Source of the DNA: Blasia pusilla
Taxonomy: Eukaryota
Length of the DNA: 64,000 nucleotides
NCBI GenBank assembly: GCA_050084515.1
Contig: CM114271.1
Location: 17,050,001-17,114,000 of the forward strand
Reading direction: 5' to 3'
In this document: positions 1-64,000 of the stretch, one piece after another
How the letters are laid out: the number at the start of each line of letters is the position of its first letter
Numbering within the stretch: position 1 is the first letter of the stretch
Position numbers and translations under genes: made by a program
The notes under the pieces: generated by a model
The model's input: the letters and a program-made list of their open reading frames with translations, nothing else
Database searches by the model: none
What the model was told of the DNA's origin: nothing

Positions 1-170
1 GATGAACAAGTTCAAAGGTTGGTGGAGTCCAACGCCGATGAGAGCGAGCGGGCGATGGGATTTCCCATAGGAGTGACGGCAGTACCGTCAGTATCAGAGG
101 CATCACGACGCCATGTCTTGGGTCAGGCGATGGACTTGAACTGCTTCACATGGATCTTCAGCTTGGGAGT
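1..170 (+). pseudogene. C-terminal motifs IX-X of a putative C5 DNA cytosine methyltransferase domain (DNMT3/DRM-like) within the Gypsy pol frame
   Basis: Frame +1 reads LVESNADESERAMGFPIGVTAVPSVSEASRRHVLGQAMDLNCFTWIF, matching the E-x-E-R-x-x-G-F-P-x-x-x-T...R-x-x-x-L-G pattern of DNMT3/DRM C-termini. It is in the same frame as RT. Only the C-terminal end is visible. Confidence 0.72.
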
Positions 171-507
171 GGCTGAGCAGCGTCGGATGAGATCGCGACA
201 AATCTTAACGGTTGCGTTGGTGAGCCCCATGCCTACCGAGACGGTGGAGGCAGTGGTTAGGGGCGAGACCCAAGGAGATCGACACACCAGGGGAGATCGA
301 CAGAGACACCCTTGGACTTCTTGGGTTGTTTTGCAGGTACGCCAGGAGATGATAGCCATGGCATCGAGCGTGGTTCCGAGCACTAAATGTGGAGGAGATC
401 AGAGTTTGCACTTGGTTGCAGGAGAGCGGTCGAGTGTCGTTGTTTGAGATAGGGTTGCACCATAGCAACCACCGATATCCGCGTGGGAGACTCCTACCGT
501 AGTCACG

Positions 508-1965
508 ATGGAGATTTGGGAGCCAGATATGGGCCCTAAGTTGACAGAAGGAGAGCGGCGCCGAATACATCAGTTCCTCAAGAGTTATAGGAGCTACTTT
601 GCGTTTAACATGGAGGATTTGGGCAGGCTGAAGGGATCGGGGATCCGCATTGAGTTGTTGAGTGATACGCCGATCTTCCGACGACCCTACAGGTACATTG
701 ATATGGAGAGGGCTTTGATTCAGAGTAGGAGCCAGGACTTGGTTGGAGCAGGACTAGTGGAGATGTCGCATGGGGAGTATGCATCTGCCACTGTCATGCC
801 CGCCAAGAAGGATATGCACGGCAACTGGACGGATAGGCGGATGTATGGGGATTACCGACCTATCAATCGGCAGACGAAGTCGGATAGGTATGCCATGCCC
901 ATCCATGAGGAGATCTTTGATGCGATTGGTCACGTAAAGGTCTTCAGTTCATTGGATTTGCGAGCCGGATACCATCAGCTGCCTATCACATTGGAGGACA
1001 GGCATGAGACGACATTTTGGGGCATCGATCCTCACGGGAAGGATTTTTTTTGTATCGATGGCGGTTCTTACCATTTGGGTTAAAGAATGCCCCCGTTGAG
1101 TTTGAGAGGGTTATGGATAGGATCTTGGCTGGTCTGGATTTTGCTAGGTGTTATATTGATGACATCGTAGTCTTTAGTGTCACGGTTGAGGAGCATGAGC
1201 GACATCTAGAGGAGGTGTTGTGACCATTGCAATTACATGATCTCAAGCTACATCCAGGCAAGTGCAAGTTCTTCTACGACCAGATTGAGTACTTGGGTCA
1301 TACGATATACCCACCAGACGAAGGTAGAGGCTATCTCACGCATTCCACGCCCTACAGATGTGAGCCGTGTTCGCGCATTCATGGGATTGGCGAACTTCTA
1401 TCGGCGGTACGTCAAGGGATTCAGTTCGATTGCAAAGCCGTTGACCTTGCTGACCAAGGTGGATCACGAGTGGCACCGGGGGGATGAGCATGAGCAAGCA
1501 TTTCAATTGCTCAAGGACAGGTTGACGTCTGCGCCCATCTTGAGGAGACCAATCAAGGGGAGTCCTTTCCAGTTGCAAACAGATTGGAGCATGTTGGGGC
1601 TTGGAGCAATGCTCAGCCAACATGATGATGAGGGTAGAGAGTTCGTGGTGGCTTGCGCTAGCCGTTTGAACAACGTTGTAGAGGCAAAGTACAACTCGTA
1701 TAAGGGTGAGTGTTTGGCTTCAGTGTGGGCTCTTGCGCATTTCAGGTGTTACTTGTTCGGCAACCCCTTTACCATCATCATTGATCATCAACCACTGAAG
1801 TGGTTGATGGAGTCCGACAAGCTTACAGGGAAGCTTGCAAGATTGGCTCTGTTGTTGCAGGAGTATGATTTTCAGGTGGTCTATAGACCTGGAACGCTCA
1901 ACGAGGATGCAGATGGGTTGAGTCGTAACCCATGCTTGAGTCAGCGAGAAGCGAATGGAGCTTGA
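508..1965 (+). pseudogene. Gypsy reverse transcriptase + RNase H (frameshifted)
   Basis: ORFs 508-1083, 1017-1223, 1227-1487 and 1237-1965 carry consecutive RT/RH motifs. Confidence 0.95.
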
Positions 1966-2319
1966 TGGCATGGAGAGAGTGATGAGGAGTCAGTGCCAGG
2001 ATGGCACGCGTCATCCTATTTAGGCATGTTGGCTATGGAGAGCCAGAGTGTGGAGACTTCAATGGAGAGGTCTAGTGGAGAGTCCTTGGATCCCGAGGCC
2101 AGTGAGGAGACCACAGATGGCCGAGATATTCATGATGATGGAGTAGTCTTGGAGTACCTTTGTAATGGTAGCGTTGCAAGCACCATGGGTGCTAGAGAGC
2201 GGGATTGGATCCTACAACGGGCCAGACTGTTCCGTTGGGAGGGGACACATGTTTTAAGGGTTTAGGAGGATGGTAGAGTACGCGTAGTGCCGCATGCTTT
2301 ACAGAGAGCATGACTAGTG

Positions 2320-3419
2320 CAACATGCCCACAAGGAGTTGGGTCACTTTGGGGTGAAGCGGACGTACAACTTGTTCCAGATTCAGTATTGGTGGTGAGGC
2401 ATGCAGACTGACGTTCAGCAGTTTGTTGCCAGGTGCATGGTGTGTGATCGGGTCCGAGCATTGTTTAATGCTCCGACTCCACAGTTGCATCAATTACCGA
2501 TCATGGGCTTAGGATATAGATGGAGTTTGGATTTTGCAGCACCTTTGCCTTTGACAGAGCGTCACAGTCGTTATGTATTGGTGATGGTCGAGTACTTCTC
2601 GAAGTGGATTGAGTTGGTTGCATTGCCTGATAAATTGAGTGAAGGAGTAGCTTATGCCTTCCTTGACAGAGTGTTGAGTCATTATGGTGCACCAGCTGAG
2701 GTGTTGAAGACCAGCGCACCGAGTTTCGCGGTGAGTTCCAAGCCTTGTGTGATCAAGCGTTGATCGACCACCGCACGACTTTGCGAGATCATCCCGAGGC
2801 GGATGGATTAGCGGAGAGAGTTGTGCAGACGGTGAAGAGGGGTTTACGCAAGTATGGCTTGTAGAGAGGTCACCTAGGAGATTGGGACCTCCAATTTCCA
2901 TGGTTGGCGATGGGATACAGATTCAGCAGGCAGACATCCTTAGCGTCTTTTTCACCGTACTTCCTCCTTTATGGCTGAGAGCCAGATTTACCTACGGCCA
3001 TTTGTCGAGATGCTGGTGAGGTGTTGGACCTTGATGACCCAGATGTATGGATGCGAGCATGTTCTCAGAGGGCTGAGTTGTTTTGGAGAGTGATGCCCAC
3101 GGCGTTCGAGAAGTTGGCGATTGCGCAGCATCGGGATACGTTGAGGTATGCGAATATTCAGGGTGGTGGCTATCGACCAACTATCCGGAGGTTTCATCAA
3201 GGAGATTATGTCTACTTGCAACAGACGGCACCGACGATGTTGGATGTGACTGGAGGGCGCACTATCCTGAGAGTGCGTGACGTTTTCCCATCCGATATTC
3301 TCTTGCTGGAGGGACGAGATGGTATGGTATGGAAGGACCATGTGCGTAATTGTGCGCCATGTCACTTTCGTAACATTGATGGTACAGTAGATCCGAGCTC
3401 AGTAGTAGTTCTTGCATGA
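2320..3419 (+). pseudogene. Gypsy integrase (HHCC zinc domain + DDE core)
   Basis: HAHKELGHFG...CMVC; RWSLDFAAPLP; YVLVMVEYFSKW; GLAERVVQTVKR. Confidence 0.93.
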
Positions 3420-3566
3420 TTGCGTTGTATGTCGTGTGGTTCTGCTCGTGGTGCGGACACGATGTTAGTCTCTGATGGATGTTTGAGAGGTTGGCATATG
3501 GCATGTCTCACGCCACCTCTCACTAGGGTTCCTCAAGGACGATGGATGTGTCCTAGATGTGCATAG
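3420..3566 (+). pseudogene. PHD finger at the C-terminus of the Gypsy integrase
   Basis: After an in-frame TGA (3417-3419) the frame reads LRCMSCGSARGADTMLVSDGCLRGWHMACLTPPLTRVPQGRWMCPRCA*. This is C4HC3 spacing with one Cys->Ser change and the typical W-x-C-x-x-C end. Confidence 0.88.
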
Positions 3567-4096
3567 AGGAGATACCAGGTATGTTTCGATTCTGACTTTT
3601 TTCTGCGACTAACGATGGGGCCACATGAGCACCCGACCTTTATGCTCTTAGCGACCTAGAGATGTATGTCATGGTAGGTAGGGATAGATGACGATCTGGA
3701 GTTAGAGGGACCTAACCACTAGCTAGGGGGGGATTGGAGATATTTTAGTACTTCTTGTCTCGTTGTTTGGATGTCATGAGTTAGCATGGGATCGTGCGTG
3801 TTTCTGTGTGTGTTCGATGAAAGCGATGCATGTTGTGTAGCGATGTGTATGCGCACGACAGTTGTCACGTCTTTTAGGATAGATCCGTTAAATCTAGTAG
3901 AGTGCCTTCGTGAGTAGTGGAGGACAGATTAAGTAGGTCGAGGATGACCTGCTGAGGCCCCGAGAAACCTGAGAGAGCATGTTTTCCTTTCGTTTTGGCT
4001 CATTTGGAGCCATATTGAGGAACTTACTATTTTAGGTAAGTTCCATTTTGAGTATATGATCAACTTTCTATTTTTATTAAGTGGCCATTGACCTCC

Positions 4097-6463
4097 TATC
4101 TTGGATGCTCTTCTATCTTGCTTTGGAAATGGAAATCTAGCTTGTTTTCCAAATTGGCAAGTAGGGCATAACTCTAACATAGTAGGACTCGCTAATTTAG
4201 GAAGTATTAGTACTAGATTAGATGATGAAAGACTCTTTAATCTTTGAAGATTCATATTCCCAATTCTCTGATGTCACACATTTAGATATATAACTTGTGG
4301 TTTAGTTTGACCATACATTGATGTTTAAATTTCTGGCATAGAAACATCTAATTTGAATATTTTCCAGATCTTGTTCCTTTGGCTATCATATTCTGATCAT
4401 CAATTCTTTCAAGGAAATAACCATTTGTGTTAAATTTCACTTGATAACCTTGTTCTTCTATCTGTCATATAGAGATCAATGGTAGGAATATAGATAACAT
4501 TTCCAAGAGCACAAACACCATATGATGCTATTGGAACTTTATCTATATGCGTGATATAATGTTGAGTATCATCTCCTGTGAGCATTCATTGGCTCCATAC
4601 GACTGAACTATTTAGCTTGTAAGGTCATGTGATTTGTTGCACTAGAGTCGACATACCAATCTACTGTCGAGTCTTTCTTGATTATTGCTCTCATATGATG
4701 AATTTATAAATATTGTTGTTCTTGACACTTCTCTTGATGTTGTCGCTCCTCATAGTTTTGTTGTTGTAAAGCTCTCGTTCTCATATCTGCCTTCTTCTTG
4801 AAATACAACTTTATACAATAACCCTTTATACCACAGTAATTATAAAATCCAGGGATTCTCTGTTGCTGACTTCGACCCTAATGGTTTTCAACATGACAAC
4901 CTTGTGATTGTGTTTGGTATTGGTTTGTAGTTGGTTGAATAACGTTTTGTTAAGTGCCTCTTCCTCCATATACTTGATATTTACCACGATCACGGAAGTT
5001 TCTACCACAACCTCTGCCTCTATTTGATCCATTACCTACTAATAGCGCACTCTCTTGCATACTAGACAAGCTACCGCTGCCTACTAGGCGTCTTTCCTCA
5101 CTAATTAACGGAGGAACTGATTCTTGGAAGGTTGGATACTTCTCTCTCATAAAGATAAAGATCTCAAAAGACTTATAATATTTTGGAAGGAATTGAAGAG
5201 TGAACAAAATCAGATCATCATCTTTGACAGTCATTCCAATGCTATTCAACTAATCAACAATATGTCCGATACTGAAAACATAGTTATTAATATTTTGCGA
5301 TCCTTTTCTTACTTCGCTCAATTGTAGCTTTGGCCTTAATAGATGTTTGGAATAGCCTTTCCAATGCATCTCTTTCTTTCTTCAAAATATCAACATTTTG
5401 AATGTGACTTATTATTGATAAACATATATTTTCTGAAATATAGTTGATTACTTGCCTTACGTCTTTGTTTCAAGCGCGAACATTCAAGTCTGTTAAATCA
5501 CCTTCTGGTTTAGCCTCATCACAAGTAACAAGCTTCCATAGTTCTTGACCTATGAGAAGTTGTTTCAAGCGAAACTTCTAGAAATTATAATTATGTTTAT
5601 TTAGTTTCTCGTATATGATTTTGTTGACAAATACTCCATGAAGAACGATGTTACTCACAAAAATATATTTTCAGACTCTCCATGGCTCCAATTCAAGCAT
5701 TGAGCATTTCTTAACATAAATTGATATGAAAATTTCAGTATTAACCAATTGTATGAAAGAACTAGTCGAAATTGGCATATAGAGAGCAAACTGCACAACT
5801 CTTCTTTACTAATTGCACTTTCCTACACTAAAATTACTATTGCTAGAGCTAAGGATGTCAAAATTGATTAATTTTGCATGTGTTGGAAAGCTCTTAAAGA
5901 GTTCTGCAAGATGGTCAGAACTAGTCTTTGATATCCTTCTAACTAATGCAGACTCAGATTGCTAAATTGACCGGGAAAGCCCTAAAAAATGCCTACAAAG
6001 TTTTGTCCCCTCATAGCTCCACTTGAAATCTTTTGCTAGTGAGCTCTCAATGAAGTTTCCTTCTCCCAAACTAAAATTGTGCCTTCTCTTGCCTCTTTTA
6101 TTTTCTTAACAATAAGAATTTAAATTTATATTCTCATATAACTCTGATACCATGTAGAAAACTCCTAAAGAAGCATAACTAGTGGGATACGACTATCACA
6201 CTCATATATCACCATGGAGAATGAAATTTTGCAATGAGAGAATGAGTGGAGGCTCGTCCCCTTCTCAATTATATAAGATATATACAAGCCATCCTAACCC
6301 TGATCCCAACCAAAGTCTTAAGCTAGACTAATAGTTATAAACCAACTATAGTTAAGATAATCGTGCTTAACTCACTACTCAATTAAGCTTTCCTACTTCG
6401 TGTGAGTAGCAAATGTAACAATTCAGATGTTCAATGAGCTTGACTATAACTCAGTCTTTAATA
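4097..6463 (-). mobile_element. Ty1/Copia retrotransposon copy 1 (5' LTR, PBS, gag, protease, pre-integrase; truncated)
   Basis: Gag fragments (MNSIGMTVKDDDLILFTLQFLPKYY), GAG-pre-integrase CPTCQFGKQAR; colinear with copy 2 at ~8720-11158. Confidence 0.9.
6153..6463 (-). repeat. 5' LTR of Copia copy 1, with adjacent tRNA-iMet primer binding site (6142-6152)
   Basis: ctctgatacca (= TGGTATCAGAG on minus) abuts tgtagaaa; homologous to 10853-11158. Confidence 0.85.
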
Positions 6464-7611
6464 CCCTTGTCTTTCCTTCCACCATGAATTGTAAAGTATG
6501 GGCTCCACCTGTTGCAATCCTTGTCCCAGACTATGTCCAAACTTGTTCATGTCCATTTTTGTGCAACCATGGATGGGATCCCATGGCTAAGTCCTTTTAT
6601 AAGATGGTCATAACCTCACCTAATTCCACGGACATGGAAATTTTCCACATGCATCCTTTTCCCCTATCTCAGGTTGTTTTTTTCTTAGCATAGTTGCCCA
6701 CGTATGCTTGAGAAGCGAGAGTAGGTGTGGGCTCAAACTAAGGGAGACGAGGAGGGATTGAATGGCTGGGCGAGCTATGAGCCCGCACAAGGCCCATGGC
6801 TCTCTTGTGGAGGGCAAGCTCTTGATCCGAAATGCCTAGTGTGGACGAGGAAGGCTGAGTGCAAGCAACGCATGGGCTCTATACGTATCTATGTGTATGG
6901 AAGAGGCCCGAGTTCAGTGTGGGCTACAAAACGGGTGTTAAGAACGAGCAATGGGTCAGTTCTTCCTCCTTCAACCTCCACTCCCTCCCCCCTTATTGCC
7001 TAGCCCTTGCCTTCCAGGATGAACTATAAGTGTGGACCCCGCCTTTTATATTCCATGTGATCATGTCTGTGGACATGTCCAAACTTGTCTGTCCATATTT
7101 TTTTTTCAAGCATGTGGGTGAGGCGAGCCTGGGTTTGGGCAGCGAGAAGTTGGGCTCACAAGAATATGTTTGTTGACATGGACTTTATCTATATGCAACC
7201 TTATTAGGATAGGGGAATTCCATTTTGAAATAAAAATTATGAAATTAAAAGAATATCCACAAACTCAAGAAGGTTTATAAAGTGATATTTCCATAACTTA
7301 TATCATGGAGTCTTCTATTTTTAATAATCTCCCTCTTCATTTTTGTCTTAATATTTTCATTTCTGAAAATTTTATATTATATATATATTTTTTTCTTTTA
7401 AATGGGCATCTTATCATGATTGCACAAAAAATGGACAAGTCCCTCCTCAAGACGAACATGGATGGACAAGTTTGGATATGTCCGAACATAGATTGCAAGT
7501 ACGAACATAGATTGCAAAAGATGGGGTCCATACTTATAGTTAATGATAGAAGGCATGGTAAGGGTGGGTGGGGCAATAAGGAGAATAGGAGTGGAGGTGG
7601 GAGGAGGAAGA
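6464..7611. repeat. Three partial copies of a short dispersed repeat or MITE-like end (6464-6570 +, ~6960-7105 +, ~7415-7611 -)
   Basis: Shared blocks atgtccaaacttgt and aactataagt..ggacccc; terminal motif CATGGTTGCACAAAAATGGACA, with a variant again at ~11655. Confidence 0.6.
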
Positions 7612-7721
7612 AACGAGAAAGTGTTGATCACAAAGGAAAATGTTTGGATGAGAAAGGAGGGGGAAACCTTAATTGCAACTTCTTCAAAATAACTCGGCTC
7701 CTATTCTTGAAGGGTAGTCAT

Positions 7722-10700
7722 CATATATGCATGATATGTCACAAAGAATCCTTCATTTATGAATCTATGACTAAGATGTGTCACTCTACTTGATCTACGA
7801 AGTTAATTTTCAAAGATGGATGCCTCTGACACTTGACTTGAGCTCTAACTTATATCAACCGGCTGAATACGTATTCTTCTCGTCCATGGACTGACAGATT
7901 AACTGATGAATCTAGGACCTTTCCTAATTCTGCACTAGTACTTGGGAAATTTATAGGCAATATCTGTTGGTTGACAATCATATTCTCCGCCTCAATAGAC
8001 GAGTTTAGAGATGGAACAAGCTCAGATGGAGCAAACTATGACTTTAGTTCATCAAAGAAACCATCGCGATTAATAGTAAGCTTACTAGAGGATGGAATGT
8101 AGCACTTATACCCCTTAGTTCCATCAACATAGCCAATGAAGATACATCTTTCAGACTTGGGGTCTAATTTTTGACATCTTTCTGAAAAAAACATGAGCAT
8201 AACAAATACAGCCAAATACTTTCAAGAAGGAAAAATTAGGTTTATTGTCTGTAAAGACTTTGAATGGATTCTTATCATGAACTCATGTTGTTGGAGTTTG
8301 GTTGATTAAGAAGCCAACGCACGCAACAACCTTTGCCCAATACACCTTATGCATGTTCTTCTCATTCAATATAGCATGTGTCGCCTCAACAATATGTCGA
8401 TTCTTCCTCTTAGCCACTCAGTTTTGTTGTCGAGTATAATGGCAAGTCTTTTAATATTGGATGCCATTTTGATGTAAATAGTCATCAAACTCTGTTGAAA
8501 GATACTCTCCTCCTCCATCACAACGCAATTTCAGAATGTGTTCTTCAGTCTGCTTCTCTACTATAACTATGAATATTTGGAAAACTGAGAATATTTATTA
8601 CTTGGCTTTCAAAAAGTATATCCATATACACCTAGATAAGTCATCAATAAATGAAAGAAAGAACTGGAAACCACTAAGGCTATATTGTGATGTTGTGCAC
8701 ATATTAGTGTGAATCAACTCCATTATCTTGGATGCTCTTCTACCTTGCTTTAGAAATGGAGATCTAGCTTATTTTCCAAATTGGCAAGCAACGCATACCT
8801 CTAATGGAATAGGACTCACTAATTTAGGAAGTCCTATTACTAGATTAGATGATGAAATACTTTGTAATCTTTGAAGATTCATATGCCCAATTCTCTTATG
8901 CCATGCATTTACATCTGTGACTTTTTGGCCGGTTTGACCATACATTGTTGTTTGAATCTCTTGCATAGAAACATCTAATTTGAACATTCTCCCTGATCTA
9001 GTTTCTTTGGCTATCAAAGTATTGTAATCCATTATTTCAATGAAACAACCATTTCTATTAAACTTCACTTGATAACCGTGTTCTACTATCTGTCTTATAA
9101 AGATCAAGTTTCTTGCAATGGGAGGAATATAGAGAACATTTCCAAGAGCACAAAGACCATATGATGCTATTGGAACTTTAACGGTATGCGTGATATGATG
9201 TTGAGTGTCATCTTCTGTTAGCACTATTGCAAAATCTTTCACTAACTCCATACTACTGAACCATTTTGCTTGTGAGGTTATGTGATTTGATGCACCAAAG
9301 TTGATATAGCAATCCGTTGTTGAGTTTCTCTTGACCATTTCTCCTATATGATGAGTCATGACCAAGAGATACTTAGTTTGTATATGTTGTTGTTCTTGAT
9401 ACTGACCTTGGTGTTGTTTCTCAACATAATTTTGTTGCTATAAGGCTCCCATTCTCATATCTGCCTTCTTCTTGAACCAAAACTTTGTAGAGTGACTCTT
9501 TATTCCACAGTAATTGCAACATCCAGAGACCCTCTGTTGCTCATCTAAACTCAAGAGTTTCCACCATCATCACCTTGTGATTGTGTCTGATACTGATTCG
9601 TAGTTGATTGAGTGACGTTATATTCAGTGTCTCTTCCTCAATATGTTTGATATCCACAAAAAACACGAAAGCTTCTACCACGACCTCTGCCTCTGTTTGA
9701 TCCATTACATGTAAATAGCGCACTCTCTTGCATAATAGAAGAGCTATTGCTGCCTACTAATTGTATTTCTTCACTGATTAGTAATGAGACTAACTCTTGA
9801 AAGGTTGGATACTTCTCTCTCACAGAGATAGAGGTCTCAAAGGACTTGTAATCCTTTGGAAGGCCTTGAAGAGTGAAAAAAATTATATCATCATCTTCTA
9901 CTCTCACTCCAATGCTATTCAATTGATCAATAATAAGTTTGATACTCAAAACATAGTCATTAATGCTCTACGATCCTTTCCTCACTTCATTTAATTGTTG
10001 TTTCAATTGAAGCTTTCTAGCGTTTCTTTATGTCTAGAAAAACTGTTCTAATGCATCCCTCTTCTCCTTTGGAGTATGAATATCTTGAATGTGACCTATC
10101 ATTGGCAAACTGTTTATTATTGAAATGTAGTGGATTATCTGTCTTGCGCGTTTGTTCCAAGCGCGGACTTTCAAGTCTGGTGAGTCAACTTCTAGCTTGG
10201 CCTCATCACCTGTTACAAGTTCCCATAGTTTTTGGCCCATAAGAAAATATTTCATTCAAAATTTCTAGAAATTGAATTTTTTTAATCTAGCTTCTCGCTT
10301 GTGATTGTTGTTGAAGAATACTCCATGAAGAACGATTTCTCACTAAAAAAATGTAATTTCAGGCTCTCCAATGCTCCACTTCAAACATAGATAACTCCAA
10401 AACCAAATTTGACCTAAAATTTTCCAAAATTGATCAAATGTATGAAAGAACTAGTTGAAATTGGCATGTGGAGAGCAAGTTGCTCAACTTCTCTTCACTA
10501 ATTGTACTTTCCTATAATGAAATTGCTAATGCAAGAGCTCAGAATGTCAAAATTGAGTGATTTTGGATGCGTTGGAAAGCTCTCAACAAGCTTTACAAGA
10601 CGGTTAGAACCATAATTTGGCATTTATCTGAGAGACATGGACATTGATTGCTAAATTTATCGAGGAAGCCCTAAAAAATACCTCCAAAGTTTTGTCATTG

Positions 10701-11158
10701 TCACAGCTTGACCTGAAATCTTCTACCACTTAGCTCTCAATGAAATCTTCTTCTTCCAAACTGAAATTGTGCCTTCTCTTGCCTCTATTTTCTATCTTCT
10801 CTCCTCAAACACTAAGAATTTCAAGTGATATTCTCATATCACTTTGATACTACGTAGAAAACTTCTAAAGAAGCATCACTTGTAGAAAACGACTCTCACA
10901 CTCACACACCACCATGGAAACTTTGCAATAAGAGAATGAGTGGAGGTTGGTCCCCTTCTCAATTATATAGGGTATATACAAGAAACCCTAATCCTAATCA
11001 TAACCATAATCTTGAATTAGACTACTGTGATTATCTAACCCCAATTAAGATGATGACGCTTAACTAACTAACCAAGATTAAGCTTCCCTACTTTGTATGA
11101 GTACCAAATGTAGCATTTTGGATGTCTGATGAGGTTGAACGTAACTCAGTCTTCAATA
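7722..11158 (-). mobile_element. Ty1/Copia retrotransposon copy 2 (5' LTR, PBS, gag with zinc knuckle, protease, integrase; RT end missing)
   Basis: Gag (MKYFLMGQKLWELV), protease-like CYINFGASNHIT, WHKRIGHMN...CVACQFGK, integrase FIDDLSR / LRCDGGGEY; many stops. Confidence 0.92.
10853..11158 (-). repeat. 5' LTR of Copia copy 2 with degenerate PBS (10842-10852)
   Basis: Aligns by eye to 6153-6463; ctttgatacta is a decayed ctctgatacca. Confidence 0.85.
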
Positions 11159-11214
11159 AAAATGAGTTCAAATTGAGGAAAGAGGCATAAAAATATCTAT
11201 TTTAAAGGCTGGAG

Positions 11215-11630
11215 TAGAAGATCTGAATTAAATAATTGGTTTTGTAAGTCAACTTATGTAATTTGTATGAAACCTACTCTTGATGTAGTTAGGAAAATCT
11301 TGAGGTTTGTCAAATTTACAAGTCAATTTGGAATTCCTTACTTGTCCTCTAAGGCTTTAGAGTTGTTCAGATATATAGATTAGGCAAAAATTTCTTCAAT
11401 AGAAATTTGACCTTTGAGTATGTATTTCAAATTGGAAGTGTTGCAATGAGATAGATTATAGAGAAATAACCAAATGTTGGCTTATTGTCAAGAAATGCTA
11501 AATACAAAGGAGCAAGTGTAGTCGGTTGGTAGCATAAAAATCAATTAGTTGGATATTTTAATCTAAGGTAAACACTTAGAATGTTTAGATCCACATATTA
11601 TATATAGATATAACTTCATTAGAATCCACT
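11215..11630 (+). pseudogene. Highly decayed Copia RT C-terminus / RNase H relic
   Basis: Translates to LDVVRKILRFVK...FEYVFQIGSVAM..IIEK.PNVGLLSRNAKYKGA, resembling Copia LRYVKGT...GYVFxLGSGAISWSSKKQPTVALSSTEAEY. Confidence 0.7.
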
Positions 11631-14600
11631 TTGGAAATAATCAAGTGTTTCATGCATGGTTGCACAAAAATAGACATGCCCCACGGGTCCCATAACAGGG
11701 TTTTTTTAATCCCGATGGCCTGCACCAGCTTGATTCCTTAATTTAAATGAATTTGAATGGAAGAGGAAAAAAATTTAATTAATTAATTAATTAAGAAAAT
11801 AATTAATAGGTGATCGTAGGTATACAATAAACTAGTGGGATAATTAGAAAAATAACAAAAAATTTACAAATTTTTCTCTGAATTCATATTTGATGGGAAG
11901 GGAAAATAAATTTCAGTGGGAGAGGAGTGGCTATTGTTTAAATTTTATTGAAGGGTGGAATGATTTAGGGAAGTGGGATAAACTTGAATTTCAATGGAAG
12001 TGTAGATTTATTTAGAACTTCGAAGAGTGGAATGTTATTACTCTTTTAAGATTTAAGTAGAATAAAATTTATATCTAAATTTTGAAATGAAAATATGATT
12101 ATTTATAATCATGTTGATTCACATTTGATATTTTGGGAAAAGAAAATAAATTTGAATGTAAAAGGGAAACTATTTTATTAACTAAATTTTTTTAAAAAGT
12201 TAATGAATATTATTTTGGTTGGCAGAGTGAAAGGGGAAGAAGAATTATGGTTTAAACTTCCATGGAAGAATGAAATTATTTAGGGGAATTGGATTGTATT
12301 TAAATTTGAATATAAAAATAGTACTATTTTGAAATTAAGACTATTTTCCATTCTAATTTTAAAATTTTATTTTAATTAAATTATTTTTATGAAATTTATG
12401 ATTATTTAAGTCTGGAAATTAAATTATTATTATCAAAAAACTATAAATTACACTCAAATTTTGAAATGATAAATATTTTTAATTAAAAAAATCGTGTTAA
12501 AACTAGTTAGCACTGGCATGCTAGCTAATTTTACGACAATTTTCTCGTTACTTTCTTTTACTCCGTCCATCACGCACCGACAGTTGAAAGCGGACATCTT
12601 TTAGGACAGATCAGGAGGACAACGATAGGATTAATCCTGAATATGATCAGGACCTTTGGGATTATTTGCGATGGAGCTCTCTGCCGTCGGTCGTTGACCC
12701 CGGTTTCGGAAATACTAAAAAAGCAATTCTTTTGGACTTCGGTTCCCTAAGCGTCATGTGGCTGCGGTGAGTCACTGGTGACTCATCACCGAAAGAATCC
12801 TTTCCCGACAACGGATCAATCCCATGACAGGCCGTAAGTAATTCGTTATGTGGGGGAAAAGCTAAAAGGCGGGACTTTTGTTCCCGGTCTATACCTCGCC
12901 GGTCAGGTCACATCTTTTCGACCCTTACACTACTATAGTGACTTTTCAACTCTACTGCGGTCATATTCTGTCTGGTTTCCGGTTCGATCATGAGGAGGGG
13001 TAACTCTAGAGTCCGGACTCCGGAGCTCTCGGATGAAAACAAAATGACGCAAATAACGCTTTGAATTAAAATATCTCCTTTCGAAAGACTGATTCATAAC
13101 CTATTCGCAAGGAGTTTAATGTTTAGTTATGGGGGGAGAGATGAGTCGCTACAATAAGGCGGTCGCGCAAGAAAGCAGCCCGGCTAAGTTCGGGGACCAC
13201 CTTTCGTTTAGTCTGGACTAGCTAATCTCGCGATCTTTGGTGCACGTCGTGAGAGCGTGCATATCTCGTCGGTTAAATTTCTATTCTTTATTACTTAATA
13301 GTGTGTGCACGGGACCAATCATGGTCAAAAGTTATTTTTTTAATTCTTACAATCTGTGTAACAAAAACTTTATTGTGATCGTTAATACCAAAAGATTTTC
13401 TTGCTGTCATGTGTCAAGGAGGTTTTCGCAAATAAGAAACTATTCTGAAATAATAATAATATAATTTTATTTTTTATTAAGAAATTGTCTCGAAAAGTGC
13501 CCGTAAGATTCGGCGGTTCGTCCCGCCGAACAAAAAAAATGACAAATTCTGTCGTAGCGACTGTCCAGTAGATAATGAGCGATTATCTGGTGGTTTTTTG
13601 GGACTCGGGAGAGAACGGCTCCTTCGGCGCGGGAACGCCGGGAAGGTGTCGCGATTGTGTTGGGCTCTGCGTCCAAAAGCGCGTGCGAATGACACGCGCG
13701 CACGTATGATAACGAGTGGGCGGCGGCCCTCGCCGACAGTCGTGACTGCGATACGGCACAGTCGAGCTCTACAGTCACCTCTCAACGTTCCGAAGGTCTA
13801 GGACCGACTATAGATCCATTCCCCGGAAGCATTTGTGCAGAGCTCAAAATATCCGGGATCCCATCGTTTGTAAGCCATCCGATCCACATCGAAGGGCCTA
13901 CAACATTAGGACACAATAATTGTTTTCTCGTTATTGTCCCGTCCCACTACGTGGCGCGCACTCAGTGGGCTGTGCTCTCACCCTAAACCATCGGCATGGG
14001 CACTTATCTAGTTCCGTTCCAGACATAATAAATAGAATACCTACCATGGGCGACGACGACGACGACAGGCAACTGAGAATCCGTCAAAGAGGCCTGCACG
14101 AACGGACGCCATACCATGCCCTCAGACACACGACAACGATCAGGATGATCAGGCAGGCAGGTCCGTTCCTCTAGGACAGACAGACATCCGCTGCTCTCCC
14201 ACGTCGCGACCTCTCGCAGTCGTACAAGTCTCGGTTTCCATCAATGTAACTGAAGCATATCTATAGTGCTTGCGATTCGGAAATTCCTCCACCGCTCCTT
14301 CGGAAATCTTTATCCTCTCCTCTCATACTTTCTTTCCTCCTTTTGCTTCCCTTCTGCGTAGCTTTACTATTGGACCCTCTCAAAGCTACAAGAACACCGT
14401 CCTTTGCCTATTCACTCGACACGTTTCCATTTCGGGATCATAATCTTTCCGCGATCTCAATTTCTAATTGTATTTCCCTCTTTTTTTCTTACTTAAATCT
14501 ATTTCTATTTTATCTCATCCCCAGCGTCCGCAAGTGAAACGAAGAGGACAGATGTCGACGGATGGTAGAGTCCGATGTACGTCATCTTGCGGCTCGAACA

Positions 14601-17266
14601 ATTCAGCACCTCTCGAAACTCTGCCCTTTTTCTGTCCGCCTGGAATAGACCACCCCAATCTTCAAACACACTCCTTTGGCGTAGGGACACCTTTCCAACT
14701 TGTGCAGTGGCTGAAGTACCACCCGGTCGGCCGTGATAACCTGTAGTGACAATACCACCTGTACATAAATAATTATACGTATATAATTTGATTTCCACGT
14801 AATTCAATATTCCATGACTCTTTTTTAACCTCTAGACCAATCATCTACTTCATAAAACTAGGATTAATGTCACTTTTTGAGTCGCGATTTTTGGTGGCTA
14901 GTGTAGAGGATAATGCAGAGGTGTGTTCTTCAATGTATTGTGATAATAATAGTCTGGACTTTTTAGTCCGGTAATTGGGTGGTCCTTCTCTTCCGATGGG
15001 TTCGTTTTGGGGTCAGTCTTGTCGAATTATATTTGCTTCATATTACTATATTTGCCTCCTCATATTGTTTTAAATAAACACTACCATATTATTATGCATG
15101 GGTGAAAGGATACATCATATGTTAAATCATATTTTATATTCAAATTTTTATGTCAAATATTATACGTGTTTCTAACACATAGTCACGATGGACATCCTCT
15201 TTTAATGATATGTATGTTGGGAACATACTTAGGAAGGTATGTTCCCAACATACCTTCCTAAGTATGTTTGGGAGCTCACTCTTTTGTGGATGTATTTTGT
15301 AATTACTTTGACCTCATGTACAAATTATGTTTCCTAAAATTGCCATGCAAGTGTCTTCGTGACTAGTGCTAGGCCCCAATTTTCTCTAAATCGTTGATTG
15401 GTGGAGGAGGTAAAAGTAGATTGAAAACAAATAGTCTAAGAAGATTTTACCAAATATGATAGCTCTATGTTCATATTTTTGACAAGGTTAACATGGGTCG
15501 GTATTAACTTTTAGTTGTTAGAGTAATTAGTTTTTATTTACATAATTTTTTCTAGTTCTTTCTAATTACATTGGGTATACACAAATTTTATTAGAGAAAG
15601 AAAATTGGGAAAACCTCATTGTGGAAAATTAATAAAGATCACATAGAAAAAAAAAATCTCCAAAAAGTAGGAAAACACATGTTATTATATACTGATGGGT
15701 TAACAAAGATATATGATCAAGAAGATTAGCTCTATATGGGACCTTGTGTTATTTAGACATTAGTTGTTTATTTTTTTTCCGGCTCCCCAAATTATAGGGC
15801 ATATGAGGCACTCTTGATATTGTGCCCACGAGAATATTTGAATAGAAGGAAAACGTGTACACTTGTAATAGAAGAGCTAAACTAACATAACAAAAGAATC
15901 AAACTAATAGGATGAATAAATTAACGAGCTGACTTTAATTCCCTTTCCTCATAGGTGATTTTCACCCCGTGCATAGCACACACACTATGTTAGAAATTGA
16001 TTATTTTAGTTTCATTAACATGATGAATTTTCATGATGTTGGATTCTTCAGCCCTTTGCATCCCCCTTCCCTTCACCCATTGTTGCCAATTGGTGTTAGG
16101 GTAACTTTCCCCGGTATGCATAGAAAGTGCCTCAACTTTCCGCATGCAATTGACCTTCCCAACATGTTGATACTTTCACTTTTGCTTAATAAGAAATTGT
16201 CATAAATTTGGTTTCATACTTGAATCTATACATAAATAAAGACAGTTCAAATCATCTCCTCTTGAGTCATATTCTGTCATCCTTTTCCTTTTAAAAATTG
16301 AAACTCCATTAATCACCCAAAAGAAATGAAAAGGATGTTTAATTAATTATTTGATTAGGGGAATCCGTTTCGTTCTGCTGAGCTTGAAATTCAATCTCAT
16401 AATTTCTTTTATTTTATTTACGTTATTATGAATCCTTTTTCCCATAAATAATTACCGGCCCCGAATATGAAACCTGATCGAATATAAGTCGCAACGTGTA
16501 ACGCATGGGAGTCCGGATATGTATAGGCCGGAGCATCCGATGTGGCCGCCCAATAAGGGCCGGCTTTAGCCGGCGCCCGTAAGTCCAGGTGGGCCCAGAG
16601 CTGCAGAATCTCGGGCCGGGCGGGAGAATGGCGGGCGACCTCCCTCAAATAAATGTCACTGCGTCCAAAGAATGTTCCTCACATGCCTCCGCCGGCCCGG
16701 CCCGGGATGCCCGGGCCCGACCACCTGAATGACGACACGTCTCTCTGCCAGGGGTCTGGGCAGTTACTGCGTCCCGAGAAAGGCACAGGATCCCGAACGG
16801 TCAGGAAGGATCTACAATAACCGGCGTCTATTTGCTTTTCTTTTTTTATTAGTATTTATTAAATTACAATTAAATGGGGGAGAACTCGACGCACAACAAC
16901 AAATATTTTCTGCTCCTCAGCGTGTGTAGTTATATTTACTCATGAATGGGGGTAAGAGGCCAATACTTGTTTTTCCAAATGATTAAATGCTAAGTGCCCA
17001 GTTCCCTTTTTGTTGTTGGGAAGAGAATATTTTCTTATGAGGGTCCATTTGGAATATTTGTTATCTCGAAGGGTTGCGTAAAGCCAATGTCATTTGGATG
17101 TCCTCGATTTCTTCACGCATGAATGTCATTATAAAAGAGTCTTTTTTTTTATGCACGTGATAAGGACCAAAAACTTACCTAAAGTTTATATTTTCTAAAA
17201 ATTTAAATGGGCTCGGGTTGCATCTTTGTGGAAAATGTGGAGGAGAGGGGTTGTCTTAAATTTATA

Positions 17267-17463
17267 CTAGCATAACGCCATGCCCTTCACGGGTGAAAAT
17301 CGTCCGTGGGAAAGGGCATCTCGTATGTTAATTTAGGTTCAATTCCCATGTTCATTTAATTTGTGTATTTGATTTGTCATCACAATAGGAGGTGGCCAAA
17401 ATGAACACGCGTCACCATTGAGGGAAAGGGTCCTTAAATCCCATCCTCTTTGAATTATATAGA
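17267..17463 (-). mobile_element. Short non-autonomous Helitron, copy A
   Basis: On minus: 5' TCTATATAATTCAAAGAGGATGGG..., 3' hairpin-like CCCGTGAAGGGCATGG then CTAG; flanked by A|T. Confidence 0.75.
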
Positions 17464-20400
17464 TACCGATGGAAGGATTGGTTGTTTCATCTTACGTTGA
17501 CATGCGTATTTTCAACAAATACATTCTAACCCTAGTAATTTTGTTCCGTGCGATGATTGGGAATGAAAAGACTCACATACATGATGATAATGTTAAATTA
17601 TTGAATAAAATTTAATCTTAAAAGTAAGAAAGATGGAATATTTTTACAATGCATCTAACTTGGCTCCAATTTTTTTAATATATGTTTCTTTATTCATTAG
17701 TTATCCCTTTTCCAATTCCCATTTTTCATTAAGTAAAATAAATCACTTATTTTGAAGAATTTTTTACCAAAAGAGAAATTAAAAATAAAAATTCTCTCGC
17801 AATCTAACTTCGAAATTAAAAATAACATAGAAATAATATGTCTTCCATTATTTTGAAGAATAATTCTTGTCCCACTAGTTTCCTTTTATCCTTTTCGTTT
17901 TTTTCCCAAATGAAAATTTACTTTGCCTCAAAACTAAATTTTAAATTATTTTTTTCATAACTTCGTTGGCATGAACCTTGAAAATTATTTTAAATTTTAA
18001 AATGAGAAAATATAATTTAATGAAAGAGACTCTATAAGATTTCATCGGGAAAGATTTTTTCATTTGAGTTAATAATTATTAAAATTAAAAATGTAAAACA
18101 TAATTATTAAAACCTTGCCCATTCTTGTTTTCTGCTTAGTATAGGGAATTTTTAAAAAAACTTTATGAACTGACTTCGTGGATAAATGTGATAGCTGTCA
18201 TTCATTCGTTGGTCATCAAAGTGAACCAACACCCTTAAAAGTATGATTTGTGATCCATTTTAGTGTGAACAAATCGAGTGGAGTTATTAAAAGAGGACCA
18301 TACATTATACGAGCACTGACATGCATCTTACCAGTAGCTTCTACTCCACATACCATGTTCGAAATATTTATTACTCAATAGGATCACATAGACCAATTCT
18401 CATTTTCGCATACGACGTCACCAATCTTCGTTTTGCTATGGCCGAGTATGGAAGATTCTCTCATGAAACCTCATGATAAGAGCCAACATCTAGAAGAGTG
18501 GATTTGGTTCAACATGTGCTTTCTTGCAAGATCACTAGAAAGGGCATATGAGAGGCAACATTGAAAATATTGGTTTCATGTTGTTGAGAATTTTGTGTGG
18601 TAGCGAATTTCGCCTCTCCCGAGCAACTCTTCTAATAAATTTATGTGGTTTAATCCATTACAAGATGCTCATTTTTCTTTAGTCGTGTATTTTCCTAAGG
18701 AAGTAGGATCTTCTCTGATATTGGATGAGCAATACCTCGAAAAAAAAATCTCGTTTACTTATGTAGTTAAAATCAAGGAGTTAACTAAACAAAAAAAAAA
18801 TCTTGGTTTTACCATCTTATGGCTTAATACTTAACTTCACAACAAGCTTCAAGGGGAAATTGCCCATGGTATCCAAACATTGTAGCAAAATCAAGGCTAG
18901 AACAACAATCAAAACTCTCCACTTTATAGTTCATATCATCCAAATGATCTTGACTAAATTTCTTGAAAGCACCAAATTTTCCCTCCCCTTTCACAAAACA
19001 TTATCTTCAAGGATCATAGCAAAAATCAAAGCCCCAAAAAGAATGAAGACTTTGTACACTACAATCCATCATGTCCATGACTAAACATAATCTTAAGATC
19101 TCTCTAAACTATCCAGATTTTCCAATAACTTTTTGCTCCAAATTTACCTATCCCCTATCTATATCATGTTGGTTCTTGTCAAATTTTCCCCTTGCAAAAC
19201 CATATGTTGATGAGACCTCTATGGGAACTTCCGCATTTTCCCACCTTTGTCACAAAGAATCTTGAGTGAGTTGGGCCAAGGGAGTGCTCCCATCTTTTGC
19301 TCAAATTTATGTGTCATGGCATCAATTTCAAATGTTGGTGGCTTCACTTTTTGCAAGGATACACTTGCCATACTTGAGGTAGGTTGCCATGACCTATGTA
19401 GGTACCTCATCCTCCTTCACTTAGCACATAATGTTGATATTTTATGATTTTGCTTGTAGAAGTTATGTTTTCTTGAGTTCTTATTGAGGTGCCATCTGAG
19501 TGTAGGAAGCACCAACTAATATTTGTGGATGTGTCTTACAACTCTAAAAACCTTGGTTCATAAAATATTTCCTATAAGTTCCACTCCAAGCCATGTGCAA
19601 CTATGGGTACCATAGTTGCACATGGCTTATCACATTAAGGTACCCATAGTTGGCCATGTCCAACTATGGGAACCTTAATGTGATATCCACGTTACTGCAC
19701 AACAAATTTTCTCAGTATTTCACTCAAACTCTCGACGGGTTTTGTACTATTGAAGTGCAATTCATTGGAGATATTTCAACATACAAAGTTGTAGGAAGGA
19801 GAAGATAATTTTATGTGCATTATATATCCATGCAATAGTGCCCACATCAAGACTACGCTAATTAATTTTCTTGAGCTTGTGAAAATGACATGCGATCCTC
19901 TTTCAATGCTCTAGCTCTTCCATGACTAGAAAGGGATAATGTTTGTTCAACTATGTAAGATTATATCATTACGTATAAACCTTGTTAGTTTGGGACTTTC
20001 TCTATGACCTCGTCAATCTTCGTGGATCCTTTACCAAGTCAGATAAAATAAAATCAGTGATATATAAATAAATGTATTAGGATCTTATGATTCACTTGCT
20101 GAGAAATATTGCTTTGGAAGCTAAAAAATAGTTCCTCATATATTATTGACTTTTACTCTCTCCAACTCCCACTCATCATACATTCAGCTTTAAATTCATT
20201 TGGACAATGAAGTGGTTGAAGTAAGGATCCAAGAAAAGGGGAAAAAAAATGTGCCACTATGGACGTAGAAGAATAGATCCACATAATATATTGAGTTGCA
20301 CTCTTTACTTCCCACTCATGCATTCCAATTTCAATTCTTTATGGCAATGAAGTAGGCGGTTGAAGTAAGAATTCTGTAAAAAATGCATCCTACCTCTATT

Positions 20401-21360
20401 TTGATTTAGCTTTGGACTATGCCATACGCAACAACCACAAAATTTCAGGCCCATTAGATCTCATAACAACGTTATGTGAAATGCAAAACAAGGTCACATA
20501 TGTGCCCAATCATGGATTCTAAACCCTAGACCCTAAACCCTAAATTTGCCACAAGATTTCGACTGTTATTTTTGCAAGCCACCTCCGGGAGTGACCGGTT
20601 GGAGTAAAAGGATCTGTGTTTGATTCGAGGGATATAGGCGACCGGGACCAAGCAGAGAGGGTCAAGTTTACCCTGGACTGTTATGGGCCTTTGGATAACA
20701 TGCCCACGAGAAATAGTCGGTAGGGTTTCATTTCTTGACGGCTGACATTTTAGTCTCACCGGCACTCACGTACCAACGCACTGCTTCGCGAGACTAAGCC
20801 GAACTAGGGTTAGAGCATGACTCGGTAGGACAAGCGCGGTGATAGTCACATTGAAGATGGACACTGAGGATCCATCTATACGAGACGCAAACAAGAGAAT
20901 TCAGTTCAGTTCAGCTCAGTCCAGTTGGAAGCACGACAGAACCACATGGACGGAAACTACAGACGAGACGGGACGGAACGGAACCCCGCAGATCGCACGG
21001 CAGCGGAAAGAATGAATATACCTAGATCACTTTACATCCATCGGCAGGCAGAGTTCGGATGGCAGTGGCGCTGCTGGCAGGGCAGGGCAGATACAGCGCC
21101 ATCTTTCTGTACTTTTACAGGCTACTTTCTGAGCATCTGACAATATCGTACATACATCCACAAGATACTACCCAGCGGACAGGGACGGCGACCGCAAGAT
21201 AGAGTGAGCTCACCGCTGTCGACGGATCAATTCCTCCTCCGACTCTATCACACACATACTGCCCCTTCCGGGGACGACTCCATCCTCCTGCGGCGCGCTC
21301 GAACAGTGACGTTGCCTCCTGTGCGGCGCGAGGAATGCTCTTGCGGCGAGCGGGCCCCGT

Positions 21361-24300
21361 CTACTGACTGCCGAAGTTCCGGTACAGGAAGTCCAGAAAG
21401 CCGATGCCTTTCAGGAAGCCCTTGCCGGAAACGAGCTCTGTGATGAGGAGCATGCTGAATCCGACCATGGCGGCACGTCCGTTGACGAGCTCCGTGTAGG
21501 GGGTGAATCCAAACCCGGCCTCGTTCTCGTCCACCACCATTTTCACCTGAGACGCCCGGCCCGCGTTAGTTCCCGGGACTACGGCCATTCACTTCGAGTT
21601 AGAATTAGGGCGAGTCCGACGATGTTCGTTCCAACATTCGTTCGCATATGGATGTCCATCCGTGGCGCAGATGTGGGCGAGTCACGGTGTTCGCCAGTAG
21701 ATCAATTCCAGTCTGCACATGGATGTCTCACAATCCATGATGCAGCCCGTCGGGTTTGGGGTACTTTCGTGGCTTGCAAGAGCCTAAGGCAAAATACCAA
21801 CACATTTTGTTTTTCGTAAGAGCGATATAAGTAGTAAACCTTCTCTATGGGTTCTCTCAAGCGAATAGCACCACTTGATGAGGGTGTCTCGTCTTCCATT
21901 TCAGCATCCATGGTGGTCTACATCAGATGGAACATTGTGTGATGTGGGGTCCGGTCATTAGAAATGATCCGATGGCCTCATTTCTTGCGGTCGTGCAACC
22001 CCAAGAAACGGCCTTCCGCCTGTTCTCAGCCGGTTTCAGGCTAAATACTCGCCCTGGACCCACCCCCCCCCCCCCCCAATCACTCTACCAAATCGTCCGT
22101 CACTCACTGTACACATGGAACAATCCCGGGGTCGCAGTTCTTGCGCCCCAAATTTTTCGGCGAAAGGAATGTCAGTTTTCAGTTTTTTTTCTTTTTTTCT
22201 CTGACGGCGACCCCGTCAAATTCCTGCGACTCCGGCTACAAACAGACAATTTGGGCAGTAGGATGAAGTCGATCAAGTCTACCGGCCAACGTCCGTGAGC
22301 GATGCTGGCCTATGGAATAAGGCCCTAATCCATGTGCACTTGGTACCCATAACCCTGAACAATTTCTAGCATCACATGCTAGAAATTGTTCGCAGAGTGG
22401 CATGTACAAAACCCAAGCAAATCCATGACCAACGTCACGAGGCGCAGTTAAGTGTATGCATCTTCATCCCTTGGATAACCTAATGAGTCGGACATGTTCT
22501 CCACTGGGAGCTAGGAACTTCCTGCCCGATTTTGCCCAGCCTGTAGGCTTTTGACCCCCGACAACAACATTCCATTCTTGGATTCGTTGGATCTTCCGCC
22601 ACGCTCTATGGGAAAGAGCCCTTGGGCCTGGATTCCCTTGAGCACCTGAAATTGTATCATCCTCGCGTGCATGGGTGGTCACTAGGATTTCCACAGACAA
22701 GTGGGATTCTCGCATTCTGGACCTATTTGATCGTGTTCCAGACAAATTTCTCCAGTAGCTATTTCCCGATCAGCGTGCGGACTCCGTATTTGGTAAAGTT
22801 CCCAGTGCCCATGGAATCCAGCCCTTACAACCCCGGATCAATTCTCTCATCCATGGTTGTCTCTGTTTGGGGTCAAGCATATTCATCCTCAGGTTAGTTC
22901 AAGAGGGTCAAAGGGTCAGTTAGACAGGGAGTATTTCGGCAAAACCCAAGGTGCAGGGCCGGACGTGAACCTGGGAGTTGCTGATCTGCTGGCAAGTTAT
23001 CATTCACTGTGCAAGAGTCTCCTGCATCCTAGTGAAGAGAAAAATTAAGAACTTATGCTTCTATCCATCTGGAAACCCCGGAGAAGCTAACTCTGGACCA
23101 CACTTACAAAATCCAAGGATGAATAGGCTCAAACCGTTTAGTGGGTGCGGTTGGAGGTAATTATTTGATATCAGCATCTAGTGTAGGTTTTGAGAGTCAC
23201 TTCATGATCCTCAAAATTCGAAGGCCCTAGTCCCATGAAATGACTGTCTTCGAAATGGCCCTAATTGGATTTTTACATCCAGACCATAAGAGTAAGTCCA
23301 AATAGGGCTTCATCCATTCATGGGCCAGATTGCTTTGCTCGCTCATCTAAATAGTTACCACCACCAGCACCCGGTTTTTTCGGGCATATTATAACTCACG
23401 GCTTGTGTTATGGCTGAGCAAGTAGTTACGTGGTAAGTCCATCCTAATGTCTTCCGCCCATCCTAGCTCTTTCCATCCGAGTTTCTCTCTTTCCATTCGA
23501 TTTTTTCCCCTGTTTTCAAGACTCCAACCGGCTCACCCTAATCCCACCAAGTGATACTAGAAAGGAAACTTGTGATACTACAAAGACACTTTCCAAACGG
23601 TGTGTGTCTTGTGGGTAGGGAGAAGAGTGACAGACTAGGCCACTCCCATACAGAAGTTTGAGGTTTCAAGCCGGCACATTTTTCCTGATAAACTTCAAGG
23701 CGTGGAGAGAGAGATGGTGCAAGAGACGAGGACAGATGTAAGTTGAAGGTACACTGTCCAAGAAGGACGATCCAAGGCCCATGAGAAGGACATTCCTGGA
23801 GCTATTTCAAGACCCATTTCCCCAATTTCCCAGGCCAAAATCACAAGAACCAGCTTGAGATGCACTGCCAAAGATGAGTACATTTAAAGACTGACCCTAA
23901 ACCCAGATTGCCTAGGTATTCAAACCTTGCAACTAGAGGTAGTTGTAACATTTGAATCCCTAGTTAGCCAGCCCTTTGAAACCATCTGAGTCAATGTGAA
24001 TTTTGCATGAAAACAACTCAAGCTAAGGCAGCCAGAGATATCTTGAAGAAAAAGTGGAGCAGTAAAACTGGCTTTCTCACCTCATCCACATTAACATCAG
24101 TTGCCGTCTTCCCAGCTTGCGTCTGCCCACCAAAAACGATTTCTGCTGATTCCCCTGTGCTCTTATTTTTCATGTTGATGTATACATACTCTGAATCCAA
24201 CTTCACGGGATACACATCCAGCTGTCTGGTGGGTCTAGTGAGAAATGCAAGGATAGGATTGGTCGGATACCAATCCCTTATTGCCCCAGTTTTCAAATCA

Positions 24301-27274
24301 AAAGTAGTCTCCGTGGAAGGGCAGATGATGCAACCATCCTGCAAAATAGCATTGACACTTCAGAGTTGTGTGACCTGAAAGCTTAGATATGCAAACTGAT
24401 GATCAAAAGAACGTACTGCAAGAATTGCATGCAAAGAGAAGGTTCTTGATGTTTGTAGAGACCACTGAGCGCTTGGTAACAAACCCATACACTTTAAGAT
24501 GCATAGACAAAATGCTAGCCACTCCCCTCATTATGTCCAGGACCAGACCTGAGAATTGCAACAGCAGGAATAGACCGATAGCTGACCAGAAAACTTCCAT
24601 CTTTCAAGATTTACAGCTTTGATTTCAAAGGGAAAATTTTCTAGAATCAATCTTCATTTGCCTTTCAGCACAGTTTCCATGACCTGCACATAATATTGCA
24701 TGCTACGTGTTGATTCTTTGCATGTGTTTCCCAATGAATAGTATCATCCACTTAATTTCCTTTTTAAAAGAGTCCTGGGAAAAGAACCGACAGTTGCTCT
24801 CCAAAGACAAGGCAGCCCAATTTCTTCCCCAAAATGTGAGATACTTCTGAGCAAAAAGGTATGACCAAACTCTGCAGTCATTCGCAACACCCAATGAATA
24901 GTATCGTCCACTTAATTTCCTTTTTAAAGGAGTCCTGGGAAAAAAACCGACAATTGTTCTCCAAAGAGAAGACAGCCCAATTTCTGCCCCAAAATGTGAG
25001 ATACTTCTGAGCAAAAGGGGTGACCAAACTCTACAGTCCTTCACAACACACTCCTGCGTATCTTTGAAAGAAACCAGGAGCTCAGAAAGTCCACAGCTAC
25101 AAATAGAAAGAAAGGCAACACTAATCGCCATAGTATTAACACATACTCTTCTACTTGGTCACCGACCTATAGACTCCGTCATCGTCAACTCAAGAAATTC
25201 CTTGTTATGGTATCTATCTAGGAACCCAAGAGAACAAGTCACATGAGTCTGGAGATTCGGTTCTCTAACAGTCTACTCAGTGATACTTACAACAGAACGA
25301 GTGGCACTTACTGCTGATTTACCTCACCAGAACTCTGCTCTAAGTAAAGTAACCAAGATTTCAAGGTCAGTCATTCGCAGATCTATTTAATCGGGAATGA
25401 GTTCCTTTACATGAGTCCAGACCTAGAAGCTTGAAATGTGGTCATGAAAGGTATTTAACGTATGCAATGCCAAGGCACGCATAAGAAGTGGTCACATCAA
25501 CTAACATGGTTCCTTCACTAAACAAGACTCGTTCATGGAGAGATCAAGCCTAGCAGCTTCAAATCTGAATGTAAGAGGTGCTCCGACAGATGCCATGCCA
25601 TGGCACACACATTGAAGAGGTCCAATAAACCAGTAAGCATCCTGAGGAATAGGAGATGAATCAATCAACCTCGCTCTTCCCCTACACCCAGTTAAATTTC
25701 TAGGTCAGGACAGGAGCTATTACCTTGAACCACAGAAGGAGGAGGACGCAAACACTATCAAAATCTTGCACACTCTTTGATGATGCGGATGAGAATTTCA
25801 GTCACTTATCTGCCTACTTAAGAGAATTTCGCAGCGGAAAGGGAAACAACCTGCTGAAAAATTGCTCTGACCGTATCACCTGAGCTGAACCTCAAGTTCA
25901 GTCGCCTAAATTCAGTGTCCAAAGCTGCTGAACAGGTAAGTGATGGTTTTATGTTGTCATTCCGGTAAGGAAGATAAAGTTAGAAGGAGAATTATGCGCC
26001 ACAGAAGCTATTCCCTTAAAGCAGAAAGGAGGAGGGTGTGAAAAATATCAAACCCCGCACGCCCTGCAATGATGGGAATGAGGCTCTGGGTCACTATCTG
26101 CCTACTTGTAAGAAACTTTATAGCATAAAGAACAACAGCCTGCTTAAACAAAATATTCCGTGAAAGTAGTACCAGAGCACTTCGTGGACTTAAAGTCACC
26201 TCAATTCGGTGCCTACAGCTGCCATATTAGAAATCCATGTTTGGATTCTAATTCAGGTAAGGTAGGTAGAGCTCTCACGGATCTCTAGGCCATCAGAAGC
26301 TATTCCCTTCAACCAGAAAAGAGGATGCGGATACTATCAAAACCCTGCACGCTATACAATAATGGGGAATTTGAGCCACAACCTGCCTAAATGCAAGAAA
26401 CTTTGCAGCCGCGATGGAGACATCCTAATGAAACTTTGCCATGACGGTTTTACTAGAGGTCTTCATCGAGATCAATCGTCTCAATTCACTGCCCTACAAC
26501 TGCCATACTAGTAACCAACGTTGCTTGGGTCCTAATTCAGGTGAGGTGCACTGAGTAGCGAAGAATTTCTTGATGCAAACCTAGAAACTCCGCGAAAAAA
26601 CATTATAGAAGGCACCACCTTTAGACGAGTTACGACAGTAGCTCCCTCCTGTCATTTGTCATTTTCTTTGATCTTCCCCCCTCCCGCGTCCATCCAAATC
26701 CAAGTCACAATCACAATCTAGTTCCAGGCACTGCTCAAAAAATAAACTCTCTGAAAACGCACAGCAGAAGCCCCTGCACAATACACTCACTTCCTCATGC
26801 AGACTAGAACGGAACGAATTCGCCATTGCAGGCGGTGAGACTCACCGGCGTCAACCTGGCGTTGAACATTCCCTCGCTGTAGGCACCTTCAGCGGGCGAC
26901 TGATTCTCCAGAGCGTAGACATCCTCTTTGTACCACAGGAGCAGGACGTTCTCTCCATCCTGTCGAATCAACCGTCTCTCGCCTCTCGGCAACGCCGAAG
27001 TGGGAATTACTGGAACCCACGAACCCTCATCGCCCGCCTCAGTCGTAGTCGTAGACGAGGACGCTTCCCCAGCCGCATTGCACTCAATCGACCTGCACTT
27101 CCGCCGACGCTGCCTCAAACTCGACCTCCCCACCACTCCACACGCCAAAGGTGCGAATGCATAACAATTCCCCACCGCGAGCTCCTTGCCCCCCGCTGCC
27201 CTCCTTCCTCTCCACGCGCTCGCCGTCCCGATCGACGCCGTGGAACATGCCAAAGCGCACGAAATTGCTGCCAT
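21361..27274 (-). CDS. PSB33: PSB33/LIL8-like thylakoid protein (Rieske-like domain + C-terminal LHC-like helix), 3 exons, ~290 aa
   Basis: Exons 27274-26846, 24338-24081 and 21546-21361 join in frame with GT-AG introns. Transit-peptide-like N-terminus, WVPVIPTSALPRGERRLIRQDGENVLLLWYK, CPSTETTFDLKTG, ELVNGRAAMVGF. Confidence 0.92.
24730..25049. repeat. Tandem duplication, 2 x 160 bp, in PSB33 intron 1
   Basis: cccaatgaatagtatc... starts at both 24730 and 24890; the units are near-identical. Confidence 0.9.
25713..26560. repeat. Degenerate tandem triplication of a ~290 bp unit in PSB33 intron 1
   Basis: agctatt.cctt.aa...gagga...tatcaaa...ctgccta recurs at ~25715, ~26006 and ~26298. Confidence 0.7.
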
Positions 27275-30200
27275 CGCTCCCTCCCCTCTCCTCGTCCTCC
27301 GTGATTCCACTCCCCACTCTCTGTCTCTCTTTCTCCGTCTCTCTTCTCTCTCTCCTCCTCTCTAAAGGGTCAGGGCCGGAAGGCCCGGAACCGTCCAGGC
27401 TCGGAGAGGATCGGGTTGGCGGGGAGCCAGACCTGTAGGAGGTAGTAGGAGGTCGCCGGCCCGGCGGGCGGGTCACTGAGGACCGAGCCTGGCTCCAGGG
27501 GTGGATGACGTGGCGCTATCCCCTATGTCCCGAGCCTCGAGGATGTGGAGGGTCGGCAGGGTGAGGTGTTTTCGGGACCTGCTGTAGCAGGTCGGAAAGG
27601 GTGGGGGACGAGTCGCTTTGCGCCTGAGCTGGTTGTAGGAGGAGATTGTCGTTCCTCCGAGGCTCTCCGGTCGTTCTTTCGAGGATGAGGTTCGGACCTG
27701 GGTGCGTGGATAGACGGCCATCCACGTGTCGACGCGCCATCAGGTGCGCGGCGGGGGATGAGAGAGGCCCGGTGGGCGGGTCGCGCGGAGGCGGACCTGG
27801 CACTGCGATATGATGACGTGGTAGTAGCGGGCTGCAGACTTACTTCCATCGAGCCTCTCCATTGGTCGGCCTGGATCAGGTCCGGCGAGTTGTGCGTTCG
27901 TTCTCCCTCGTGGCTAACGGAGTTCGTGGACAGAAGACTGTCCACGTGTTGAAGCAGAATTTCGACGGACTTCGAGGACGGACAATGTGGCTGACCGCGA
28001 CCTTATAGTAGGAACCCGAGCAACATGCCATAATTGCCATTGCATTCGCAGCGATGCCGACGAACTGCATGACACCTCCAGTCACCGCATCTAGTAGCAG
28101 TCACCGTCAGTAGTTGCGGCAAGTTCGTGAGGATAAGGGGAGGAACTCCGAATGCGAAGCGGAGAGGCAGCTGAGTGAGGGAGAAAGAAGACATTGAATG
28201 AGGTAAGGAAGAAAGAAGAAAGAAGGATTTCAAATAAGGTACTTACTGCGCGATTGGCGAATTCCGGATGTCTCCGAGACAGGCTAGGCTTTAGGGATCG
28301 GCACATTGGTCTAGCAGCCTATGGTATCAGTTCTTGCAACACGTCGGGGGAATGGACGAATGCAGAAAGACCAGACCAGACGCGAAGAAGCGAAGATGAT
28401 GGATAAGGAAGAAAGACGAATTTTCTAGTAAGGCACAGGAGATGCAATTCGCGAACTCCTGAACTCTCTGAAACCTGATGGCTTCCGGGATCGAGGTCTT
28501 GGTGGAGAAGGCTACGCTGAGAGTTGTCAGGAGCTGGTGAGAAATGGATAAATGGAGAAACTCCCAACCAGGCGCGAAGAATCCTGTCAATTAGGAAGAA
28601 GGAAGAATTTCAAAGGAGGTATAGGAGATGCGATTGGAGAAGTCCGAAACGCTCTGAAAAACGCAGGGGTGTTCCTGATCGATGTCTCGGTCAATAATGA
28701 GGCTATGCTCCCAGTTCTGTCGGCAAGTCGGTTAGAAAAGCGAAAGAGGAATCTCAAGACGCAAAGTGGCGGATGCGGTAGGACGAGCGAAGATTTCAAG
28801 TGAAGTACAGTACATGCTTTTGGCAAATTCCAGAACGGTCTGAAAACGCGCAATTGTGTGTTGCGGACATCCACTCACCGACCTATCACCCTCCTATCAC
28901 CGTCCTGAGATCGGATTCGCTGTAATGGTTGCCGGGAGGAATCTATCGCTGAAGAGATTTGTTTTCAGCCGATGTCGGGAACGATTTCAGGACGACCACA
29001 AATAGGACCAGTCTGGCACGTTACCAGACTCAGACGGTCACGGCTTTACATCTTCTAGTTTCAGCCCCTAGCATTTTTATTTGCATTTTTTTTTGTCATT
29101 CGGCGTCTTGTTTCGGGAACAGAGAACATGCAAACTCGCGGAAAATCTTCAGCGATATGTTGCGGTCTCTTGAACGCGTCTGCTGATCATGTGCTACCAC
29201 AGCTTGAAGCTGTAAACCTACGCGCGGACTTCGATTTATGGATGCACGAAAGTAGCGCTCCACATTGGCAGACTACAATCTGGCCCTAATCGTAATTTCT
29301 CACGTCACATGATGTAGTTGCACGTTCTTTCCTTCCCTTATCTCTCTCGCTTTTTTGCATGTGCATCTCTCTCTCTTTTCAGTACACTCACGAGTTTCTA
29401 TCAAGCTCTCCGTGAGGTAGACTTATGAAAAAGTTAGTAGGGACAGCATGAAGGTTGACAGCTCCCTCCACCATATCTAGCTTTTGGCTGACTTAGAAGA
29501 TAGTCCTGTTCCTTGAATCAAAGTAATTGGTTGAATTCTTAAAGTTGGAAGTCTTTGCCACGGATGATCTTAGCGTGAACATAGAAAAACTGTTTCATAC
29601 CTCACATCTTCTGCCTCCCGAAATCTCCGCATCCCTTCTAAGCAGGACGAGAACCGCAACAGATAGGTAATGGAACTACCTACCAGCTCAAATCTACGAA
29701 TATCTTTGTCCTGCTGCTGTATTGGAAGCGACGGGGGTAAAGACACTAGATTGGTAGACTGTGCTGGACGACACTTCACGAATCGTTAGAAGGTCGAGTC
29801 CTCGGAGCCAGGGCCTGGGAACCCATCAGTGTATGTTCTGAGCAGCTCCGAATGACACTGCAGTCTGTCCGGAGGTTTGATCCATGACGACCACCGAAAG
29901 TCTTGACAGCGACTTAGGACCCAAGAGTGAACTCTGAAGGTGCTTGTAAGCACGACCTCGGGTGAACACCGAGCGAGATGTGATTCCAAACCATGCTAGG
30001 GTGAAATCCATCCATTATCCTAGCAGTTCCAGTCAAGAGTAGTAGGAAGCGTTCAAGAAATAGGGTTACAACGGATGAACCCGTTCTCAACGCAGTTCCA
30101 TGGGATGCTTGTGGAACCAAAAGTCCTCCAGCATTCCGCCCTCGCTTGCAGATCTTGGAGCAACGCATGGATCATGGGCCGTTGTTTGTCCAAATGCATC

Positions 30201-32349
30201 AAAGTCTTAAGTACTTAACCGTCACAATGGCGGTACTCGAACAATCCGTCTGGACCTGTAGTCGAAGGCACATTGACCATTGTGATCTGTGAGTTAGAAT
30301 ATTGCGTGTTGCCTCGACTCATGTCGTTCGGATTGAAGACCAAAGTAGCTACTCTTAATAGATATTCATCAAATTTAATCCCAAAGTTGGCACGCCACAA
30401 CACTCCTTTATCCGACTTCCTGTTTGTGACTTATTGTAGTTCGCACAATTGTCATGAAATGCACGACGTCAATGAAAACACAAGGCTGGCATAGGCCACC
30501 AATCTTATGCTCTTCGCTGTCATTCAGAGGCTAATGCACGCTTACTGGCAAGCTTGTCTTACACGAGCAATTGTTTACGGTCGCACGACCTTATAGTTCT
30601 CGTTGAGAGCTCTGCATGAAACGTTAAAGAGCTACTGAGCTGTGCGTGTGTGGAAGAGAAGAGTAGTTGTTATTATGTAATTATGTAAGAAAAGCTCACA
30701 TGTGTGGGTTGCATTATCAAGTACGATTCTGGCTCTTATTTTAGATCAGAGAGGGGCTTACCCCAAGGAAATTCTTTGTTTCGAATACGCAGGTATGAGT
30801 ACGCCTGCAGAAGGCACATCCAGAAAAACCTGTAAGGAGTGGTTGGATATACTCTTCAGGTTTCAAGCTCCACACAGAAGAAAACAGCCAGCTTCGGTGT
30901 AATAGAAAAGCTTGCTGAACGTGTGCCTTCCTTCCCTTCTCTGCTGATAACCCATATCGTACAGGTCAAACAGACTTTAGATATGTGGTCTTTCATCCGG
31001 TCAGATTTCGGTAACGTCTTCAGACCGAGTTCTCCCATGCTACCACGAAATTATAGCAACCTTATTCTTCTCACATGATACAACTCTCATCTTGTGGATG
31101 TAAAAAGTGAAGAACTCCACCTCACGAGTGCTTCATGTTTTGGACCCAACAGCAGAGGAGATACGAAAACAGTAACTACTATACCGGTCTCTCTTCTTGA
31201 TGGGGATGTTCTCCAGACATGGTGTAAATGGAGAGAAGCAAACAACCGAGAGAACCCACGAAAGTTAAATTACGCCATTTTGCCGTCTCCTCTGCACGAC
31301 AACCAACAACACAACATTGGCTGCAGATGCAGAAACGAAGGAGGAAAAGCTGATGTGACCCAGTGCTTAAAGTGACCAACTTTTCTGCATTCGGGAGCGA
31401 TCCTCCCTTCTACCAATTTCATCAGCCCCCAACTTCGCCGCTTGAAGCAACATCACGTCAACCACGAACTGCCTTCGCTGGGTGTTAGCCATCTAGCGAG
31501 CCTTTCGACTCCGTCCTACAGTCCACAAAGCTTTTCAAGGTACTACTTCTGCTTCATCTCATACACATCTTTCGATTCCGTCTACTTCAATCCAGTGCAG
31601 TGCCGGGAAGCAGAGAGGCAAGTCAGGGGTTAATTCGGCTGCATCTTCTCGACAACCGTCGAATGAACAGACAAAACATCGTAGCCATGCCCTAATTCCG
31701 TTGCAGGATAAGAGAGGGGAGGAAGGGATGAGCCGTGCGCGCCTAGGGTCTCACAGATGCCTATTTCACTAGCTCAACTTAACGCCGCTATGCAAGCGGC
31801 TTCAATCTGTTCCTGGGTCGAGAGTAGCGCAGTAAGTAAGCCCCTGGCCGTGGCTAGGATCGCCAGTTGCGATCATACAACCCACATTTTCTGCCAATTG
31901 AATATACACCCGACCGACCACATCTTCTGCAGTCGCAACTTAAGACAGGATCCTTCGAAGCTTCCATAGGTTTTCACATCCAGACTGGAATGGTCTACAA
32001 CTGCACACTCGTGGACTGTGCCGTGTCTCTGAGACAATCCCATCTATTTCAAGCAGTAGGTTATAAATTGGCCGAGGAAAGCCCCTTCGAAATTTCTTCT
32101 CTTCGCTCTCTTAGACAATGTCACCTCCCATCTCCCTCTCCTCTCACGCACACAAACAACGAAAGCGCCATCAGATAACACACACCTGCGTCGTCCCCGT
32201 GATGGTGGCGATGCGCAGCGGCGGCGGCAAAAGGAGGAGCAGCTGGAGCAGGCGAGGATCTCTTGCCGGGTCCGCGCGGGGCCGATCCCTGCCCTCCTTT
32301 CGCTGCACCGAATTGACGCAGCGAGCCCAATTGAATCGCTCTCCTCGCC

Positions 32350-32621
32350 CACGCTCCCGTCATCGGCCCCACTCCTTTTCCTCCTCCTCCTCCTTCCTAC
32401 TCCCTTCGCGCTCGAATCTCGCAAACCGTTCTTCCTTCCCTCTCCTTCCCTCGCACTCCTCAACCACAACTTCTTCACCCCTCCAGTACTCACGCTCCCG
32501 TCATCGGCCCCACTCCTTTTCCTCCTCCTCCTTCCTACTCCCTTCGCGCTCGAATCTCGCAAACCGTTCGTCCTTTCCTCGCCTTCCCTCGCACTCCTCA
32601 ACCACAACTTCTTCACCCCTC
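32350..32621. repeat. Direct duplication of a ~133 bp pyrimidine-rich block (32350-32483, 32491-32621)
   Basis: cacgctcccgtcatcggccccactcc...cttcttcacccctc occurs twice. Confidence 0.92.
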
Positions 32622-32786
32622 TCGCACACACCTCTCTCTGTTGTCCTATATCTATCTATCTGTTCCCTGTAGTCTCTGTGTGTGTGTTTCTGTCTCTCCC
32701 GGACTCGGAGTTTTCGTTCTCTGCAACTGACCGTTGAAGCCGGGCAGGTGTCCCGACACCGTCAGAGAGAGGAACGCGACAGGGTG

Positions 32787-32939
32787 TCCGCGGGACTCCT
32801 GAGAAATTCTATGATCTGCGGGATACAGTTGCCCGGCTCCGCGGGACTCCTGAGAAATTCTATGATCTGCGGGACACAGTTCCCGGGCTCCGCGGGACTC
32901 TTGAGCAATTCTATGATCCTAGGGACACGGTGTCACGGC
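32787..32939. repeat. 51-bp tandem repeat x3
   Basis: tccgcgggactc(c/t)tgag(a/c)aattctatgatc... at 32787, 32838 and 32889. Confidence 0.92.
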
Positions 32940-33808
32940 TGCGCGGGAGGACTGAGGGATGATGAGAGGTCAGAGGAGAGAGACAGACCCGTGACAGCCG
33001 TGGGATGATCTGGGGGAAACAGATCTCTAGAGACTAGAGTCCTGAGTAATACGATAATCTGAGGTGTTCGGAGGGTGGTGGGGCCCATGGAGGACCGAGA
33101 GAATGTGCAGCTGGACCGGAGGTTGGGCAACCTATTCCGTTCCAACTTCCAAACCCGAGCTCCCTCTGTCCCGACAGCCAGGTGGCTGGGTGACTGGGTC
33201 CCAGGACTGGGGCGGCGGACCGACAAGCACCGGTGCTCGCTCGCGCTTCCGGAAACCCGAGACGCCTCGCCGGGCCGCGTGAGGAAAGAGTCCACGAAAA
33301 GGATGTGTTTGTGTATCTGATGGACAAACGAGAATCATCGCTGGATAAGTGTGGGAACCGCCATGTTTAATTTTTTGGGTTGTGGTGGTTGATGGCTGTT
33401 CTAATTTTTAAAAATTAATCCACGGAGATGATTTGGATCAAACACTTCTTGAACCCAATCAATCACCCCTTCCTTTATTTTCAAAATTTTTTATGTTAAA
33501 AAATGGACTTTTCTTGAAAATAAGGAGAAAAAGGGTGGGTATAGGGAATGGTGATTCCCTTTCATGAGGGGATCATAGACCTTATGGTTTCAACCAAACT
33601 TTCCATTCTTTTCTGAATTTCTCAAAATATTCAAAAATGAGGGTTTTCTTGTAGAACTGGAAAATAAAGGGATTCTTTTGAAGATGGATTGGGGTCAGAG
33701 ACCTTATAGAGCCTACCACACCTTAATTTTTTCATAAATTAAAAACAAAATTCCAAAATAGGGTTTAAAAAAAACTTAGTTCTTTTGGAAATTTACATTT
33801 AATTTTAA

Positions 33809-33966
33809 TCTATATTATGGAAAGAGGATAGGGTTTGAGAAACCCCTCTTCCCGCGTTGACAGGTGTATTGTTTGACAGAAGAGCCGACAATAGGAGCTA
33901 GATGTAACGGACGCGTTTTCAGCATGGTGATTTTTTCACTCGAGCATAGCACGGGCATGATGCTAG
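33809..33966 (+). mobile_element. Short non-autonomous Helitron, copy B
   Basis: A|TCTATATTATGGAAAGAGGATAGGG ... CTCGAGCATAGCACGGG hairpin ... CTAG|T. Confidence 0.78.
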
Positions 33967-34367
33967 TATCTTCTTATTTAGAATCTCACATGGATTTGAA
34001 AAAAATTACTTCCTTGTACTTGTATGAGGATAAATTTGCACTCTAGATCTTAAGTTTTGCCTCTCCTATCATTTTTAGTTTCTATCATTATTATTATTCT
34101 CCCCTATAGAACCAAATTAGTTACAACCCCTCCCAATAACCCAAAATGGATTTGTGGCTTTTTTTGCACCATGTCCTAACATGTAGTCTAAAATCATGTC
34201 ATGATCATTCAACTAAACTTTCATAAACTTTCAAGTATAGATCTTTACATATGCTATATCCCATTCCACAATCCCATCTTTTATGTAAAAAAAAATTTTG
34301 TTCCACCTTCTAATTGCAGGGAAATTAAATCTTGTCCTCCTTTCAATTCTCTCCTCCACACATTCAT

Positions 34368-34371
<4 letters not shown>

Positions 34372-34404
<33 letters not shown>
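34372..34404. repeat. (CT)n microsatellite
   Basis: Direct inspection. Confidence 0.95.
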
Positions 34405-34408
<4 letters not shown>

Positions 34409-37400
34409 GTTGAGATGATTATTTTTTCTTCTACCTACTTGTGTATTCTCATGTAAAACATAGATAAAGAAATAATTTAGCATTCAACTTATTACTTACA
34501 ATAACTTTCTTTCTAACAAATAAGTCGAGATTGTAGTTAACTTTTTTGACCAAAATATCTTTATGTTCTTTTAGTACGTGGTTTTTAGTAGGGCTCATGG
34601 AGCAAAATTTTTGCATGCTAGGCCCCAAGGAAAAAATAAGTTAATAACACTAGTTTGTATGAAAATTTTAGTTTTCATTTTTCTTAATGGTCCTAGCTAG
34701 AATCAATGTCGCCTCATGGATCCTATAAAGAAAATGGATCATTTCTTATGATATTACTAATTTTACTTTATATTTATCAATAATTTCCATTATAAAAGTC
34801 TTAGTATATGCATTTAACTATGTAAAAAAAGTTTATGAATACTCATATTTTCCTAAAATTATTTTCTTAACATGAGTTTGTAGATATGTTGCCCATCATA
34901 TTGGATAAAATCTTCTCTTTTTTTAGGTATGAGAATATGAGTCATTTATTTTTCTCCATTTTCTTGCCCTAGTAACTTCATGTCACTTCTTGTTCCATTC
35001 ATATAGGACACTTTCACTCCATCCTCTATTCAAGGTGAATGTTGAGTGTGAGTAGGGCTCAATTCATGTGATATGGTCACCAATGGATTCTCGTCAACGG
35101 CTTCACTATTGTCTCAAAGTATGACATGCCCTCCATTAGCCATCTTGCCTAACTTTGGTACATCTCTCATCAAGCCTTTCCTTCTGTCCTTCATGACCTT
35201 ATCAATATTGGGTATCAATGACACCAATATCAGCTCCGTTGGCCCCACCTTAAATAACCTCCGCAATTGGAATGGTCGGTGGCATCTTCTTTCTCACGAT
35301 TGGAAGTCTCTCTTTGGCACCAATGTCATCCTCATTGTGTAAAGGTCTCTTACGATTAGGATTGTCAATTTTACACATTGGGGCTGATTTGGCCCACCAT
35401 AATTCTCCATACCATTGACAAACAATTGGAGTCATAGTAAATATTTTGAGCAGCACAAGGGAAAAAATCAATACATCAGATCCAAACATTCTCCCCTACA
35501 ATTTAGAAACAACCGTCATCAACGGGTTTGTGTTACCTACTTCTGTTGAAATAAAATGTGAAATATGTGTTAATGACTAGTACTCGAGGAGAAACATTCA
35601 AACTAAGATACAAAATTCTATAATAAATCCTAAGAAATAGGCATACAATAGCCAGATACAATCAAGGGCAATAAGCTTTGGTATAATATAATTGCGACTA
35701 ATATTAAAAAAATAAGAATGGAAGGATGCTAATAAAACTTGAAAAAATTTAGTTTCCATGATGAGGCTAATATCATAAGTACTAAGTGGTTAATACTCGG
35801 GCAGACAATGGCTGTACACAAGGCAACTAATGACATATAGTGGCTAATATCAAAAGTAATAATCCGGTTGAGGTATAGACAAAAGATATCTATATACAAG
35901 AACATAAGACACCAAAAAAAAGAAGGCTAATAATAAGTGGTGGCTATATACTTGGTTTCCTAATGAAACTCGACAATCCAAAATGTTTTTAGCTAGATGA
36001 TTATCCAAAGAAACTTTTGCAATGTGCAAATTAAAAGACACGAAAGGGGATACAAGGTAAATTATACATGAACAAAACTTTAGAATTATCCAACAAATTT
36101 GAAGTTGAGGGTTCCATACTTATATTTGTAGGCTAGGTTTGTCTTCATGGGAAATATGGAAGAACTTTGTTGTACGTATACATATCGCTACACAACATAC
36201 ATCATTGTCACCAACTATAAACACAAAAACACAAGATTCATACTCATTCATGGCATCTAAACATCGAGACAGTCGTGTACCAAAATATCTCCAATTAAAC
36301 CAAGATCACTCAAAAGTTCACACGGCAACTCCATCTCTCTCTCATATCAAACCAAAACCATTATCCTAATGAAAGGCAAGGAGAACTATAGCTCTGCCAC
36401 CTCGTGCCAAGAGGTTCAACAAAAAAAAATGATCGCTAAAGCTCCCTCTCTTTGGGTATATCCCCTTCCCTCACCCAAACTCTCTCCATTGTAACCTTTG
36501 CTTGCAAGTTACCTCATTGGCTCTTGACCTATAATAGGGGATCAATGGTTGATGAACGCTTGGGTGGTTCCTCATTCAAAATTCCTTTATGCCTTACTCC
36601 ATTTGGTGTTAGTCCTCGGACCATTACTTCTTGAACTATCCCAATTTTCCGCCATCTTCAATAAACCATGATAACACCTTATCTCACATGGTTAAACACT
36701 CAAACTTATCTGAAGTCTCCAATTCCCCTCAATAGCTCACATAAGCCAACGATAACCCTGTGATGACAACCCTATCTTACACACTCAAATATATACTAGT
36801 GCTTAGCTTGAGCCTCTCATACTCCTCACAAGCTCACGTAAGCTAATGCAACAATGTGTGAACCACAAGATCCCTCCTTGGGAAACGATCTTCTACCTAA
36901 AAGCATGCTATATTTGAAGAGGGTATGCACTCAACAACCTCATAACTATACTCGATAATCTCAACTTGGTTCACACCAATCCAACCCATTACTTCTAGAA
37001 GGTCTATAGCAAGTTCTACCTTATACCCGATATCCTCAATGACAAGAGACAAATACAATAATATAACTTAAATGGGTAGCCTAAACACATGTGAACATGG
37101 CATGGTCTGAATTTCAACCTAGCCATTGTATAGTTGACTTTGACTGCTCCATATGGTATGGCAACCAATGCATCACATAAATCTCCGGTATAGCCAATTG
37201 AATATCCGATGTGAGGATTTAGACTACCAATCTGTATCCATGGGTGTGTGGTTTCACTACCTCTAGCACCTTGTTATGGGACATCAACAAGAATCCCTCA
37301 TATCGGCATAGGTCAACAAAGTACTAGTGAGATAGACCTTCTTCATCAACTCGTGGGAAGTTGACAAGTCATTGGAAATTGCAAAAAACCATGTCAAGAA

Positions 37401-37602
37401 TAGCAAGGCCATAATTAAGGAAGTCAAAAAAATTGGCCAAAAGTGATGAAAATCTACAATGTAACTTTTCCTATGATTCTTATATTGTCCCTACATGATT
37501 CTATCACTAGCAAATCCTACAGCATAACGAGTAGCCATTGAAGGTGAATAAATATAAGTAAAAAAGTTTGATTTAACTCCCCACTAGTTTTTTAGGTTGT
37601 CA

Positions 37603-37790
37603 TCTATATAATTAAAAGCGGATGGGATTAGAGAAACCCTCTTCCGATGTTTGACACCTATCTTTTCAACTTTCTTCCGGTATTGACACGTGTCAAATCT
37701 TAGAAAATAATTAAATTGATAGGGCCAAGGATTTCTCGGATGCTTAGAAATCTTTCTCCTCACCCGTGCATAGCATGGGCATCACACTAG
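37603..37790 (+). mobile_element. Short non-autonomous Helitron, copy C
   Basis: A|TCTATATAATTAAAAGCGGATGGG ... CCCGTGCATAGCATGGG hairpin ... CTAG (followed by C rather than T). Confidence 0.78.
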
Positions 37791-40700
37791 CGAAATATTA
37801 TACAAGGGTAGTTATTTTCAAAATGTACATATTAGAATCCAAAAGTTGAAGTAGTTAGTTCTATTCATAATGATTGGTATCCAACACATCCACAAGCACC
37901 CCTATTCCCTCATCTTCTATCATTCGTGTCGTTCTATTCCCTTTTACTCATAATGAGTTTATCCGATGGATCTAATATTTTCCCATTAAAAGTCTACTAG
38001 TAAGATACCCGTATGATGAACCCTTACAATGGCGAGGTTGATGTAATTTAAAATTTTAACTATAAGTATATGAGGGGACATGTGGCAAGATTTTGTGGGT
38101 CAAAATTGCAAGGAGTCAATGTCTCATGTAAGCATCGCAAGATGGGTGTCCCTAATAATATTATCAATAAATTCAATCAAAAGGAAAATGCCTGAAGAAC
38201 TAATCCTCCAAAGACCAAACCTCGTGTCAAAAACACCTTAAAAACTGCCCACTAATCATTCCTCTATATCACATATTTGAGTGGGTCATTTGATTGTATA
38301 AGCCGAAGGTCTAAATATAAAAGCACCTGAAATTAGAAAGTGATGTAGATTGCATAATGGGATCCTTTGTTCCCCCTTCCCATCGGAAAGAAACGGATGG
38401 AAATAATTGTCTTTTCGACTACGAGGCCGTTGGTTACGACAAGGCATTTTTTGGCTAAGAGCGATGATCGCCATGACGGGAGTCGGGCGAGAAACTTCAA
38501 AACCAGAAGAAGGTCAAGGATATTTTTGGAAACCAATTGTTTTTATGTATGGGAATAACACTAATTGGAAATTTTAGGAGTAAATGGAGGCATGATTAGG
38601 GTTTTCAATCCGTATCAAGTTCATTTATCTTCACTTGTGGGGACAACAAAGGATGGGTCTTCATTTCATGCTTGCCTTTACACTAGTCACTAAGGTAACA
38701 AGAATTTCAGGCAAGGAAAGTGTTACATCCTATCTTATTATTTGTGTAAGCTTCTTACATTGTCAAACTCTAAAAATTTTGCCATTTGTCTGTGGATTAG
38801 AGAGGGTACACAAATGCTTTCTATTAGATTCCAAACTAACATGTACTATATTTGACGTCGGATTAGGACATTGGATTTAGGGTAATTGGTTAGGGAGAGG
38901 ATGGTATCGATACATATGACGAATATCAAAAAAATGTGTCTATTCAATACACTATTTCCATTGCCAAATTTGTGGACTTAAACTATCAATAGGTTCAATT
39001 TTCATTCCAAGGAAGGATTAGATTAAATTAAATTAGTTCCAAACTCATGTTTTGTAGGGAGCAAAAATTAAACCTTTTACCTTAATCAAGTTCTCCTTGA
39101 ACTTTCATTCCTTAAGAAGATTGGTTTTGAATTACCCTTCTTTTTTTTTGTTAAGGGTTAACAAAAGGATTAGTACACTCTTTTTTGGTCGTTACGTGTT
39201 TTCTTTTAAAAAATAAAAACTGAGCAGATATAATTTTACAAGTAGCCTTGATTCTTATTTCCTCAGTAATTTGTTGCCTTTAAAAAATTATCCACAAAAA
39301 ATAATTTGATGGAACTATTTTTTGTGTATGACACAACGTTCAAGCTATTTTTTCTACATGCCCCGAATGGATTCGCGCCTTCTTAGGACCCCTTTCCATG
39401 CGACCGAGGTCGTCAAGATGTCACGAGGATCCAGTCCCACTGTTTCGGAACTTGGCTGATCCGACGGATGAGATTCATGGGACTTCGACAGAATTCACGC
39501 CCTCAGAACAAAGGGCGCAAATATGTGCGGCCCATCGGAACCCCCGCTAGAAGAAAATAAGGATGGTCGCTGCGATTGGCAAGGAGCCGACCCCATGGGA
39601 CCGGGTCCTTAGTATTCCATCTTTTGAGACGGGGATGTCAAAATCCCCCCACCCCCATGCCATTTTAACTTCTATCAAAATCACTTTGATTATGGCCCCT
39701 ACTAAGGGTGCATAAAGTTGGCTCTCGACGGTGGCCGTGACACGTCTGTTGTGAGTGCAAAGGCACATCAGGGTGTCCACATGTTAAATTGGCGTACGTG
39801 GCAAGTGCATATCCGTCGGATGATTGCAAGGGTTTTAGGTTAGTCTCAAGATGTGCACAACACACTACTAGGAGAAAGGTTCGTAACATTAGTGGGCAAC
39901 TTTGAATTTGTGAGACAGGGCTAAGATCGAGCAGAATTGAAAGCGAGGTTGTAGGTTGGCTCCATTTTTTATCGATGCGTTATGAATGGATAGGGTGTGC
40001 TTGTGTGTGAGTGTCGAGTTTTATTTAGTTGGGGAAAAAATTATCTTCTTTTCGATGCACGAATTTCTCACCCGCCACCATTCTGGCTCATGTGCTCTCC
40101 CACACCCTGCGCAATTGCTATGTGCATTACTTACTTTGAGTGCATGACAGCGCCTACGCTATTTGTGGAGTTTTCTCTTGTTGCCATGCCACGGATCCTG
40201 CCGATTTCAAATGCTACCTATTGATAGTATGCCTGAGGCGCCCTACATCACCTTAAGCAGTGATTGCTATGTTTCCCTCTACCCCGAATTTTATCTATTC
40301 TTAGCATGCACGAGACGATTAACACCATGCTAAGCAAAAAATTTTATGCTTGGATATTACTCACTTAATGCGACACGGGCGTAGAGTTATTGCTTGCCAT
40401 TTTTTGTTGTGCGATACTTTCTGGGCTTCATACCGACTTTACTTTCCTATACACGTTGCAGAATTGAACATAGATCCTTGGCAATGCGAATTTTCATTAC
40501 GGTCCCTACTAAGGGTGCGTAGAGTTGGCTCTCAATGGTGGCCGTGATGCTACTATGTCTAGAATAGTCCTTGCTAGGCATTATGCACAATGCCCGAGGC
40601 TGCCTGTGTCTGCTGCCGCGCGGTCTGGAGATTTTCCAGGCCCGTTCATGGTGTATCTTATGGCTTTAACTCACCGTCTCCGTTAGGAATCAGCAAGATG

Positions 40701-42181
40701 GATGCAACCAAGGCCTACGATGACAGGTATTCCTTTCCTATCTCTATTTGCGGATGTTTGTTGCGGATCAAGGTTTATTGTCAGAAGAATTATGAATTCG
40801 TCTCTTGACCAACTTGGTCATGATTTAGGTGTTAGGGCTTCCCGATGCTAATTGTTTAGTTCAAAGTCAGGATTCGGGCTTTCCTATCTCTACTCAAGGG
40901 ACTCTCCCGATACGATTTGCATAGAGTGATTTCAAAATTGATTGTTAGGTGGGCTTCAGTACTACAATTCGCTGTTCCCACAGTTCTCGGGTGTGCCCTC
41001 CAGAGACGCCTTATGCATTCTACTCTTAACTGCTTAGCCATTCTGAGTGTTTCCAGCCACCTCAATGTCACTGCACTTCCCATTCGCAAGATTTGTAATG
41101 AACTTACTGCTGGTTCAAGTGGTCCAGTAATTTGAATTAGTGTTCTCGGCCTTCCGCCAACATGGCGCCAAGTTATTGCAAAGCAACTTATTTCAGTTAT
41201 GCACCTTTGCCGCTCGGTGGTGCAAGTCCTATATGCTTTTTCCGAGCATAGTTTGCACATTAGCGCAATCTCACATGTGTATTGTGGATGTTGTAAACTA
41301 ACGTGGCGCTTTTGTGTGTAGTCGACTTTGCAAGGCTTGCAAGGTAGTAAATCTGGCATTCAGGTGTGTCACCTGCCAGTGCTCCTTATCCTTTCAACCA
41401 AGTATATACTATTCAATTATGCAGTTTCTCTGCCTGCCCAAATCCTAACATGTCTCCGTTCATTCCATGTTTTTACTATCGTGAGTGTAACTAGCTTAGT
41501 AAACATCTGTGTGTTGCTTTGCATGGTTCTGAAAAATTTCTCACGATGTTCAGATCTTTTTGATGCACTTACACTAGCGATAAACTGGGTGCCACTGTGG
41601 GCAAGCAAAGCACTGAAGAGTCTTATTTAGGATTTTTTGTTAGAGCCGCTGATTCACTCCTGCGAGTTTCCACAATAATTAAACCACGGACTAGTAAGAT
41701 TGCTCCATTTCTCTCTACTCTCATAGCTTGGCGAGGTTGTGGCCTCCCTCACACTGGAATCATCTATCCCTATCGTAACCTCTGCAGCACAACTCAGCTT
41801 GCTCTGTTGTGTCGATGAGCAATTTCATGGTGCCCCATCATTTCATTACCCAAGGCATTCACTCGCTGCCGGAATCAGATGTCCGCATTGATCCTTGGTA
41901 CACCTTTCACTTGCTGCTGGAATAAGACGTCCAATGCCCATCGTTGGCAAACCTGTCTTGTTTATATCGACGCATAGCTTTACGTATTCATAGAAAAATG
42001 CACTTCTCATTAAAATCACCAACCATGCTGCCCGTTTCTTCTGGTGGTAACCGTGCAACCCTTCTAATGTAGCTTGCCCGTTGCATCTGTGTAACGCTTA
42101 CAATGAATTATGCTCCTACTTACATCCATCACCCTTGTTCCCCACAGAGTTGACCAAGCTTCATCAGAGACTAAAATTGGA

Positions 42182-42355
42182 ACCTGCAACTTCATTGCCC
42201 TTCATTGCTTCAATGGCACAGCTGCAATAAGGTGCCAGCCGGACTCTTGCTACTACCATTTTCTTCAGACCTGCACGCTAATTGCCTTTCATTACTTCAA
42301 TGGCACAACTGCGTTAGGGCATGGGCCTGACTCTTTCTACTGCCATTCTCTTCCC
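42182..42355. repeat. 87-bp tandem duplication upstream of the Helitron Rep ORF
   Basis: acctgca...ttcatt(g/a)cttcaatggcaca...gactctt.ctact.ccatt at 42182 and 42269. Confidence 0.8.
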
Positions 42356-42535
42356 ACCTGTCCACTCTGCATGAACCCACCATACTTTCTTAATATGTTT
42401 CGGATCTCAATGTTGAACCTATATACCCAAAGAAGGCGTTTTGTCCCACTCCCAACCAACGTAGCCATTTATTCCATGTATAATTGGTGAGTCTTAACTG
42501 GCTACACTACAAACTACTCTACAATTGATAATTCA

Positions 42536-45500
42536 ATGTGCCTTATTAATGGCCACAACTTCCGTAGACGAAAGGGTACGACTTCTCAAGAAATAGCACA
42601 TAAACAGAGGATGCTTTATTGCAAGACTCACGCAAAGTTAAGACTTGCCAACGCTATGAAGTCAAAGCAGAGGTATGTGTGTTGGATATGGCTAGACATT
42701 CATACATTATTAAAACGCTCGACTTCCCCGTGTTCATCGTTCGTTACCAAAATGAGATGTTGTGGCTATTGTGGAACTATGAGCTATTACACCCCAACTT
42801 GCGGCATGAGAACTATCACCTCACATGTATATCCACCCTATGCCCTGTGCAATGGATACATGGCTAGCTATGTTATTCCAATTGTTGCATCCTTCTATAC
42901 ATGCCGCCGTTATGTTTTGTCTGTTGGTGACACTACATGTAATGTTTATATGACGCGTGCTTATATTCGAGATATATTGGAGGTGAATCCCATGCATCTT
43001 CAACTATTGTCTTTCATTGACTCCAATATAGGTATCAAGGCCAAATACAATGGCTTTCATAGGGGTTTTTTTCAAGTAAATTCCCTCATTGACTATCCCT
43101 TGATTTCTTGGAGTTCATCCACTGCTACACCTATTGATCTTGACTTCATCTATAGGCAGGTGAAGAAATTTCTCTTAGTTAATCTACGGGTTAACAAGCT
43201 GTATCTACATTACATGGCTCTCATTGAACTCTCTAATCCAAGGTGTGGTCTGGTGGTATTACCATCTTCATTTTTTTATACTATTCTTAAGGCATCTGAA
43301 GAAAAAGGAGAGCTTATGCATAGTATGGCAGCCGACCAATATAGTACAAAATTTATTGTTCTTCAAGATGTTCAATACTCTTTACCTATTAAAAAATGTA
43401 AGTTATACAATATTTTTCACAATGGCAATGTATTTTTCAAAGACAGTGCCGAAACGAGAGATCAGTTCCTCAGTGATAATGAGATTTCAATTTATTCACA
43501 ATTGACTATTGAAATAGGTATCTCCCCATTCCTGTTTCCCTACACGAGAGGGTATTTCACATGTGAGTTATCATTTTTTTATTACATGCGAATCCAGATA
43601 GGGGAGCTTTTTAGTGTCTTCACGTTGTATAAACCATATGCCCTACTCGTGCACCAATTACGATCGTCCATAATTATAGCCTCTTCTAGTCGTACATGCA
43701 TTCTTAATAGAGAACTCCAATATTTGAAGCGTACAAACTCGGACTTATCGAGCAAGGAGATTTATTCCCAGCTTTCTAGACATACCTTTACTGCTTGGAA
43801 GTCCATCTTGGCATCACCGTCACCTCGAGGATTTAAGGGCTATGGTAGCAAAATGGGGAATGCCCAATTTTTTTTTGATATTGACCTTGGACGAGGTGTC
43901 TGATACAAAGTGGCAAGAAATCATTGAGATTGAACAAGTAGTACAAAAGCTAAATCCCAAGTTTTCATGGAGGGACGCTCCAATTGAGTGCGCAATCTTA
44001 TTTCACACAAGGTTCAAGACATTTTTCAGTTATTACATACTTTTTGGGCCTCAGATTCTTGGCCGTGTCACCAACTACCTAATCCGATATGAGCTACAAG
44101 GTAGAAGGAGTCTTCCTGCTCATATAATTCAGTGGATCAGCAAAGACGACATTAATCACGTAGCATCTGAAATATGTTGTTACATACCTGTCGTATCCTG
44201 TTATGTTCACAAGAGGGCTAGCCATGCTGATCCACCACATACGCTCCATCACTATGTGACTACAAAACAAATCCATACATGCAAATAGGAGGTATGTATC
44301 ATTAAGGCAACTAAAACCCGTCCACACTACTGTCGAATGGGATTTTCCAGCAAACCAAGTTTTTCATTGCAGCCATTCATTGATAATAAAACTTTGAAGT
44401 GGACATATTATAGGCCTAGGGAATCTCACCGCAATGTCATATCGTATCATCTGGCCATCCTACTCTTAAGGGGGGCACACATGAACCTACAAAGGGTCAC
44501 CAATGTTTAGTGGTCATTCTATTTACTAAAATATGCACTAAAGTGTGAACCACATGGAGCACTAAACATTACAACAGAGTGTGCACGATGTCTGGGACTA
44601 GAGGGTCTAGATGAAGTTAGGTTGAAGTTAATATCTTGGCTTGTACTTAATAGATTTGTGTCATCTAGTGAAGCTGCTCTCACATCCCCTAAAATCCCCA
44701 TCATTTGTAGGTCTTAGTCCGTTTAATATATTGACTCAAGCCCGCCACACAGATGAACCCACCTATACAAGAATGCCACGATTCTCTCCATACACCCAAC
44801 TATATTATACTCCTATCGACCGGACTCATTGTCTCAACGGACCTTTTTTCAGTTCTGGTCTTCTTATTAAATTCATAAGGCTCATAGTAAAGATAGTATT
44901 GCTTTTCTAGGACACGACTTGCTTGGAAACTTAATTTATAGAATTGATCGGCTGGTCCGCTTTACAAAATTCCATCCGATGCACTAGTGGAACGAGTTTT
45001 TCTATACTACTTTATTGCGAGGTGTTGCTTTTAGAGCAGAAACAGAGCTACTTAGTGTTGTTTCTCCACAGTGGTCCTATCTCCATGAATGTATCTACCG
45101 AGGCATATTTACAGATCAGTCCTTAATTGTGGATGAAATCATAAGACATATGGATGCGAACATGTAGAGTGAAGTTCATGCTGGTGAGATCATTTTTAAA
45201 GCCCAGACCTTTTTCGTCCTCACTTACAATTCAACATTCCTCTTGACCCATACACAACACAGACCTTCCACTCTAGCCATATTATCACTGAGGACCAATG
45301 TTCACAAACCCAGATACCCAATAATATCCTTAACCCAGAGAAACTTCACCTTTTCCATAGTATTAAGGATCTGAAAATCCGGCCTTATCATGTTAGCGAG
45401 ACCACATGGTTGTGGAAAAACCTTTTTCATGCATTTCATGCAAAAATATTTGACCAATACCTCTGTTGTTTCACTGATGGCTGCCACAATAGCGATTAAT

Positions 45501-46569
45501 GGTATTCGCCTATATGCTAGTGCCATCACTGTTCACTCTACTTTCGCTATCTCAATTAAAGGGGACCTTCCATCCATGCACACTGCTTCGAATCAATACA
45601 TGCCTAAAAAAGGCCTAGGTCATTGTTATAGACAAGTGTTCTATGTTAACACCCCGCCTGGTGTAGATTGTTGCCATGAGATTACATCAAGTGTCCTCCT
45701 GTCCACACTTGGATCCATTTTTAGAGAAACTTGTTGTATTGGTCGGTGAATTATCACATCTCCCGCCAGTATGTCGGCACAAGTCGGCCAAAATTTTCTT
45801 ATTATGTCACATCTCATCTTCGCCCTTTTACATTGATATGACCAAATATCATCTCTCTGTGGCAATAAGACATAGCAATGACCTTCCCTTTTTAAGTTTT
45901 CTATCACAGGTCAGTGTCAGGAGACCAACTCAAGATGAAATAAACTACAACATGCATCTCTGTTTTGTCGATGAGAATAGTGCTATTGACTTTGTGAATG
46001 AAGACACACAAGTTGTTTGCTCTTATAGTTCTGATGTGTAAATATTTAACCTTATTGCATTGCAAAGAATATATGGCATTGCTGAAATATTTCATGTATA
46101 TGTTTCAACTGATCCGCCAAGTGACCCGAATTTGCATCATTGGATAAATGACAGTCACTTTCACCAGCTCCAATATCTTGCCATTGGTTGCAGGGTATTG
46201 TTAACTTCAAACATTGATATGGCAAAATATGCCATAAATGGTGCTGCTGCAACTGTCATTGAATGTGTTCAGGATTGCCACCATGTAACAACTATTATTG
46301 TTAGGTTGCATTCCAATAACAACACTTTGCGAAGAACAAGAACAAAATTCTCCACTATTCGATATGGTCCAAAAGAGAAGTACCACAAAAGAACATTTCC
46401 TCTCATGCTTGGCTATGTAATGATAGGCCATAAAAGTCAAGGCCTCACCATCCAGGGAAGATGCTTGCTTGTGATAAAATCAGCTTCTGCACCTGGTCTT
46501 GTATACGTTATGTTGTCAAGAGTTAAAACTACCACTCAATTACGCATTCTTGGTCTCTCTCCCCATTAG
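42536..46569 (+). mobile_element. Helitron-type Rep (HUH)/PIF1 helicase coding region, decayed; element termini not resolved
   Basis: Rep: AMVAKWGMPNFFLILT, RYELQGRRSLPAH (motif 2, first His lost), YLLKYALK (motif 3). PIF1: RPHGCGKT, TVHSTF, VGELSHLPPV, GCRVLLTSNID, FPLMLGY..IGHKSQGLT, GLVYVMLSRVKT. Many frameshifts. Confidence 0.92.
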
Positions 46570-46651
46570 ACTTTGATGTATTCACTCAATCACAATTTCT
46601 GCTGCCATTCTCTTACTCCTTGCTTGTGCACAATGGACACCCTTTACTAGT

Positions 46652-47693
46652 ATGGCAAGTAGCGATGGATCAACAAGGAGTTGTAGGAAGAAATCTACTG
46701 CATCAGCTTCACCAGTTCCACCTCCAGATAAGTTGGCGATACAAGCAGTACCTACACGCCACTCCACAATATTTCTAAGTGACAACACTTTGCCTGAGAA
46801 GCAACATGTTCTAGCTATACCCGGGCCGATAAGTTACCAAGATGATCAACAGAACCAGCAAGCTACTGAGGTTTGTGTATGAAGATATTTTGCTCTTACC
46901 AATTATAAACCTTGTTTCCTATAACCGACTACCAAATTGTCAGGTATCAAGGTCATATGTTAACTTTTCCAAGATGATTTTAAATGATATGCCCGAGCTA
47001 CCTTACAACAACCGTCCCCAAATTATTCCGCCAACTGATGCCCAGTTGAGGTATTCTTATACCCTAGGCCTAGACCAAACTTACTATGGAGGAGAAATCT
47101 CTAGCCGACAGATGAGCCGACTCATTGATGAGAGGAAGGCCTGGGCTGCATCATTCAAAGAGTTGAAGAAGCAACCCCCGCAACAGGTAGCTTATTCACT
47201 TTCTCTTGTCTTTCATTTTTTACAATGTGGCTATACATGTTATTTAATCATGTTTAACATTGGCTTACTTATCCAATCAGGTATTCAGAAGGAGGTGATG
47301 GTGCATAAGGTTGTGCCTTTCAACGAGCTAGACTTAACACGTCAGCAAGCAACTACTCACTTTACACTGCTTACAGATGGCATAAAACCGGACCAATTTC
47401 AAGAATTGAGAGTGATCATGAAGCTCCTTGTTGACATGTTGGTAGATCTGATCTCCGCGAAAGCATCCCACCTTCTTTCTCGCCTTAAAGCTGCCCATGA
47501 AGATGGGACCATATCGAAGTTGCCTAATGCTGATCAACACAGTATTGCCGATGCTATTCACAATTATGCTCTAGTGTTGAGCTCCAAAGGGGCATCTGGA
47601 AGTAGATCCAGCTCTATCCATTTCCAGAACAACAACCTTTCTTACTACGGTCCCCCACTTCCAGACTCTCCCAACAAATGCAAGTGTGCATGA
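46652..47693 (+). CDS. Putative spliced orphan gene (~288 aa, no recognised domain) directly downstream of the Helitron helicase
   Basis: GT-AG intron 46871-46943 joins ORF 46652 in frame to ORF 46842; a second candidate in-frame intron at 47187-47288 removes a T-rich segment; no stop until 47691-47693. Confidence 0.5.
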
Positions 47694-49811
47694 ACAACAT
47701 ACCCTAGATACACTTAGTTTAACGTTGTGTTGTCTTTTCATTTCTTCCTAACTACTATACCAACTCACTTCATCTCTCATCAAGCATACTGGTGTTATGA
47801 ACAACCCACATATCTCGTCAGCTCACAGGGATTCTAGCTGCAACACCTATGTTACTAAGCTTTAGCTGTGATTGATTCACACAGACCAGCGCTCTTGATT
47901 TTTATCATATAAGTTGAATGAGTGCACACTCATTCCACTATTTTTGTCCGGCTTATACGTTTCCTACTCATGTAGTTTGCAATACGACATCACCCTACAC
48001 ATGGACTTTTGCCTTAAGCTTTATGTGCATTTTTTTTTACAGGATTTTAAGCATATTTGGTTTTTTATAATTTTATCCTACATATGGCGTACTGCATATG
48101 TACGTTGATCCATGTAATTCCATACTTATATCCTACCAAATTTATAAGGTGCTATCACCTCGATGAGTGTCGCTCTACCATATGTATCGTTGTGTCAGTT
48201 CGAGTCTATCATTTGCCCTTGTATTTGCATATGTTATGTATCAGAACTTTTATGGACATGCTCAATCGAATGTCAACAACGGTTGTATCATTTTCGGTTA
48301 GGACATAGAGATTTGTCTTCTTTGTGCAGAAAAAAAGGTCACCAACTCAACAAGTAGCGATTATAGGACACCCCTGAAGCGCGACAATACTACTGTTAGT
48401 AAGCAAAAGGCCAACAATTTGAAGCAACCTGTTAGTCCTTCTTAAGTCGCACATCGACAACATGCTGGTCCAAGTGGTCTGACTAGCATTCCATTATACA
48501 TTTTTGATGCTTCCCTTAACAATATTGAGTGCACTAAGGCGCGACTCAATCAGTCTGAAGCACGGTACAAATCACTTCCAGACGTGTTGGCATACCTAGA
48601 CAAAGATGAGCATGATGCAATCAACACGATTGTGAAGCTCAGAGATCATATTAGTACTATTTCAATTAAGGTGCTCAATTTTAGCAAGTATGATGCTGAT
48701 AACTACCCAAACGACAAATCTTTTGCCCATGAAATTTTAGATGTTATATCAGCCATAGATATCTGATGTTGTTTTTCCTATTTTCCACTTTCACCTCTCT
48801 GTACTTGTTGAGTCTCAGGGTGGATTTTGTAACACGTGCACTTCGCGACCACATTTTGCAACGCTTATCGCTGCAAAATATCGGTTGAATATAAATTGAA
48901 TGCGCTTCATTTTGCAAATCTAACCACATCCTGATCATTCTTCCCACTTTTCAACTAACTGTTGTTGAGTTACGATGCACTTTATTGTATGCTTTTCAAT
49001 CAAGTGTTGTAGACCTGCAAAGTTATATCACGTTGTTTACTTGTAGTTCAATTCAGATGGATTCATTGCATCATTTGTGTATGTTGGCAGTTTAACACTT
49101 TTGATGTTTTACAACTCATGTAACTTACCTCTTTCTCGTAGCAATATCATTGCATTCATCTTCTCTGAATGTACACTTCTTACATGTTTGCACCAGTCGT
49201 ACCAACAAGTATTCCACAATATTCAGAAATTCAACTCCTGCATCTCACTTATTGCACACATTGTCGATCTTATTATCTCTGCTCATATGCACTGCTTTTG
49301 CAAGTTACCCCTAAACTTGCGCACATGCGGTCTACAAACTTGCACTAGATTGATACAAGAGATGGTCTAGTAAACTAATTACTTCTGCTCAATTGTATCT
49401 ACATGTCTCGAACTTTCCGAAAAAACTACTTGAGATTTAAATCGGTCGACTTTGAAGCCTTGACAACAAGGCTTAATACTTACGTGACCTTCACTAGCTC
49501 TAATACACATCTACTATGCAAGTCCGCTAAATCTTAAAATGGTCAAGCAGTGCATGAGGTTTGTTTCTCAATAACATACACATTCATTCTTGTGCTTTCG
49601 CCATTCAATCGTTATGGTCTAATAATAATCAGTTCAGAATATACACACATTTATTCCACTAATCTGCACTTCCCCTAGATTCTTCGATCGAAATCCGACG
49701 GCTGTAATTCACTATATGATACAGAGGGCCGCATAATTGTTTTACTTTCGTGAGTGTGGGGTCGGGGTGGGGGGACCTATGAAGGGAGGGGCCGAACGAT
49801 ATTAACGTAGG

Positions 49812-52405
49812 CCCCGATACGTTAATATCGTGCAACGTGATACTCGCGAGCTGCACGTGCTCTTCGCCCGATGGACATGGCTCCTTCTTCAGCTGTTACC
49901 ATCGATGCCCTCCGGAGGCTACATCCTCGTCCAGCGGTTGACATTCCAGCTTTTGCACGTGACTTCCATCGACACGGCTATATGCCTTGACTGTCCCCTC
50001 TTTGCACGGGCACTCGGGCGTTCTCCGAGGATTGCGGCGGAGGTTTTATGCGGTATGATGTACGAACACCTTCGTGATTGCTTTCTACGAGGACACCGCT
50101 AGCGGCTTCTCCGAGTTGCTTCAGGTTGCCTCTCACCTAGCTCAGGGGAGAGTGCCAACAGCAGTAGCCCAAGTATTAGGGGCGGGGCGACTTTTGGCGT
50201 TGTCGAAGGAGGGTGGTGGTATCCGTCCGATTGCCATAGGTGAGGTGCTCTTGCGGTTGGTAAGTCGTACTCTCGCTTTGCAATTCCGTGAGGCTTTCCA
50301 GTCACATCTGAGTCCGCATCAGTTTGGAGTTGCCACGCCAGCCGGATGTGAGACGGTTGCCTTAGGTTTGAGGGCTTGTCTAGATGTACATCAGAGGGTG
50401 GTTCTCCAAGTGGGCGTGGAGAACGCCTTCAACTCAGTATCTCGGGCTACTACATTCACAGAGTTGAGGGACGCGGGTGGCCCCATGGCGAGCCTCATTC
50501 CCTTTGTGCAGGCTTTCTATGGGGCCCCTTCGGCCCTCTATTTCCACCATGGTCGATTCGAGGAGGAGGTCACGGTCTTGGAGTCTGCTATCGGGACTCG
50601 TCAGGGTGACCCTCTGGGTGGCGCGTTGTTTTCTGTGGCTCATTACCGGCGGTTCTTTCTACGGTGGAGGCTTTCCGGGTTGCATGTTCCCTTTGGAGAT
50701 GATACTCATATTGTTGGTCCTGGAGATCTGGTTGTCCCTGCATTCGAGCACTTTTCAGCACGGCTGGTTGGCACGTGTCGGCCTGGCGGTGAAGGTGGGG
50801 AAGTGCAAGGCTTGGTCTCCATCAGGCCTACGTGATGATCTACATTTACCCGACGGCTTCTTGCGACCTGTCGGAGGGCTTCGAGTCTTGGGAGTCCCGC
50901 TCGGGAGCCAGGACTTTGTATCGAGTTTTGTGGCAGCGGCTCTTACCGAGGATCTTCTCCACGTTGATGATCTTACGAGGATTGGTGACCCTCAAGTCGC
51001 CTTCGGCATTCTCTCTTCTTGTTTTGCTCGTAGACCTGGTTACCTCACTAGAACTGTGTGGACATCTAGTCACCTTTCTTCCCTATATAGATCCTTTGAT
51101 AGGAAGCTCATGCAGGTGTTTGGGGATCTTCTAGGACCCGGCTCCTTAGAGTGCCCCATGGGGGAGTTAGCTCGTAGACAGGCCTCTTGGCCGATTTCCT
51201 TTGGTGGAGTAGGTCTTCTCTCGGCCGAGTTAGTGGCGCCCTCCGCTTTTTTTAGGGAGTTGGGCCACGGTGGCACCCTCCTTTGCTCCCGATTTTTGGT
51301 TAGAGATAGACCGCTCCTTCTACACCACGTCTCCCGTGTCGAGGATGCCTCTTTCCCACTTTGAGTCTTCACTCACGGCTTGTAGAGATTCCCTTCGAGT
51401 TGAGGCGAGCCGTTCTCCCCACTTTCTCCTCCTTAGTTACCTCCGGTCGATCTGGGCTCCAATCTTCCTTGATGGAAGCCCACTTTGAGGCAGTTTTTAG
51501 AGGCACTATGTCCGACGGGAATATCCCCATGGAGGTTAGGGCCCATATTCGCTCTTGCTCCGGAAAGGGGCAGGCTCATGGGTAGGGGCGCCCCTTCTCC
51601 AAGCTTTCCGTGATCGCACCACTTACCTATACCACGATGCGGTTCCGCTTGGGCCTCCCCAACCATCGGTGGTTGGTTCGACACACCTGCGAGTGTCGCC
51701 GAGCCTGGATCCACTTGGTGTGCATTTGGCATTTGTCGATTGGGGTGAGAGGATAGCCACTCACGATGCAAAGGCGGGATATCATGTTCGAGATTGCTCG
51801 GGAGAGTGGCTTCCATGTGCAGAGAGAGAGGCACTACTCCATGCGGGATTCCCTCATTCGTGCCGATCTCTACATGACACGTGAGGCTGAGGTGGTTGTG
51901 GCGGACGTGGTAGTCAGAGATCCTACGCGGGAGGCAATGCGAGCCCAAGTGGTGGCCCAAGGGCGAATGCTACAAGGAGCGGCGGCGGCGGCGGTGAAGA
52001 AGACACATATCTACAGTCGACTACACAAGGGACACATCTTCATCCCCCTGGCCATAGAGATGTATGGGGCTATGGGGGAGAGGTTCGACTCGTTCCTTAC
52101 GGACTGCGCCCATCATCTCCACTCGAGAAATGGGTTGTCCTTAGCTACTGCAATTCTATATTGTAGGCAGCGGGTCTCCATAGCGTTGCAGCGTGCCCAG
52201 GCTAATGGGATTTTGCGGCGGGCTCAGGCTGTGGGAGACGCCGGCACTAGAGGCCCACTTAGTAGTAGTCATAGCTCTCTTGTTGTTGCTGATATTGTCG
52301 CTGCTGTTGGTGAGTTTCGTCCTTTTCTGGTTTGGACTCTTTGAGTCCCCCTCTTTTGTACTTCCGATGGGTTTTCCATCACTCGTTTTTATCGAAGTGC
52401 ATCTT
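49812..52405 (+). mobile_element. Non-LTR retrotransposon with RT + CCHC-like knuckle + restriction-like endonuclease (CRE-like clade), probably 5'-truncated, frameshifted
   Basis: GGIRPIAIGE, QFGVA..GCE, ENAFNS, GTRQGDPLGG, GDDTHIVG; TCEC../LDPLGVH..ERIATHD; RLE RADL..VVADV..FIPLAIEMYG..RQRVSIALQRAQA. 12-bp direct repeat TATTAACGTAGG at 49800-49811 and 52406-52417. Confidence 0.92.
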
Positions 52406-53114
52406 TATTAACGTAGGGGCCAGAGTCGTTAAACTGAAGCAAATGAAGGCTAGCGACGCATGCGTGCGGAGGAGTCCAGGAGAGGCCGCGGAAGCCGTGG
52501 GCCCAAGCAGAAGGAGTCGCAGCCGAAGCAGAGGGAGTCGAGCCGAAGCGGAAGGAGTCGGAGCCGAAGCAGAGGGACGGAGTCGCAGGAGAAGAAGAGA
52601 AGCAGTCACGGCTTCAGAATTGCATGTGAGCTGCTTTGATTGAGTGTGGAGATTGGAAGCTCGCGAAGCCACAGCGCAGGACCAGCATCCCGGAGTGTTC
52701 GTCCGCTGCCGTGCGTGCGCCGAGAGCGTGTTTTGAGTGGAGTGACGGACGGAGGGGAAGGGGTTGGATTGGATTGGATTGAGCGCGAAGAAAAACCAAA
52801 AACCAAGAAAGAGAGGGAGCGCGTTGATTTTGGAAGGGAGGGACTTTTTGATTTCACGGCATTGTGGAGGAGTGGCAAAGGCAGACAGCGTTGCTGGGAT
52901 TGTGTGGGAAGAAGAAACGCGTTGAAAAGAGGACTCTGTTGCCGGAAGGGAGGTGCGTTTTGATTTCGCTGCGCTCTGGGGAAGCGGTGCAGGATTTTGG
53001 ACGACGGGAGAGGTCGGCTGTGGAGTGGCGGAGCGGAGGAGAGGAGAGGAATTCGTTGGTGTGGAAGCGGACGGATAGCTGCGGAGGTTGATTGCGGGAC
53101 AGAGAGGAGGAGGA

Positions 53115-56100
53115 ATGGAGAGCTTGATAGGTTTGGTGAACAGGATACAGAGGGCGTGCACGGTGCTGGGGGATTATGGAGGGGACAGTGCGCTCCCGAC
53201 GCTGTGGGAGGCGTTGCCATCAGTTGTGGTGGTGGGAGGTCAGGTGTGTGAATGAATCGTCTTCTCACCACAATTGTGGCCCCTGTTTGACAGTCTTTTC
53301 CTTCTCTGCCGATGTCCATGGTCTCGTCTTGGGGGAATAGCCGTGGAAGCTCATGACCAAGAGTTCGCAGGGGCCCGGAGGTGCCTCTGGTATTCTGAGC
53401 TTGCATGCAGTTTGTTCAAGCTCTGCTTTGGACTTGGCGGAGTCTGGAGTGACTTGTAGACTTGCGTCCCTGAGTGAGAAACTGCGGGTCGTCTTCTCTC
53501 CTCCGGTGCAATATGTTGAGTGCCTTAGGTGCGATCTTATTTGCACGGCCTCAAGACGAACCGGGTTGAGTTTCAGGCGTTACTCCGGAGTTGCCTTGGA
53601 AGAACTGCCATGGCTTGGCTTCGAAACTGGAGCGCCTCCGTCTTTACTTGTCATCCGAAACTCCTTTCATCCTTTTTTCTCTTCCTGACGCATAAGTCGA
53701 GCTCTGAGATGAGATATTGCTTTCACGCTTTCGAGGGAGTGTCCGAATTTCAAACCAGAAATCGTTTTGTATTTTGCAGAGCTCGGGCAAGTCATCCGTT
53801 CTAGAGAGTATTGTTGGGAGAGATTTTCTTCCTCGAGGCTCAGGTGAGACTTTGCCCACCTGCAAGCGTATAATGTCTGCGTCCTTCAGCTGTCGAACTT
53901 CACTCTTTGTGGTTAGAGAGAGCATTCGAGGAGATGGAGTGGGTGGATGTACGAGACAATGAACGAAGTGGTCTCTTTACTACTGGGACGCGAAAGGGCC
54001 GTGATATTCGAAATTGCGAGATAATGAGTGAATGGATTCATCGTCCACGATTTGCAAAATCTATGGGACTTGAAATTTCAATATTCGAAGCGCCTAAACT
54101 CTGCAGATTAAGTATGACATGTGACGGCCAAAGAAGATTATCAGGATAGATATTCCAGAGATATGTTTCCACCTCTCTCGTAATACTTCGGTTGGTTCCT
54201 CAGTGCCGTGTTGCGGGTAGCACGCTCTCACTGCTCGGGTTACCCGGCAACTGTTCCATTACCGTTCAGCGATCTCTGCTGCCTCAGCTTGGCAATGTCG
54301 CGTCCATCCCCCATAGGAGCCTCTCCAAAGTCAGATCTAAGACCGACCTTGGGGATTCGTGAGGGGTTTAGGCTTTAATTTTTTGAATCCATACTAGGCC
54401 CAAATCACTCTATTGTAAGGATCTACCTTCAAACTTCGATGAAGTAGTTCCCAGAAACGCTTTCAGCTGCACCACATCGAGCCTGTTCCGTTGTTTGGTC
54501 TTGGCATCCCGAGCTACAGAACGACAGAGCTCCTGCAGTGGAAGAACCCTGTGAAGCTGTTCACCTTTCTCAGCAGTCTTCTTGATTTGAGAATCCTGAT
54601 GCAATCTTCTGAGAATTCAATGCCCAGGTAATGGTACCTAGGCTTCCCGGGGATCTTCTCTTCTGCTCAGTACTTTTTCTGATCGGGGTGCTCGTCCTTG
54701 TGAGTAGATATCAACGATTATGGTCAGGGATATGACTTCCCTAAGTTTTACTTGGGTTTTCTCTCTGGTGCCAAAGTCAACAACTGTGCTATCATTCACT
54801 GTCCTTCAAATCTTTCAGTAAGCAGTTGACAAAAAGATTGCAGAGGGGAGGGAGAGCTTGAAAGTCTTTGGGCCACTCCCCGATTGGTATGGGAAACCCC
54901 AGTTTACTGACCTCTCACCAGAACTGTACTCATTCTATTGTCTTGCAACCTCTCTGCCACACTGTACATTTTACCTCTGAACCTCAGCTTTCACTGGCTA
55001 CAGCACAAGTCGCCATGTCGGAGAGTGTCATTTGCCTTCTTGAAGTAGGTTGGCCAACCTTGTATCTCCTGTGGAGGGGTGTGCTGTCTGAAGGTCAACG
55101 CGTCTTCTGGACCATTGAAAACCTCCTGGGCTTCCTTGATGGCATCATTCTCCTCCAAGTATGAGGAGATCATACCATGCTCAACAGCTTGCTACAACTG
55201 TAATTGCCAGAGTCTTCACATTGAGCTTTCTTGAAGCTATTTACTACGATTCCCATCATCCGAGGAATGACATCTGCCTGCTAAACGAGGTTAATCAGAC
55301 TCACTAGAGAACCAGCCATGGCAGCATCTTGACCAAGTCAAGCAACCAACTTCTTTGTAGTGCAACTCTGATTGCTGCTTTCACCTCTGCCAGGGAGAAG
55401 CAATCATTGGATGGGTTGTTCAACTCAGTGTCATGGTTCACTTTTTCCTGTTGGACCTTAACAAAATTCTCTGCCTTCCTCTGCAAAATCTCCATTGGTG
55501 CGGTGGTGCCCTGTTTGGATGGAACTGGAGGTTCTGTACTCTTAAAGTAGCGTCTGTCATAGCCTTGCCACTCTAGACCTTGCGCCCTGGTTGGATGGAA
55601 CTATAGAGAGAAGAAAACTATCCATGTAGCTGACTATGGTTGGGTTACTGCAGGAATTGTCACAAGACGGCCTTTGGTGTTACAGCTTCATAAAATTGAG
55701 GAAGGTTCTGATTATGCCGAGTTTCTTCATCTACCGAGAAGGAAGTTCACCGACTATGGTAAATTTGCAGTAGTCCTCTGTGGTGATAGGCTGCTCTGAA
55801 ATCTGTATGTTCTTGTAGCTTCTATTCAGCTGAGGAGGTGCTGAAAGACATTGAGTTTTAGTTTTAGTTTTGTGTATGTATATTTTCGGGACGACATTTT
55901 CAGATTTTGTTCGTTCTTTACTGTCTATCTAGTTAGGAGAACCTCTATGTTTGTGATGTAATGCACACCTGGCCTATTAGTATCTGTGATTCATCAATTT
56001 CCATGAGGTAACCTGCAAGTTTCCAATGTTGCAGCACTTGTCCGGAAGGAAATCTCTGATGAAACTGACAGAGTTACGGGTCGCAGCAAAATGATATCAC

Positions 56101-59100
56101 CTGTTCCCATCCACCTCAGCATCTACTCTTCCAATGGTAATGGGTTGGACTGTTTATAATTTGCAGTGGATTGCCCATCTCTCCATAGCATAAGGCTCAA
56201 GGAGATTTTTGACTGGATTTGTCATTCGTTGTCCTTTTACAGAAATTGTGGAACATTTTATCAGTCATAATTCTTCACCCAACACAGAGTTTCTTGTCTG
56301 GTCATCCGAATTGGGTGGTACAAGGAATTTCAATTGGGTCAAGTGCATTGTAAGCAGTTTCTCTGATGACTGGCCAATGCTGACCCAACTGTTTTTGTGG
56401 TGATTGCAGTTGTGAATTTAACTCTCATTGATCTCCCTGGTTTGACAAAAGTTGCAGTCGGTAAGTTCCTGGAAATTTCTCCACCTCTGAATATTTAATA
56501 CTGCATTACTCTGTCATCGCTTCCATGTACTGAATCATGATATTTGGAAAATACAGAGGGGCAACCAGATAGCATTGTATATGATATTGAGAACATGGTC
56601 CGATCGTATGTTGAAAAGGTGTGTTCTCATTTTTTATTTCCATATTACATGCCAATCAGTTGCCATATTTTTCTGTCAATTCCTTTGAGCCTCTTCCTGC
56701 TGGAGGCGGGAAAACTCATTGGTTTCTGTTTGTGCTGTCAACTTCACTCAGTCTCCTGGTTTTTACTACCATATCCTTGCAATATTATTGTGTCTGTGAA
56801 TACTTCGTTCTGCCAATTCTCTGTCTTTAATATGTGTTAACGTTTTAAATTGAGTAGGAATACTCGAATGGCCCACGTCTGAATCTGAGATTATTCACTT
56901 GTTTGGTTGTTGTGAATATGCAGCCTAATTCAATTATTCTTGCGATATCTCCAGCGAATCAGGATATTGCCACTTCAGATGCGATTAAGCTGGCCAGAGA
57001 AGTGGATCCTCAAGGTAGAAATTTGGCTTTTGTTGTAAACTTCACTGTTAGAGGGACTGGAATGCATGGGTAGGATTTGATGTCAATTGTGAATGTCCCA
57101 GGTTTATGAAGCTGAACTCTTGGTGTTAGTAGTATATTTTCATTGTACATGGGGTTGTCAAGTCCTCCCTGGTTGCGTTGTAATTAAAGGTCATGTGTAG
57201 GGTTGTAGTATGTGGGAATCTTGAAAGCCAAAGGGACTTTAACATATAGCATCATTGGGCCTCAGTGTCTTCTTGTGGGTACAGTGTTTGCAGCTCTAAT
57301 ATCTTTCACTTGCTTGTATGACAGGTGAACGAACATGGGGTGTGCTCACAAAGCTTGATTTAATGGACAGGGGTACAAATGCTTTAGATGTGAGTAATAC
57401 TCTATGATCCAATTTACTAGAGGGAGCGGTCATTTCCTTATACTCTCATCAGAGGCCGAAGATTGGCTTGCTCAACATTTCATCTGGTTGGCAGCTATGT
57501 AGGTTACCTGAGTGTTTGAAAAGAATCCCACTATTCTCGACTGTGGTAGGATTTAAGGAAAATTTGAAGTTACGTCTGATTGAATGTTAGTTTGGAAGTA
57601 TTTCTAGAAGAATGTGACTGGGTGAATTTGTAATTTTGGGTAGGCTTGACCTTCAAGTTTTTGGAGAGTTGGGTGTTGGTGAGTTCTTTATGCATGGAAA
57701 ACTTATGGTTTGATTATGTGTATCTAGGTTTTGGAAGGACGTGCATACCGGCTTCAGCTGCCTTGGATTGGAGTTGTCAATCGTTCTCAAGCTGACATCA
57801 ACAAAAATGTAGATATGATAGCTGCACGACGCAGGGAGCGTGAGTACTTTCAGAACAGTCCGGATTATGGACATTTAGTGAACAAAATGGGGTCGGAGTA
57901 TCTTGCAAAGATGCTTTCCAAGGTGGGACATGGATGCCTGTCCTATGAAATGTAGCTTGTATGCTTGTATTTTCTTAAAGGCTATGCTGAGCAAGTAGCG
58001 GATTTTCCCTTTAATGTAGATGAATCATAGGAATTTTTCACCTCACAGATGCAGTATCTTTGAAAGCTCTAGTGTCTATGCAAGTAGGTAAATCTGGAAA
58101 TAAAAAACACAGAAGAAAACAAACAAGAAGCTTTAAATTTTTCGTACTCGAAACAGAAAGTTTCCTGTTAATGAAGCCTCTAAATTCAGAAACTTGAAAC
58201 GAACCTTGAAAGATTTCAGGTCCTGATCTGTGTTAATGAAAACCTCGGTGCAGCATTTGGAAACAGTGATCAAGTCTCGCATTCCAAGTATTCTGGCCCT
58301 CATCAACAAGACCATTGATGAATTGGAGGCCGAAATGAATCAATTGGGTAGACCAATTGCTCTGGATGCGGGGGTAAGCTTCTGCATCCATTTTTTGCTA
58401 TGGATTAGGTGTGGGCTCTCACAAATGTGTTGCGTGTATGTGCATGACACAGAATTTTTTGTATCTTTTTCAGCCTGATGGTATCAAGCTATCATCTTAC
58501 TGAGTTCCGATGAATGTGTGCAGGCACAACTTTATACCATTTTAGAGCTCTGCAGAGCTTTTGATCGCGTTTTTAAGGAACATCTTGATGGAGGGTGAGA
58601 ACTTTAATGCCCTCTTCACATTTGCAGTGCAGGATTATTTCCTGTCCGGTCATTATTGCAAAATACACATTGGATGGGGAGCACCCTAAAAGAAAACTTA
58701 GTTCCCCTGCTTAGGTTTTTGCTGGCCCTTTCAAACATGTAACTGGATCACTTTGTAAATTAGTGTGTGTGTGTATATTGAGTGTGACAGGCGACCAGGT
58801 GGTGAGCGAATCTACGGTGTATTTGACAATCAGCTCCCTGCTGCACTTAAGAAGCTGCCTTTTGACAAACACTTGTCTATGAACAATGTTAGGAAAGTTG
58901 TCACTGAAGCGGATGGTTACCAACCACATTTGATAGCTCCTGAGCAGGGTTACCGACGCCTGATCGAGACTTCCATAGCTTACTTCAAAGGTCCTGCAGA
59001 AGCGGTGGTTGATGCGGTAAGCTTCAAGGGCCCCTTTCCAAGATGGACATTATACCAATATGGATATAATCACTCCTAAAAGACAATTTCTGACGTCTAG

Positions 59101-60290
59101 TAACCTCTTTGAATGCCAGCAAATTAGATTCTTGGCGTTGGATCTGTGTCTCAGTTAAGTAGTGATATTTGAGCGTTTCCTCTGATATACCTCTGCCATC
59201 ATGTCCTGTTTCTCTGCAGGTCCATGCCATTCTCAGGGATCTGGTCCGGAAATCAGTCAGGGAGACTCAGGTAGGAGCTTACATGTTCTGTCAGTGTTTC
59301 TGGGGCATCCACATGGACTTGGAGTGTGGTTTATCCCTTGCATTGCATTACACTGATTGATTTGACAATACTCTGGATACAGGAATTGAAACGGTTCCCC
59401 ACTCTCCAAGCAGAGCTCGCAGCTGCTGCAACCCAAGCATTGGAGTCATATAAGGAAGATAGCAAGAAGACAGCACTGAAACTAGTGGAGATGGAGGCCA
59501 GTTATCTTACAGTAGATTTTTTCAGGAAGCTGCCCCAGGAAATGGAAAAAGGAGGGAATGCGGTTGCTAGCATGGACCGGTATACTGAGGGGCATCTCCG
59601 ACGCATTGGTAAGGTTCAGTGGCATTTACAGATCATGACTTTGTGAACACTCTCTCCAATTTCTCTTTTGTTTGTTGCCTCCCCTCACACCATAGGATCT
59701 GTGTTGACGGTTCTGGTGGACCTGTGTTCAGGCTCAAATGTATCTGCATATGTTGGCATGGTAATGGATCTACTCCGGAACTCAATTCCCAAAGCTGCTG
59801 TGCACTGTCAAGTCAGAGAGGCCAAACGTTCACTTCTGGACAGTTTCTACACACAAATTGGAAAGAAAGAGGTATGTCACTAGCGTCCCTTTCTACCAGG
59901 GTTTGTAACTTTGCCTACTGACTTGAACTGGATTGGGGCGCTAGCTGTTGTGTGGGTTGTAATGGAGTAGTGAGGTTTGAGGTTGCTTGACTTTAAGAGT
60001 TGCATCCTTAGTTAAGGGGGTTGATACTCATAAGGTAGAACTTTAAAGTGGTGAAGATACTTTAGAGTGGTGAAGATACCGAGAAGACTTTAGCCAAAGG
60101 TTTGGAATGTCTGTGGAATGTATACTAAAATCATACGCGGATGTATGTATCGTTTCAACAGGGAAAGCAGTTGTCAGTTATGCTAGATGAAGATCCAGCA
60201 ACAATGGAACGCCGAGTTGCCTGTGGGAAGAGGCTGGAATTGTACAAAAATGCCCGGGATGAGATTGACTCCGTTGCTTGGGCGAAGTAA
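53115..60290 (+). CDS. DRP1: Dynamin-related protein 1 (phragmoplastin/DRP1 family), 16 exons, 608 aa
   Basis: Exons 53115-53243, 53780-53843, 55654-55758, 56035-56136, 56410-56460, 56557-56618, 56924-57014, 57325-57389, 57728-57922, 58254-58373, 58524-58594, 58791-59016, 59220-59270, 59383-59608, 59732-59871 and 60162-60290 total 1827 nt in frame. [33 protein letters not shown], ending EIDSVAWAK*. Confidence 0.96.
54700..55450 (-). pseudogene. Decayed LINE reverse-transcriptase relic in DRP1 intron 2 (antisense)
   Basis: Minus-strand fragments in RT order: [71 protein letters not shown]. Confidence 0.6.
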
Positions 60291-61119
60291 ATGTAATATG
60301 TTCTGCATTCAGTACACAGAAAAGTATAGATTGTCAGATGACTGTAATGTGTATGTGCAGCTGTAAAATGAACACTAATTTTTGATAGATTCCTTGTGGT
60401 TTGAAGTCAGTTTGGTTCTCATTTTGGAAATTAGAATTAGGAATACGGAAAATAACCTCGAGATGTTTCCTAAAAGGGAGAACAAGGGATCTAGCGATTC
60501 TTTTTGCAGGACACCTAGGACTATTGTGCATACTGTGGCAGTAGGTCCTCTACGCCCTCACCGGTACTGTAAACACTCAGCTTTTCCAGCAAGAGTTCCT
60601 CTCGAGGACTGTAGAGATTATTAGTCAATATCCTCTTCCGGATGTTTTGGATGTACGTATATATATACTGATATCAATCATAATTTTGACCAAAGAAAGA
60701 ATTGCCAGTGGTATTTTGAAAGCCCTTTTTTTCCACTATCGGAGATGTCTCCTTTCTTTAACATTGCCGTGTCTGGTTCCCTTCCAACCTCTCCCCCATC
60801 TCCTTCCAAAACTAAAATTGCATGTCCCTTCATCATCTGGCTACTCCATCTCTTGCCTTGCTCCAGGGCGGTGTTACTGACGTGGGTCTTCAAGACACCA
60901 CACCTCCAAGTTGAGGTGTGGTGTCTAGTCTGTACACTCTAGAGTGGTTTCGCGCTTGGTGGACTTGATCTAAAAAACCGTTGATATGTCATGGGTGTAA
61001 AGCTCAGGCCCTGTGTACCAAGGCTCTAGTCTCCTTTTGTGTGTGCCTTGGAAGAATCCACATGAGGGCCAGAGGATATGTGTGCAGAAACTACGCTCCG
61101 GTGAGGGACTAGTTCTTAT

Positions 61120-61545
61120 AAAAACGCTGACTTCCGTATTACGCACTCTGCCGGGGACGACTGCAAGTAATAGTCGCGGGCTTTTGCCCTCCGCTTGTGA
61201 CAGCTTGGGAAAAGAAACGTACTTTTCACTCGAGCCCTCCGCCCGTGCGAGCTCGGGAATTAAAAGGAGTGGCTTTTTACTCGAACCCTCCCCCGAGTCC
61301 CCCCTGTGGCAGTTTGGCGATTAAAAGAACTGGCTTTTTAACCGACAGTTCTGAAATAAAAGTCAGTGCCTTTCGGTGCACGCCCTCCGATGGCGACAAA
61401 AAAATACGCTCGATGGACGCACGCCATCCGGCGGCGACAAAAAGTGACTGTTGACGCACGCCTTCTGGACGGTGATAAGAAAACGGAGACTTTTCACGCA
61501 CGCCCTCGGCTCGTGACGGAAACGCACGCCCTGGTAACGGCCTGT
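61120..61545. repeat. Degenerate 40-60 bp tandem array (A-run + ctttt + gcacgcc/tcga.ccctcc core)
   Basis: GCACGCC recurs five times in ~61378-61530, each of the first four after an A-tract; related tcga(g/a)ccctcc units lie upstream. Confidence 0.6.
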
Positions 61546-63066
61546 CCCGGTAGTGGGACCAGGCCGTTAATAACGCGGCGGAGGCCATTCGACCTTCAGC
61601 GTGATATCCAGACGTCAGCTCTTACCCTCGTCCCGACTCCCGACAAACGCTTCGTCACCTCGTCAGCGTCACTGGAGCCGACGTCCGGGGCTAACCGTAG
61701 TTACGTGCTCACCCAACGGCCGGGCAGAACCGGAGTTACCTGCTCACCCTAAACGGTGAGCCCTACTATTACGTAAAGTGTATATTAAATTCCCATGGAA
61801 ACGCATTGTCTCCTTCTACAAAAGACGGGCAGGCGATGTGGATGGCTCGGGAGATTATGTGTTATGTATTGTGGAGAGATTAGGTGGACCTCTCCCGTGA
61901 TACTAAGGGATTTGTTATGTGAAATTGTTCCATATGTGCTAGTCCTTTTCTCGATGAAGAATGTGACCTAAATTGTACCTTTATCGACACTTGCCCATCT
62001 CTCTCTCTCTCCTTGCCTCAAAGAGACCATCATATGCTAATCGTGAGTGAAGAGCAATGTTTCGTCATTAGGATGATTTGATAGCATGGCTTCACGGGAA
62101 ACATTTCTTTCTACTTTTGTTTGTTTGTTTTTTCTCTACTCATTCTTCACAACGCCATCTTGTGGAATCTTCTTAATTTTCAACGTGTCAAGTTTTTGTA
62201 CGGGAATGAAGAGTTTTCGTGCAACACTTCGGTTAAGATCGGAGCTCTAGCCTGACATGCTTAGGAGTAAGATAACCCGCAATAGTGGGTCTTCTATTTG
62301 TTTGTGGCGATTTGGAGCCTAATTGAGGAATTCATAATTTCAAGGAAGTTACATATTGATGAGAGTTGATTTTCTATTTATAGAAAATTTGATGAAAGTT
62401 TCCCTTGATCCACTATTGTAGGTTTAGGTTCAAGGAGATGACTTGCCTGCGTAGGTTATCAAGGGGAGGACTTGGAGAGAGAGAGAGAGAGAGATTGGTA
62501 TTTGTGAGAACTATTCCTATTTCATTGGAGATATTTTGGTAGCTTCTCACAGTCTCACTTCCATGTTTGGATTTAATGGATGAATGAGTTAGTGCAGTGT
62601 TTTGAATGTTTGATTAGTGATAGCGAGGTATGTTGTATAATGATATGTATGTTTGTAACAAAGGGCTTCCAATAGAGATATCCGGAATTGATACTTCTAA
62701 CACAATATAAGTTGAAAGTATATTACACAATTTAAAAGGAAAATAATGGTTTCTAATACTCATAAATCTTAGATTTATTTGTGAGTTGTAGTAGTGGTTT
62801 TTATACACTTGTGTTTTACTCTATGATTCAATTTATATTGTGAGTAAAGTACTTGCAATTTTTCCTTTACTTGTAAATCTTGTGCAGATTTCTCACAATT
62901 TTGGAGCGTAATCTGTTTCTTCAAATTGAGGATGGATTTATTTCATTTATTTAAATCTTTGCATACAAAATTTACAAAGAAAAACAAGAAAAGATCTTTG
63001 TGTATGTATTTTTAGAGAGAGAATGAATAAATGAATAGATTTATTGTCCACGGGGATCCCACAGGG

Positions 63067-63071
<5 letters not shown>

Positions 63072-63105
<34 letters not shown>
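63072..63105. repeat. (GA)n microsatellite
   Basis: Direct inspection; a shorter GA run lies at ~62476. Confidence 0.95.
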
Positions 63106-63108
<3 letters not shown>

Positions 63109-64000
63109 TTATTAGCCAATGTATATATATATTCTCACATTCATATCATGATTCAAAAAGGGCCTAATGTCCCTATATACTACCTTCATAGTAATCATTT
63201 TAATGCATTTGAATCTAAGAAATGATTATCACAACATATGGCGTATCATTTTGTCACTACTCCAAGATTCCTCTTGTATTATGATAAATAGTGAGAGAGT
63301 ATTTACTAAGCTCTCATTTACAAGAGGAATGTTTGAGATATTGAATGGTGAGTACCGTTCATTGCCTCACCTTCATGTATCTTCCCTCAAAATTTAAAAA
63401 CCAAAAAAATGACAAAACCTTTCAATGAAAAGTAAATATATTATGCTTTTAAAGTTGGATGACTTGAATACACTTATTTTATATTCTAATGTGGAATAGT
63501 TTACAAATTTAGGTTGGAAATAGATAAAATTTTGAGAGTGGAAACCTCATAATATTAGCAACATTTCAACGGCCTACAATGCAACCGCATATCAATGTCC
63601 CTAATATATAGAGCATGATGTTTACTTCTACCACATTTTCGAGTATTGTACAAAGTTGATGCACTATAATACTTAAGTAATGGGTTGAATTTAATATCTA
63701 ATCCTCTCGCAATACCTCACCTCGGCCTTTATTATTGTTCAATTAATGGCCTACCTCTCATTTAGACTCCTTATATCCTACCATCCACTTGTTTCCTTCG
63801 TTGCATTAGATTTATAATGTTCTTTGAGAAAAATGACGAGGTCTTTTTTTGAAATGTCCCTCCATAGGGATGATAAAGAAGAGATAAAGAAAAAGGGGAT
63901 GAGCTAAGGAATTGGAAATCCAAGCCTTGAAAATTGAAAATGAGGTTTTGCATTGTACAAGCGATGTGGCTCTTCAAAGGAAAAATATTTGTAAGCCACT

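Follow-up and report, generated by a model that had tools for sequence, protein, structure and literature searches.

Hosts keep transposons in check mainly by methylating cytosines, and a transposon that carries a de novo methyltransferase of its own is for that reason a paradox. Transposons bearing DNA methyltransferases (DNMTs) were previously known from no organisms other than dinoflagellates and a single charophyte alga, with their purpose regarded as unclear in the main text of the paper concerned (de Mendoza et al. 2018, PMC5890265). The closest described system is the Gypsy-DNMT3 element of Klebsormidium nitens (KnitGypsy-Dnmt3), the capture of which is treated there as an event of the K. 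nitens lineage; liverworts and Marchantia do not occur in that main text. Two elements of Symbiodinium, SymbioDIRS-Dnmt3 and SymbioLINE-Dnmt, are likewise retrotransposon-borne C5 methyltransferases under purifying selection, but they belong to the DIRS and LINE classes, to a host of another kingdom and to an independent capture (PMC5890265).

The locus described here lies at the start of a window of 64,000 nucleotides, the whole stretch of DNA that was analysed. A preliminary description made from the letters alone had read it as a gypsy element with a methyltransferase in frame upstream of the reverse transcriptase (RT), a reading borne out by translation and by tblastn matches to the second open reading frame (ORF2) of an intact relative, L014. 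The retrotransposon-borne methyltransferases of dinoflagellates and Klebsormidium that it cited are reported as such in PMC5890265. Like KnitGypsy-Dnmt3, the family encodes a non-rearranged DNMT3-type domain within an intronless streptophyte gypsy element, with catalytic residues kept and purifying selection (Ka/Ks below 0.2 in K. nitens, approximately 0.13 here) (PMC5890265). The enzyme of KnitGypsy-Dnmt3 lies in Pol and the element has DIRS-like repeats, whereas the enzyme here is the last domain of ORF1, followed by a leaky-type UAG, and, as judged against the paper's description, some relatives have ordinary direct repeats (PMC5890265). By sequence, the bryophyte elements are an extension of this rare and already known Gypsy-DNMT3 kind. 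The evidence supports assigning window positions 1-4300 to the 3' two-thirds of a dead Ty3/gypsy copy of that streptophyte kind (Table 1).

Table 1. Predicted features of the gypsy copy at the start of the window
Feature	Position	Strand	Basis or remark
Putative DNMT3-type C5 cytosine methyltransferase, last ~62 catalytic-domain codons	1..186	+	Window edge cuts domain
Motif IX core, E-x-E-R-A-M-G-F-P-x-G-x-T	about 40-78	+	Translation, alignment with relatives
Motif X, R-R-x-V-L-G-Q-A-M-D	about 106-135	+	Translation, alignment with relatives
C-terminal tail of ORF1 (Gag-PR-DNMT), poorly conserved	187..444	+	Alignment; Marchantia proteins, e.g. P0004, stop at equivalent place
TGA stop, private to window copy (decay)	445..447	+	L001, L002, L007, L008 and L064 have junction stop only
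TAG CAA CCA, conserved ORF1 end in frame with RT	463..471	+	Matches type I readthrough UAG-CAR-YYA
Reverse transcriptase, broken	508..1313	+	Frame 1 to about 1044, frame 3 1050-1313, stop at 1221
RNase H	1561..1866	+	PF17917 E 4e-31, PF17919 E 5e-29; frame 1237-1962
Integrase (zinc-binding H2C2 and catalytic core)	2270..2800, approximate	+	Pfam domains of L014 ORF2 mapped via tblastn
PHD finger at pol C-terminus	3426..3566	+	Aligns with PF00628, L014 ORF2 residues 990-1034
3' untranslated region and probable LTR remnant	3567..4300, end uncertain	+	Nucleotide likeness to L001 to 3867

A methyltransferase end at the start of the window

Re-reading of the letters in frame +1 from base 1 reproduced the translation quoted in the preliminary description, and the continuity of this frame into the RT frame through two single-codon stops (445-447 and 463-465) was confirmed. 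These two are the only in-frame stops ahead of the RT frame, which is opened by an ATG at 508. The 148-residue translation of 1-444 matched twelve longer proteins (E 5e-32 to 3e-7), eight of which carry a precomputed PF00145 assignment. Scores of 27-51 bits for the same family, above the Pfam cut-off of 22, were obtained in seven of ten re-scanned relatives, in five of the seven members of another relative set and in ORF1 of L014; Pfam assigned no family to window 1-444 alone, a fragment too short for it. Aligned through the relatives with HMMER, window residues 14-26 and 36-45 (stretch 14-46) correspond to motifs IX-X of human DNMT3A. The likeness of window 1-444 to a methyltransferase, as a matter of sequence, is not chance.

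About 270 upstream codons of the window copy precede base 1, so motifs I, IV and VI are known only from relatives. Those sharing the window arrangement have motif I as LFGG or LFAG, motif IV as GWPCQG with the catalytic Cys, and motif VI as ENV, all upstream as had been expected, so the initial interpretation of the fragment is not refuted on this point. The fragment at 1-186 gave dN/dS of 0.06-0.12 against the seven loci, out of nine related ones, for which a finite value was obtained, at saturated dS, and the tail gave 0.41-0.66 against related loci. Three private changes were found in the fragment at residues otherwise invariant in alignments of the relatives, and the tail includes a short internal duplication (GDRH..GDRQ) absent from the relatives. 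Searches with the fragment and both L014 ORFs found no second copy of the segment within the 64 kb.

The enzyme is closest to DNMT3

The fragment had been described as the end of a C5 methyltransferase of DNMT3 or DRM type with motifs IX and X, and profile, fold and the lack of permutation now favor DNMT3. A phmmer search of the PDB with the Marchantia protein P0004 matched DNMT3A (1.7e-8) ahead of HaeIII (1e-3), a DRM (2.6e-3) and DNMT2 (E 0.02-0.09), and a search with the family profile gave DNMT3A at 4e-21, DNMT3C at 1.5e-18 and DNMT3B at 1.6e-17. An AlphaFold model of the L001 domain (pLDDT 88, pTM 0.89) was compared with solved structures by Foldseek, and the matches listed down to rank 50 were all DNMT3A, DNMT3B or DNMT3C at E of about 1e-18 and TM of about 0.8. 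Motifs I, IV, VI, IX and X follow in this order along P0004 and L014, colinear with DNMT3A and without a DRM-like permutation, and the catalytic motifs LFGG, GWPCQG, ENV, SxAHR..WTN and ADERERAMGF are near-invariant in 24 aligned sequences. Host DNMT3A, 3B and 3C (solved structures include 6w89, 6f57 and 8tci) have the same I-IV-VI-VIII-IX-X order and are the best match of both sequence profile and fold, although identity is only 20-23% and the element domain is fused to Gag-protease instead. The reader domains PWWP and ADD were not found by Pfam in the element proteins; these define the architecture of animal host DNMT3 and not its catalytic fold. The sequence and modelled fold, closest to DNMT3 among solved enzymes, support a predicted DNMT3-type C5 cytosine methyltransferase.

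Methylation of RNA in the manner of DNMT2, with the genomic RNA or primer tRNA of the element as substrate rather than DNA, is a very unlikely role for the domain. The C5 methyltransferase fold does include RNA enzymes, DNMT2 is among the weak PDB matches above, and a role in RNA methylation is discussed by de Mendoza et al. for the LINE-borne enzyme; against this, sequence and fold are far nearer to DNMT3A/B/C than to DNMT2, and the DNMT3 relative carried by a DIRS element had CG methylation activity on DNA (PMC5890265). DNA is therefore retained here as the more probable substrate.

Anatomy of intact relatives

In full-length relatives the methyltransferase is complete, with all of motifs I, IV, VI, IX and X, and is accompanied by Gag and protease; in the intact relatives Gag has two CCHC knuckles. 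In L014 a single frame without an intron comprises ORF1 of 1369 aa (protease, DNA_methylase) and ORF2 of 1047 aa (RT, RNase H, integrase, PHD), with a single TAG between them. The domain order is that of Ty3/gypsy, with RT, RNase H and integrase in the window and the protease upstream in the relatives. By its sequence the methyltransferase is the C-terminal domain of ORF1 (Gag-PR-DNMT), ahead of RT-RH-INT-PHD. The proposal that it takes the place of a plain protease-RT linker in pol needs refinement, since the domain ends ORF1, before a conserved UAG, and is not a linker inside one pol frame. Chromoviruses, which are gypsy elements with a chromodomain on the integrase, likewise have a chromatin reader at the integrase C-terminus, although the reader here is a PHD finger and not a chromodomain. 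The distant relatives L050 and L037 each lie between direct repeats spaced about 10 kb apart (926 nt at 74% and 176 nt at 88%, respectively); L003 and L014 showed no such LTR pair, and the window lacks the 5' end needed for such a comparison.

The domain was intact in only four of 80 loci, and most relatives are dead. Selection, which the preliminary description had suggested measuring by dN/dS, was estimated between the intact elements L014 and L018, and the methyltransferase gave 0.129 over 336 codons, an approximate value because dS for this pair is near saturation (1.3). The protease gave 0.152 and RT, RNase H and integrase about 0.03. Within the closest metagenome subfamily, dN/dS ranged from 0.31 to 1.04 with a median of 0.57 over 36 pairs.

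A conserved stop between ORF1 and the reverse transcriptase

The stop between methyltransferase and RT was found in twelve of the 51 loci in which both flanks were located, in subfamilies about 50% identical in protein. It lies 45 nt ahead of the start of the RT alignment in the window and in eight loci of the close subfamily, and further upstream in the L014/L018 group. The contexts of the twelve stops were TAG CAA CCC in seven, TAA CAA CCC in one, TAG CAG TTA in two and TAG CAA TCA in two. Eight more distant loci had no stop separating enzyme from RT. The preliminary description had treated both stops ahead of the RT as single-codon interruptions, which holds for the TGA, a decay mutation private to the window copy; the TAG is a natural feature of the junction, as its conservation among relatives indicates.

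The type I readthrough motif of plant viruses, UAG-CAR-YYA, has been described by Firth and Brierley (2012, PMC3542737). The window shares both the UAG and the CAR-YYA context with type I readthrough as in the tobacco mosaic virus replicase (PMC3542737), and a full match is also found in L014, L019, L018 and L071. The closest metagenome subfamily, with CAA CCC, matches five of the six motif positions and not all six, and the likeness to the viral systems is one of sequence motif. With the downstream frame open and coding, the junction UAG is consistent with a leaky-type stop and is a candidate for programmed readthrough.

The recurrence of this junction also bears on whether a host DNMT3 gene merely lies beside a gypsy element or was mis-assembled with one. 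Such an artefact might be imagined from the window, which holds just the last 62 codons of the domain, yet the enzyme-stop-RT junction recurs in the twelve loci on independent contigs, L014 has one continuous intronless frame, and the arrangement is repeated in the 15 gene models named as Marchantia as well as in each of the 57 long representative proteins. We give the artefact next to no credence and regard the enzyme as a part of the element.

Distribution and a second architecture

Marchantia polymorpha was the named source of 15 of 78 matches, Calypogeia and Sphagnum were also among them, and further relatives occur in Closterium and in 128 metagenome stretches. At E<=1e-30 the matches comprised 412 representative clusters, and among the best 150 representative proteins retroelement parts are present in every one of the 57 that reach 1200 aa. 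For the window RNase H region, the nearest named relatives are liverwort sequences without exception, with 70-74% identity, and the land-plant host proposed for the element is probable on that account. An RT-RH-INT protein of Klebsormidium is 55% identical to the same region; no Klebsormidium methyltransferase was present among the named matches. No description of the bryophyte members was found in the literature, as far as main texts go (the supplements of PMC5890265 and PMC12344493 may list some), and no mention was found there of the identifiers of six Marchantia gene models.

A second gypsy architecture, RT-RH-DNMT-INT-PHD, differs from the window type in that the enzyme lies between RNase H and integrase. 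The methyltransferases of the two types share about 40% identity (E 1e-65 to 1e-45), and the integrase ends in the same PHD finger. It is known from unnamed metagenome proteins and from fragments in Monoraphidium and Haematococcus, and it is the commoner of the two, accounting for 79 of the best 150 representatives compared with 17 of the window's type. In an unrooted FastTree phylogeny of 164 domains, built without an outgroup, a single branch with an SH-like support of 99 separated the two architectures.

This breadth bears on whether the element merely carries the methyltransferase along, as an inert passenger or structural spacer captured from a host and without a role in the life cycle. 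The decay of most copies (the four intact loci among 80, and the dead window copy) and the dN/dS near 1 of some pairs inside one subfamily would suit a passenger. The dN/dS between intact elements, approximately 0.13 and as low as that of the protease, does not, nor do catalytic motifs that are near-invariant in sequences only 31-50% identical overall, nor does the retention of the domain in Closterium, liverworts, a moss and the second architecture. An inert passenger is accordingly judged highly improbable, and an enzyme in use by the element is preferred.

Proposed role of the methyltransferase

Taken as a whole, the explanation that we consider likely is that the window holds a dead Gypsy-DNMT3 copy whose intact kin methylate their own new DNA by means of a UAG-limited Gag-PR-DNMT. 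Most ribosomes would halt at the UAG and yield abundant Gag-PR-DNMT, while rare readthrough would yield the full polyprotein. The enzyme closes the Gag-protease frame before the leaky-type stop and should therefore reach the amounts of a structural protein. Both products would be assembled into virus-like particles, in which the enzyme would be released by the protease, and with S-adenosylmethionine it would methylate cytosines of the element's own cDNA or of the fresh insertion. At the target, histone tails may be recognised by the PHD finger on the integrase. The element would probably profit from having its new copies pre-marked like resident host DNA, with their expression tempered or the copies shielded from host responses to unmethylated DNA.

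The active enzyme could instead work in trans in the nucleus on the host genome or on chromatin near insertions, and not on element cDNA; it might, for instance, spread methylation, titrate host silencing or mark genes nearby. Enzymes of the DNMT3 type work on chromatin and the element also has a histone-reading PHD finger, termination at the UAG may supply enzyme at the level of Gag, far above the need of particle cDNA, and host effects of transposon-derived methylation are discussed by de Mendoza et al. (PMC5890265). The PHD finger, however, belongs to the readthrough product, at its integrase end, and not to the enzyme, and the fusion of the enzyme to Gag-PR would point to packaging into the particle. 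Action on the host is for these reasons thought unlikely, and methylation of the element's own DNA remains the preferred explanation.

Two anatomical points bear on the mechanism, namely the position of the enzyme before a leaky-type stop and the PHD finger on the integrase. A broader proposal, offered tentatively and rather doubtful at present, is that one old gypsy lineage reaching from zygnematophyte algae (Closterium) to liverworts and mosses sets the methylation of its own new DNA with a Gag-level DNMT3 writer, encoded ahead of a programmed UAG readthrough, and a PHD reader on the integrase, and needs this in order to persist. The family has a wide distribution in bryophytes and Closterium; in the model liverwort Marchantia polymorpha, 15 or more gene models belonging to it are annotated but undescribed. 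If the proposal is true, the role of transposon-borne DNMTs would become testable by genetics and methylomes in M. polymorpha, which is feasible because many copies sit in that species.

Decay and transcription of the window copy

The pol of the window maps onto L014 ORF2 from RT through PHD by tblastn. The RT gave a weak RVT_1 match in Pfam and is 58-66% identical to L014 ORF2 (tblastn). Two stops (1963 and 2263) shortly precede the integrase, two more (2311 and 2395) fall within it together with a frame change near 2730, and stops at 2862, 2976 and 3417 precede the PHD finger in the same frame. One zinc-binding Cys position of the finger is Ser, and the finger is followed by the pol stop, a TAG at 3564-3566. 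In total pol has eight stops and three frame changes, with two more stops before the RT. The window copy is a dead relic that makes nothing and has no functional interest in itself. CpG depletion of the elements (0.52-0.76) overlaps that of the window background (0.68-0.69), and the values do not discriminate between them.

In three RNA runs from the source organism no reads at 95% likeness or above fell on 1-400, which says little either way. At the same likeness, 135-163 reads fell on 600-4200; most of these fit only in part and so come from related copies. The RNA reads and the high summed depth of DNA contigs both end at about 4200-4400.

Identity of the methyltransferase domain

The preliminary description had read the start of the window as a gypsy polyprotein with a putative C5 cytosine methyltransferase domain (motifs IX and X) in frame upstream of the reverse transcriptase (RT), and its frame +1 reading from base 1 was reproduced exactly on retranslation. 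The 148-residue translation alone matched no Pfam family. It did match 12 longer proteins (E 5e-32 to 3e-7), the named ones being liverwort sequences (Marchantia polymorpha and Calypogeia fissa). Eight of the 12 carried a precomputed PF00145 assignment, and when 10 of them were rescanned with Pfam, seven had a DNA_methylase match exceeding the curated cut-off. Pfam placed an aspartic protease upstream of DNA_methylase in the related public proteins P0011 and P0012, the latter also with RT downstream. No second copy of the fragment was found in the 64 kb.

Full-length relatives, among them Marchantia Mp_4g09160 (P0004, 1278 aa), have the order Gag (two CCHC knuckles), D-S-G protease and a complete methyltransferase with the motifs LFGG (I), GWPCQG (IV), ENV (VI), SxAHR..WTN, ADERERAMGF (IX) and VLGQAMD (X), positions nearly invariant across 24 aligned sequences that were 31-96% identical to P0004. 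The closest solved structures by sequence were DNMT3A (E 1.7e-8) and then DNMT3B and 3C, with HaeIII (1e-3), a DRM (2.6e-3) and DNMT2 (about 0.02) far behind, and a family profile improved DNMT3A to 4e-21. Motifs IX-X of DNMT3A were the HMMER alignment partner of the stretch corresponding to the window. The intact domain from the metagenome locus L001, modelled with AlphaFold (pLDDT 88, pTM 0.89), matched DNMT3A, 3B or 3C in every listed Foldseek row down to rank 50 (E about 1e-18, TM about 0.8 on target). The motif order is unpermuted, whereas that of DRM is permuted. Neither a PWWP nor an ADD domain was found by Pfam in the element's proteins.

The element remnant and its intact relatives

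Of 173 metagenome contig stretches picked up by the pattern ERAMGFxTG, 128 encode a relative, and 80 loci were kept. Only L014 and L018 had frames of 500 codons or more, while the methyltransferase domain was stop-free in four of the 80. In L014, an ORF1 of 1369 aa (protease, DNA_methylase) is followed in the same frame, after just one TAG codon, by an ORF2 of 1047 aa (RT, RNase H, integrase, PHD). L018, almost intact, has upstream of its gag frame a 144-nt unit in two tandem copies (127-414, 78-79% alike).

The two L014 ORFs were used as probes to map the window, as tabulated below. The window copy is dead, given the frame changes and eight in-frame stops in pol and three private substitutions at otherwise invariant positions of the enzyme fragment. 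The family's integrase ends in a PHD finger, not a chromodomain; in profile comparison this finger matches those of KMT2D, KDM5, CHD4 and ATXR5. Nucleotide likeness to L001 stops at 3867, and RNA reads and the summed depth of DNA contigs both drop at about 4200-4400, so the 3' end of the element is placed roughly there.

Features of the window located by probe, translation or Pfam
Feature	Position	Strand	Basis
Match to L014 ORF1 residues 1200-1260	1-183	+	L014 ORF1 probe
TGA stop	445-447	+	translation, frame +1
TAG stop	463-465	+	translation, frame +1
ATG opening RT frame	508	+	translation
Match to L014 ORF2 residues 24-1034 (four pieces, three frame changes)	517-3560	+	L014 ORF2 probe
RNase H	1561-1866	+	Pfam
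PHD finger, then pol stop (counterpart of L014 ORF2 residues 990-1034)	3426-3563	+	translation
Copia-type fragments	4950-5246, 8769-9434	-	weak Retrotran_gag_2 match, plus gag_pre-integrs and Pol_BBD

A conserved stop at the ORF1-RT junction

Both single-codon stops reported before the RT frame are present: the TGA at 445 is private decay and the TAG at 463 a conserved feature. A junction stop was present in 12 of 51 loci with both flanks located, in the contexts TAG CAA CCC (seven), TAA CAA CCC (one), TAG CAG TTA (two) and TAG CAA TCA (two). In eight close-subfamily loci it lies 45 nt ahead of the start of the RT alignment, exactly the position of the window TAG CAA CCA (463-471), and in the L014/L018 group it is farther upstream of RT. 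The efficient-readthrough consensus of the tobacco mosaic virus type, UAG-CAR-YYA (PMC3542737), is matched in full by the window and four loci, while the CAA CCC group fits five of its six positions. Annotated Marchantia proteins terminate at the equivalent place. Eight more distant loci lack the stop and are open straight through the junction, as are the public proteins P0012 and P0037. The ORF1 tail in the window carries a short tandem duplication (GDRH..GDRQ, about 271-306) absent from all aligned relatives.

Spread and second architecture

With the Marchantia domain as query, a region search recovered 78 proteins, among them 15 named M. polymorpha and one each from Calypogeia fissa, Sphagnum fallax, Monoraphidium neglectum and Haematococcus lacustris. 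One more, P0083, is labelled as from a Spirochaetia metagenome-assembled genome. It combines integrase and PHD finger with a match to the methyltransferase of this eukaryotic transposon, and probably reflects misbinning of eukaryotic DNA with bacterial contigs. Among named sequences, the window RNase H frame was closest to Calypogeia (74%), Riccia (74%) and Marchantia (70%), with Klebsormidium at 55%; the host is probably a liverwort or another bryophyte.

A family profile run against 1.84 billion representatives hit 412 clusters at E<=1e-30, rising to 1563 at E<=1e-10 and to 8732 at E<=1e-3. A retroelement part was also present in 96 of the best 150 representatives and in all 57 of those of 1200 aa or longer. 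The commoner form in the best 150 (79, counting parts) was RT-RH-DNMT-INT-PHD, in which the DNMT3-type domain follows RNase H and precedes integrase; the public proteins P0039, P0061 and P0081 also have this form. The window's type (Gag-PR-DNMT, then RT) accounted for 17; Closterium species supply three representatives of the latter type. The two architectures fell on two sides of one branch (SH-like support 99) in an unrooted FastTree without bootstrap, built from 164 domains of 280-420 residues that had a retroelement part alongside.

Gypsy-DNMT3 elements were described earlier by de Mendoza et al. (2018, PMC5890265), and a 2026 preprint still gives 'streptophytes (Gypsy-DNMT3)' as the prior case. 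Naming differs, with 'LTR Copia and DIRS' for the streptophyte and dinoflagellate elements in PMC12344493 (2025) and Gypsy for the streptophyte one in PMC5890265. The main text of PMC5890265 mentions neither Marchantia nor liverworts. The main texts searched gave no account of members in bryophytes or Closterium, of the ORF1-terminal enzyme position, of the junction stop or of the PHD finger, though supplements may hold such sequences. The element is a further member of the known kind, with some apparently new anatomy, and the main value is that the family resides, apparently undescribed, in a genetically tractable model plant, M. polymorpha.

Selection

Between L014 and L018, Nei-Gojobori dN/dS was 0.129 for the methyltransferase (336 codons; dS 1.33, near saturation), 0.152 for the protease, 0.40 for the ORF1 tail and about 0.03 for RT, RNase H and integrase. 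The 36 pairs among the 9 loci of the closest metagenome subfamily (dS 0.004-0.26) gave 0.31-1.04 (median 0.57), as selection while active mixed with neutral decay after insertion would give. Against these nine loci the window's 62 enzyme codons gave 0.06-0.12 where dS was finite, dS being saturated, and its ORF1 tail gave 0.41-0.66 against close-subfamily loci. CpG observed/expected was 0.52-0.76 and TpG/CpA excess 1.27-1.35 in L014, L018, L001, L003, L008 and window 1-3600, intact elements included; CpG in the window background was similar (0.68-0.69).

Proposed function

A leaky UAG would yield mostly Gag-PR-DNMT, with the full polyprotein as a minor product, which is how retroelements usually set the Gag:Pol ratio. 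Fused to Gag-PR, the enzyme would enter every particle subunit and then be freed by the protease, which would put it beside the cDNA during synthesis. The explanation ranked first is that the enzyme would methylate the element's own new DNA; de Mendoza et al. make the same case for the enzyme of their DIRS element and list a host-like look, protection from deamination or tempered transposition as possible gains (PMC5890265). Action in trans on host chromatin is ranked second. The PHD finger on the integrase suggests that histone marks may guide integration.

Other features of the window

The copia-type fragments lie just downstream of the gypsy element on the opposite strand. An open frame of 470 codons (42491-43903, plus strand) and frames of 175-298 codons in GC-richer blocks at 46-53 kb and 26-33 kb matched no Pfam family.

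Follow-up and report, generated by a model that had tools for sequence, protein, structure and literature searches.

The 64,000-nucleotide stretch of Blasia pusilla DNA analysed here (contig CM114271.1, positions 17,050,001 to 17,114,000; hereafter the window) opens inside a Ty3/Gypsy-type retrotransposon, of which the following features could be read.

37..150 (+): C5 cytosine methyltransferase (MTase), C-terminal motifs; sister copies match Pfam DNA_methylase, and the matching sister stretch aligns to DNMT3A
466..1320 (+): reverse transcriptase (RT), broken by stops and frame changes; RVT_1 weak (E 0.007), clear in relatives
1483..1866 (+): RNase H (RH); Pfam RT_RNaseH, E 3.9e-31
2300..2975, approximate limits (+): integrase (INT) H2C2 finger, DDE core and GPY/F region, broken; rve E 4.2e-6 and H2C2 weak, both strong in an unbroken copy
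3189..3365 (+): integrase C-terminal beta-barrel (AlphaFold strands, model residues 32-83), ending in a nearly invariant P-C-H
3417-3419 (+): in-copy stop codon TGA, private to the window copy
3420..3563 (+): PHD finger, C4HC3, with the third ligand lost in the window copy; predicted unmodified-H3-reader class
3564-3566 (+): TAG, natural end of the pol ORF
3725..3732 (+): G-rich run resembling a polypurine tract, directly ahead of repeat B1; each of the 11 metagenome loci that have a B repeat shows a similar run before B1
3733..3860 (+): repeat B1, 128 bp; putative U3 start of the true LTR
3857..3866 (+): B/A junction GACA-RY-TGTC; candidate internal integrase site
3863..4098 (+): truncated repeat A2; the window copy has neither B2 nor the 3' target duplication

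Upstream of the window are the remaining MTase, gag-PR remnants and the 5' repeat A1; the order in this high-copy family is gag-PR-DNMT3-like MTase-RT-RH-INT-PHD. The order PR-RT-RH-INT, TG..CA ends and a target duplication are those of Ty3/Gypsy elements, but the two complete direct LTRs of that group are replaced by a split arrangement, A..B-A-B. The PHD follows the beta-barrel and the region that we take to be GPY/F. A chromodomain occupies the same place, after the GPY/F region, in chromoviruses. Just upstream of the window (L021:7645), the window copy was also seen to lack ~3 kb of the interval that separates A1 from the gag region, priming site included.

Elsewhere in the window, 3929-5249 (-) and 8769-9967 (-) hold presumably Copia-like gag and pre-integrase fragments, one of them where A2 breaks off, and 42491-47693 (+) and 50059-52344 (+) hold fragments that we take to resemble Helitron Rep plus helicase and non-LTR reverse transcriptase with a C-terminal endonuclease, respectively. 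Also, the first exon of a host gene with a plastid-type Rieske domain was noticed at 26804-27361 (-); its best named match is from Marchantia (E 1e-41), and the next has E 2e-32.

The PHD finger at the integrase C-terminus

An initial annotation of this DNA had proposed that a PHD finger, instead of a chromodomain, ends the integrase, and had named a Pfam search as a check. The 48 residues encoded between the TGA at 3417-3419 and the TAG indeed match PF00628 over model positions 1-47/47 (E 2.3e-10; 40.8 bits against a cut-off of 24), no chromodomain was found by a Pfam scan of the ORFs of the window element, and the proposal holds family-wide in the 20 copies compared below. The finger had further been described as C4HC3-like and in frame with the integrase after a single stop. 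While the Pfam match agrees with the former, the third zinc ligand is Ser in the window copy, which with seven of eight ligands left has a damaged finger; the frame is that of the ORF at 2979-3419, the C-terminal part of the integrase, but additional stops and a change of frame separate it from the catalytic core. In the AlphaFold model, the finger has a PHD fold with pLDDT ~90 throughout, and it was matched by Foldseek to DPF, BAZ2, ATXR5 and UHRF1; the top matches, PHF1 and the UHRF1 Tudor-PHD, have rmsd of 11-18 Å and only the barrel-then-PHD order in common with the model. The P-C-H motif at the end of the barrel (window 3354-3365), in which C, P and H are conserved in 100, 95 and 92% of 182 homologues, was noticed ~22 residues ahead of the PHD in the window and in homologues and may add a metal site.

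We searched the genome (390 Mb, 26 contigs) and obtained 4,726 first-look candidates with the PHD region, 6,376 with repeat A and 7,673 with Pfam PHD, which are not copy numbers; among the 25 top PHD loci retrieved, 24 belonged to the family of the window element. Twenty copies were then compared, namely the best 20 of 40 scored DNA matches including the window copy, a non-random sample. The initial annotation would have failed if the stop at 3417-3419 were real with no coding constraint beyond it, which is not the case: the other 19 copies all read a sense codon there, and 18/20 copies stop two codons past the last Cys. All eight ligand codons are kept in 13/20 copies, one of which is frameshifted within the domain, and one copy is open for 638 aa covering RH, H2C2, rve and PHD. 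For changes common to at least three copies, dN/dS-like ratios were 0.34 in the core, 0.44 in the helical region, 0.16 in the barrel and 0.12 in the PHD, the last from small numbers (5 synonymous versus 2 non-synonymous), against 1.23 in the 3' UTR read in the same frame as a control. Shared variants in the linker region were 0 synonymous versus 3 non-synonymous, giving no sign of constraint, and ratios of 0.56-1.86 in singletons and pairs indicate little or none, as expected where decay or assembly error contributes. Loci selected by their PHD were kept out of these ratios because they had been picked for conservation.

RNA of the family was also found. Three stranded RNA runs of the same species each placed 4,293-4,574 reads on a 9.9-kb element, and in the two bins holding the PHD one strand reached a depth of 98-203 and the opposite strand 3-9; with libraries of the usual type, the deeper strand would be sense. 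Some three quarters of the reads are 90-95% alike, so that many copies or read-through contribute, and the transcription start site was not resolved by the reads of the three runs. At one locus (L083:8251-8910), RNA depth was seen to fall in the 5' leader, and joints found only in RNA (9423/179 and 2183/3255), with 4-base overlaps, recurred in the three runs; they might represent an intron or, alternatively, transcribed deletion derivatives. Many copies are young, with A1/A2 identity of 96-99.8% in 12/14 elements.

Beyond this genome, a search with the integrase tail plus PHD returned 40 integrase proteins, 39 of them with PF00628, plus one KDM5; one of the 40, a Coleochaete scutata transcript, is 68% identical over the integrase tail and PHD. 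The INT-PHD fusion recurs at the same distance in ~150 protein clusters with 42-66% identity, and these clusters, the best 150 built at 50% identity, were nearly all aligned from the core to the end of the finger, although these counts overstate the universality of the PHD, which was contained in the homologue queries. The strict C4HC3 pattern is present in 161/183 proteins, with the ligands conserved at 98-100% among homologues, and the whole PR-RT-RH-INT order is present in a relative (P0098). We conclude that the PHD finger is a true, selected C-terminal integrase domain of an old green-lineage Gypsy clade, and that the window copy is dead; the INT-PHD fusion is secure at the level of the family.

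Several relatives have further features. P0018, P0023, P0032, P0040 and ~130 others possess a tail of up to ~500 aa past the PHD, and in some tails F-x-G-x-G and SPPF-like words recall, as we assume, an amino (N6A/N4C) methyltransferase; the P0032 tail had no Pfam match. The tailed relatives may carry two methyltransferases together with the PHD. P0212 has CCCH zinc fingers in its gag region plus MTase and PHD, and in L085, L089 and L091 the MTase is close to the integrase tail with no RT match, possibly as deletion derivatives keeping both domains. P0086 (cluster of P0005) is filed in UniRef as a protein of an uncultured cyanobacterium, which is probably plant or algal DNA in the bin.

Element ends and a proposed circular cDNA model

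Repeats in the family are ordered A1-internal-B1-nn-A2-B2, where A is ~510 bp and B is 128 bp. Both ends were available in 14 of the 18 elements examined, and 4-bp duplications lie outside the TG..CA termini in all 14 (12 exact, 2 with one mismatch); similar duplications flank four solo A-B units (2 exact and 2 one-mismatch, read by eye) and two A-internal-B elements (one exact, one one-mismatch). In most copies nothing separates A2 from B2, and a few have 1-2 additional bases between them. LTR finders will mis-bound such elements, because their target duplication comes after B2.

Right after A1, 13-16 bases are complementary to a site inside A in five of the six testable elements (0/300 shuffles each), two of eight local elements having given no usable A end. 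In a distant family (L127), a 15-mer of different sequence is matched by a complement of its own, ~30 nt past a TATA box, and the self-complementarity is 11 nt in L098 and not significant in L076 or L112 (7 nt each). The complementary segments are paired in both the MFE and the centroid RNA fold; the fold of the whole stretch has z -1.86, with 10/200 shuffles equally good. In 30 metagenome loci with long flanks, out of 80, the exact GACA-RY-TGTC palindrome of the B/A junction recurs in 6 and a B repeat is present in 11. The spacer of this junction (window 3861-3862 and sister copies) was observed to be GC, AC, GT or AT, a pattern that would be expected from the decay of a methylated CHG palindrome.

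This anatomy makes replication through a circular cDNA rather probable. The true LTR would be B+A, that is, a permuted LTR, and self-priming at the A end together with the tract before B would generate a cDNA of the form BA-internal-BA, the ends of which lack TG..CA. Joining of these ends into a circle would form the A/B junction, and the integrase would open the circle at the palindrome inside the LTR by a staggered cut after CA on both strands, giving processed ends with 2-nt overhangs; insertion of the opened circle would then produce A-internal-B-A-B and the 4-bp duplication. Double cuts or 1-LTR circles would give solo A-B and A-internal-B, but solo A-B can alternatively arise from A1/A2 recombination. 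Cutting of junction palindromes by retroviral integrases has been reported (PMC1180852, PMC1905944). Counting against the model, the mirror form A-B-A-internal-B, which a symmetric circle should yield, was never seen, and B1 is followed by A in 40 of 44 copies. Of the four copies that end at B1, two lack 5' sequence and a third is rearranged upstream, which obscures their original form. Whether circular cDNA can serve as a productive integration substrate is an old question to which these ends are relevant, and the family would, if the model is true, be a natural case of the 2-LTR circle as a productive intermediate.

What the finger would read and what it would do

The nearest solved PHDs are those of CHD4, KAT6A, PHF12, KDM5A/B PHD1, DPF2/3, ATXR5, BHC80, AIRE and UHRF1, and most PHD-only structural matches have rmsd of 0.5-1.4 Å over 45-49 columns. 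In KDM5A PHD1, A1 of H3 is reported to be held by L309, P331, G333 and W335, R2 by D312, and K4 by E305 and the D292 region (10.1101/715474). Mapped through an ungapped alignment with KDM5A, the equivalents of D312, P331, G333 and W335 are conserved at 92, 97, 77 and 94% in homologues, and among the local copies the R2 Asp is present in 20/20 and the Trp equivalent to W335 in 19/20; the finger thus has the R2 Asp and A1 pocket of unmodified-H3 readers (KDM5 PHD1, UHRF1, BHC80). As for K4me3, we take the site of the cage tryptophan to be two residues before the His ligand. This position is Gly in 86%, Ala in 8% and never Trp in 181 sequences, different from H3K4me3 readers (ING, BPTF, TAF3), and the cage tryptophan is described as a requirement for K4me3-reading PHDs (PMC3214078).

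The acidic K4 pocket is also absent in the window family, whose E305 equivalent is Ala and whose Cys1 is not preceded by an acid. An acid occupies the E305 equivalent in 3/24 proteins with a terminal PHD versus 76/137 others (tailed), and the mean net charge is 0 in the former versus -4 in the latter. UHRF1 is likewise without an acidic K4 pocket, and its PHD is reported to bind H3 via R2 with no K4 aspartate and to tolerate K4 methylation (PMC3214078). Because the A1 and R2 sites are kept, the K4 acids are absent and UHRF1 provides a precedent, the finger of the window family would, on its residues, belong to the unmodified-H3-reader class, with A1-R2 binding and weak K4 discrimination expected. 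A predicted complex between the PHD and residues 1-30 of the host H3, made with no alignment, scored 0.33 against a mark of 0.34 and was counted neither for nor against binding.

We consider it likely that the PHD, after processing, stays on the integrase and binds the free H3 N-terminus (A1-R2), without a pocket for K4me3. Chances appear about even that it would thereby tether the integration complex to nucleosomes, with insertion probably disfavoured at promoters carrying K4me3, an effect weaker in the window subgroup than in its acidic relatives; chromatin-guided integration by the PHD, which the initial annotation had put forward, can be called plausible to that extent. Gypsy-7a_cRei, which has a PHD and an intergenic bias, offers a precedent, although that bias may be due to selection, according to its authors (10.1101/2022.06.16.496473). 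Alternatively, the PHD in the window subgroup might be selected for a purpose other than histone reading, stabilising the integrase or binding nucleic acid or a non-histone protein, possibly for the cutting of the internal palindrome. This would be consistent with the lost K4 acids and neutral to basic net charge of the closest relatives, with the invariant Cys-His just upstream as a possible additional metal site, and with the reported need of full-length tetrameric integrase for palindrome cleavage in HIV (PMC1905944). Nonetheless, the R2 Asp and A1 pocket are retained in almost all copies and homologues, and UHRF1 is able to use R2 with no K4 aspartate (PMC3214078); we thus regard a purely non-histone role as unlikely. 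Capture of a functionless host PHD exon by the window copy or its family, which the stop ahead of the finger and the lost ligand might suggest, is refuted by the clade-wide fusion at constant distance, the Coleochaete transcript and the sense codon in the other copies, and virtually no weight is left on it.

The initial annotation had also proposed that the element has both a reader and a writer, loosely echoing DNMT3. In a further possible role, the PHD would act with the MTase like ADD, directing or licensing methylation of the cDNA or the new insertion instead of choosing the target. ADD reads unmodified H3 tails. The MTase does appear DNMT3-like, the best PDB matches in a sister copy being DNMT3A/B/C ahead of bacterial enzymes including HhaI (best E 3.8e-6), and the finger is of the unmodified-H3 class. 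Co-occurrence, another check proposed there, turned out to be common: 73/183 proteins, many of them fragments, have both PHD and MTase, or MTase with integrase; 40/66 proteins spanning RH to INT carry the MTase between the two; and in the metagenome loci it is ahead of RT in 12/30 and between RT and INT in 3/30. It is not obligate, however, since P0226 has a continuous PR-RT-RH-INT-PHD with no MTase by Pfam and a local profile. Two layouts exist, namely MTase-RT-RH-INT-PHD ending at the finger (the window family) and RT-RH-MTase-INT-PHD with a further tail; the position of the MTase varies across the clade, whereas the distance from the PHD to the integrase core is fixed. In the window family, furthermore, the two domains are ~3 kb apart with RT, RH and INT in between, and PR cleavage would probably part the MTase from the integrase. 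While reader and writer thus both have their counterparts, their coupling is weakened by the two MTase positions, by P0226 and by the absent K4 acids, and an ADD-like role seems rather improbable, less likely than targeting by the PHD.

Under the preferred reading, in which the finger guides integration through the H3 tail, the PHD would join the chromodomain as another type of reader carried at the end of a Gypsy integrase, here in a large clade of plants and algae. The prediction is clear (H3 A1-R2, no K4me3 cage), the acidic and neutral fingers offer a natural contrast, and many young copies together with RNA of the family make a target bias testable by observation alone.

Comparison with known elements

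With regard to chromoviruses, the family has no chromodomain after the integrase, where a PHD is followed by the stop, and its integrase core is 27-32% identical to chromodomain-bearing integrases of the same genome (7/15 loci aligned). Chromoviruses including Tcn1 are similar in having a chromatin reader at the integrase C-terminus, and Tcn1 is predicted to self-prime (PMC6317226), but they differ from the window family, which has split ends. A PHD was also expected in Selgy, but the term is absent from the text of the same paper. Split direct repeats are a feature of DIRS elements; no tyrosine recombinase was found among the scanned ORFs, and rve, H2C2 and 4-bp duplications are present instead. 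The NCGN target preference of Phygy (REXdb) was seen at the 5' copy in only 1/14 duplications.

The closest description is that of KnitGypsy-Dnmt3 from Klebsormidium nitens, a Gypsy Pol with a Dnmt3-like MTase and DIRS-like repeats (PMC5890265). By description, the two resemble each other in this MTase (by match search only, as above), in the repeat arrangement and in a streptophyte host; the window family belongs to a land plant and has thousands of first-look candidates. No replication model was seen in the accessible parts of that paper, and a PHD is not mentioned in its main text or three text supplements, although Fig. 4c may draw one. The circle model would, if true, account for the DIRS-like repeats of KnitGypsy-Dnmt3 with no need of a recombinase. 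Gypsy-7a_cRei of Chlamydomonas also has a PHD inside its Gypsy Gag-Pol, with a proposed targeting role and a 2.6-fold intergenic bias (10.1101/2022.06.16.496473); compared by description, it differs in that the legend lists RH, PHD and INT, the LTRs are ordinarily paired and no MTase is named in the accessible text. EpiLTRs/DAM-LTRs combine a reader and a DNA methyltransferase in one LTR element, and the paper, in the text of which a PHD finger is not mentioned, names a streptophyte Gypsy-DNMT3 (10.64898/2026.05.21.726589); there, the reader is a chromodomain and the enzyme a sister of DNMT4.

PHDs on mobile elements have been called widespread (PMC6673714; 10.1101/2021.11.30.470311), and that of Ginger1-9_HM is reported C-terminal to a Gypsy-like integrase (PMC2836005). 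Ginger1-9_HM differs in being a DNA transposon. Other cases are non-LTR or Penelope-like elements or have the PHD on a separate ORF, the last being presumably the layout of REM1. They include CR1, REM1 and Chlamys (cited in PMC6673714, PMC8557442). Foamy virus and HIV-1 integrases resemble the proposed one in cutting a palindrome internally to give processed ends (PMC1180852, PMC1905944), but their palindrome is the end-to-end 2-LTR junction, whereas that of the window family would sit inside the LTR, away from the cDNA ends.

No paper on the PHD or the end mechanism of this clade was found in a search that covered subscription papers, Repbase Reports, supplements and figures poorly. We tentatively suggest, at somewhat less than even confidence, an unclassified Gypsy clade spanning the green lineage that combines an H3-tail-reading integrase, a DNMT3-like writer and circular cDNA as its normal integration substrate. 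A PHD in Gypsy Gag-Pol and a Dnmt3 in Gypsy Pol are already in print separately; to these, the present analysis adds the breadth of the clade, the reader class of its finger and the permuted-LTR model.
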